Below, piece after piece: positions 1 through 32,000 of a DNA stretch of 32,000 bases; position 1 is the first letter of the stretch, and each line of letters begins with the position of its first letter. The stretch is taken from NCBI GenBank assembly GCA_048886185.1, contig JBHLKY010000032.1, forward strand, positions 5,818-37,817, written 5' to 3'. The translations under genes were made by a program, and so were the position numbers. The notes beneath the pieces are model-generated. The model was given only the letters and a program-made list of their open reading frames with translations, did not search any database and had not been told where the DNA came from. This DNA is from Candidatus Hermodarchaeota archaeon (lineage in GTDB: Archaea > Asgardarchaeota > Heimdallarchaeia > Hodarchaeales > Hodarchaeaceae).

Positions 1-25
1 TACAAGAAATTAAATTTATTTTTAA

Positions 26-667
26 TCAAGTAATAAGAATAAGCCCCATTAATGTTCCAAAAGGAATACTTTCTGGTTTTGCATCACTTCCTATTGGGTA
101 AATATCCCATCCAAGTTTGACTGCTAACTGAAAGCAATCAATCCCCACTGCTTCCATACTAGGTCTCGCTTTTAACGTAAATCGGCATTTACTCCCCAAT
201 AAAACAGCACAATCATCTTCCCAACAAAAAGTGAATTTACACGAGCCAGCTCCAAAACCTACCGCCAAATAATGACCATCATAAAACGCTGTACTTTCGA
301 TTTTATTGACAATCTCAGAAATCTTCTGATATGCTTTTACACGTTCTCTACTGGTTTGTTTATTCCGTACAATAACCTCAGGATCCACATTGCATTTAAA
401 TATGATCGACCATCGATATTGTGACACATATCGTCTAGTTTCCTCTGGTTTAAGACTGTGAGGCGGACAATTAGCACAGACACCATATCCAAAACATTTG
501 GGAATTATACATTTTAAGACAACACGATCATCTACTGGAATATGACTGGTTTGGATGAACTTGGCTTCATTAGCGCCTAGCTCCTTCGCTAAGATACAAT
601 ACCTTTCCAAGTCCTTTAAGATTTGATCATCTGGAATGGATAGATGAATTTTTTCCACTTTGGGCAT
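26..667 (-). CDS. DUF2284-family predicted metal-binding (Cys-rich) protein
   Basis: 213-aa ORF with CIIPKCFGYGVCANCPPH, GAGSCKFTFC..DC...CRF and ARPSMEAVGID, the pattern I recognise for DUF2284; GAGG SD-like sequence upstream of ATG. Confidence 0.85.
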   Translation of the reverse strand: MPKVEKIHLSIPDDQILKDLERYCILAKELGANEAKFIQTSHIPVDDRVVLKCIIPKCFGYGVCANCPPHSLKPEETRRYVSQYRWSIIFKCNVDPEVIVRNKQTSRERVKAYQKISEIVNKIESTAFYDGHYLAVGFGAGSCKFTFCWEDDCAVLLGSKCRFTLKARPSMEAVGIDCFQLAVKLGWDIYPIGSDAKPESIPFGTLMGLILIT

Positions 668-1174
668 CGTTTTACCTCATTATCTGTACAATTTTAAACA
701 TCTGGACTTAAGATAATAATTGTTTTCCCTCTTCTTGAATAGATCTTGACTTTAATAAATCCTAATTAACTGAAAGCAATTAAGCCTTTAGTAAAAAGAG
801 CTATTCTTTTGATGGAGTTTGGCTTTGAGACCTTGTGAATAAGTAAGAACAAACAGATAGTGAAGATAGTTCTGATCACATCTTCGCGGAGGACTTTTAA
901 CGCAATAGATGTGTTACTATTGGAGTCATTCATCTAAGCAAAACCTATTATTAAAGAACAGGCTATAAGAGGAGGAATGGATCTAGTGATAAGGAAAATT
1001 ACCTTTTTTTCTTTCCTAAATTGTATGAAGAATCATCTTCCAAATCCACTCATTCAAAATATAGCTTTATATCTAGATTGATGATTCTAATCCTTCTAGG
1101 GAAGAAATTATATTTGAAAAGGGGTATAAAGAATAAAAAATGAAAGAGAGGGAGGGAGTATCCCTTAAGGAGAA

Positions 1175-2884
1175 CTAAACTAGATAATCTTTCGTGGGAG
1201 TTCGGCTTCGGAGAACAACAATGTAGAAACCAATAGTGAGAACGGTCCCAAACAAAGCTTCGGGAAGAACCTCTAGAAAAGTCCGCTTACTTAAAATAAG
1301 ACTAATAGAGTCAAAATAGCCAAAAGGCGTAAAGAATCGTAACCATGATAAATCACTACCTGGGAGAAAAGCGATGAAAATAATTAAGACAAAGAACACA
1401 TAACCAACCATTAGCGTTTTCAGAACATGTTTATGAGGCACAAGAAGTGCAAGAGTGAGGAAGAAGACAAAGATGAAACCGTATCCCCAAATAAAAATGA
1501 TGTAACTTGTCAAAGTAGGGATTAAATCTGATGTTCGATTAAGAAGAACTTCCATGATGAGGAGTGTTAAAAAACTAGCAAGAAGTGCTATAGTTAAATA
1601 GATAAGTCCAGCGATAGTTCGACTGACTAGAATACGGTTAGCAGTTTTAGGAAATGTCCAGGTTATTTCAGCATAGCGTCTTCTATAATCTCGCATGATG
1701 ATATCATAAATAACAATGAGAATAAAGGGAGCTAACACCATCCAGGCAAAGCTGAAAATCTCAAACGCAAGATATGTTTCTATTGTCATTGGGAGATCTT
1801 GAAAAGTGTTTCCAAATAACAATGCCTCCATAAACGGCATATTAAAACTTTGTAAAAGCTCACCAACTTCTTCCTCCACATACATCCCGATAACATAAAA
1901 AGAATAGAATATCATGAATCCTAGAAAAAAGATGAACACAGTTGCATTAGCATGAAGCTGATCACGAACAGCAGGGTATTTCCAACCTAATCGTCCCAGT
2001 AATTTATCCATTGGAGCCCGTACATGAGACAATTTTTGAGAAAATCTCCTTTTTCTGATCTCCTCCGATTCTTCCACAATCGTTTGTTGTTGAACTCCTT
2101 TCTCCAGAAAATCCTTTCTATACAAGAGACTGATTGAAGCAATAACTAGAATGACGACAAGAATAACAACTAATATAATAAACTCTTCATTCCATGTTCC
2201 TGATAAACTTTTACTGACAACATCTGCTTGAGAGAATAAACTCAATTGGCTAAGAGAATCAAGCTCACTAATCTGGTTAGCTGTTAGCTCTACTACTATT
2301 GAAAAAATAATATATAATCCTCCAATTGCATATCCAGTAGTTTTAGAGAAATTGATAGTACATCCGAAAGTAGTGAGAAAAGCTACTGCAATTACAAGTA
2401 AAAATGCAAGAAAGAAACATATAGTAAGATTTGGGACTGCATCCCAAGCATCATTGATGTAAAGAAGACCAATTGCTACAAGATAATTAATGAATGTAAT
2501 CAAACCTATTAAACCAATAACAACCAAGGAATTTTCTAGGAACGAGGTTATTAAAGACTTCGGAGTGGTAAAGAGAATTTCTTTACCATCTCTCTCATTC
2601 AACGGTAATAAATTACTTCCAAGAAAAACACCTGCGATCGGTAAGTACAAGGATAGAGCGAATCCACAGAAAAATATTAACCAAAGAGCGAATCCTGGAT
2701 TATCAGTAGGAAAATCTCCAAGGAAGGACATGAGTCGAATGAATTCTGTGAGTGCTTCTTCACCCGGATAAAACAGAGATATTCCGATTATCAATGCAGC
2801 ATAAAGAAAAATTGATAATCCAAGAACAGTTCGATGGCGAAAACTATGAAGATAAAATCGTTTAACAAGCTTTGATAAGCTCAT
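1175..2884 (-). CDS. ABC-2 type exporter permease, internally duplicated (two fused permease halves)
   Basis: 569 aa, about 12 hydrophobic segments in two similar halves (ERDGKEILFTTPKS / DYRRRYAEITWTFPKT; LSQLSLFSQ / LRFFTPFGY); ATGA overlap with the ATPase gene. Confidence 0.85.
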   Translation of the reverse strand: MSLSKLVKRFYLHSFRHRTVLGLSIFLYAALIIGISLFYPGEEALTEFIRLMSFLGDFPTDNPGFALWLIFFCGFALSLYLPIAGVFLGSNLLPLNERDGKEILFTTPKSLITSFLENSLVVIGLIGLITFINYLVAIGLLYINDAWDAVPNLTICFFLAFLLVIAVAFLTTFGCTINFSKTTGYAIGGLYIIFSIVVELTANQISELDSLSQLSLFSQADVVSKSLSGTWNEEFIILVVILVVILVIASISLLYRKDFLEKGVQQQTIVEESEEIRKRRFSQKLSHVRAPMDKLLGRLGWKYPAVRDQLHANATVFIFFLGFMIFYSFYVIGMYVEEEVGELLQSFNMPFMEALLFGNTFQDLPMTIETYLAFEIFSFAWMVLAPFILIVIYDIIMRDYRRRYAEITWTFPKTANRILVSRTIAGLIYLTIALLASFLTLLIMEVLLNRTSDLIPTLTSYIIFIWGYGFIFVFFLTLALLVPHKHVLKTLMVGYVFFVLIIFIAFLPGSDLSWLRFFTPFGYFDSISLILSKRTFLEVLPEALFGTVLTIGFYIVVLRSRTPTKDYLV

Positions 2885-3777
2885 TTGGAACCCTCTTCTT
2901 TATAGAACTGCAGGAAATAGTCTTCTAGACTAGCAGGAGGAAATACAATCTCTTCAGGTTCCATCGGAATTAGAATTTCAAGATATCTGTTAATCGAATC
3001 CGCTTGGCTTACCAAAATGCGAGCACGATTATCTTCTAATTCGAGTAGATGATCACCAAGAGCATAAAGCCGATCTTTATCTGGATTTTTAAGAGTAACT
3101 TCGAGAATCCTTGAAACTTCCTTGTTAAGACTATCAACATCCACAACACTGATTAGATGACCATCTCGAACAATTCCAACCCGGTCACAAATCCGTTGTA
3201 CCTCTGCAAGGTTATGACTACTGAAAAAGATAGTCTTTCCTCGTCTCTTCGCATCAAGAATGAGATCATATGTCTCCTGTTGTAAAAGTGGATCAAGTCC
3301 AGAAGTCGGTTCGTCAAGAATGAGCACATCAGGATCATGCATAAGTGCAGCAATAATATTTACCTTTTGTTTGTTACCTTTCGATAGCTCACCAATTTTT
3401 TTCTTGATAGGGAGATCAAAGCGTTTAATAAGCTCTTTGCGTCGAGGGCTCGAAGAACCACGCATGCTTTCAACATATGTTAGGAAATCATGGGCTGTGT
3501 AGTCTTCAGGAAGAACTCCAGCTTCAGCAATATACCCAATATTTTCCCGCAGCTTTGGATTGGATCGTTCAACTTTTGTCCCATTGATCCATACTTCACC
3601 AGCTGTAGGTAAAAGAATATTCATCATACACCTAATAGTGGTGGTTTTGCCAGCACCATTTGGACCAAGAAAGCCAAAAATTTCTCCACTGAGAATTTCA
3701 AGATTGAGATTCTCAATTCCACGGTTTTTCCCATAATATTTGGTCAGATTTTGAATTTTAATTTTTGTTTGAGTCAT
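2881..3777 (-). CDS. ABC transporter ATP-binding protein (ABC-2/DrrA-like exporter)
   Basis: Walker A GPNGAGKTT, signature LSKGN, Walker B LILDEPT, H-loop SSH. Confidence 0.97.
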   Translation of the reverse strand: MTQTKIKIQNLTKYYGKNRGIENLNLEILSGEIFGFLGPNGAGKTTTIRCMMNILLPTAGEVWINGTKVERSNPKLRENIGYIAEAGVLPEDYTAHDFLTYVESMRGSSSPRRKELIKRFDLPIKKKIGELSKGNKQKVNIIAALMHDPDVLILDEPTSGLDPLLQQETYDLILDAKRRGKTIFFSSHNLAEVQRICDRVGIVRDGHLISVVDVDSLNKEVSRILEVTLKNPDKDRLYALGDHLLELEDNRARILVSQADSINRYLEILIPMEPEEIVFPPASLEDYFLQFYKEEGSK

Positions 3778-3819
3778 TTTGAAACGTCCAAATATTTCCG
3801 TTAATTGCAGTAACGATGC

Positions 3820-3848
3820 AAATTTATAAATTTTCCTATTTTGGAAAA
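3820..3848. promoter_or_regulatory. Palindromic TATA-box region plus adjacent inverted repeat (candidate operator) in the divergent ABC/regulator promoter
   Basis: AAATTTATAAATTT (3820-3833, perfect palindrome containing TTTATAAA) overlaps TTTTCC-N6-GGAAAA (3831-3848), between divergent starts at 3777 and 3897. Confidence 0.55.
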
Positions 3849-3896
3849 ATTGAAAAAATAAGAAACTTTTTTTAAAGCACCTTTACTCATCTATAC

Positions 3897-4469
3897 TTGA
3901 TTCAAATGGCAGAGAGACAACCACAGTCCCCTGAAAAAACATTAGAAGATTTTAGAAATAGTATTATTCATCTTTTTGAGGAAATTTGGGCTCTTAGAGG
4001 AACTGATCGCGATGTCGGGCGAATCTATGCCACTGTCTTATTATCCAATAAACCATTTACACAAAAAGAATTGGTGGAGATTACTGGCTATTCTAGAGGT
4101 CAAGTCTCTAAAACACTAAAAGGCCTTGAAAAGGCCCTTTTTGTTACAAAAAGTCGGCCAAAGGGTTCCAGGGAGAAGGTATATTACGTTGGTTCTGGAT
4201 CTTTTCTTAAAACATTTGCTGATAGGATGAAACTCGCCTCCAAAATGCTTCGTCAACAAATGAAACTATTGGAAAAGCATGAGAAAGCATGGATTGAATT
4301 ACCGAAGGAAATTCAAGAGACTCCAGAAGCAAGACATATTTTAGAGGTTGGGGAAACATTTTACAACTATTACGATTTTTATCTTAGCTCGATGGACGAG
4401 GTAATCGAAAAAATTGAAAGGAAAATCCAGCAACTTGATGATCAATTGATAAAAAAAATGGCTATATAA
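3897..4469 (+). CDS. GbsR/MarR-family winged-helix transcriptional regulator
   Basis: GRIYATVLLSNKPFTQKELVEITGYSRGQVSKTLKGL HTH, wing SRPKGSREKVY, C-terminal coiled coil. Listed start is TTG; ATG at 3906 is an alternative. Confidence 0.9.
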   Translation: MIQMAERQPQSPEKTLEDFRNSIIHLFEEIWALRGTDRDVGRIYATVLLSNKPFTQKELVEITGYSRGQVSKTLKGLEKALFVTKSRPKGSREKVYYVGSGSFLKTFADRMKLASKMLRQQMKLLEKHEKAWIELPKEIQETPEARHILEVGETFYNYYDFYLSSMDEVIEKIERKIQQLDDQLIKKMAI

Positions 4470-4760
4470 TTTAAGATTAATTGTTTATTTGACAATAAAA
4501 TTGTGAAAGACAATCCTATTTATAAGCATTTTTCTGACAGGGGGGAGATCTCAAAGAAACCTGATCCCCGATTTACTCATAAGAGTGAATGATACCTGAA
4601 AGTATTGTTTTATTATTTTTGAGTTTGTTCTACTAGGTGAAGAAAATTATTAGGGGTCTTGTGAATGTGTTCTCCTCAGATGATATAATGGATATCCTAT
4701 ATATTACAATTTAATATATTGTGTATAAAGATTCTAGAATATTGTTGGAGATAAGTTAAG

Positions 4761-6098
4761 ATGGTCACGGTAACCGAGAAATTAGCAGATTTTCAACTTC
4801 TTATTTTTAACGAGGATCCTGATGGAAAACGATATTTGTCTCGCCATAAGATACTCATCATGGTTTTTTATATTCTATCATTTATTTTTACATTCTTACA
4901 TTTTACAAGCTTATCCCCTGAAGTTATTGAAAGTATTCACACAGCTTTTCTAAGGGGAGAAGAACCAACTGTTTCTTCATCTCGTTTTTTATCCCTTGCT
5001 GTCCTATTATACCTTTATGTTTCTGCTATGGCGCTGGTATCTTTATTCAGGAATGGGAAACTGCCGAATTTCTTCCAAAAACCAAAGTTTCCATCCATGC
5101 GTCGAAGGTCCAAAATTTTGGTGGCTATTTTTATCTTTTTTTTTACAAGTCTTACCATAGCTATCGCTTACATTTCTATCATGTTCACTTTTTTAGCGAT
5201 GGTTGCTCTGGGACCAATTATGTTTTTTGTCTGGACTTTGTTGGAACCATTCTTCTTGTTGAATGGTATCTTAGTCATTATAGACATTATAGATACCGAT
5301 TATCCATTAGAGGGATATACGAAATACAGTTTACTCGGGATTGTTGTTTTATCGATCTTGGGCTTATTTTTACCAATAGTAGTTGTATCGCTTTTAGGTT
5401 TTTATAAGGAAACAGGTGATTTTATCCAAGTCTCTTTTACTAATTTTTTTGATTTTACATTATTCAAACCTGCAATAATATCCTACAGGAGCACTCTGTC
5501 TGGGATAATCGTCATCACCTTTATATTTATGCTTTTGTGGTTTATCAAAGATCGTATAGGAGGTATTGATTCGATTAGAGAACGCAAAAAGGGAATTCTA
5601 CCTTTCTATTTATGTTTTTGCCTATTATTTATTTCTGTTTCAATTATTCCAATTATTGTTGGTGTGGGTGGTTCCCTAGCAGAATTAACAAGCATTCTAG
5701 ACCTTTTGGGGTTGTTTCTAGCTATTTTTCTTGGAATTTGGCGAGTTCTTGGAATTGACCAGAGAACTGATCCTCTTATTGGTTTTGAACGTATTAATCC
5801 AATAGAAAGAATTAATCGCTTGCATCCCTATTCAAAAGCATTATTTCTTTTAGTAATGAGTATTTGGGGATTTTATTATTCTTTTGAAAATGCGGCTATC
5901 GCCATAATCACAGGATATCCTGACCAATTGAAGATACAACAGCTTGAACTTTTAACAGGATTGATAGGATTGGTATTTATTGTTGTTCTTTGGCGCTTTA
6001 AAGGCAGCCCTCGTTCAGGCACGCCAGGGATCCTCAAAAAAGCTCCTGAACTATTTAAATCTAAAATACAGGAAATAAAAGAATCATTCGAAAGTTAA
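4761..6098 (+). CDS. Polytopic membrane protein of unknown function
   Basis: 445-aa ORF with about 10-11 hydrophobic segments; no family motif recognised; GGAG SD-like sequence upstream. Confidence 0.8.
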   Translation: MVTVTEKLADFQLLIFNEDPDGKRYLSRHKILIMVFYILSFIFTFLHFTSLSPEVIESIHTAFLRGEEPTVSSSRFLSLAVLLYLYVSAMALVSLFRNGKLPNFFQKPKFPSMRRRSKILVAIFIFFFTSLTIAIAYISIMFTFLAMVALGPIMFFVWTLLEPFFLLNGILVIIDIIDTDYPLEGYTKYSLLGIVVLSILGLFLPIVVVSLLGFYKETGDFIQVSFTNFFDFTLFKPAIISYRSTLSGIIVITFIFMLLWFIKDRIGGIDSIRERKKGILPFYLCFCLLFISVSIIPIIVGVGGSLAELTSILDLLGLFLAIFLGIWRVLGIDQRTDPLIGFERINPIERINRLHPYSKALFLLVMSIWGFYYSFENAAIAIITGYPDQLKIQQLELLTGLIGLVFIVVLWRFKGSPRSGTPGILKKAPELFKSKIQEIKESFES

Positions 6099-6131
6099 GA
6101 ACACTTCTCAATGTAAAATAGTCGATTTTGT

Positions 6132-6401
6132 CTATTGCCATCTTTTCAGGGTTGGCATAAGCGACTTCAAATAGACTCTTGCCTCATCTATGCTAATATT
6201 GAGAGTCTCAGCTGTAGTGGGTACGTTTTTCTCGATCATTTCCTTCATAGTAATTTCAGGTTCTGTAAATTCACCCTCCTGATAACATCCGCTGCAGTAA
6301 TCATCACTTAGCGTTCCATCTGTTTCTGATCCTCTATCAGTCGCAGTCAAGGGATATGCACAACTCTGACAAAGAGGCCCAGTTGATTTTTTACTTGTCA
6401 C
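6132..6401 (-). CDS. Stand-alone zinc-ribbon protein (Zn_ribbon_2-like)
   Basis: CQSCAYPL...GSETDGTLSDDYCSGCYQEGEF...TMKEMI; GTG start, 24 bp downstream of the GNAT gene. Confidence 0.85.
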   Translation of the reverse strand: MTSKKSTGPLCQSCAYPLTATDRGSETDGTLSDDYCSGCYQEGEFTEPEITMKEMIEKNVPTTAETLNISIDEARVYLKSLMPTLKRWQ

Positions 6402-6425
6402 GATTAATCATCAAACCTCTAATTT

Positions 6426-7259
6426 CTAGCTTGTGTGATAAAACTTTTGGTTTGGGTAATACAATCCTATTTTGCACACTTCCTTAAAATGCATCTGTTG
6501 ATAAAGCAATGTACCCATTGGTGAAGCTTTTAGTACACCCCATTTGTACCCTAATGAACGGGCTTTGAACAATGGAATTTTGGTCATAAGGGTACCAATT
6601 CCTCTTCTTCTATATTTGGGAACCGTGGCAACATTAAAAATAGCAGCAACTCCCGCAGCCTGAAATAAAATAGAGACTGCTACGGGTTCCTTATCAATGA
6701 AACCAATATAGCGTAACCATGGAGAATTTGGATCAGTACCCAAACTTTTCTCGAATTCATAGATGTGCTTGGTAAAGGAGTCGTTGGCCCCAAATCCTTT
6801 TGTTTCTGTCTTTGCCCAAATCTGTAAGAGTGTATCATTGACTACTGGTCTAAATGAAAAATATGGAGGTAATTTTAACTTCCCATCAAGTTCCTCAAGA
6901 TCAAAGAACATTCCTGGCATATCAGATGATTTTACTAAACCTTGTGTTTCTAAATAAACTCCTAGATCTTTGGGTTCAGTCGTAGGACCAACCCACCAAA
7001 TCATTGGTACGTTCTGTTCTTTGAATGGTTTTAAAGCTAATTCTACTTCGGTTTTTACTTCATTACTTGATAACCTTGCTCCTGCAACTAAATTTAAAGT
7101 TGAGATAGGTAGTCCTGTCAAAATTCTTACCATATTATCTCTATCATCAAAAAGCTTGACTAATGGAGATTTACCAAAATATTTGACCTGAGCAATAAGA
7201 TTTGCTTCAAGCGCTGTTCCAATGACTGTTTTTGATACGTCTCTTAATATTTGATGCAT
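6426..7259 (-). CDS. GNAT-family N-acetyltransferase
   Basis: C-terminal acetyl-CoA motif A VATVPKYRRRGIGT, then LKASPMG..LY. Confidence 0.92.
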   Translation of the reverse strand: MHQILRDVSKTVIGTALEANLIAQVKYFGKSPLVKLFDDRDNMVRILTGLPISTLNLVAGARLSSNEVKTEVELALKPFKEQNVPMIWWVGPTTEPKDLGVYLETQGLVKSSDMPGMFFDLEELDGKLKLPPYFSFRPVVNDTLLQIWAKTETKGFGANDSFTKHIYEFEKSLGTDPNSPWLRYIGFIDKEPVAVSILFQAAGVAAIFNVATVPKYRRRGIGTLMTKIPLFKARSLGYKWGVLKASPMGTLLYQQMHFKEVCKIGLYYPNQKFYHTS

Positions 7260-7341
7260 ATTTAACTTCTCATGAGTAATTCATGGCAAAACTTTTTCGG
7301 AAGCATTGTCGTACAAAAGTTAAACTTTATGCTTTAGGCAA

Positions 7342-7387
7342 TTATACAGTTTGGGTGAAATTATTAATCCCATCAAATACTGTATAA
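7342..7387. repeat. Inverted repeat in the divergent GNAT / beta-glucosidase promoter
   Basis: TTATACAGT (7342-7350) and ACTGTATAA (7379-7387) are perfect complements, with further imperfect inner pairing (TTGGG/CCCATCAA). Confidence 0.6.
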
Positions 7388-7440
7388 AAATTTTAAAACA
7401 AATTAATTACTAAAAGATAGAACAGCATGAAGGAATAAAG

Positions 7441-8844
7441 ATGAAAGAAGTGCGATTCACTAAAGGTTTTTTATGGGGTGCTGCAACTTCAAGCTATCAA
7501 ATCGAAGGAGCATGGAATGAGGACGGGAAGGGGGAGAGTCTATGGGATTATATATGCCACAATCTGGGAATTGTAGCAAGTAATGATACAGGAGATATTG
7601 CTTGTGATCATTATCATCGTTACAAAGAAGATGTGGCATTAATGAAAGAGATGAATCTGAAAGCCTATAGATTTTCTATTTCATGGCCAAGAATTTTCCC
7701 TACTGGTCGAGGTGACGCGAATCAAAAAGGTGTGGATTTCTATGACAGGTTAATTGATGAGTTATGGAAATATGAGATCGAACCAGTAGTTACGCTATAT
7801 CATTGGGATCTTCCACTGGATTTGCAAAGTATCGGTGGCTGGACAAATCCTGAAGTAGTCGAAGCTTTTGTTGAATACGCAAAATTAATGTTCAATCATT
7901 TTGGTGATCGTGTAAAGATGTGGATCACATTTAATGAACCCCAAATCTTCACACTTCTTTACTATTCGCTCGGATTTCTACAAGAAGGAATCCCAGGAGG
8001 TTTTCAGGCTTCTCATCTAGTCAATGTTTCACATGCAAAAGCTGTTCAAGAATATCGTCAAAGTGCTTATTCAGATGGAAAGATCGGAATAACTCTCAAT
8101 TTAAATACTGTATATCCAAAAACTGGCTCAGACATCGATGGACAGGCAACGAAGATTGTGGATAGTCTAATAAATCGCTGGTTTTTAGACCCAGTTTTAA
8201 AAGGATCTTATCCAATGGAAATTCTGAAAGTTCTCCAACAAAAGTTTAATATTTCATTTCTAGAAGAAGATTTATCTCTACTGAGATCTGTTTTACCAAT
8301 GGACTTCTTGGGAGTGAATAACTATTCTTGTAATAGAGTTGGAGTGTCAAAACCTGAAGACCTTTCTGATATCATGTCATTTCTCGAAAAATACTTTTCA
8401 GAAGTAATAGTAGGAGATGAAAAGAAGGAGGATGGACGTGAGTATTCTGAAATGGGTTGGGAAATTTGTCCAGATGGTTTCTATGATTTATTAATCAATA
8501 TTGATAGGGATTATGGTCATCCCCTTTTGTACATTACTGAAAATGGAGCTGCATGCAAAGATGACAGAATAATTGATCAAATTGTTCACGATGACGACCG
8601 GATTAGCTACTTGAAAAGATACCTTAAAGCTGCAAATAGAGCTATTAACAAAGGAGTGAATTTAAGGGGTTATTTTGTTTGGTCTTTTCTAGATAATTTT
8701 GAGTGGCTTCACGGGTACTCAAAACGTTTTGGGTTGATTCGTGTCAATTATGAAACACAAGAACGAATATGGAAGAAGAGTGCTCGTTGGTACCGTGATG
8801 TTATTCAGAATAACGGTTTTATGTTTAGTAAGGTTCAAAAATAG
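7441..8844 (+). CDS. Glycoside hydrolase family 1 beta-glucosidase (cytoplasmic)
   Basis: FLWGAATSSYQIEGA, YRFSISWPRI, TLYHWDLP, acid/base TFNEP, nucleophile YITENG, WSFLDNFEW; no signal peptide. Confidence 0.97.
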   Translation: MKEVRFTKGFLWGAATSSYQIEGAWNEDGKGESLWDYICHNLGIVASNDTGDIACDHYHRYKEDVALMKEMNLKAYRFSISWPRIFPTGRGDANQKGVDFYDRLIDELWKYEIEPVVTLYHWDLPLDLQSIGGWTNPEVVEAFVEYAKLMFNHFGDRVKMWITFNEPQIFTLLYYSLGFLQEGIPGGFQASHLVNVSHAKAVQEYRQSAYSDGKIGITLNLNTVYPKTGSDIDGQATKIVDSLINRWFLDPVLKGSYPMEILKVLQQKFNISFLEEDLSLLRSVLPMDFLGVNNYSCNRVGVSKPEDLSDIMSFLEKYFSEVIVGDEKKEDGREYSEMGWEICPDGFYDLLINIDRDYGHPLLYITENGAACKDDRIIDQIVHDDDRISYLKRYLKAANRAINKGVNLRGYFVWSFLDNFEWLHGYSKRFGLIRVNYETQERIWKKSARWYRDVIQNNGFMFSKVQK

Positions 8845-8916
8845 GAATCACTTATTTATAGAAAAATACCTAAAAATCACTCTTAAAAAATCAAAATTAT
8901 TAGAATGGTTCTATAG

Positions 8917-11016
8917 ATGACGTTAAATCGTAATTTGCAATTACTATTTCTTCATATCTTATTAATTTCTCTTTTAATGGTTTCTTATTATTCTAATTAC
9001 CTTATTTCATCTCCTCAGGTTGACCAATCCCATTTTTTACATAAACCGTCTAAAAATTCTTTGAATAGTATTGAGACAAATCAGGAAGAGGAGGGTGTTT
9101 ATGTTAAATATTCAGGAGAAGCACTTGATGGATTTAACATCTTCCAATTTCGGAATTTTACAGCCTACGAATATGATTTTCGAATTACTGATATGGATGG
9201 AAATATAATCAAAGAGTTCCTAGGAAGGAATACTTTTAGTTATGCTCACCCCGTTAATTCTACCACATTACTACTGGTCACCTCTGGTCGTATGTATTTC
9301 TGGAATATTGAAACTGGTGTTAATACTACAGTTCCATTTACTAGTCATCATGATGTTTCATATAATCCCCAAACTAAGACCTTTATGACTCTAAAAATGA
9401 CCTTAGTTACCAGTAATACTGGTAATGTTTATCGTTATGATATTATTGAGGAAAGAAACATGATTGGCGATGTAATTTGGGAATTAAATACGAGTACATT
9501 TATACCATTTAGCTGGTGGTCTGGAGAATACGACATGGGCAAAAGAGACATTACTCACACTAATTCCGTTTTTTGGGACATAGAGGAGGATATGATCTAT
9601 ATTAACTGCAGAAATTTAAATACAATCTTTAAAATAGATCATTCATCGGGGGAAGTTGTATGGGGATTAGGTGAGTTTGGTGATTTTACACTTTTCGACC
9701 ACAAGGGAAATATCAGGCAGAATCTGTTTTATCATGCGCATGCTCTCGAAAAAGTGGATGAAAACACCTTCATTCTTTTTGATAATGATTATTTCAACCA
9801 AACAGATTTAACCAATCAGAACTCTCAGCTCTTAGAAATCACCATTAATGAATCAACAATGATTGCAAAAACTTCTTGGTCTTGGGTGGCACCTCCAGAA
9901 TATTATTCGGCTTATTGGGGGGATGCTGATAGGTTACCGAATGGAAATCGATATGGTGTTTTTGGTTCTAAAACACATATTGGTACCGACATTGGTCCCA
10001 GATTTGTAGAGGTAAATGAGACTGGTGATATTATATGGGAAATGTACTACAAGGGAGGGTCTTTAGGTGTCTATAAAGCTGAGCGATTCATATTGAATCC
10101 AATCATCAGTTCCCCTGATGATAGAATTGTAGGTTTAGGAGAAAGATTAACATTATCGTGGCAAACCTGGTACAATTGCCGTACAAATCTAAAAATGAAT
10201 GGCTCCTTCATCTTATATCAGAACAATGAGGTAATTCAGACTGGAGATCTTGTTTTTAATCAGTTTTGGCTTCCAACAACTTTAGCATTTGACATTCCTG
10301 ATTTAGCAGTAGGGGATTATGACTTTGTTCTGGAAGTATTGGATGAAGGGGGACATGTAGTAACAGACACCATCCATGTCCAAATAATACCACTCCTTGT
10401 TTATCGTAATGGCCCTTCGCATATTGAACTTGGTCAGGATAATGGGATTATTCAGTGGACAGGTCCATCTACTCCTCCATTAGATGGAAAAATTTATGGA
10501 AATGAGATTTTATTGAAAACCTTTGTATGGGATGGCTCAAACATAAACCTTGATTTGAATACCTTGTTACCTGGAAAGTACAATATTTCTTTCCAAGTAT
10601 TCAATGATTCAGATCAGCTTTATTATAGTGATACTTTCTGGGTATATGTGTTCTACTCTTCACCTCCTGAAATCATTAGTGGCCCTGTTAACATGTGGCT
10701 ATGGTTGAATCAAACGAATGTAACGTTAATGTGGGAAGTTAGTGACCTTAATCCATCGTATTATGAGATTTTGACAAATGGTTTATTAGTTGAAAGTGCT
10801 CCTTGGAACGGGTCTGACATAATTTTCGTTTGTGAGGTGTCTGAAATTGGGAAAATTATTGTAACATTATTAGTTTATGATACATTGGGTAATAGGATAG
10901 AGGATATTGTTGTCATAGAAATACGTAATCAGACAAAGAATTCAGTTTTTATCCCGTTTATAAGCCTCTTTTTAGGAATAGGCATATTAACGATACAAAG
11001 AATGAGGAAAAGGTAA
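8917..11016 (+). CDS. Aryl-sulfate sulfotransferase (ASST family) with C-terminal Ig-like repeats and membrane anchor
   Basis: Signal peptide; ASST-type motifs SHHD, HTNS, INCRN, HAHA, GDADRLPNGN; beta-rich repeats after about residue 400; C-terminal TM plus RMRKR. Confidence 0.85.
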   Translation: MTLNRNLQLLFLHILLISLLMVSYYSNYLISSPQVDQSHFLHKPSKNSLNSIETNQEEEGVYVKYSGEALDGFNIFQFRNFTAYEYDFRITDMDGNIIKEFLGRNTFSYAHPVNSTTLLLVTSGRMYFWNIETGVNTTVPFTSHHDVSYNPQTKTFMTLKMTLVTSNTGNVYRYDIIEERNMIGDVIWELNTSTFIPFSWWSGEYDMGKRDITHTNSVFWDIEEDMIYINCRNLNTIFKIDHSSGEVVWGLGEFGDFTLFDHKGNIRQNLFYHAHALEKVDENTFILFDNDYFNQTDLTNQNSQLLEITINESTMIAKTSWSWVAPPEYYSAYWGDADRLPNGNRYGVFGSKTHIGTDIGPRFVEVNETGDIIWEMYYKGGSLGVYKAERFILNPIISSPDDRIVGLGERLTLSWQTWYNCRTNLKMNGSFILYQNNEVIQTGDLVFNQFWLPTTLAFDIPDLAVGDYDFVLEVLDEGGHVVTDTIHVQIIPLLVYRNGPSHIELGQDNGIIQWTGPSTPPLDGKIYGNEILLKTFVWDGSNINLDLNTLLPGKYNISFQVFNDSDQLYYSDTFWVYVFYSSPPEIISGPVNMWLWLNQTNVTLMWEVSDLNPSYYEILTNGLLVESAPWNGSDIIFVCEVSEIGKIIVTLLVYDTLGNRIEDIVVIEIRNQTKNSVFIPFISLFLGIGILTIQRMRKR

Positions 11017-11057
11017 TCTCTAAAAAAGAAAAATAATACAATTGGCTTGTTATTCTT

Positions 11058-11501
11058 ATGAAAAAGGACAACGTCTGTCAGAAATGTATTGGTACAGACG
11101 GTAATGAATGTTGTATTGATGTTTATATAATTCTGAATCCAAACGAAGTTCATTTATTCAAAGAGGTTCCAAATGGGCCATATAGCAGATTTAAAATTAT
11201 TGAAAAAGGGGGAATTTATTATACAAATCAAGGATGTCTCTATTTTAAGAAAAATCTGTGCATAATTCATCAACAAAAACCTCTTTATTGCAAATATTAC
11301 CCGATTTTTATTACTGGAGAAATATTCATCCATAAAGAATGTTCAATCCACAATAATTATCGAGTGACCAAACTACTTAAGAAGAAGATAAATAAATTAC
11401 AACAAACATATCCTATTTATAAAAAAGACTGGTTTTGGGAGGAAATAATAGAAGAATTGCAGCTAGATCCCTGGATTATTTCCCAAGAGAAATTAGTATG
11501 A
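11058..11501 (+). CDS. YkgJ / CxxCxxCC-family Zn- or Fe-chelating protein
   Basis: CQKC.....ECC near the N-terminus; GCLYF...LCIIH..KPLYCKYYP. Confidence 0.85.
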   Translation: MKKDNVCQKCIGTDGNECCIDVYIILNPNEVHLFKEVPNGPYSRFKIIEKGGIYYTNQGCLYFKKNLCIIHQQKPLYCKYYPIFITGEIFIHKECSIHNNYRVTKLLKKKINKLQQTYPIYKKDWFWEEIIEELQLDPWIISQEKLV

Positions 11502-11519
11502 ATTTAAACTTTTAGTCAA

Positions 11520-13184
11520 TCATTTATACATATAAATATCTGTATATTGCTTTCTAATAGCTTTTTTGTCTACCTTACCAACACTAGTTCGTAAGATTCT
11601 TTCTGTAAGAATGATATCATCAGGTAGCTGCCACTTAGCAAATCTCTCTGCAAGATGTCCCCTGATTTCATCCTTATTGATTCTTGATTTGAATTCGTTT
11701 CGTAATACTACTAAAGCTAGAGGTCGTTCTTCCCATTTGGGATGAGGACATCCAACAACAGCTGCATCAAGTATTGCAGGATGTGAAACTAGGGCGTTCT
11801 CTATATCTACAGATGAGATCCATTCCCCACCACTTTTTATTAAATCTTTAAGTCGATCTGTGATCTTTAAGAATCCATCAGCATCCATAGTTCCAACATC
11901 TCCTGTTCTAAAGTAATTGTCTTCAGTGAACTGAACCTCACTCCCAGGAGCATTATAATATCTCCCTGAAACCCAAGGTCCACGTAAAAGGATTTCCCCT
12001 GCAGATTTGCCGTCATGAGGGAGTTCCTTTCCCTTTTCATCAATTATTTTCACATCTAATCCGACTACAACATATCCTTGTTTCCTTTTATGGTTCCACC
12101 TTTCCTCCTCTGTAAGGTTCTCTTCTATGAATGGTGGGAGACGATTTAAAGTTACTATTGCATTTGCTTCGGTGGATCCGTATGAATGTATAATATCTGC
12201 TCTGGTAATATCCCAGAAACCTTTCATCATTGTAATTGGAGGTTCACTTGCCCCTGTGATGAACCGTAATCCAGACAGATTAGGTTTTAAATCCATTTTA
12301 CGGATATATTCAAGCATTGGCATTAAAATCGCAGGAGCGCCATTCGACAAAGTAACTTTTTCTTGAATATAAATTTCAATGAGCTCATCAAGATCATTCA
12401 AGCTAAATCTACCAGGAAAGACTAACTTAGCCCCTACCAACGTAGCTGCATATGGCGTTCCCCAACCTAGAACGTGAAACATAGGTACAATTTGAAAAAG
12501 ACAATCTTTTATAGAAATGGAAGCATTAGCGGCATAGGTTAGCGCTTGTAGATACACATCGCGATGAGAATAGTAAACTCCCTTAGGTCTTCCTGTGGTA
12601 CCACTAGTATAGCAGGCTGAATAGGCAGAGTTTTCATCAATATTCAGCCACTCATATTTTGGTGTCGAATTACTTACTAGCTCTTCATAACTGTAGATTG
12701 GGTTCAGTGATGTTTGCATATCGCTTAATGGTTTATCAGTAATAATTATATATCCTTTCACGGTTTTACAGGTGGGAGCAACTTCCTCTGCAACATGAAG
12801 AAGATTTTCTTCTACAAAAACAAATTTAGTTTCTGCGTGGTTAATTATATAACTTAATTCTTGCGGAGCGAGGCGTAAATTTAAGAGAAGCATGACCGCG
12901 CCAGTACCAGGAATACCAAAGTAGATCTCAAAATGTTGGTATGTATTCCAAGCGAGAATCCCTATTTTATCACCAATTCTAATACCTAAAGAATAGAGAG
13001 AATTGGCTAAACACATAACACGCTTGTAACAATCATTATAGGTATAACGAAATAGAGACCCGTCATTTATCCTACAAACAATTTCTTGTTTTCCGAAGTT
13101 TCTTGCCCCATGTTTGAGAATGTTTGTTACATTTAACTGATAGTTAACCTGTGACGTAGCTGGAAAACCCTGAACAATTTTCAT
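11520..13184 (-). CDS. Medium/long-chain fatty-acid-CoA ligase (AlkK/DmdB-like AMP-binding enzyme)
   Basis: YTSGTTGRPKG, PMFHVLGWG, YGSTE, RTGD, DRLKDLIKSGGEWISS, HPKWEERP, GKVDKK. Confidence 0.95.
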   Translation of the reverse strand: MKIVQGFPATSQVNYQLNVTNILKHGARNFGKQEIVCRINDGSLFRYTYNDCYKRVMCLANSLYSLGIRIGDKIGILAWNTYQHFEIYFGIPGTGAVMLLLNLRLAPQELSYIINHAETKFVFVEENLLHVAEEVAPTCKTVKGYIIITDKPLSDMQTSLNPIYSYEELVSNSTPKYEWLNIDENSAYSACYTSGTTGRPKGVYYSHRDVYLQALTYAANASISIKDCLFQIVPMFHVLGWGTPYAATLVGAKLVFPGRFSLNDLDELIEIYIQEKVTLSNGAPAILMPMLEYIRKMDLKPNLSGLRFITGASEPPITMMKGFWDITRADIIHSYGSTEANAIVTLNRLPPFIEENLTEEERWNHKRKQGYVVVGLDVKIIDEKGKELPHDGKSAGEILLRGPWVSGRYYNAPGSEVQFTEDNYFRTGDVGTMDADGFLKITDRLKDLIKSGGEWISSVDIENALVSHPAILDAAVVGCPHPKWEERPLALVVLRNEFKSRINKDEIRGHLAERFAKWQLPDDIILTERILRTSVGKVDKKAIRKQYTDIYMYK

Positions 13185-13210
13185 GAAATATTCTCCTTTC
13201 TTAATAGTGA

Positions 13211-13227
13211 TTTAAGGTATCCTTAAA
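13211..13227. promoter_or_regulatory. Perfect palindrome, candidate operator upstream of the acyl-CoA ligase
   Basis: TTTAAGG-TAT-CCTTAAA, 27-43 bp upstream of the minus-strand ATG at 13184. Confidence 0.5.
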
Positions 13228-13321
13228 CATTATATCTTGTCTAACTTTTTTATTATTACTAGAAGTTTGATATTTACTTAGTGATTCTTTAGTTAGAATT
13301 AATGTTTCAGTTCATAGGATG

Positions 13322-13343
13322 AGTCTTTTCAAAGAAAAAGACT
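13322..13343 (-). terminator. Hairpin downstream of cysH, candidate terminator
   Basis: AGTCTTTT / AAAAGACT 8-bp stem with 6-nt loop and T/A tracts, about 70 bp after the cysH stop. Confidence 0.4.
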
Positions 13344-13413
13344 TTTTAGATTCTGAAATGATTTTTCAGCACAGGTAGAGATGCAAAGAATCCATCGTTT
13401 TTTAAAAACTTGA

Positions 13414-14157
13414 TTACCTTTTATTTGAATTTAAACTAGTTTTTGCATCCTTCTTTTCATAAAGATGAATACCACATTCCAGTTTCATAAAATCTTTCCA
13501 TCTTCCATCTCTTTCATCCCCACCTTCATCTACAGGTGAAGTACAAGGTTTACAGCCAATACTGTAATAATATTGATCATGAAGTAAATTATATGGTAGA
13601 TTATACTTTCTAATATACATCCATGCATCGTCTCGTGTCCATTTATACAGAGGATTGATTTTAATTACCCCTCGCTGATCAATTTCAATGCTTTCAATTT
13701 CTGCTCTAGTTATTGATTGATCTCGCCTGATTGCGCTCAACCAAACCTGTTTTGATCTTAATATTCTAAGTAATGGCTCTACTTTTCGGTAATGACAACA
13801 AATATCTGGGTTAGTTTTATAGGGTTCCTTTCCAATTAGGTTCTCTAGCTCTGATTCAGTAAAAGAAGGTTGAATTGTTTTAATATTCAGTTTCCATTCT
13901 TTTAATAATTTATCTCTCAATTTTAATGTTTCTTCAAAGTGAAACCGTGTATCAATAAAAAATATTTCAATCTCTGGAGCATATTTCTTAATAATACTCA
14001 ATAAGATTATACCACTATAACCAAATGCAGTTGTAACTGCCATTTGATCTTTAAATTCCTCATAAGCTAGTTTGACTATATTGTCTGCATCCATATCAAT
14101 GAATATTTGCTTTAGACGTCTTACTGTCTCAATTTTTTCTGTTATTGTGAATTTCAT
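13414..14157 (-). CDS. cysH: Thioredoxin-dependent APS/PAPS reductase (CysH), [4Fe-4S]-binding type
   Basis: TTAFG, FIDTRFHFEET, CC pair (PDICCHYRKVEPL), AIRRDQS..R, KINPL..W, SIGCKPCT, C-terminal ECGIH. Confidence 0.93.
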   Translation of the reverse strand: MKFTITEKIETVRRLKQIFIDMDADNIVKLAYEEFKDQMAVTTAFGYSGIILLSIIKKYAPEIEIFFIDTRFHFEETLKLRDKLLKEWKLNIKTIQPSFTESELENLIGKEPYKTNPDICCHYRKVEPLLRILRSKQVWLSAIRRDQSITRAEIESIEIDQRGVIKINPLYKWTRDDAWMYIRKYNLPYNLLHDQYYYSIGCKPCTSPVDEGGDERDGRWKDFMKLECGIHLYEKKDAKTSLNSNKR

Positions 14158-14190
14158 ACACTTTCCTCAGAATAGGCTAAAGACAAATCC

Positions 14191-14218
14191 TTTAGAAACT
14201 ATGATCTTTTAGAAACTA
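14191..14218. repeat. 11-bp direct repeat upstream of cysH
   Basis: TTTAGAAACTA at 14191-14201 and 14208-14218, 34-61 bp upstream of the cysH start. Confidence 0.5.
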
Positions 14219-14308
14219 CAAACACCGCGTCACACAAACAAGAACTTCAACCTATAAGACCAAAATTTTGATTATCAGCTAACCATTTTCACTCTTCACT
14301 TAATGACT

Positions 14309-15145
14309 TTAGAAGGGAATTGGATCATCATAGAGAGCTTCTAGTGCGTTTTGGTAAAAAAATGATTGCCAAACCTCTTCACGAATAGCATATTTCCATA
14401 GATTAATAGCTTCTTCGAATTCCACTAAGGGGTAGTCTGTTCCGAATAGACATCGTTTTTTAAGATAAGTATTGGCTGCTTGAATAAATTCAGGTGCCAT
14501 GTACTTTGGCCGAAGAGCACTAAATTCTAGGTAAATATTGGGATGACGTTGAGTTACTGCTAAAATTGGAGGCCCAAATCCATTCCCACCATGAGAAACA
14601 ATAATTTTGAGTTCAGGGAAATCCACTGCTATTCTATCAATACACTGTGGACTCCCATGCCACATGTAAGCTCCCCTCCAGAAGTGAATCGATCCATGAA
14701 TTATTATTGGTTTCTGTAACAATTCACAAAGTCCGTAAATTGCATAAAATGACTTATGATCAGCATCTAATTTTGAAATAAAGGGTGAAAGATAAATAGC
14801 GGCATATTCTTCATCACAACATCGTTTTATTTCCTTTAAGGCAGATAATATCCCATCACAAATATCTACTCCACCTACTGGAATAATTTCATTAAAAGAT
14901 CCAGCGATTTCCTTGATATGTTCATTCTCTTCTCTGTTCCGTCCTGAAACAATCATTTTTTCTATACCTGATTTTTTAACTAAAATAATGAATTCTTCAA
15001 CAGGAATGGGAGTCAGTCTTGTTTTCATCTTATATAATTCAATATAATCTTTGAAATAAGGTTTTATTTCAATTGTCCAATCTTTAAGTAAACATTCTGT
15101 CCTCAATCTTACTCTAGCATCAACAATTTTCATTTTACATCCCAA
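14309..15145 (-). CDS. Amidohydrolase_2-family TIM-barrel protein lacking the N-terminal HxH motif
   Basis: IIIHG, IIVSHGG, NIYLEFS, LFGTDYP; N-terminus IVDARVR in place of IDxHxH. ATG at 15133 is a likelier start than the TTG at 15145. Confidence 0.85.
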   Translation of the reverse strand: MGCKMKIVDARVRLRTECLLKDWTIEIKPYFKDYIELYKMKTRLTPIPVEEFIILVKKSGIEKMIVSGRNREENEHIKEIAGSFNEIIPVGGVDICDGILSALKEIKRCCDEEYAAIYLSPFISKLDADHKSFYAIYGLCELLQKPIIIHGSIHFWRGAYMWHGSPQCIDRIAVDFPELKIIVSHGGNGFGPPILAVTQRHPNIYLEFSALRPKYMAPEFIQAANTYLKKRCLFGTDYPLVEFEEAINLWKYAIREEVWQSFFYQNALEALYDDPIPF

Positions 15146-15214
15146 GAATTTCTATTACAAAAATTACTATTATATTTTGCAGTTATTCTATAATCATTCT
15201 CTTTTTTTTTGCTG

Positions 15215-16222
15215 TTAAACTTTTCCTAGAATTCTAGCTGGATTCCCAACAACAATTACTCCATCTGGAACATTTCCAGTAACAACAGAACCCATACCTA
15301 CTACTACCCCGTTTCCAACGGTAATCTTATGTCTAATTGTAGAATTAGCCCCAATCATACAATTACTACCTATTCTAGCTCCACCAGTCACAATAGAATT
15401 TCCTAATATCATAGTATCATGACCGATACGCACATTATGAGTAACATGAGCCATAGGTCCGATAACACATCTATCACCAATTTCTGTTAGATTATCTTTG
15501 TTTGCTGCTCTATCAATGACAACACACGATCCTATAAAAACGTCATTACCTATTTTAACTCTTCCATCTTGGGGAAATCGAACTATCTTTCCATTTTCAT
15601 CCCAGACAGCGCCTATACTCGGAAATCCTATAACCACATTAGGCATTATGATTACTCTCTCTCCAATATCGACAAAATTTCTTTCAATCACTGCTGTAGG
15701 ATGAATAAAAGGTGCTATAATTCCTTCTCCATGTTTACTCAATATTTCTCGGATATGTTCTAATTTTCTGTGCCAAATATGCCCAGTAACTAGAAAAACC
15801 TTATAATTTTCTTTAACATACGAAATAGTAATTGAGTCAATATTTACTAATGGACTAAACTTTTTTTTAATTTCCTCTTCACTCTCAAAGTAACTGTCAT
15901 GTGAATTTACTGGATAACTAGGCACTATCAGAATTATTTTTTGACCCGGACGTAATAATGACAGTATAAATATATCATCTTTTAAACACTCCTTGACATC
16001 TATTAGCACAAAATCCCAATTATATCCAGTATGAGACTTTAAATATTGCTTTATATCGAGTTTTGAAAGATCAACACTGAAATAATCAAAATGGTCTTGG
16101 AAAAACTCTTTCCTGAATTGATCACTCCCAGAACTTATATGAATAACAGTTTTTGCTCGTTCTTGTTTCAATGTATTTAGTATAGTTTCCCACATTGGAG
16201 ACCAAAGACTTTTAGAACTCAA
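15215..16222 (-). CDS. Fusion of a degenerate class I methyltransferase-like N-terminal domain and an LpxD-like left-handed beta-helix N-acyltransferase
   Basis: N-terminal VIHISSGSDQF...SVDLS...IILIVPSY; C-terminal PQDGRVKIGNDVFIGSCVVIDRAA...AHVTHNVRIG hexapeptide repeats ending VGNPAR; TTG start with AGGAG SD. Confidence 0.8.
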   Translation of the reverse strand: MSSKSLWSPMWETILNTLKQERAKTVIHISSGSDQFRKEFFQDHFDYFSVDLSKLDIKQYLKSHTGYNWDFVLIDVKECLKDDIFILSLLRPGQKIILIVPSYPVNSHDSYFESEEEIKKKFSPLVNIDSITISYVKENYKVFLVTGHIWHRKLEHIREILSKHGEGIIAPFIHPTAVIERNFVDIGERVIIMPNVVIGFPSIGAVWDENGKIVRFPQDGRVKIGNDVFIGSCVVIDRAANKDNLTEIGDRCVIGPMAHVTHNVRIGHDTMILGNSIVTGGARIGSNCMIGANSTIRHKITVGNGVVVGMGSVVTGNVPDGVIVVGNPARILGKV

Positions 16223-16584
16223 ACAGTTCTACACTCCTATTAAACCTTACACCTTGTCGAGATTTCCTTTACTTTTTTAGATAGTTGGATTCCCTATTCT
16301 CTTACTCATATTGATGATTGTGTCAATTCAATTTGTTCTCCACTAAAATGATTTCGATAAATGATATTTTTAATTATCAAGAAATTTGATGACCTCTTTT
16401 CACAGATAAACAGAAATAAAAATACTAATGGCTCCCTATATACTAGAAAAAAATTAACATTAGAAATTAGAAATAGAAATTCAGTTAAAATAGAAAAAGG
16501 GAGTTACTGATGAAATTCAACTAGTAATGAGGAAAGATATCTTGTTGATAATTATTTACAATGACATGTAAATTATTAGCATTA

Positions 16585-17136
16585 TTATTTCTTTTTTATA
16601 AGTCCCTTAATTCTTGGATCTAATTCTCTTAGTCGTTCAACTTCCTCATCGGTTAAATCCCTAACCTTTTTTGCCGGAATCCCCATATATACTCCAGATT
16701 CTAAACAGTCCTTAGTAACAAGCGATAGAGTTCCAATGACACATTCTGGGGCAATTTTAACAGAAGCATCAATAACAGCATTCGTACCAATATAGCTATT
16801 TTTTCCTATGACTGTTCCTCCTCTTATTTCGTTTTTATGAGTTGAATAAATTGTCATCACATTTGGTGAAATAAATACACCATCCTCCACAGTGACTTCT
16901 CTAGCCACTGTAGCTCCAAATCTCAATACAACATTATTACCTATCTTATTTATTCCCGAAGAACGGAAATAACTATCAACGTAAACATTATTCCCAATTT
17001 TCGTCCCTTTTTTAAGTAAGACATAATTTTGAATGTCAATATTGTCACCAACTACACATTCATTTTGAATAATATTATATGTACCAATACTGAAATTTTT
17101 CCCGTGAATAAAGTCAGCAGCTATACTGTTTTCCAT
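16585..17136 (-). CDS. Hexapeptide-repeat (LbetaH) acyltransferase, sugar N-acetyltransferase-like
   Basis: Repeated [IV]G.N motifs, VFISPNV, TVIGKNSYIGTNAVI, VYMGIPAKK. Confidence 0.88.
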   Translation of the reverse strand: MENSIAADFIHGKNFSIGTYNIIQNECVVGDNIDIQNYVLLKKGTKIGNNVYVDSYFRSSGINKIGNNVVLRFGATVAREVTVEDGVFISPNVMTIYSTHKNEIRGGTVIGKNSYIGTNAVIDASVKIAPECVIGTLSLVTKDCLESGVYMGIPAKKVRDLTDEEVERLRELDPRIKGLIKKK

Positions 17137-17247
17137 TTTAATTCATCCCTTAAAAATCGAGATTGGACTTTTTCCTAAGCATATAAATTTTGTTAAAAAG
17201 AATTTAAAATCGACCTCAAAGATAGATTCTTTGATCTAGTAGGTTAC

Positions 17248-18339
17248 TTAATTTAGTTCATCAATAGCTAATTCAAGCCTCTCAAGTCCTTTCTTTAATT
17301 CTATTGTCTCTCCTCCAAAACCAATACGGAAGAAAGAATCCATCTTGAAGCAATAACCGGGAACAGTGAATGTTCGATATTTTTCCACTAAAAGACGACA
17401 TAATTCTCTTGATGATTCATAAAATCGGGGAAAACATGTAACACTACCTTCAGGAGGAATGACATTTAAGTAATCGTTATTTTTAACCCAGTCCAAGACT
17501 AACTTACGATTAATGTTTACCCGCTGTAATATTCCAGGTAAATAATCTTCCTTCCTACGAAGAAGTTGGAGAGCTATTGATTCGTTTATAGCGGAGTTGC
17601 ATATCGTTGTTTGCTCTCGTACCTTCAAAATACCTTTTATAATCTCTTTTTCACAAGCTGCTGACCATCCTATTCTTATTCCTGGAACTCCATAAACCTT
17701 AGACATTGTAGAAACGCTGATTACATTGGAACTTAAGCTGGCTGCAGGAGGTAGGGGGTCTCCAAATGTTAAATCCCGATATGTTTCATCCATCAACATA
17801 TAGATCCCTCGTTCCTCAACCATTTCTATTATGTTTTCCAGCTCTTTTTTTGTTATCATAGATCCTGTAGGATTATTAGGATGTGTCAGACAAATTAATT
17901 TGGTATTTGGTTTAATCAATGCTTCCAATTCTTGTAAATTTGGTTTGAATTGTTCCTCATATCTTAAGAAGAACAGATCCATGGATCGCTCAAGGGATTC
18001 GGGAATGTACCAGAATGAGGGGTAATTTGGACATTCTACAATGATATGATCTTCTATCTTTGTTAGAGAGGCGATTATTGAAAAAATAGATTCAGCTGCA
18101 CCTGTTGTTATTGCGATGTTTTTCCAGCTGAGACCCTCATAGAGATTGGCGATCTGTTTTCTTAGTTCAGGGCTACCGAGGTGTTGAGTGTATCTTAATT
18201 CTACATTGTTTAAATCTAGATCCAACTGTCTAAATTTAAGGAATTTCACCCCACTTTCCCCAATATCATAATCCACTTCAAATTGGTACTTATCAAACCA
18301 TTCTTCCAGAAGCATTCGTTTAAAGGGCATAATAATCAT
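17248..18339 (-). CDS. PLP-dependent aminotransferase class I/II
   Basis: HPNNPTG, DETY, SKVYGVPGIRIGW (PLP lysine), FRIGFG; ATG at 18330 is an alternative start. Confidence 0.93.
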   Translation of the reverse strand: MIIMPFKRMLLEEWFDKYQFEVDYDIGESGVKFLKFRQLDLDLNNVELRYTQHLGSPELRKQIANLYEGLSWKNIAITTGAAESIFSIIASLTKIEDHIIVECPNYPSFWYIPESLERSMDLFFLRYEEQFKPNLQELEALIKPNTKLICLTHPNNPTGSMITKKELENIIEMVEERGIYMLMDETYRDLTFGDPLPPAASLSSNVISVSTMSKVYGVPGIRIGWSAACEKEIIKGILKVREQTTICNSAINESIALQLLRRKEDYLPGILQRVNINRKLVLDWVKNNDYLNVIPPEGSVTCFPRFYESSRELCRLLVEKYRTFTVPGYCFKMDSFFRIGFGGETIELKKGLERLELAIDELN

Positions 18340-18427
18340 AACTTATGCAGATTCTTTTATTAATCTTTAGAAAAGAAGATTTGAAAACTTATTAATGATT
18401 AATATAATGACTAGAATCACAACCTAG

Positions 18428-19765
18428 ATGAATCATTATATGAAAGACAATGATTTGTCATGGAGGATAAGTACGCTGAAACTAGGCTCTATGCAACCTC
18501 CAAAAAAGTATAAATTCCTTCAAGAGCAGGTTTTCGAGGGTATTTGGCCTTTTAACAAAGTTAAATCCCCCATAAATGTTATTATTTTAATGTCAGTCTA
18601 TATAATCTGGGGTACCGTTCTCTATAGTTATTACCAGATCCCTCCCTACTTTTTTATTGCTGGGATATTGAGCGCATTCGGCCTCTTCATATGGACCATT
18701 GGAATTTTTTCGTATGCAAGAAAATTAAGAGAGATAGAGGTTGAACGAATCAATGTTGTTAACAAAAAATTCCTCATAGGGTTTTTAGAGAATTTATTTC
18801 ATCCTTCCTCTATTGTGATCAGCGTTTTAATGTTTACTGTAGTCACGACATATTATTTTTCTGTTACTTCTTTTGGTATTGAAAATCTCATCACAAATAT
18901 CCAGAAAGAGATGAATAATGAGCTTTTACCACCAATTCTTCTATCATTCATACTATTATTAACCTTTGATCTCTGTTATAGGCTGGGACTCTCATTATAT
19001 GTAATCTTAACCCAAATCCGTCGCAATCTCCGCCTTACTCAATATCTAAGATCTCCTATTCTCAAGACTCATTTTTCTGCAAATGATATTAGAAATCTGG
19101 AAAGAGCTGATTATAATCACTATTTGGCTATAAGTGGTGGATTATTTCTATTACCTCTCCTTTTATTCGATCATGTGTTACTAGTTGCTCTTAGCACCTA
19201 TCTTTTAGTTACATCTTTACTAACAGCAATTAATTTACTCCATTTACGATTTCTTTATGTCCGAGCTATTCCAAAGGGAATGCTATCTCTCTTACGGTCT
19301 GCAAGATTTGCTAAGGTTGGAACATGCTCATTTGAAAGACTCCCCCATGTCACTCCTTCTTTATTCACCTTTGACGGGAGAAATATCTTTATTGCTACTT
19401 CTATCAAAAGTAAAAAAGTCAAGAATCTCTCCCAGGTAAAAGAAATATCCATTTTTATTGATTCAAATACGAATAGGGATTTTTCAAAGAGTATTGGAGT
19501 GTTAATCACAGGACGTGCTCGAGTATATGGTCACAACATAACCTCTGGAATCCTTTACTACTTAATCCTAGGATTCCGTATACTCCGAATTTACTTTCTA
19601 TTTAGGAGAAAGTATCCTGATTATATCTCTGAATATTGGAAAGAGAATCGAAACTTACCTCGCGCATGGAGAATATTTCCTATCATTAGTAGAACAATAG
19701 TTGAAATTGTACCAGAGAACTTTTACTTCTGGAAGGCTTCAAGACCAACTCTAGTGAAATTTTGA
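18428..19765 (+). CDS. Membrane protein (about 6 TM) fused to a C-terminal PNPOx-like split-barrel flavin-binding domain
   Basis: Hydrophobic N-terminal 275 aa; then LLRSARFAKVGT...PHVTPSLFTFDG..IFIAT...SKKVKNL....ISIFID...GVLITGRA. Confidence 0.8.
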   Translation: MNHYMKDNDLSWRISTLKLGSMQPPKKYKFLQEQVFEGIWPFNKVKSPINVIILMSVYIIWGTVLYSYYQIPPYFFIAGILSAFGLFIWTIGIFSYARKLREIEVERINVVNKKFLIGFLENLFHPSSIVISVLMFTVVTTYYFSVTSFGIENLITNIQKEMNNELLPPILLSFILLLTFDLCYRLGLSLYVILTQIRRNLRLTQYLRSPILKTHFSANDIRNLERADYNHYLAISGGLFLLPLLLFDHVLLVALSTYLLVTSLLTAINLLHLRFLYVRAIPKGMLSLLRSARFAKVGTCSFERLPHVTPSLFTFDGRNIFIATSIKSKKVKNLSQVKEISIFIDSNTNRDFSKSIGVLITGRARVYGHNITSGILYYLILGFRILRIYFLFRRKYPDYISEYWKENRNLPRAWRIFPIISRTIVEIVPENFYFWKASRPTLVKF

Positions 19766-20304
19766 GATCATGTGATGAAATAATGAAAGTTGAGTGCGAA
19801 CTGAATGGTCATACTTGTTATTTACCTGAATTTATAGCCCATTTCTTTACAAAATCATCCCTAATGTACTGCAGTACTATTAACTCTAATAGAAAACCTC
19901 ACATTCAACCGATAATGTTTGTTATTGAAAAGAATAAGTGTATTCTATTTTTCCTAGCTTACAATAAATCTATCACAGCAACTAATCTCTATGCAAATCC
20001 AAACGTTGCTTTTACAATAGACAAAACACACCCTAAAAATCCATTCTGGAATAATGGAATCATGATAGAAGCAATTTCTCAGATGAGTAAATCTCAAGAA
20101 GATATCCAGATGTGTTATGACAACTTACAAAAAAAGTACGGATCTGCAATCATCACTAAGGTACTCGGGGTAGATATTATAAGTAATTATTCAAGAGTAC
20201 GAGCTCTACCAACTAAGATAATATTCTGGAAAGGCCCATACTTTAAAAAATTTAAATGTAAGTATAAGAAAAAAGAAATTCTAGAAAAATTACTGAAAAA
20301 GTAG
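19762..20304 (+). CDS. Pyridoxamine 5'-phosphate oxidase-like (FMN/F420 split-barrel) protein
   Basis: STINSNRKPHIQPIMF, NLYANPNVAFTID, GIMIE; TTG start overlaps the upstream TGA (TTGA). Confidence 0.85.
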   Translation: MRSCDEIMKVECELNGHTCYLPEFIAHFFTKSSLMYCSTINSNRKPHIQPIMFVIEKNKCILFFLAYNKSITATNLYANPNVAFTIDKTHPKNPFWNNGIMIEAISQMSKSQEDIQMCYDNLQKKYGSAIITKVLGVDIISNYSRVRALPTKIIFWKGPYFKKFKCKYKKKEILEKLLKK

Positions 20305-20349
20305 TCTGTCTGCTGATATTAACTCTTCTGTTTTATAGAGTGACAAATT

Positions 20350-22782
20350 ATGATAGACTTTACCGAAACAAAAGAGAAAATAACAATCCAAGGAGATAAA
20401 CTCAAAATTGAGATATCTCAATTAACAAGGAAGGTAAAAATTTCATCTTTGATAACAAATTTCAGTCTCGATAGAATAGAACCAGCAATAAATCTTTTAA
20501 TAAATAATAAAATAATTACATTATTACCAGTAGGTAGAAGCACCAATTCAGTTATAGAAACTTTAATTTTAGATGAACTTGGAATAGGAAAACAATTTTT
20601 AATAAACCTAGTATTTAATAACACTCATGATAAGAAGAATATTACTATAGAAGCTCAATTAGCGATTATTTTATATGAAGACTCGGATTTTTGTATACTT
20701 AAACTTATTATTCCAAAGGAAGCTTCAAAATTTCTAAATTATTCATTACACTCTTTAGCACCATTAAGAATTACTGATGGAACTATAATTTTAAATGAGG
20801 AAAATAAGACTCATCCTGAGAAAATCACTTTTTTTGAACAAGGTTTTCAAAGCTGGAGCTATACAAAGACCCGTTTATTTAATGAAGCCTTCGAACCTAT
20901 ATTTATTGATGTTTTTGCATCTATCAACCAAAACAAGGATTCAATAATCACTGGACGATATATATCAGAATTTATAACTGCTATTTCTGATATAGAGAGT
21001 AAAGGAAGTTTAATCATAGGTTTTTGCACATTAGCAGACACCTACTCTCGAATTGTAATGGATCACTTAATTGGGCCATCAAAAATTTCTTGGTTAACCG
21101 CATATTCTCAGTTTGATGGCATTCCAATTAATCAATTGAAAAAACAGCCAGTTTGTTCTGAAGAATTATTCATCAGTTTTGAACCGCGTTTTCAAGGATA
21201 CTTAGGATTGATTAAATATGCTGAAGTTACAGGGAAGAAGATGAATGTAACGATCCACCAGCCCAAAGTAGGATGGTGTAGCTGGTATTATTACTATACT
21301 AATATCTCTAATAAAGAGTTGCTTTCAAATGTAAAATACTTTAAACAATCACCAGAAATCTCTGTCGATATGTTACAACTTGATGATGGATATTTCACAG
21401 CAATTGGAGATTATACTTCGTTTAATGATAAATTTTCAAATGGCCTTTCTGATTTTGTTACTTTAACCCATGAACAAGGAAAAACAGCAGGATTATGGAT
21501 TGCTCCATTTTTTGCAGCAGAAAATTCAGAAATATATAGCAAACATCCAGAATGGTTTTTAAAATCGGTAATTGATAACGAACCGTTACCTGTTTGTTAT
21601 AACTGGGATCAAACCGAATATGCTCTAGATCTTACTAATTCAGAGGTTCAAAATCACATAAAAACACTCATTCAAACTATAATAGATGAATGGCATTTTG
21701 ATTTCATAAAAATTGACTTTCTATATGCTGCTTCCGTTTTTGAAAGTGACTATCTCGTAAAGGGATTGACTCGTGCTCAGATCTATCGAAAAGGACTCGA
21801 AATAATTCGACAAAAGATGGGGAAGGAGAAATATCTATTAGGATGTGGAGCGCCTTTGGGCCCAAGCATTGGACTTGTGGATGCAATGCGTATCAGTGAA
21901 GATACTAAAGAGCTATGGGACACTGGAGAGAATCCGATATATGGGTATCCTTGTTTAAAATACGCCTTGATTGGGAGTATTAATCGTTCGTTTATGCATA
22001 ATAATTTTTGGGTTAATGATCCTGATTGTCTAATTCTACGGAAGAAAGAAAGCGAGTTAACATTTGAAGAAGTAAAACTGCAGTGCACGATTTTTGGATT
22101 AACAGGGGGCCAGCTATTATTATCAGATGATATGACAAGGCTTGAGGAGGATAGATTAAGATTAGCTTTAAAGCTAATGCCTCCTTATGCAGAATCTGCA
22201 ATCCCAATTGATACTTTATATGAATCCTTTCCCATACATTATTTGTTAGAAACAGAAACAGAAATAGGATCAAGAGCTCTCCTAGCTGTCATTAATTGGA
22301 ATAATGAAGTTGTTAATCGAAACTTAGTTTTAAAAGATATTCTCACAGCTAGCATGGGATCCTCTTCTCAATTTCTTGTTTTTGACTGGTGGCAAGAAGC
22401 ATTATTAGGATGTTTCAGTTATGAAGATTCAATTATACCTCTTGAGATCCCACCACATGGATGTCGTTATCTGGGGATCATTCCCTATGAAGATTCAACA
22501 CTACCTCTACTGCTTTCATCCACTTTGCACATTACTCAAGGATGTAAAGAGATAAAAAAGCTAAAAATAAGCTCTAATTCCATCGAACTAGGCCTTAATC
22601 AGCGAGGATTGCACACAGGGGAATTATTTTTTTTATTTCCCCAGAATACGAAAGAGATTTCAGCAGAATACCCAATGGCTAAACAATACAATGAGTGGGG
22701 AATCTTATGTCGTCTAAAAATCAGATTATTAGATCAAAAAGATATCAAAATAGAGTTTAAATCAATAGATAAAGGGGAGTAA
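20350..22782 (+). CDS. Alpha-galactosidase, GH36-like (melibiase)
   Basis: GWCSWYYY, LQLDDGY, GLWIAPF, nucleophile FIKIDF, LGCGAP, acid/base MRISED, NDPDCL. Confidence 0.93.
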   Translation: MIDFTETKEKITIQGDKLKIEISQLTRKVKISSLITNFSLDRIEPAINLLINNKIITLLPVGRSTNSVIETLILDELGIGKQFLINLVFNNTHDKKNITIEAQLAIILYEDSDFCILKLIIPKEASKFLNYSLHSLAPLRITDGTIILNEENKTHPEKITFFEQGFQSWSYTKTRLFNEAFEPIFIDVFASINQNKDSIITGRYISEFITAISDIESKGSLIIGFCTLADTYSRIVMDHLIGPSKISWLTAYSQFDGIPINQLKKQPVCSEELFISFEPRFQGYLGLIKYAEVTGKKMNVTIHQPKVGWCSWYYYYTNISNKELLSNVKYFKQSPEISVDMLQLDDGYFTAIGDYTSFNDKFSNGLSDFVTLTHEQGKTAGLWIAPFFAAENSEIYSKHPEWFLKSVIDNEPLPVCYNWDQTEYALDLTNSEVQNHIKTLIQTIIDEWHFDFIKIDFLYAASVFESDYLVKGLTRAQIYRKGLEIIRQKMGKEKYLLGCGAPLGPSIGLVDAMRISEDTKELWDTGENPIYGYPCLKYALIGSINRSFMHNNFWVNDPDCLILRKKESELTFEEVKLQCTIFGLTGGQLLLSDDMTRLEEDRLRLALKLMPPYAESAIPIDTLYESFPIHYLLETETEIGSRALLAVINWNNEVVNRNLVLKDILTASMGSSSQFLVFDWWQEALLGCFSYEDSIIPLEIPPHGCRYLGIIPYEDSTLPLLLSSTLHITQGCKEIKKLKISSNSIELGLNQRGLHTGELFFLFPQNTKEISAEYPMAKQYNEWGILCRLKIRLLDQKDIKIEFKSIDKGE

Positions 22783-23430
22783 TCGTCTGGTGCGTTTGAT
22801 ATAGGATTTATATTCATCACTAAACTCTTCTGAAAGTATTTTCTCCTCTTGATCCATTCGAGGCTTAATCAAGAGGAAACTGTAAAAAATACCCAATAAT
22901 GGTACAATCAAACTCCGAAAAGCTAATTCGGTACCAAAACCTACCATAGCTCCACCAAGATAGATTGGATGTCGAATATATCTATAAATTCCACGAGTTA
23001 CAAGCTGGTGGTCATCTTCGATAACAAGCATTCCACTGCCATATTTTCCAAGTTGAATTCGACTAAAAACCTGAATAATTCCACCAATAATTATAAAGAT
23101 GATTCCAATAACAAATACAATGATATTATTCCAAATTGGAAAATAGTCTTTGATCAGTAATTGGTTTTCGATATAAGCTAGAATAAAGATAAATGGGTTA
23201 ATTAAGAATCCAATCATCAAAAGAAGTGAGTATTTGTTGGCAATTTCTTCTTTTTCTGAGAAAGGTCTTGAGAATGAATCGATATAAGCTACAATATACA
23301 TAAGAATAATTGCTATATGACCAATATCACTGTAAATATCTGGTGAGAGAAGAATAAACCAAATATTGTAGTAAACTACATACCACAGAGTGGGAAAGCC
23401 AATTTTTCTAATAACATGAATGGGCTTCAA
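22762..23430 (-). CDS. Isoprenylcysteine carboxyl methyltransferase (ICMT/PEMT) family membrane methyltransferase
   Basis: About 5 TM segments; HQLVTRGIYRYIRHPIYLG; EEKIL...F..EY..Y...T.RLLP; TTG start with GAGGT SD. Confidence 0.92.
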   Translation of the reverse strand: MKPIHVIRKIGFPTLWYVVYYNIWFILLSPDIYSDIGHIAIILMYIVAYIDSFSRPFSEKEEIANKYSLLLMIGFLINPFIFILAYIENQLLIKDYFPIWNNIIVFVIGIIFIIIGGIIQVFSRIQLGKYGSGMLVIEDDHQLVTRGIYRYIRHPIYLGGAMVGFGTELAFRSLIVPLLGIFYSFLLIKPRMDQEEKILSEEFSDEYKSYIKRTRRLLPFIY

Positions 23431-23730
23431 TTAATAGACCTCTATAAAGGTATAATCTCAGATTAATACCTCTTAATTGAATGTTTATTTCCTATTATTA
23501 TTTTTGCGTGATAGGTAAAGCTTTTAACCTCATGAAAAAGAAACCTATCTGCATGGAGAATCCAGGAATCTCTATGCTAAAACTTGGTGTGATAAAATGA
23601 AATCTTCAATTGCTGTTGGAATGTGGTTTGAAAACAATGGCATTATTGTCACACACCCTAATTTTGCCTAAATATACAATTCTCAACTTTTCCTGGGAGT
23701 TTGAGACAGTAGAAGGAGGTTTTTACTAAG

Positions 23731-23850
23731 ATGTTCTGTGAAACTTGTGGTACAGTTCTCGATGTACACGGACAATGTGTAAATTGTGAGAAGAACAAAG
23801 AATCAAAGACTGAAATACAAGTAGACCTAAGTATAGATATAGTAGGATGA
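23731..23850 (+). CDS. 39-aa zinc-ribbon microprotein (not in the ORF track)
   Basis: Translated by hand: MFCETCGTVLDVHGQCVNCEKNKESKTEIQVDLSIDIVG; CxxC-x9-CxxC; SD AAGGAGGT at 23713-23720; stop overlaps the next ATG (ATGA). Confidence 0.85.
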   Translation: MFCETCGTVLDVHGQCVNCEKNKESKTEIQVDLSIDIVG

Positions 23851-24083
23851 GATTAGTGATGGAGAATGATCCACGGTTCTGTTCAATTTGTAATAAACTA
23901 CTATTAAAACGAGATCGATTCGGTTTTGTTTTAATAATCCGTTGTGATCAATGCAACAAATTAGTACATGATCGTTGTTATTTAGACCATCATTTAACAC
24001 GCCATAATCTCATCGGGATTATAGTCGAATCTGAAGCGAAGAAGGAACTAAGTTCTTTCCTAGAGGATATAGGAAGTCCATAA
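23847..24083 (+). CDS. Small C1/PHD-like cross-brace zinc-finger protein
   Basis: C12xxC15-x17-C33xxC36-x4-H41xxC44-x3-H48H49-x3-H53; coupled to the upstream ORF; T-rich tract after the stop. Confidence 0.8.
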   Translation: MRLVMENDPRFCSICNKLLLKRDRFGFVLIIRCDQCNKLVHDRCYLDHHLTRHNLIGIIVESEAKKELSSFLEDIGSP

Positions 24084-24209
24084 TTGGGTTCATTCTTCTT
24101 TTTGTGTAATTTCAAAACGATAAAAACATCCTTCTCACAGCACAGTATTTTCCAAAAAATAACAGACATTATGAAAAAAAAATAAGTTCGCCCTTAATGA
24201 GGACAATTT

Positions 24210-25061
24210 GTGTTAGTTATACAGATTTTTATATTGCTAGGTGCCATTATAGCTTCATATTTCATAGTAGTATTATGTATTATGCAATTTTTAGCAAATT
24301 TTCCACGAAGATCAGTAGATGATAGCCCTGATTGGGGCTTTACTAAAGATCTGAGAATTCGGACTATCAATGGAAAAAAAATGGAATGCTGGGTTGTATA
24401 CCCACAGAACAAAGAGGTAAATCATAAACCTGCGATAATTCTCATACATGGATGGGGAAGAAATAGAGGTCGCATGGTTTCTCGAGCCAGAATTTATGGC
24501 AAAAATGGATACATAACTATCTTAATTTCTGTAAGAGACCATGGAAATTCAGATAAAGAAATCACAGGCATGAGTATTGTAAGATTCAGTCAAGATCTTG
24601 ATTCTTGTGTAAGATGGTGGGGAAAACCTGTTATAATTTCTGGTCATTCAATAGGAGCTGGAGCTGCACTAATAGTAGCAGCCAAGAATCCTTTGATAAG
24701 GGCAGTGATAGCAGAAGCAACACCTTACGCTTTCCCCCATAGTCTTAAGTACGTTTATAGGCCAGTTTTAAAATGGTTAACGCCTTTATTTTTACCAGGT
24801 ATCAAGATCCTGACTCTATTCAAGTTCAGAAGTTATTCAAAAGAGGATTTTTCTCCTTTGGATGCTGCTCCATTCATTAAAGTTCCAACTCTTCTAATCC
24901 ACGGAAAAGATGATGTAATATTACCAAGTAAATATATACCTCTTCTCCAGAAAAAAATAATTGATTGTATAACCTGGATTCCTGAAAAAACAGATCATCA
25001 CAATATAGAAGAACATCCAGAGTATAAGAATAGAGTTATTAGCTTTCTTGAAGCATTATAA
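24210..25061 (+). CDS. Alpha/beta-fold serine hydrolase with N-terminal membrane anchor
   Basis: LIHGWG, nucleophile GHSIG, acid HGKDD, His in TDHHNI; GTG start with GAGGA SD. Confidence 0.92.
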   Translation: MLVIQIFILLGAIIASYFIVVLCIMQFLANFPRRSVDDSPDWGFTKDLRIRTINGKKMECWVVYPQNKEVNHKPAIILIHGWGRNRGRMVSRARIYGKNGYITILISVRDHGNSDKEITGMSIVRFSQDLDSCVRWWGKPVIISGHSIGAGAALIVAAKNPLIRAVIAEATPYAFPHSLKYVYRPVLKWLTPLFLPGIKILTLFKFRSYSKEDFSPLDAAPFIKVPTLLIHGKDDVILPSKYIPLLQKKIIDCITWIPEKTDHHNIEEHPEYKNRVISFLEAL

Positions 25062-25113
25062 ACATCGTTGCATTAGGAGTCTCTTTTAGTAATCATAAAA
25101 TGGGTATTAACTT

Positions 25114-25605
25114 ATGAGAAACAATAAATTCATTACTTGGGTCATCCCAGGAAAGCTGGCAAGAAGTCCATTTCCACTCTTCCAAGAATTATCTACATTA
25201 GTTGAACTAAACATATTTTTAGTAATCAATCTAACCTCTCAGGGAATACCAAACAGACTTGGAAATCAACTAAGGGCTTCTGGTATTAGGATTAAACGTC
25301 TGCCAATCCCTGATTTTGGCACTCCTAATCAAAACACTATCAATCAGTACCTTCAAATGGTTTGTGAAACAATACTGCAGAACCAAGCTGTTTTAACACA
25401 TTGTATTGCTGGTTGTGGACGTACAGGAACAATGATTGGATTATTCTTAATTACCCATGGATACTCTCCCCTAGTTACTCTAGAGACCATTCATAAAATA
25501 TTGGGTAAAGGGTGTCCAGAAACTGAAGAACAAATAGATCTACTTAAGCAATATAGAAAGAAATGTCCAAATTTCCGTCAGTGTAATGGTAAGATTTCAG
25601 CGTAG
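25114..25605 (+). CDS. Dual-specificity / cysteine-based protein phosphatase
   Basis: General-acid loop IPDFGTP, P-loop HCIAGCGRTG, ETEEQ. Confidence 0.93.
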   Translation: MRNNKFITWVIPGKLARSPFPLFQELSTLVELNIFLVINLTSQGIPNRLGNQLRASGIRIKRLPIPDFGTPNQNTINQYLQMVCETILQNQAVLTHCIAGCGRTGTMIGLFLITHGYSPLVTLETIHKILGKGCPETEEQIDLLKQYRKKCPNFRQCNGKISA

Positions 25606-25614
25606 GGGCAACTA

Positions 25615-26403
25615 ATGGTTATAAGGGTTCCTAATTCTCAGTTCAATTCCATATGTTATATCTTTGATGAACACCAGCACCTTAGGAACTTAATTGAAGC
25701 AATTCCTGCACTTCCAAGGGGTGAACTTTGGATTGATTCTTCAGATAATCCTTCAGTAGCTCTTTTTAAACTCCCTGGGATCCATTTTTTAGGTGGAACA
25801 CCGAATTCAAATGAAATAGAAAAAATATTAGATAAAATTCCTTCAAAACAAGCTATTTTTATTCCAACACAAGAAAAATGGATTACAATCTTAAAAAGAT
25901 ATTTTAAGGATAAATTGAGAAGTTTCGATCGATTCGCACTTTCTGCTTCATCTTTAACAATAAATCATATCCATAATCTACGAAAAGAGCTTCCTTATGG
26001 ATATCATATTAAACAAATCGATCATATAGATTGGAATCAGATAAGAACCTCAATAGGACATTATATTCATATATTTTTCAGAGACATCGAACATTTCAAG
26101 ACTTCAGGAAAAGGTTACTGTGTCAGGAATGATAATCGTGTAATCAGTATGGCTTCATCCCTAGTTCCAGTAACTAGGAGCCTTGAAATTCAAGTGGATA
26201 CAGTAGAATCAACAAAATACCTGAGGAAAGGATTTGCTACAAGAGCTGTTGTTGAACTCATAGAATATTGCTTAAAAAAAGGTATAGACCCTCATTGGGA
26301 TGCTGATACAGAAATTTCCAAAAAATTCGCCCAAAAACTTGGATATTCAAATCCCCAGCCATATAAATGCTATTATTGGGTGAAAAAGAACGAAAAAGGT
26401 TAA
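25615..26403 (+). CDS. GNAT-family acetyltransferase
   Basis: C-terminal EIQVDT...YLRKGFAT, PHWDA...S.KFAQKLGY. Confidence 0.88.
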   Translation: MVIRVPNSQFNSICYIFDEHQHLRNLIEAIPALPRGELWIDSSDNPSVALFKLPGIHFLGGTPNSNEIEKILDKIPSKQAIFIPTQEKWITILKRYFKDKLRSFDRFALSASSLTINHIHNLRKELPYGYHIKQIDHIDWNQIRTSIGHYIHIFFRDIEHFKTSGKGYCVRNDNRVISMASSLVPVTRSLEIQVDTVESTKYLRKGFATRAVVELIEYCLKKGIDPHWDADTEISKKFAQKLGYSNPQPYKCYYWVKKNEKG

Positions 26404-26782
26404 AAAGAGGAATTTCAGTCTAACATATTAAATCAAAAACATAAGAACTCTTCATAATGAGTATCAGCAATATTAGCAACCATAAAAGAGATTGAAGAAA
26501 TAACTATTTTAGAAAACCTCAGTAAATTCTATAGTTGTGGTAAATATTCAATATTAATAATGTTCAAAATACTTAGAGTACTTAATTTGTTATTAAAAGA
26601 TAAAGATATAATATTCCTCATTATTCATTCCCTTTTACTCTTTTTTCAGTATTTTATTCTTCATTCTTAAGAGAAGTAAAACTCAATGCATAAATTATAA
26701 ATATTAGTCTGTACACATTGTGTTAAGTCTAACAATTTGTAGAACTTAAAATCTATTAAAATGGGAATAGGAAGGAATTTTC

Positions 26783-29083
26783 ATGAGAGAGATAAGATTA
26801 ATAAATATAATTTGTTTTATCACAGTAATAACTCTATTCTGCGGGGGAAATGTGTTTTCGATTCCAGTAAGAATCGATCAAGCTCTCATAAGTACAAAGT
26901 GGCCTACTACTTGGCGTCCTTATGGAGGATTTGTCGATGAAATAGAGTTTGTAGTTTTCACTGAAACAGAGATCCCCCTTGCTATGTTAGCACTTCAGAA
27001 TGGAGATATTGACGCATATGATGAACGGATATTAACTGATTACCTATCTGCACTTGTAAGGGACCAGAACATTGATGTAACTTTTACCCCTAGTGTACGA
27101 TATCGGTCGTTGACCTTAAATTGTGAGAAATTTCCACTTAACATCACTGCATTTCGTCGGGCTATGGCTTTTGGGTTTGACAAATACAGAGCCAATGTAG
27201 AGTGTATTGGAGGTGTTGGGATGCCTCAAGACAGCTATATTCCTTTGATCTCAACTGAATGGGAAGTAGAGAGTGCACTCCCAGAGCACTTCTATGAGGC
27301 AGATTTTGTCTCTGGTAATGCATCACTTGCGAAAGCTGGTTTTAGGGATTTAGATAACGATGGTTGGCGTGAATATGATGCTGACGGTTCAGGTACTTGG
27401 ACTTCTGGCGATTTGGACCATAATACATATGCTGATGGAGGTATCATGCAACTATTTGCTACTGCAGGGTATGATCCAGCGATTGCTGCATGTAATATCA
27501 TGATTGATGGATTAACAAATATGGGTATTATGGCTGAAACTGTTGAAATGGACTTCTTAGCAATCTTTGAAGAAATGTGGGCTGGAAGAGCCTGGGTTGC
27601 TTGCTGGACAGAAGGTGTGCCTTATGTCAATACAGTCAAATTACTTTATGACAACTTTGCCATTGGGGGACAATATAATATAGACCCCTACAATTATTAT
27701 CATTTTACTAATGGCACGATCTCTGCTATTCTTGAAGATATGGTTGCCACCAATGATATCAATGAAGTTAAGCAATATGCTCGTGAAGCAAGCTTACTCT
27801 TGGCCTTTGAACAACCACAAATAGTATGCTATAACGATGTCAATATCGGGGCTCATCGTAATGACAGATTTGATGGCTGGTTTGAATTTGCTGGTGCTGG
27901 GGTGTCAAGTGGTGACAATTGGGCCTGTGCAACCAAAGTACACCTTAAAGAATCCCTTGGTGGGCCATATGGTGGAACGTTCTACTATTGTTTATCTGAT
28001 AACATGGGAACCCTAAATCCCTATTTCCAAACAACAGGTTATGAAGCAACCGTCTTTCAATATATCTATGAACCCATTGTAAATGTTGATCCCCTAACGT
28101 GGGATTTTGAACCTGGATTAGCTTATGAGTGGGATATCGAAGATACTATTGCAGGAGAGGCTCCAGGGGTATTAGATGGTCAGAAGTACACGTATTATCT
28201 ATACGAAAATGAAACATGGCATGATGGGACTCCATTCACCGCACAAGACGTTAATATATCAATTATTCAATGGAAGGAGTCACCACGAAGCGGTCCAGAA
28301 ATGCAAGATATCTATAAGATCGAAATCCCTAATGATCATACCATAGTAATATACGTCAGCAAGGCTGGTTTCTTCGAGTTTGCTGATACTCAAGTACCTT
28401 ACGTCGTACCAGCCCATATCTATGGACTTGACCTAGTACATAATATTACCTCTTTTAATCCAACTATCGCTCAAACAATCGGAACTGGCCCTTATATGGC
28501 TGCAGCACGTGTCCCTGGTGAATATATCCGCCTCGAACGCCATGTGAATTGGCGTTGGGATATACGAGATGTACCCTCTCAAACTTCATACACTACAGAG
28601 TGTACACACTGTTTTACAACATCCACCACTGCGATATCTTGGCCTCCTGGCTGTGAACAGGACCCTCCTATAGTTTCTATAACTGGCATCGAATACTATG
28701 GTACCTATTCTGGCATAATAACAATCGATTTTTCCGTTACAGATGAAAGTCTGATCACCAAAGCAGAGGTAACAATTAAAGGAGGTGAGATTGAGGAGAC
28801 CGATACAATCCTTCTGAATCTCATATCTGGTAAATGGGTAGGATCATACAATATTGATACCACAGACTTTCCTAATGACATCTACCGAGTCACTATTCGT
28901 ATCTACGATGCATGTGACAATATACAAACAATTAGATATGATGTAACATTTAGTAATGATTTCACTGAAGAAAGTACTGGAACTGTAGAAATCCCATCTC
29001 TATCACCAGGATTCGATAATATTTCGGTCTTTTTAAGTCTTGGAGTCATAACAATAGTGATTTTACGACGACAAAGAAAATAA
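26783..29083 (+). CDS. ABC transporter substrate-binding protein family 5 (peptide/nickel type), circularly permuted, with Ig-like domain and PGF-CTERM-like anchor
   Basis: Signal peptide; FRRAMAFGFDK; LNPY...IYEPIV; TWHDGTPFTAQDV; IGTGPY; Thr-rich linker; tail SPGF + TM + RRQRK. Confidence 0.92.
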   Translation: MREIRLINIICFITVITLFCGGNVFSIPVRIDQALISTKWPTTWRPYGGFVDEIEFVVFTETEIPLAMLALQNGDIDAYDERILTDYLSALVRDQNIDVTFTPSVRYRSLTLNCEKFPLNITAFRRAMAFGFDKYRANVECIGGVGMPQDSYIPLISTEWEVESALPEHFYEADFVSGNASLAKAGFRDLDNDGWREYDADGSGTWTSGDLDHNTYADGGIMQLFATAGYDPAIAACNIMIDGLTNMGIMAETVEMDFLAIFEEMWAGRAWVACWTEGVPYVNTVKLLYDNFAIGGQYNIDPYNYYHFTNGTISAILEDMVATNDINEVKQYAREASLLLAFEQPQIVCYNDVNIGAHRNDRFDGWFEFAGAGVSSGDNWACATKVHLKESLGGPYGGTFYYCLSDNMGTLNPYFQTTGYEATVFQYIYEPIVNVDPLTWDFEPGLAYEWDIEDTIAGEAPGVLDGQKYTYYLYENETWHDGTPFTAQDVNISIIQWKESPRSGPEMQDIYKIEIPNDHTIVIYVSKAGFFEFADTQVPYVVPAHIYGLDLVHNITSFNPTIAQTIGTGPYMAAARVPGEYIRLERHVNWRWDIRDVPSQTSYTTECTHCFTTSTTAISWPPGCEQDPPIVSITGIEYYGTYSGIITIDFSVTDESLITKAEVTIKGGEIEETDTILLNLISGKWVGSYNIDTTDFPNDIYRVTIRIYDACDNIQTIRYDVTFSNDFTEESTGTVEIPSLSPGFDNISVFLSLGVITIVILRRQRK

Positions 29084-29111
29084 ATCATTTTCAAAAGATA
29101 TTCTTCTCCTC

Positions 29112-29137
29112 CACTTTTTTTCTTATTAAAAAAAGTG
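29112..29137. terminator. Bidirectional terminator-like hairpin between convergent genes
   Basis: CACTTTTTTT / AAAAAAAGTG perfect 10-bp stem, T7 tract on both strands, between stops at 29083 and 29166. Confidence 0.7.
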
Positions 29138-29165
29138 AATTTCGAAGATGGAGTTAAAGATAACT

Positions 29166-30326
29166 CTATTTTAGTTCCTCTAAAATTTCATCAATTAACA
29201 TCAATCCAGAGACTAGGTATTCTTTTTCTGATCCAATTCCGATTCGAATATAGTTATCCATTCCAAAACAATCTCCAGCAACAATAAAAGTACTTTTTTC
29301 CTGCCTTAATCTTGTTGTAAGTTCTGTTGAATTGATATTGGGGCTATACTTCAAAAAAGCTATTCCCCCTGCTTGAGGAGGGATGAAATACAATATATCT
29401 TTATGTTTTTTAACCCATTCAGTCAATATTATTAGATTATCTTGTAATATCTTACGAGTTCGCATTAAAACTTTCTTTCTTATTTCTGGCTGTAATACAA
29501 CTGTTGCTATCTGATTGCTTAAAATTCCTGTAGCAATTGATGTATAATCGTGATAACTCCACATTTTCTCAATTGTTTCTTTTGGTGCAATTAACCATCC
29601 AATTCTCAATCCTGGAAGTGCATATGCTTTAGATAACCCACAACTGACTATAACCTTATTCTGAAGACCCCAGAAGCTATCTGTTTCCTCACCAGCAAGC
29701 TCAGCACCACGATATATCTCATCAGAATAGATCCATATGTCGGATTTCTGCGTGAGACTTGAAATCTCTAGCATTATTTCTTCTTCCAATACAGCACCCG
29801 TAGGATTATTTGGATTACATACCACAATCATTTTTGTCTTGGGGGAAATCAAAGACTTAAGTTCTTCAACATCTGGTTGCCAGTTTAAGTCCTCTCGTAG
29901 ATGAAATGGTTTGACATGGACTCCAAAAGAACGAGCGACCCCCCAGATCTGCATGTAATTAGGTAACATAAAAAGTAATTCATCTTCTGGTTCTAAATTA
30001 CTCCAGATGCCTATAAAGTTTGCCTCAGATGAACCATTTGTTACTAGTATATTATCCAGATCCGCTCCCGAATATAAGCGACTTATGGATTTCCGAAGCT
30101 CAACAGATCCATTTGTTTGCCCATAACCAAGACGGGTGGAAAGTAAGGTTTGTATTTCGTCTTCTGTAAGAAGTTCGGAGAGAGTATAGGGATGAACACC
30201 ACTTTCAGTTAGGTTGTAGTTGACTCGATTCTCCCAAAGTGATTGTCTCCTCTCAAGTTCAAATGTTTCAATTTTCATTAATATTTCCTCTTTGATTATG
30301 AAAGAATTTTTGACCCATATAGACAA
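29166..30326 (-). CDS. PLP-dependent aminotransferase class I/II (paralog of 17248-18339)
   Basis: NPNNPTG, DEIY, SKAYALPGLRIGW, IRIGIG; probable true start is ATG at 30278 (MKIETF) with AGAGGA SD. Confidence 0.93.
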   Translation of the reverse strand: MSIWVKNSFIIKEEILMKIETFELERRQSLWENRVNYNLTESGVHPYTLSELLTEDEIQTLLSTRLGYGQTNGSVELRKSISRLYSGADLDNILVTNGSSEANFIGIWSNLEPEDELLFMLPNYMQIWGVARSFGVHVKPFHLREDLNWQPDVEELKSLISPKTKMIVVCNPNNPTGAVLEEEIMLEISSLTQKSDIWIYSDEIYRGAELAGEETDSFWGLQNKVIVSCGLSKAYALPGLRIGWLIAPKETIEKMWSYHDYTSIATGILSNQIATVVLQPEIRKKVLMRTRKILQDNLIILTEWVKKHKDILYFIPPQAGGIAFLKYSPNINSTELTTRLRQEKSTFIVAGDCFGMDNYIRIGIGSEKEYLVSGLMLIDEILEELK

Positions 30327-30393
30327 GCAATCCTTTTAAGATTTAATATTGAAAATATCCAATGAAATTATAATACCATCTAAACTAAAGTAG

Positions 30394-31242
30394 GTGGGGT
30401 CAATATCAGCAAAGAACAAATATAAACTAATATTTTTGGTAATTATTTCTTCAGTTATATTCTTCAACGCGACATCTTCTTATTCTAGGCCTATAATCAC
30501 TGCAAAACATCTGCAACTACCAGCTGGGAGCTCTGCTCCGAATTTTATCTTAACAGATATTATTTCAGGTGAGCAATTTTCTTTGTCAGAATTGGAGGGG
30601 AATGTTGTTATTCTTGACCTATTTGCTACTTGGTGTAGCTCATGTGTACAAGCTTTACCAAAAATAAGAGAGATTTATCAGGCTTATTCAAATGATGAAC
30701 TAACGATCATTTCAATTGATATTGAGCAAGATGAAGATGAACAACAGGTGAGAGACTTTATCAATGAACATAATATGGAGTGGTTTGTCGCATTTGATAA
30801 TAATAGCATTGTAAACAATAATTATGGATCAGGATTCATCCCAACACTCTATGTCATAGATCGGAACCAAAAAGTTGCTTATTCAGAAATAGGATTCGAT
30901 TATGAAGCAGTTATTGATGTACTGGATCAACTATCTCTGGAACCCACTAAACAACTACCAAATAATAGTCCTAATTTTGGAATGGTTCCTCTGATTTGGG
31001 TTGGGGGAATTGGATTTCTGGCCATTTTTGTCGTTGGGTTAATCTTGTACAGCCGCTACCAAGAGAAAAAACAGACTGAAATCTACAGAATGGGATCGTT
31101 TCATCATCAACAAGAGATAAGACCACCTACTACATTCCAAGACATAAATTTCGGTGAAATCTGCCCCACTTGTAATCACTTAATTCATGTAAAAGCCAAA
31201 TTTTGTACAAATTGTGGTTCGGATTTAAGAAAATACTTTTAG
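30394..31242 (+). CDS. TlpA/ResA-like thioredoxin-fold protein with C-terminal TM helix and zinc ribbon
   Basis: Signal/TM, APNF, ATWCSSC, IPTLYVID, TM (LIWVGGIGFLAIFVVGLILY), CPTC-x10-FCTNCG; GTG start. Confidence 0.9.
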   Translation: MGSISAKNKYKLIFLVIISSVIFFNATSSYSRPIITAKHLQLPAGSSAPNFILTDIISGEQFSLSELEGNVVILDLFATWCSSCVQALPKIREIYQAYSNDELTIISIDIEQDEDEQQVRDFINEHNMEWFVAFDNNSIVNNNYGSGFIPTLYVIDRNQKVAYSEIGFDYEAVIDVLDQLSLEPTKQLPNNSPNFGMVPLIWVGGIGFLAIFVVGLILYSRYQEKKQTEIYRMGSFHHQQEIRPPTTFQDINFGEICPTCNHLIHVKAKFCTNCGSDLRKYF

Positions 31243-31247
31243 AATAT

Positions 31248-32000
31248 TCAAATCCTCTTGCCAATATTTTTAGATTTTAATCCTTCAAATACAGCCTTTG
31301 AGATTTGAATGTCTTGTACTGCAACTCCAGTTAAATCAGCAATTGTAATTTCAGCATCAGATTTACGTTGACGGTTTTTATCTAATATCATATCACCAAG
31401 CTCCACTAAATTTTCTTTTGTAATTTTTCCATCTGTTATAGCATGGAAACATTCACCTCGGGAAGCTGCTTGAGAAATACTATCAACAATTACCCGATCA
31501 GCAATCTCTAGTATTCTAGTATCCAATTCTTGTTTTTCTGGCGTATCAGATCCCATGGCAGTGATGTGTGTTCCTTTTCGAACTTCCTCCACTTTTATAA
31601 GAGGTTTAGTTGATGGTGTACAAGTAACTATTAAATTACAGGTGCTAGTGATGTCCGTTGAATTCAAAGTTGTTTCAATGTTAAACACAGAATCTTCCAT
31701 GGCTTCTTGGTATTTATCTAATCCTGTTTGGGTTCTTCCCCATACTAATGCTTCTCGACAAGTTATAACAGATTCTAGGTACTCTAATTGCATTTTTCCT
31801 TGAATTCCATAACCATAAATGCCTATACGTTCTACTTTCTTAGGAACCATATATTTAGCTACTACCGCTCCTGCTGCTGCGGTTCGGACATTTGTTAAGT
31901 GCCCTTCATCAAGTAGAATACAAATTATTTCTCCAGTTTTTTGACTAAATAATAAATTAAGACCATTAATGGAAGGTAATCCAATTTTTGGATTATCATA
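31248..32000 (-). CDS. Ornithine cyclodeaminase / mu-crystallin / alanine dehydrogenase family protein, 5' end outside the window
   Basis: The frame stays open to the window edge (YDNPKIGLPSING...LTNVRTAAAGAV before the Met at 31850); GYGIQG, GTHITAMGSD, DLTGVAVQD. Confidence 0.93.
   Translation of the reverse strand, partial: YDNPKIGLPSINGLNLLFSQKTGEIICILLDEGHLTNVRTAAAGAVVAKYMVPKKVERIGIYGYGIQGKMQLEYLESVITCREALVWGRTQTGLDKYQEAMEDSVFNIETTLNSTDITSTCNLIVTCTPSTKPLIKVEEVRKGTHITAMGSDTPEKQELDTRILEIADRVIVDSISQAASRGECFHAITDGKITKENLVELGDMILDKNRQRKSDAEITIADLTGVAVQDIQISKAVFEGLKSKNIGKRI

Follow-up and report, generated by a model that had tools for sequence, protein, structure and literature searches.

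By sequence, the closest known relative of the protein examined here is LpxD, the UDP-3-O-(3-hydroxyacyl)glucosamine N-acyltransferase (E. coli b0179; structures 3eh0 and 4ihf; families TIGR01853/PRK00892), in which a uridine-binding domain (PF04613) and C-terminal ACP-recognition helices accompany a left-handed beta-helix (LbH). Stand-alone nucleotide-sugar 3-N-acetyltransferases of the WlbB/WbpD/QdtC/FdtD type (8e62, i.e. Pcryo_0615, and 3mqg, 7s3u and 4mzu) use CoA thioesters and, like the protein examined here, have a short LbH, no ACP-docking domain and a GNPA-type C-terminal coil. A third point of reference is a group of small class I SAM methyltransferases of ~185-240 residues (P0121, P0127, P0149, P0275 and P0140), found alone or fused to GT2 or GT1/GT4 glycosyltransferases.

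In the 32,000-nucleotide stretch of Asgard archaeal DNA that we analysed, hereafter the window, a gene at 15215-16222 (minus strand) encodes 335 residues from a TTG start and joins an N-terminal methyltransferase fold, now probably a pseudoenzyme, to an LpxD-like LbH acyltransferase domain. An ATG at codon 10 gives a 326-residue version, which some gene callers chose. Both the reading frame and the motifs quoted in the initial annotation were recovered as described, i.e. IHISSGSD at residues 27-34, GFPSIGAVWDENGKIVRFPQDGRVKIG at residues 199-225 and AHVTHNVRIG at residues 258-267. A near-identical protein (99-100% identity) is found in several separate assemblies, and the cluster at ≥90% identity has seven members, all with an open frame, drawn from NCBI and Logan assemblies, which argues against misassembly. 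The fusion combines enzyme types that are already known, in an unusual form, and does not represent a novel type of system. Clusters auto-named 'LpxD family' have been recorded among archaea before, so that an archaeal protein resembling LpxD is in itself no novelty, and at present our results amount to an annotation-level refinement with no new biological principle. Our literature search returned nothing relevant on archaeal LpxD-like proteins, methyltransferase-LbH bifunctional enzymes or Pcryo_0615, and a feature-based search of the Atlas yielded no usable match.

The LpxD-like beta-helix domain

Residues 173-335 (15218-15706, minus strand) form an LbH acyltransferase domain of the Hexapep type (PF00132, 78.3 bits against a gathering cutoff of 27), modelled as a regular beta-helix over residues 173-324 and matching many LbH structures with Z values of 13-17. 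Among solved structures it is closest to E. coli LpxD (3eh0, E 5.8e-19), gap-free over residues 183-328, and its top NCBIfam profile is LpxD PRK00892 (113.7 bits, E 9e-33), the match being limited to profile positions of about 150-313. A resemblance of this size lies far beyond chance. The LpxD-type loop GFPSIGAVWDENGKIVRFPQDGRVKIG (15548-15628, minus strand) aligns with the corresponding loop of E. coli LpxD, and in the motif PMAHVTHNVRIG (residues 256-267; 15422-15457, minus strand) the 3eh0 alignment places His262 on the catalytic His239, in agreement with the LpxD-type pattern and catalytic histidine initially proposed. The two proteins thus have in common the beta-helix, a loop of the form GFG..W.KIPQ.G.V.IG, the IDR motif, the AHNV histidine, Gly280 (LpxD Gly257) and a linker helix, and throughout the clade of the window protein the loop, IDR, His262 and Gly280 are all invariant. 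This linker, RKLEHIREIL (residues 151-172; 15707-15772, minus strand), corresponds by homology to the helix that ends the uridine-binding domain of LpxD, NPYLTYARMAQIL in E. coli, and is modelled with low confidence (pLDDT <50).

Other features depart from LpxD. Gly255 stands where LpxD has Asp232, and there is an additional histidine, His259, which is invariant within the clade, as is Pro256. The terminal coil, VVGMGSVVTGNVPDGVIVVGNPARILGKV (residues 307-335; 15218-15304, minus strand), is of the CoA-dependent hexapeptide acetyltransferase type, and residues 283-334 match the WbbJ, Vat, DapH and maltose acetyltransferase profiles. The protein stops seven residues past GNPA, whereas E. coli LpxD, P0051 and P0083 run about 30 residues longer, and in the multiple alignment none of the C-terminal ACP-recognition helices of LpxD is present.

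These differences bear on the idea that the protein is a true LpxD, using acyl-ACP in a lipid-A-like pathway. LpxD is indeed its best match by both sequence and profile, and the genome encodes one PP-binding carrier protein ORF; however, both curated LpxD cutoffs (TIGR01853/PRK00892) are missed by a wide margin (113.7 against 207 and 99.9 against 242.5 bits), the uridine-binding domain is absent together with the ACP helices, and the clade sits outside the canonical LpxD group in our tree. In addition, the genome, which is 96% complete, gave no match to LpxC (PF03331), which control genomes do match, nor to the LpxD N-domain PF04613, and so has no lipid A pathway. We regard a true LpxD as scarcely credible and already largely refuted.

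The comparison with sugar acetyltransferases was less one-sided. In the HMM comparison proposed with the initial annotation, the profile covering NeuD, PglD and VioB (TIGR03570) scored 96.6 bits, under its cutoff of 160.8 and over its LbH part only (positions 95-202), against the 113.7 bits for LpxD. Sequence matches favoured LpxD similarly, with 72 bits compared with 40 for 8e62 and 39 for WlbB. Structure alone, in contrast, ties LpxD with the short-chain sugar N-acetyltransferases: the WlbB/WbpD/QdtC/FdtD-type enzymes are the best or tied structural matches over residues 170-329 (Z 16.7-14.6), with 8e62 at 16.7 against 15.0-15.6 for LpxD. The concern that the domain might cluster with ordinary short-chain sugar acetyltransferases was not borne out, as by sequence it groups beside LpxD and LpxD-like proteins and apart from the WlbB- and NeuD-like reference domains, with the qualification that structure alone does not separate the two. 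In the full-length model the inter-domain arrangement is of low confidence (pTM 0.55), and Foldseek returned methyltransferases only for that model, the beta-helix matches coming from a Foldseek-independent search.

Erosion of the N-terminal methyltransferase fold

Residues 1-150 (15773-16222, minus strand) gave no Pfam or NCBIfam match, and no methyltransferase family at E≤0.01. They are nevertheless homologous to class I SAM methyltransferases, with 149 matches at E≤1e-3, and all ten scanned homologues carry Methyltransf_11/12/23/25/31; the small methyltransferases are homologous to the whole domain (pairwise E 3e-18) and share its fold. The model of this domain has a pLDDT of 83.2, its top Foldseek matches are all class I methyltransferases at a probability of 1.00, and structure comparison (VIA) gives Z of about 12 and an rmsd of about 3 Å, the sheet having six strands instead of the seven of class I methyltransferases, with beta3 missing. 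These data bear out the earlier proposal that the uridine-binding domain is replaced by some 150 residues with class I methyltransferase-like features, and together with the seven cluster members they identify the N-terminus as a Rossmann-type fold and not an assembly artefact. Among the Foldseek matches was the N-terminal domain of anamorsin (2yui), likewise a class I methyltransferase fold serving as a structural module, although it has no specific sequence relationship with the window protein and differs in partner domain and biology. The anamorsin domain is not known to bind SAM.

The motif I remnant VIHISSGSDQFRK (residues 26-38; 16109-16147, minus strand) departs from the family consensus ILELGCGTGQFA by G30S, C31S and G34D, so that the glycine-rich loop (E/D-x-G-x-G-x-G) is lost, HISSGSD standing in place of LELGCGTG; of the three glycines in motif I, Gly32 alone is kept. 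This is exactly the eroded loop first described, but the erosion reaches beyond it. At a deletion junction at residues 53-56 (16055-16066, minus strand), 18-19 residues comprising helix alphaB and the edge strand beta3 are gone, with motif II Asp51 and motif III Asp56-Ile57 kept. Alignment A2 had put this gap over beta3 and the next loop, whereas pairwise alignments to P0121 and to P0003, the closest intact relative, place it at alphaB and beta3 and keep motif III; Asp51, the acidic residue at the end of beta2, is invariant in A2. In total, 15 of 32 family-conserved columns (≥80% conserved) are changed, including E75D, H79C, R110S and Y122F, and ~25 N-terminal residues present in the small methyltransferases are missing. 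Residues still held in common with those enzymes are W11, Q35-F36, D51, S53, D56-I57, E78, D83, P101, H108 and F112. P0003 carries IIELGCGTGQLGK where the window protein has VIHISSGSDQFRK, and matches five Pfam methyltransferase models, whereas the window protein and its Hermodarchaeota ortholog P0002 (NCBI MFX0061758.1) match none.

We interpret the N-terminal domain, from its sequence, as probably dead as a methyltransferase catalyst. An alternative is that it still works as a divergent methyltransferase, or senses SAM or SAH and so regulates the acyltransferase: Gly32, Asp51, Asp56, Glu78, Asp83, Pro101, His108 and Phe112 persist, the fold is predicted with confidence, and the domain has been retained in two lineages that are just 59% identical overall. 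Against this, besides the loss of G30 and G34 and of any methyltransferase HMM match, the deleted alphaB and beta3 are the elements with which class I methyltransferases close off the adenine pocket on one side. Moreover, the motif I loop of P0002 is a different sequence, IIGNEHEIIDK, which argues that the site is not under selection. We consider continued SAM binding improbable and favour a decayed SAM site. Given the retained Gly32, Asp51, Asp56, Glu78, Asp83 and His108, the domain may have kept some residual ligand binding.

Relatives of the fusion and unequal conservation of its domains

The same fusion was found in three protein clusters only in the databases searched, one of these clusters being intact. 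The intact form, P0003, is an uncharacterised 403-residue metagenomic protein (ENA) with 41% identity over 99% of the query, in the same domain order; unlike the window protein it keeps IIELGCGTGQLGK, alphaB, beta3 and the LEH and HIRYF motifs, and it is presumably bifunctional. The window protein (P0001) and P0002-P0005 form one clade (SH-aLRT 95) in which P0003 branches first, from which we infer probable descent from a fusion with an intact methyltransferase. The rows of this tree were picked by similarity to the query, and short-chain acetyltransferases are under-sampled in it. The tree also placed E. coli LpxA among the LpxD-like proteins, but its branch was extremely long (1.38) and we treated this position as an artefact. 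In alignments A3 and A4 the methyltransferase half was wrongly aligned with the unrelated N-termini of LpxD-like proteins of 245-310 residues and with several short LbH proteins; these mixed alignments were left out of the folding input, which consisted of A5 and A2.

The two domains have been conserved very unequally. Between the window protein and P0002 (59% identity overall) the LbH is 81.9% identical, the core of the N-terminal domain 33.3% and the motif I loop 21%. An LbH that is 82% identical beside an N-terminal domain at 33% in the same ortholog points to strong purifying selection on the LbH, and indicates that relaxed constraint is probably confined to the N-terminal domain. The same figures weigh on the possibility that the entire gene has lost its function and is decaying. 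Decay of one domain is clear and the gene is accessory, being absent from the 20 congeneric genomes searched, but none of the seven cluster members has an interrupted frame and all catalytic motifs are intact as well, and we hold this to be very improbable. The NCBI name of the ortholog is 'DapH/DapD/GlmU-related'.

No full-length ortholog was found among 41 relatives and 400 genomes of the phylum, where G020, G042, G069 and G075 gave LbH-only matches, and a scan of genome contigs returned just two distant bacterial LbH loci; the gene is a rare accessory gene of an Asgard archaeon. P0006 and P0007 carry this truncated LpxD module as well, joined there to a sugar N-acetyltransferase domain of the WlbB-like kind, these second domains falling outside the query clade. 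The catalytic module of LpxD, without the parts that bind uridine and ACP, thus circulates as a cassette that is fused to other sugar-tailoring domains, either a methyltransferase or an acetyltransferase like WlbB, and it has reached archaea, which do not make lipid A. If our reading holds, the fusion offers a clean, datable case in which a tailoring enzyme with two activities became an enzyme joined to a pseudoenzyme, with a comparison set at hand that comprises the intact, ancestor-like P0003, forms that stand alone and two descendants in which erosion proceeded independently.

Gene neighbourhood and proposed function

The fusion gene lies in a variable cassette (13414-17136, minus strand) with genes for a CysH-type PAPS reductase, an Amidohydro_2 protein and a 183-residue LbH acyltransferase, between a conserved fatty-acid-CoA ligase gene (11520-13184) and an aminotransferase gene (17248-18339); the ligase scores above the cutoff of the long-chain fatty-acid-CoA ligase subfamily. 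In G015 and G017 the ligase and aminotransferase genes lie 100-150 bp apart with none of the four middle genes, in G008, G010 and G009 the same slot holds unrelated cargo, and the cassette is absent from the 20 congeneric genomes. The local neighbourhood contains neither a glycosyltransferase nor a nucleotide-sugar gene, no gene for glycan synthesis was found in the window, Rfam gave no match anywhere in it, and no terminator-like site was found; a sigma-70 promoter scan, a model that is not applicable to archaea, gave chance-level results (15 found, 15.0 expected).

This neighbourhood raises the alternative of a non-sugar acceptor, namely a small-molecule amine made by the neighbouring genes and acylated with acyl-CoA from the adjacent ligase. 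Such a role would resemble the protective logic of DapD/DapH, i.e. acylate, transaminate, deacylate, and the co-oriented class I/II aminotransferase, second LbH, Amidohydro_2, CysH and ligase genes, the 'DapH/DapD/GlmU-related' name of the ortholog and the lack of glycan-synthesis genes in the window are all consistent with it. However, the ligase-aminotransferase pair occurs elsewhere with other cargo or none of the middle genes, and with 69-362 bp between them the genes hardly look like a tight operon. Relatives of the amidohydrolase occur widely in bacteria (up to 70% identity), with no homologues labelled Hermodarchaeota, but the fusion has been seen in three clusters only, so these genes are not co-inherited, and the DapD_Ac profile scores 47 bits against 114 for LpxD. 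We judge a small-molecule acceptor unlikely, although it is the strongest of the competing explanations.

The reading that we prefer, and consider reasonably probable, is that the protein is an acyl-CoA-dependent N-acyltransferase for an amino sugar, derived from a bifunctional glycan-tailoring ancestor whose SAM site has since decayed. It would be a two-domain cytoplasmic enzyme in which residues 173-335 trimerise and place the active sites between subunits, as in other LbH enzymes, with His262 deprotonating the acceptor amine, which would then attack the acyl thioester. Acyl-CoA would be the most likely donor, since the protein lacks the helices with which LpxD docks ACP and its final coil resembles that of CoA-dependent acetyltransferases. 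Given that coil and the structural tie with sugar N-acetyltransferases, the donor is no less likely to carry a short acyl chain than a long one, and acetyl or another short acyl group is somewhat favoured. The acceptor would most likely be an amino sugar, either nucleotide-linked or already within a glycan. The N-terminal domain would be a relic of a SAM-dependent glycan methyltransferase, joined to the acyltransferase in an ancestor like P0003, and methylation would have ceased as the SAM site decayed in the lineage of the window protein and P0002. The folded module nevertheless persists where LpxD has its uridine-binding domain, and may plausibly act as a scaffold or hold the substrate.

Several observations touch on the nature of the acceptor and donor. 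The active methyltransferase relatives are fused or adjacent to glycosyltransferases, including fusions to GT2 and GT1/GT4, the genome's own intact relative of the methyltransferase adjoins a GT1/GT4 gene, and the LpxD module joined to a WlbB-like domain in P0006 and P0007 likewise favours a sugar. The absence of glycan genes nearby speaks against one, and the local neighbours could point to a small-molecule acceptor. As for the donor, an ACP-type thioester is conceivable, since the genome encodes one PP-binding carrier. A more ambitious version of the amino-sugar reading, which we think improbable, is that the decayed methyltransferase has been re-used as an acceptor-binding module in the role that the uridine-binding domain plays in LpxD, and that the enzyme N-acylates an Asgard-specific amino-sugar lipid or glycan, possibly with fatty acyl-CoA from the adjacent ligase; if true, archaea would acylate a glycolipid with parts derived from LpxD, in a step unrelated to lipid A. 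Should the enzyme prove to act on a glycan or glycolipid of the Asgard cell envelope, its gene would be the sign of a surface modification that varies between strains, in the archaea most closely related to eukaryotes.

The gene and its acyltransferase half

The window gene (15215-16222 (-)) begins at a TTG, with GGAG 11 nt upstream, and its open frame runs to 335 aa; an alternative ATG at codon 10 would give a 326-aa form. Seven sequences of the protein, identical or 99% identical, were found on several contigs in NCBI and Logan assemblies, which argues that the gene is not a misassembly, an explanation that the initial annotation had raised for the fused N-terminus. The window is part of contig C32 of a 4.84-Mb genome (96% complete), and the closest ortholog of the protein carries the label Candidatus Hermodarchaeota. 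Upstream of the gene lies an AT-rich gap of 362 nt (16223-16584), unusually long for the region, which contains no ORF of 60 aa or longer and does not match any Rfam family.

Pfam recognized only hexapeptide repeats in the protein (aa 173-330). When LpxD and PglD/NeuD profiles were compared, as had been proposed, LpxD ranked top among the NCBIfam profiles (PRK00892, 113.7 bits; TIGR01853, 99.9 bits), ahead of NeuD/PglD (96.6) and LpxA (62.8), all of these scores lying below the curated cutoffs. The best sequence match among solved structures was E. coli LpxD (3eh0; E 5.8e-19), gap-free over aa 183-306, so that His262 aligns with the catalytic His239, Gly280 with Gly257 and the loop GFPSIGAVWDENGKIVRFPQDGRV with a 20-residue stretch of the E. 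coli enzyme, which bears out the LpxD pattern, catalytic His included, first recognized by eye. In addition, a multiple alignment of left-handed beta-helix (LbH) domains (E. coli LpxD and LpxA, bona fide LpxDs, Asgard LpxD-like proteins and the neighbouring 183-aa LbH protein) showed that the helix RKLEHIREIL, N-terminal to the beta-helix, has its homolog in the final helix of the LpxD uridine-binding domain, which makes the module a truncated LpxD. Whereas canonical LpxDs have approximately 30 more C-terminal residues, the ACP-recognition helices, the window protein stops 7 residues after GNPA, and its last coil, VGMGSVVTGNVPDGVIVVGNPAR, is of the type seen in CoA-dependent hexapeptide acetyltransferases and differs in sequence from that of canonical LpxDs. 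Consistent with a CoA-type last coil, aa 283-334 are matched by the WbbJ, Vat, DapH and maltose acetyltransferase profiles. Since the tests for four of the five features that define LpxD came out negative, the protein falls outside the LpxD family, although its catalytic module derives from LpxD.

The alternative, that this half groups with ordinary short-chain sugar acetyltransferases, was examined by maximum likelihood in a tree built from 126 LbH cores, whose rows were picked by similarity to the window protein and sample short-chain enzymes poorly. Within this sampling, the window protein pairs with P0002, a Hermodarchaeota ortholog (SH-aLRT 99), and together with P0003, P0004 and P0005 the two form a clade of five (95), which stands beside, not within, a 101-row LpxD/LpxD-like group (93) and apart from both the neighbouring NeuD-like LbH and the WlbB-like second domains of the metagenomic proteins P0006 and P0007. 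Structure comparison of aa 170-329 gave a top Z of 16.7 with 8e62, a stand-alone N-acetyltransferase of the diacetamido-glucuronate pathway, followed by LpxD (Z 15.0-15.6) and WlbB, 7s3u and FdtD (Z 14.6-15.1); structural similarity does not separate the two affinities.

P0006 and P0007 (325-326 aa) are themselves tandem acyltransferases, in which an N-terminal truncated LpxD-type LbH, with the linker helix, loop and AHNV His, precedes the second, WlbB-like LbH. Even without a uridine-binding domain, P0006 scores 234 bits with the PRK00892 LpxD subfamily model, above its cutoff of 207.

A decayed methyltransferase and the origin of the fusion

No Pfam or NCBIfam model scores on the N-terminal half. 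Searching aa 1-172 against 1.84 billion cluster representatives gave 149 matches at E<=1e-3, mostly proteins of 180-200 aa, and all ten of the matches scanned were class I SAM methyltransferases; P0003, a 403-aa metagenomic fusion and full-length relative with 41% identity to the window protein, passes five Pfam methyltransferase models. Against the family consensus ILELGCGTGQFA ... Y.G.DFS..AI ... F...D ... LEVLEHI..D ... SVP.FD...HVR.F ... RY, the window protein reads VIHISSGSDQFR, IDVKECL and HDSYF at the counterparts, and it departs from the family at 15 of 32 columns with conservation of 80% or more, the changes including G30S, C31S, G34D, G49S, E75D, H79C, R110S and Y122F. Pairwise alignments with the methyltransferase relative P0121 (E 3e-18) and with P0003 (E 7e-18) also revealed a deletion of 18-19 residues between Ser53/Leu55 and Asp56, which takes out helix alphaB and strand beta3 and keeps Asp51 (motif II) and Asp56-Ile57 (motif III). 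In the class I fold, beta3 is an edge strand that lines the adenine pocket; its loss is structurally tolerable, yet part of the cofactor site goes with it. The AlphaFold model of aa 1-172, predicted with confidence (pLDDT 83.2, pTM 0.80), is a six-stranded alpha/beta fold, the top Foldseek matches of which are all class I methyltransferases (probability 1.00), and an independent structural aligner gave Z of approximately 12 and rmsd of approximately 3 A to Hen1, NodS and others. The initial annotation's methyltransferase-like domain with an eroded glycine loop thus stands, and with it a Rossmann-type fold; in ancestry and fold the domain is a class I methyltransferase, though almost certainly inactive as one.

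The deletion is common to the window protein and P0002, whose N-domain is also decayed, and motif I is non-glycine and different in the two (SSGSDQFRK and GNEHEIIDK). Their identity falls from 81.9% in the beta-helix to 33.3% over the methyltransferase core and 21% at the motif I loop, and with P0003 the window protein shares 57.9% of the beta-helix and 29.1% of the methyltransferase core. Such unequal identities indicate that the acyltransferase is still under constraint and that constraint is relaxed on the methyltransferase remnant, above all at motif I, the site most conserved in active enzymes. As P0003 branches first in the clade, one ancestral methyltransferase-LbH fusion with later decay would be the simplest history, under which P0004 and P0005, which stand alone, would either have lost the fusion secondarily or be incomplete gene calls; other orders of events may also be compatible with the tree. 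The architecture is rare: the proposed search for it, run with the window protein against proteins of similar length, with its N-domain against cluster representatives and with the P0003 N-domain, recovered the fusion in three clusters only (P0001, the window protein; P0002; P0003), and neither 20 further genomes from the genus nor 400 from the phylum yielded it. Both the initial observation and its main interpretation, an LpxD-type C-half joined to a class I methyltransferase-fold N-half, are supported. As databases already contain archaeal clusters auto-named 'LpxD family', what is new is not an LpxD-like protein in an archaeon, but the fusion to a pseudo-methyltransferase, whose origin can be traced.

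A variable gene neighbourhood

The gene sits in a co-oriented run with a class I/II aminotransferase (17248-18339), the 183-aa LbH acyltransferase (16585-17136), an Amidohydro_2 protein (14309-15145 (-)), a CysH-type PAPS reductase (13414-14157) and a ligase (11520-13184) that passes a long-chain fatty-acid-CoA ligase subfamily cutoff. The two outer genes, for the ligase and the aminotransferase, are conserved genus-wide, and in genomes G015 (locus L019) and G017 (L021) they are 100-150 bp apart with the slot empty. In G010 (L017) the slot holds a Caroten_synth-like protein, a PAPS reductase, ComA (phosphosulfolactate synthase), a Lyase_1 enzyme and a PylC-like ATP-grasp enzyme; G008 (L018), compared by layout alone, has the same ORF layout, and G009 (L020) carries a Caroten_synth-like protein and MttB. 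In the window, the four genes of the slot form a variable cassette, not a conserved pathway, and the neighbours are thus weak evidence for the function of the window gene. Compared across these five genomes, the interval 13185-17247 is a hot spot of cargo variation.

The amidohydrolase family is widespread and highly conserved, with named matches that are all bacterial (Syntrophus, Deltaproteobacteria, Marinimicrobia and others; up to 70% identity), which suggests a bacterial origin for this gene; its homologs showed no sign of linkage to P0002. The protein starts KIVDARVRL, with Arg-x-Arg at the usual His-x-His site.

Probable acceptor and donor

Active relatives of the methyltransferase are fused to GT2 (P0275, P0276), to GT1/GT4 (P0131, P0135, P0140) and to TPR repeats (P0181), and the intact relative in the same genome, a 200-aa ORF on contig C29, adjoins a GT1/GT4 glycosyltransferase gene. 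Together with the WlbB-like partner in P0006/P0007 and the neighbours, judged by eye, of two other Asgard LpxD-like proteins (a putative glycosyltransferase at L008 and a putative ATP-grasp enzyme at L010), these associations lead us to favour a sugar as the acceptor. Lipid A synthesis was ruled out as a role because the genome (96% complete) has no LpxC and no LpxD N-domain. The protein is predicted to work, probably, like a CoA-dependent amino-sugar N-acyltransferase; on genomic grounds, an ACP-type donor may also be considered, as the genome has one PP-binding ORF.

The two Asgard LpxD-like proteins (261-306 aa; L008:1489-2274 (-) in G069 and L010:1432-2352 (-) in G042) have an N-terminus resembling the uridine-binding domain (ITFLKSPKY...DDPRLAFAKI) and have no C-terminal ACP helices. 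The intact C29 methyltransferase (L025, 12256-12663 (+); ILDLGCGQG...ISVPNYD) is flanked on one side by the GT1/GT4 gene, which contains an N run, and on the other by a multi-pass membrane protein with no Pfam match. On contig C3, the PP-binding (ACP-like) ORF (L022, 104208-104393 (+); 89 aa; PF00550, 25.6 bits, above cutoff) lies approximately 550 bp from an LbH acyltransferase ORF of 155 aa (L002, 104946-105281 (-)), a pairing of carrier protein and hexapeptide-transferase in an Asgard genome.

Follow-up and report, generated by a model that had tools for sequence, protein, structure and literature searches.

Annotation often overlooks small zinc-finger proteins, and in Asgard archaea a role is known for hardly any of them. 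The locus described here raises the question of whether two short, cysteine-rich open reading frames (ORFs), lying side by side on the plus strand of an archaeal contig, are genuine genes that belong together and, if so, what kinds of proteins they specify. The window, i.e. the whole stretch of 32,000 nucleotides that was analysed, comes from a metagenome-assembled genome (MAG) of the Hodarchaeota/Hodarchaeales (Asgard) that amounts to 4.84 Mb in 75 contigs and is 96% complete. In a preliminary description of the window, a missed 39-aa zinc-ribbon microprotein, preceded by a strong Shine–Dalgarno sequence (SD), was proposed to be translationally coupled to a stand-alone C1/PHD-like finger. The elements named in that proposal (the SD, the 39-aa ORF, and a Cys/His-rich ORF ending at 24083) are all present in the sequence.

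The first ORF (23731..23850) runs from an ATG at 23731 to a TGA at 23848-23850 and encodes CxxC-x9-CxxC within 39 residues; its SD, AAGGAGGT, occupies 23713..23720, 10 nt before the ATG. The second ORF (23859..24083, ending in a TAA at 24081-24083) encodes 74 residues; its Cys and His residues are spaced CxxC-x17-CxxC-x4-HxxC-x3-HH-x3-H, and the C-terminal segment after them is acidic. We refer to the two products as the small and the large protein. Both ORFs are single copy in the host genome. In six-frame searches of 60 relatives, 14 of 21 congeneric species proved to have them side by side on one strand, the matches to the large ORF having E values of 1e-22 to 1e-36, and the small ORF is immediately upstream of the large gene in every one of the 14 congeners carrying the latter. 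Eleven residues of the small protein are invariant among 17 sequences (M1, F2, C3, C6, G7, T8, V9, L10, C16, N18, and C19), as are nine Cys and His residues of the large protein among 15 (C8, C11, C29, C32, H37, C40, H44, H45, and H49, in the numbering of the 74-aa form). Codon alignments give a median dN/dS of ~0.34 for the small gene and ~0.19 for the large gene, indicating purifying selection on both. Because same-strand adjacency is conserved, the Cys and His residues are invariant and dN/dS is well below 1, the two ORFs are more than a product of chance, and both are almost certainly real coding genes. The earlier claims of a real two-gene unit and of intact CxxC pairs in the small protein are therefore upheld: a search for homologues and for conserved adjacency had been suggested as a check, and all four Cys are kept in the 17 small orthologues and adjacency in the 14 congeners.

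A profile of the large protein matched nothing at E ≤ 0.001 in 62 genomes representing the 17 other genera of the class, and it recovered only five true clusters from 1.84 billion representatives. A word-indexed profile search that included two divergent relatives returned 53 proteins at E ≤ 0.001, approximately 44 of which are close relatives and nine of which fall into a separate group of 80-aa proteins (see below). Nearly all named records among these matches are Hodarchaeota or Hodarchaeales MAGs, and one orthologue belongs to Ca. Hodarchaeum mangrovi. Neither gene is found in five congeners; hence, the unit is dispensable. The locus occurs in eight public DNA or contig data sets, from sediment, estuary, and soil samples, and in no RNA data set among the public runs listed. 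The description of the small ORF as ‘missed’ is true of the host, whose exact 39-aa sequence was not found in a public collection of 15 billion proteins, but not of its orthologues elsewhere, which have been annotated as hypothetical proteins; the same collection holds one under the name ‘hypothetical protein’ (MFX1283089.1) and two without a name.

The junction between the two genes had been described as an ATGA, in which the TGA of the small ORF overlaps the ATG of a 78-aa Cys/His protein. There is indeed an in-frame ATG at 23847 that overlaps the stop codon in this manner and opens a 78-aa form ending at 24083, and a further ATG, at 23859, opens the 74-aa form. Matches to orthologues start at residue 4-5 of the 78-aa form. 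All orthologues begin at the Met equivalent to ATG 23859, and of the two forms the public collection contains only that of 74 aa. Translation of the large gene therefore most likely starts at the conserved ATG 23859, which leaves a spacer of 8 nt (23851..23858), and the overlapping ATGA at 23847 is probably coincidental in the host genome. Compared with the 8 nt seen here, six species have a stop-to-start spacer of 9 nt, two have one of 6 nt, and one has 14 nt; four species have a true ATGA (−4), and in one the overlap is −35, the small ORF having lost its stop. In six species, the small-ORF stop is directly followed by GGTGA, which we take to match part of the canonical SD GGAGGTGA, and in 8 of 15 species both ORFs lie in one common frame, split by a single stop and 6-9 nt. 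A separate promoter could not be accommodated in such short spacers, and their lengths fit coupled translation or re-initiation; that the two genes are co-transcribed and coupled is very probable. What stands of the ATGA claim is, accordingly, a tight and conserved adjacency that fits translational coupling, whereas the ATGA itself is probably not the conserved junction in the host.

Several loci depart from the common gene structure. At L009:1682-1843 (genome G017), the small ORF lacks its usual stop and reaches a length of 54 aa, and it shares 35 nt, read in a different frame, with the large gene. Non-ATG starts at conserved positions were recorded at L015:172-312 (G020), L017:1702-1827 (G011), and L018:888-1145 (G006); the small ORF uses TTG and GTG in two species, and the large ORF uses TTG in one. 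Two candidates for natural fusions of the small and large proteins were rejected. The 115-aa protein P0003 (L044:678-1025) is an artefact of a gene call that took TGA as Trp, the DNA reading ...GGT TGA GGT GAA ATG ATG..., with an in-frame stop; the 123-aa protein P0045 belongs to the same ENA series and probably arose in the same way.

The region preceding the small ORF is conserved in an alignment of 16 leaders. It begins with a nearly invariant box, ATTATTGTCACACA (23642..23655), a probable promoter or operator element, after which come a T/A-rich, TATA-like stretch (23659-23676) and an inverted repeat (23681..23706) that forms an 8-bp stem with a bulged U at 23702 and the loop UUUCCUGGG and that ends 6 nt upstream of the SD. 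The GGAGGT of the SD is invariant in the 16 leaders and in most lies 11 nt upstream of the start codon; taken alone, the hexamer shows no enrichment in the window. In the repeat, 95.3% of the alignment cells are paired, a share that falls to 50.8% or less if the partners are shifted by 1-3 columns; compensatory changes have occurred in four of the eight stem pairs, with 17 cells changed on both sides; 0 of 500 shuffles reached the observed paired share or covariation score; and RNAalifold agrees on the outer stem. Four stem cells are G.U pairs, which form only in sense-strand RNA; we therefore infer that the repeat is probably a hairpin in the mRNA leader and not a protein operator. If the T-rich stretch contains a TATA box, transcription would start near the hairpin loop. 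Taken by itself, the leader of the host locus is not unusually stable (z = 0.66), so the argument for the hairpin is one from covariation only. The box motif and the hairpin motif each occur once in the 4.84-Mb genome, and an Rfam search of 23300-24300 returned nothing near a gathering score. The covarying stem-loop and the invariant upstream box ahead of the unit are newly described here. We also considered and rejected a third upstream peptide read through the leader (M-A-L-L-S-H...): there the nucleotide sequence is what is conserved, several species show a shift of frame, and the stop is not at a fixed position. At the other end of the unit, a T-rich tract (24093..24105) follows the stop of the large gene and probably represents an archaeal oligo-T terminator, at which transcription would end after the large gene; T runs within ~25 nt of the large-gene stop are found at the host locus and at 7 of 14 orthologous loci.

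The two genes are not strictly interdependent. Two congeners, G001 and G016 (94% and 90% complete, respectively), keep the small ORF together with the box, the hairpin, and the SD, while the large gene was undetected. Their lone small ORFs (L033 and L034) differ by a dN of 0.067 and a dS of 0.248, as expected under purifying selection, and no shared ORF representing a remnant of the large gene was found downstream of them, with a faint ‘NHIGFIP’ likeness in one of the two genomes. Conversely, there is no ribbon ORF upstream of a divergent large-type protein, P0007 (locus L046). The occurrence of the small ORF alone in G001 and G016 and of large-type genes alone at L046 and at L021 (described below) makes an obligate pair less likely. 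Co-modelling of the large and small proteins with three Zn scored 0.00 in both runs, a result on which the tool gives no verdict and which is evidence neither way.

Outside close relatives, the neighbours of the pair differ, and only the two genes and their leader are constantly found together. Downstream in the window (24210-26403) are closely spaced genes for an alpha/beta hydrolase, a dual-specificity phosphatase-like protein, and a GNAT_acetyltran protein, which look like a separate conserved block; only in the nearest relatives (L052, L053, and L055) do they lie behind the pair. Upstream, the stretch 20350-23430 carries a plus-strand gene for an 810-aa melibiase/GH31-type TIM-barrel protein and a minus-strand gene for an ICMT/PEMT-family membrane methyltransferase, which overlaps the 3′ end of the former by ~20 nt. 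A conserved neighbourhood of lipid- or protein-modifying enzymes was considered and rejected, as the enzyme block is confined to the closest relatives and conservation upstream does not include the ICMT-like gene.

Within the small protein, conservation is concentrated in the N-terminus (MFC..CGTVL) and the second knuckle (C.NC), and the acidic tail is variable: pN/pS is 0.31 for the ribbon half and 0.89 for the tail. The nearest Pfam model is DZR (PF12773), which matches 16 of 17 members and scores 19.9 bits, below its cut-off of 27.3; NCBIfam, and PHROGs for the small ORF, gave noise-level matches only. As a proxy for the pair, an AlphaFold2 read-through model of P0003 (pTM 0.41) was available, in which the ribbon part has a pLDDT of ~79 and the small-protein tail and the linker are below 50. 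It had been suggested that the tail (VDLSIDIV) could add a beta-strand to a partner. This idea is not supported: the tail is the least constrained part of the protein, has been swapped for an unrelated sequence in one clade, and is modelled as disordered, forming no strand in the read-through model.

The closest analogues of the small protein that we can name are haloarchaeal. Like HVO_0758, HVO_2753, and Brz, it is archaeal, shorter than 70 aa, and built of two Cys knuckles (one of them CxxCG) with no other domain, and like C(P)XCG microproteins generally, its function is unpredictable from sequence and such proteins are often missed in annotation (PMC11241148, PMC6562870, PMC10716476, PMC2253796). 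Deletion of haloarchaeal C(P)XCG microproteins alters motility, biofilm formation, or gene expression (PMC6562870, PMC10716476, PMC11241148, PMC2253796). In the 39-aa protein the first motif, CETCG, fits this class, and the second, CVNCE, lacks the Gly, a variation in the second motif that has been accepted for the class (PMC11241148). Since the class is defined by motif and not by homology, the likeness is one of motif only; moreover, the small protein, unlike the haloarchaeal microproteins, comes from a conserved pair of cistrons, of which its own is the first, preceded by a covarying hairpin in the leader.

For the large protein, the AlphaFold2 model (pLDDT 74, pTM 0.55) comprises a beta-hairpin at residues 26-37 bearing C29/C32 and a single continuous helix at 38-48, whose start bears H37/C40 and whose end bears H44/45/H49. 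Since all four ligands of one site could not come from one straight helix, interleaved (cross-brace) zinc sites are favoured. The predicted site 1 would combine C8/C11 with H37/C40 as a treble clef, and the predicted site 2 would combine C29/C32 with H44/45 and H49 in the C2H2-like spacing C-x2-C-x12-H-x3-H. Structure searches retrieved RING, FYVE, PHD, C1, and prokaryotic-RING domains only, with PHD, RING, and FYVE domains in the top Foldseek and VIA-align rows. All of these matches are weak (Z 2.0-3.0, Foldseek E ≥ 0.17, TM 0.4-0.5; no Foldseek match against the PDB at E ≤ 0.001), as is expected for ~45 ordered residues. With four invariant ligand pairs in cross-brace order, a predicted hairpin and helix, and structure matches of this low score, we file the large protein as a probable compact variant of the two-zinc cross-brace fingers and not as a member of the C1 or PHD families.

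A comparable ligand layout occurs outside the genus. The protein at L021:1516-1761 (G051, another genus of the class) and proteins P0073-P0080 are ~80 aa in length with the pattern CxxC-x16-CxxC-x4-HxxC-x3-H-x3-H; they resemble the large protein in their compact arrangement at ~22-28% identity, and no ribbon ORF lies upstream of them. Stand-alone C4HC-H2 fingers may, therefore, be spread more widely in Heimdallarchaeia. In the ESM Atlas, the nearest neighbours by language-model features and shape are clusters of 80-96-aa proteins from bacteria (Nitrospirota, Chloroflexota) and Nitrososphaerota, one of which was automatically named a phorbol-ester/DAG-type domain protein; we regard these as leads only.

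Could the large protein instead be a true C1 domain, homologous to the DAG/phorbol-ester module and concerned with membrane-lipid targeting, the small ribbon being an accessory? C1_1 (PF00130) is its best Pfam match, for 15 of 15 members at E ≤ 0.01 and with 28.8-29.0 bits, just above the gathering cut-off of 26.5; a profile search of solved structures places the C1 domains of STAC3 and PKC theta/delta first (E 0.003-0.03); and in one public MAG record an orthologue goes under the name ‘C1 domain-containing protein’. Common to the large protein and the C1 domains of PKC, STAC, and Munc13 are the core CxxC-(loop)-CxxC-x4-HxxC, the P-x-F-C lead-in, and two expected zinc sites. The P-x-F-C before the first knuckle presumably resembles that of PKC C1B in particular, and, as a lead only, the Q-G pair that we take to precede the third Cys of PKC C1B is absent from the large protein, which has L-I-I-R-C there. 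The C1_1 match, however, spans only profile positions 10-46 of 53, and both ends of the ligand set are missing: no His occurs among the seven residues before the first Cys in 15 members, where C1 has its N-terminal His (H-x12-C), and no Cys follows C40 in 15 aligned members, where C1 has its C-terminal Cys (HxxC-x7-C), the positions after HxxC being taken by H44, H45, and H49 instead. The loop between the knuckles is 17 residues long, not 13-14, and the protein differs from eukaryotic C1 domains in standing alone, with 74 aa and an acidic tail, in a family limited to one archaeal genus. Finally, C1 is described as a circular permutant of the RING-like fold at the second zinc site (PMC4506424), whereas the ligand pairs of the large protein follow the unpermuted order found in PHD. 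Taken together, these differences render a true C1 domain highly improbable. A different account, in which the large protein is a PHD/RING-type interaction finger (a peptide reader or an E3-like adaptor) acting alone and the small ORF is unrelated and merely on the same transcript, has the ligand order in its favour: the first six ligands, with ‘CD.C...H..C’, follow the C4HC order of PHD, the pairs are interleaved, a beta-hairpin is followed by a helix as in PHD and other cross-brace domains, 14 of 15 members match PHD (PF00628; best E 9e-5), and PHD, RING, and FYVE lead the structural rows. That each gene can occur without the other also accords with independent action. Nevertheless, PHD ranks second in Pfam with 21.3 bits, short of the cut-off of 24; the final CxxC pair of PHD is missing, being replaced by two His on the one helix, 3-4 residues past ligand 6; the order C4HC is not the C3HC4 of RING; ubiquitin-system or chromatin genes are not conserved nearby; and adjacency to the small ORF is held in 14 of 14 congeners with the large gene. 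We consider this account unlikely. As for the preliminary label of a stand-alone C1/PHD-like finger, the likeness is real insofar as the C1_1 score exceeds its cut-off and all 15 members match, but membership is not, given the missing first His and last Cys of C1 and the missing last CxxC of PHD. A metagenomic relative, P0004, has a Cys at position 48.

The remaining alternatives concern the relation between the genes rather than the fold. Patchiness within the genus (14 of 21 species), a variable genomic neighbourhood, tightly coupled or overlapping genes, and an inverted repeat beside a promoter-like region would all suit a selfish or accessory cassette of the toxin–antitoxin type, in which the small first product neutralises the second and represses a palindromic promoter region. 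Against such a cassette, PADLOC found no defence-system match for the unit, neither toxins nor antitoxins turned up among the Pfam and NCBIfam families, G.U pairs are tolerated in the repeat and so point to RNA rather than to an operator, the unit is single copy, and the would-be antitoxin is alone in two species and the would-be toxin alone at L046; we judge this explanation very improbable. The small ORF might alternatively serve mainly as a translated leader (uORF) that gates ribosome access to the large gene, in which case its peptide would be functionless. The very short stop-to-start distances, the structured leader upstream, and the almost neutral C-terminal half of the peptide agree with this notion, but a functionless peptide is at odds with the eleven invariant residues of the N-terminal ribbon and its pN/pS of 0.31, and a gate is hard to reconcile with purifying selection on the small ORF and leader where there is no detectable large gene (the L033/L034 comparison above). 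The likelihood of a mere uORF is, in our estimation, slight.

We therefore favour, as a probable explanation, a lineage-specific two-gene operon of zinc-binding microproteins in the Hodarchaeales genus that includes Ca. Hodarchaeum mangrovi. A promoter region of its own and a structured 5′ leader would precede this operon, which would probably also have a terminator to itself. Its first gene, with a strong SD, would yield a 39-aa single zinc ribbon holding one Zn via C3, C6, C16, and C19; its second gene, starting 8 nt past the first stop, would most likely be translated by coupling or re-initiation to give a 74-aa compact two-zinc finger with an acidic tail. Both products would be zinc-stabilised binding modules, acting as regulatory or adaptor microproteins. 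The claim that the pair lacks a catalytic domain is sustained, in that none fits in 39 or 74 residues and no enzyme family was matched; by analogy with the haloarchaeal C(P)XCG microproteins, a role as a non-catalytic binder is probable for both. The two proteins may bind each other, a suggestion that we put forward with some doubt.

It is less likely still, indeed unlikely, that the proteins act on their own leader stem-loop or promoter in an autoregulatory manner. This guess derives from a hairpin that is private to the locus, weak matches to Com, and the Com label given by JGI, which names two large-protein orthologues ‘phage FluMu protein Com’. In phage Mu, the zinc-finger protein Com binds a hairpin in an mRNA leader and activates translation, and the unit likewise has a conserved hairpin in its own leader. 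The profile phrog_13819 (gpCom) weakly matches 6 of 15 large-protein members over the two CxxC knuckles (E 0.0055-0.007), and Pfam scans at E up to 1 and up to 0.01 found no Com family for the large protein. Com has one C4 site, whereas the large protein has nine invariant Cys and His residues. Very doubtful is a further reading, in which the large protein is an archaeal, unpermuted relative of the eukaryotic C1/PHD group of two-zinc fingers that Hodarchaeales have retained and that works with its co-translated ribbon partner as a two-subunit reader or regulator, possibly with feedback on the leader hairpin.

The C4HC-H2 ligand pattern of the large protein sits between those of C1, PHD, and C2H2 fingers. 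If its likeness to C1 and PHD reflected common descent, it would bear on when eukaryote-type cross-brace fingers arose, although restriction to one genus makes such descent unlikely; and if the two-subunit reader existed, a cross-brace finger of the signalling or chromatin type would have a dedicated partner in the archaeal lineage reported closest to eukaryotes. We know of no genetic tools for the Hodarchaeales lineage. With two microproteins under selection, a fixed gene order, and a private covarying leader hairpin, the unit is testable. This genus-restricted, dispensable operon, with its covarying leader and products of unusual ligand pattern, merits testing at the bench and is not a major surprise. 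Should the proteins prove to bind each other or their own leader, they would constitute a simple regulatory module in this Hodarchaeales lineage.

Follow-up and report, generated by a model that had tools for sequence, protein, structure and literature searches.

Cross-brace zinc fingers, among them the RING, PHD, C1, FYVE, B-box and ZZ types, are hallmarks of eukaryotic signalling and chromatin, and the Asgard archaea have been searched for their precursors. Together with MYND, these types reportedly make up the RING-like class of binuclear treble clefs set out by Burroughs, Iyer and Aravind in 2011. PHD fingers carry a conserved aromatic residue ahead of their last ligand pair, typical C1 domains have a Gly and a Gln in their ligand-binding loops, and in many RING and PHD fingers the first knuckle has the form C-[SP]-[IV]-C. 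The RING-like binuclear treble clefs, in which the last ligand lies at the start of the C-terminal beta-strand, include C1, B-box and ZZ, and a terminal His pair belongs to the ligand pattern of both the B-box (CC/HCCCCHH) and ZZ (CCCCCCHH) (Kaur and Subramanian 2015, PMC4506424).

The finger considered here is encoded in a 32,000-nucleotide stretch of DNA (the window, about 34% GC) from a Hodarchaeales genome of 4.84 Mb (75 contigs, 96% complete), where it forms the second cistron of an apparent operon headed by a conserved leader RNA (Table 1). We consider it probable that the protein is a cross-brace two-zinc docking microprotein, derived from the RING/PHD-like fingers of Asgard archaea. 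The class of finger is already known from prokaryotes; its His-built second site is a lineage-specific variant.

Table 1. The finger gene and the features around it, in coordinates of the window
Feature	Coordinates	Strand	Basis or remark
ICMT/PEMT-family membrane methyltransferase	22762-23430	-	Pfam
TATA-like box TTTTAA	23522..23527	+	columns invariant or nearly so in 9 loci
Conserved structured leader RNA, 172 nt	23550..23721	+	RNAalifold consensus, covariance models
Leader helix P1	23551-23559/23569-23577	+	loop CCAGGA at 23562-23567
Leader helix P2	23587-23594/23647-23654	+	encloses a variable hairpin
Leader helix P3	23681-23690/23696-23706	+	UCCUGG at 23691-23696
First cistron, predicted 39-aa four-Cys zinc-ribbon microprotein	23731..23850	+	ORF, conservation, dN/dS
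Longest finger ORF	23847..24083	+	ORF scan of the window
Second cistron, 74-aa finger protein	23859..24083	+	conservation, models, fold neighbours, dN/dS
T-rich stretch, TTTTT at 24099-24103	24095..24106	+	directly after the finger stop, read from sequence
Alpha/beta hydrolase, DSP-type phosphatase and GNAT_acetyltran protein	24210-26403	+	Pfam

The sequence-only reading had proposed a C1/PHD-like finger with a His-substituted second zinc site, encoded by the longest open reading frame listed in Table 1. That frame, with the residues quoted from it, is present in the sequence and is open from position 23847, but translation probably begins further in: the gene callers and all homologs use the second ATG, at 23859, which gives a protein of 74 amino acids with an N-terminus of the form M-[KE]-x-D-P-R. 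The finger is a real gene, because 16 distinct homologs (46-73% identity, assembled from a protein search and from look-ups in genomes and contigs) share it and the median pairwise dN/dS is 0.155 (codons 2-57), a sign of purifying selection. The protein consists of a predicted binuclear finger (residues 1-50), a hydrophobic segment in which L51 and I52 are invariant, and an acidic tail. The T-rich stretch behind its stop codon is likely an archaeal oligo-T terminator of the operon.

The family is confined to a single GTDB genus of the Hodarchaeales, within the Asgard archaea. The finger is present, as a single copy, in 15 of the 22 genomes of that genus (14 of the 21 others and the window's own), and among the 378 further Asgard genomes in the sample its profile gave no convincing match. 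When 1.84 billion representatives were searched exhaustively with HMMER, six relatives of 70-115 amino acids came up (E 7e-24 to 8e-15) and no other credible one. The long bacterial repeat proteins P0008-P0010, which have only the common word C-S-V-C-N-x-V-L-V-K-Q, were rejected as homologs, as was the next C1_1 match in the host genome (L002), a plain four-Cys ribbon, as a paralog.

In the numbering of the 74-residue protein, the finger motif is C8-x2-C11-x17-C29-x2-C32-x4-H37-x2-C40-x3-H44-H45-x3-H49. Residues C8, C11, C29, C32, H37, C40, H44 and H45 are invariant in the 16 homologs, all of which (16/16) also keep the spacer of 17 residues between the two CxxC knuckles. The His residues put forward for the second site are thus conserved, H44 and H45 without exception and H49 in at least 90% of the homologs. 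In one homolog (P0003) H49 is missing and the preceding position holds a Cys (Cys48), and three others (L010, P0011 and P0012) have Cys48 as well as His49; judged from the alignment, a metal ligand would be expected to swap in this way.

One AlphaFold2 model covers the whole protein, with 12 sequences (pLDDT 74), and a second covers residues 1-56, with 16 sequences (pLDDT 78); the two agree on a beta-hairpin followed by a helix. In both, the C29/C32 knuckle lies between short strands at residues 26-28 and 35-37, and a helix spanning residues 38-48 begins at H37/C40 and carries H44 and H45. H49, or Cys48 in some homologs, comes just ahead of a conserved hydrophobic stretch, x-L-I-[GA]-[IV]-[IV], at the place where the C-terminal strand of a RING-like finger would sit; the models show no strand in residues 50-56, where the mean pLDDT is 55.

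Compared with PDB structures by Foldseek, the finger has as its leading neighbours the third PHD finger of MLL1 (probability 0.89), the FYVE-like domain of rabphilin (0.85), the C1 domain of PKC-theta (0.80) and the DPF of MOZ, with ribosomal zinc ribbons appearing only at a probability of about 0.25; no PDB match reaches an E-value of 0.001 or less, all lying at 0.066 or above. VIA-align was run against 48,161 representative chains, where binuclear zinc fingers fill most rows, almost all of them cross-braced and including RING, APC11 and Rbx1, and again over the Foldseek top 1000, where all 50 rows listed are two-zinc fingers, again nearly all cross-braced (RING, FYVE, C1, PHD, MYND). The Z-scores are 2.1-3.8 (2.6-3.8 in the second run), and tiny fingers rarely reach higher fold-match scores. 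A shape search of the ESM Atlas led to the same classes of finger as the PDB; one neighbour is a B-box cluster, and small Nitrospirota proteins (83-96 aa) also occur, one cluster of them automatically named 'Phorbol-ester/DAG-type'. These neighbours are statistically weak and tied, no single family stands out among them, and the class assignment of the modelled finger rests on a list that is consistent but weak. It does bear out the view that the protein is no ordinary zinc ribbon, the neighbours of the model being nearly all binuclear cross-brace fingers of eukaryotic type, with ribbons nowhere in the lead.

The likeness to the RING-like class lies in eight ligands arranged in four pairs, CC-CC-HC-H(H)H, conserved in the 16 homologs, and in the core CC-x(n)-CC-x4-H-x2-C. 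In the models it extends to a second knuckle placed on a beta-hairpin and a helix that starts from the third pair, and the last ligand precedes a hydrophobic C-terminal segment. The finger differs from the class in that its fourth pair follows only 3-4 residues after the third, on the same helix, and in that it stands alone, at 74 amino acids and in one archaeal genus only.

Profile scores speak for a C1 domain. The finger gives 29.0 bits with Pfam C1_1 (PF00130; cut-off 26.5), all 12 members tested match that family, and the best PDB profile match is the C1 domain of STAC3 (E 0.007), with that of PKC-theta also among the best and the L37a and RPB9 ribbons close behind STAC3. C1_1 was calibrated by scanning 400 Asgard genomes and 14 control genomes: it scores above its cut-off in 117 of the 400 Asgard genomes, against 0 of the 14 controls. 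The Asgard matches inspected comprise the C-terminal C4HC3 fingers of vWA/Ssl1-like proteins (about 390-395 aa), the C-terminal C4HC3 fingers of a second type of protein (about 376-392 aa) and a small RING-H2 protein (L041) with 27.7 bits for zf-RING_2 and 29.6 bits for C1_1, while some Asgard C4HC3 fingers fall just below the cut-off, at 26-26.4 bits. C1_1 responds to the common CC-x(n)-CC-x4-H-x2-C core, and its threshold does not discriminate here; the match is unspecific because archaeal RING-H2 and C4HC3 fingers score alike. The vWA/Ssl1-like proteins (e.g. L042:478-1653) also contain another finger internally, and their architecture recalls that of TFIIH p44/Ssl1.

The finger shares with PKC-type C1 domains a P-x-F-C-x2-C-x2-L segment, a third pair H-x2-C and a single late ligand near x7-x8. 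A specific kinship is not supported, since three defining features of C1 are missing. No His stands 12 residues before the first Cys, only 7 residues preceding C8; as had been observed, no conserved His comes before that Cys at all, nor is there one in the open frame upstream of 23859, and the first strand of C1 is absent as well. The spacer between the CxxC pairs is 17 residues instead of 13-14. The final ligand, a Cys at x7 after H-x2-C in C1, is a His at x8 in the window protein and at least 90% of the homologs, a Cys at x7 being found in P0003, L010, P0011 and P0012 only, and a second His would replace the N-terminal one. The Gly and Gln of the C1 lipid-binding loops are not recognisable in the lengthened loop of the finger (residues 12-28).

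With PHD the finger has in common the first six ligands, the invariant C8, C11, C29, C32, H37 and C40 having the C4HC order, and two of its top Foldseek neighbours, MLL1 PHD3 and MOZ DPF. Eleven of the 12 members match Pfam PHD (PF00628), which the window protein does at 21.1-21.3 bits, under the cut-off of 24. A terminal C-x2-C at least 12 residues after the third pair is lacking, as noted earlier, H44/H45/H49 standing in its place, and the conserved aromatic of PHD fingers is not seen in the finger; a specific kinship with PHD is not supported either. The terminal His-His pair for the second site recalls the B-box and ZZ, from which the finger differs by a third pair of H-x2-C instead of C-x2-C and by negligible sequence similarity; there is no zf-B_box or ZZ match in Pfam, and ANCHR-like_BBOX reaches an E-value of only 0.28 (0.0059 in one member). 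The C4HC3 fingers and small RING-H2 proteins of Asgard archaea (L040-L049) share phylum, core and C1_1 cross-match with the finger. The C4HC3 fingers differ from it in keeping the canonical terminal C-x2-C and in being fused to other domains; hhalign relates them to the finger with 82% probability over the 32 columns of the CC-CC-HC core, and the finger profile does not retrieve them at a genome-wide E-value of 0.001 or less. Taken residue by residue, the finger appears to be neither a true C1 nor a true PHD domain, and its restriction to one genus argues against an ancient link to the lipid or histone readers of eukaryotes, C1 or PHD.

Spacing and predicted secondary structure suggest two zinc ions held by ligands paired in cross-brace fashion. 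Site 1, the treble clef proper, would consist of the N-terminal knuckle C8/C11 and of H37/C40 at the start of the helix, and site 2 of the knuckle C29/C32 in the beta-hairpin and two of the three residues H44, H45 and H49 on and just after the helix. Most likely these are H45 and H49, with H44 as the alternative, because C32-x12-H45-x3-H49 has the classical C2H2 spacing; the remaining member of the invariant H44/H45 pair may have a further role. The last ligand would then be positioned as in RING-like fingers, before the C-terminal strand.

Immediately before the finger, and adjoining it in every finger-bearing locus, lies the gene for the apparent zinc ribbon, with the motif C3-x2-C6-x9-C16-x2-C19 and a variable charged tail. 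Residues M1, F2, C3, C6, G7, T8, V9, L10, C16, N18 and C19 are invariant in its 15 homologs, its dN/dS is 0.11-0.19, and Pfam DZR matches it at 19.9 bits, under the cut-off. A strong Shine-Dalgarno sequence, GGAGGT, occupies 23715-23720, 10 nt upstream of the ribbon; a second, GGTGA, precedes the start of the finger in most loci, and in some there is an ATGA overlap. The ribbon ends with TGA, TAA or TAG, depending on the locus, and the finger follows it after 6, 8, 9 or 14 nt or overlaps it by 4 or 35 nt. Since several loci have both genes in one frame with only a stop codon between them, recoding or read-through from ribbon to finger was considered; it was rejected because the stop varies, the spacing breaks the frame, and a Shine-Dalgarno sequence precedes the second start in most loci. 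By their layout the two are coupled cistrons, and the finger would be translated from a bicistronic mRNA made up of the 172-nt leader, the 39-aa ribbon, its stop, the Shine-Dalgarno sequence and the finger.

No fused or longer form of the finger was found among database proteins. A supposed ribbon-finger fusion (P0004) was rejected, as it translates only with TGA read as Trp, and the extended forms P0011-P0013, in which Trp or a Trp-rich extension occupies the same stop positions, are put down to gene calling. All such artefactual 'fused' or extended entries (P0004, P0011-P0013, L018:678-1025 and L019:1009-1356) come from short Hodarchaeales contigs. The pairing of ribbon and finger is not obligatory, because two genomes (G070 and G071; L037:1690-2040 and L038:1690-2040) keep the leader and the ribbon, followed by about 230 nt with no Cys/His motif. 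A short frame conserved between these two genomes, which are closely related, has a stretch, R-x-N-H-I-x-F-I, faintly like K-Q-D-R-x-G-F-V of the finger, and it may be a decayed second cistron.

The neighbouring genes offer little guidance. Hydrolase, phosphatase and GNAT genes stay together in three other loci (L010, L011 and L013), and in L012 and L013 the hydrolase lies about 3.7 kb from the finger operon; the neighbours were set aside as a functional clue, their synteny being limited to the closest relatives and broken in L012, L013 and the more distant loci. No ubiquitin, E1 or E2 gene is present among the annotated neighbours of the finger.

Conservation is higher in the 220 nt ahead of the ribbon gene than in the coding region itself. 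This stretch contains a structured leader, whose three-helix architecture is the same in each sequence folded alone and in the RNAalifold consensus. Across 20 distinct sequences, 90.9% of the cells are paired, as against 38-57% in slid controls, and 14 of the 27 pairs change on both sides, counts that lean towards the model to which the alignment was fitted. U:G wobbles appear on the + strand, P3 among the helices having G:U pairs. Two invariant elements, the CCAGGA loop of P1 and the UCCUGG segment of P3, complement each other, and a loop-loop (kissing) contact between them is possible. The TTTTAA box, whose centre lies about 26 nt ahead of the base at which pairing in the leader begins, would be the promoter element of the operon, given the usual geometry of archaeal promoters. 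A conserved TATTTT-n3-TAAA(TATA) lies inside the leader, at 23660-23677 (+), about 26 nt upstream of UCCUGG, and could be either an oligo-T terminator or a TATA box; the leader may accordingly be one long 5' UTR, or an upstream small RNA followed by a second promoter. Transcription is predicted to start at about 23551, with an alternative near 23699 from the internal TAAATATA.

Covariance models of the leader (R1 and R2) find one copy in the host genome, at E-values of about 1e-31 to 1e-33. It occurs in 17 of the 21 other genomes of the genus as well as in the window's own, at one copy per genome, and in none of 61 other genomes of the class searched with the same models; no Rfam family matches it. 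In a metagenome scan, a 17-mer from P3 matched 95 stretches; 80 loci were fetched, and the covariance model recognises just one of them (L092) as a true leader. C/D-box and H/ACA identities were considered by eye and dropped, the first as there is no GA beside the P2 stem for a K-turn, the second as there is no conserved single-stranded ACA (L012 has GCC at that place).

The leader is also found in front of other genes. In one sister genome (G065) it lies at L031:1501-1670 (+), 75 nt upstream of a class I aminoacyl-tRNA synthetase gene of the Trp/Tyr type (1746-2825, tRNA-synt_1b), and in another (G059) a second leader copy, at L039:1501-1670 (-), lies 147 nt upstream of a class Ia synthetase gene of the Ile/Leu/Met/Val type (1-1353 (-), tRNA-synt_1). 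Both have the orientation of the gene that follows, and neither is accompanied by ribbon or finger genes. The leader might thus be a regulatory cassette shared with the synthetase genes. A bolder proposal is that it is a new Asgard cis-regulatory RNA governing how both microproteins and, in sister species, class I synthetases are translated, with the ribbon/finger pair as its trans-acting partner or as a co-regulated factor linked to zinc or translation; we hold this to be quite unlikely. If it were true, the archaeal lineage nearest to eukaryotes would possess a leader that works like a riboswitch or binds a protein, and that goes with a cross-brace finger.

What, then, does the finger do, and what else might it be? 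That the finger is a genuine C1 domain of atypical form, homologous to that of PKC and binding a membrane lipid (such as diacylglycerol or an archaeal equivalent), seems very improbable. The case for it is made up of the C1_1 score above its cut-off (29 vs 26.5 bits), the best PDB profile matches to STAC3 and PKC-theta, 24-28% identity to C1 structures in structural alignments, the resemblance of P-x-F-C-x2-C-x2-LL to the P-T-F-C segment of C1, and the C-x7-C of P0003, as in a canonical C1. It has to contend with the missing N-terminal His, the 17-residue spacer and the final His at x8 in at least 90% of the homologs, with the equal scores that C1_1 gives to archaeal RING-H2 and C4HC3 fingers, and with a lengthened loop in which the lipid-loop Gly and Gln are not found. 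Even less can be said for sequential use of the ligands, in which the two CxxC knuckles would form a four-Cys ribbon and the His-rich helix would hold a metal of its own or none; this we rate as the least probable reading of all. The L37a and RPB9 ribbons do score about like C1 in the PDB profile search, and zinc ribbons of ribosome and RNA polymerase turn up at low Foldseek probability, but H37, C40, H44, H45 and H49 lie along one predicted helix and could not wrap around a single ion, the His and Cys of the helix are as conserved as the Cys of the knuckles, the CxxC-x4-H-x2-C core is the signature of a cross-brace, and the top structural neighbours are cross-braced.

The remaining alternatives concern function more than fold. 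The finger could be a minimal RING/PHD-type effector of an Asgard ubiquitin-like system, either an E3-like module docking an E2 or a reader of peptide tails. RING, APC11, Rbx1 and PHD top the structural lists, the first knuckle has the form C-[SP]-[IV]-C, and the profile comparison relates the finger to the Asgard C4HC3 fingers; set against this are the annotated neighbours, devoid of ubiquitin, E1 and E2 genes, the replacement of the fourth pair and its surroundings, part of the E2 surface of a RING, by a short His pair, the PHD score under its cut-off, and a one-genus range unlike that of a core ubiquitin component, and we regard the idea as unlikely. Much the same has to be said, with slightly less hope, of the proposal that ribbon and/or finger bind nucleic acid and autoregulate their operon through the leader RNA or a P3 DNA operator, with the synthetases under the same control. 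It is attractive for the leader, which is more conserved than the coding region, always stands ahead of the ribbon, is found before class I synthetase genes too (G065 and G059), and has in P3 an inverted repeat beside the Shine-Dalgarno sequence. The finger itself fits less well, its sequence having no marked basic surface and its tail being acidic; the G:U wobbles of P3 suit an RNA structure better than a DNA operator, and two genomes have the leader and ribbon without the finger.

We thus favor the two-zinc docking microprotein. It would act as a small zinc-stabilised module that docks onto another macromolecule, more likely a protein than a nucleic acid, possibly together with the ribbon microprotein; a complex prediction of finger, ribbon and 3 Zn scored 0.00, which is evidence neither way. 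In origin it would be a lineage-specific, stand-alone offshoot of the RING/PHD-like fingers abundant in Asgard archaea, with the ligand pattern CC-CC-HC-HH.

A Pfam C1 label in an Asgard genome is, on these results, no evidence of a C1 domain: in roughly one in four of the genomes scanned, C1_1 cross-reacts with archaeal fingers of the RING/PHD-like kind. A finger family found in a single genus can tell us little about the origin of eukaryotic C1 and PHD domains. What the Hodarchaeales do provide is a minimal, stand-alone finger in which a His pair on the helix would replace the fourth ligand pair, which illustrates in compact form how such fingers can rebuild their second zinc site. The leader held in common with synthetase genes is the more unexpected item, and the one most worth a study of its own.
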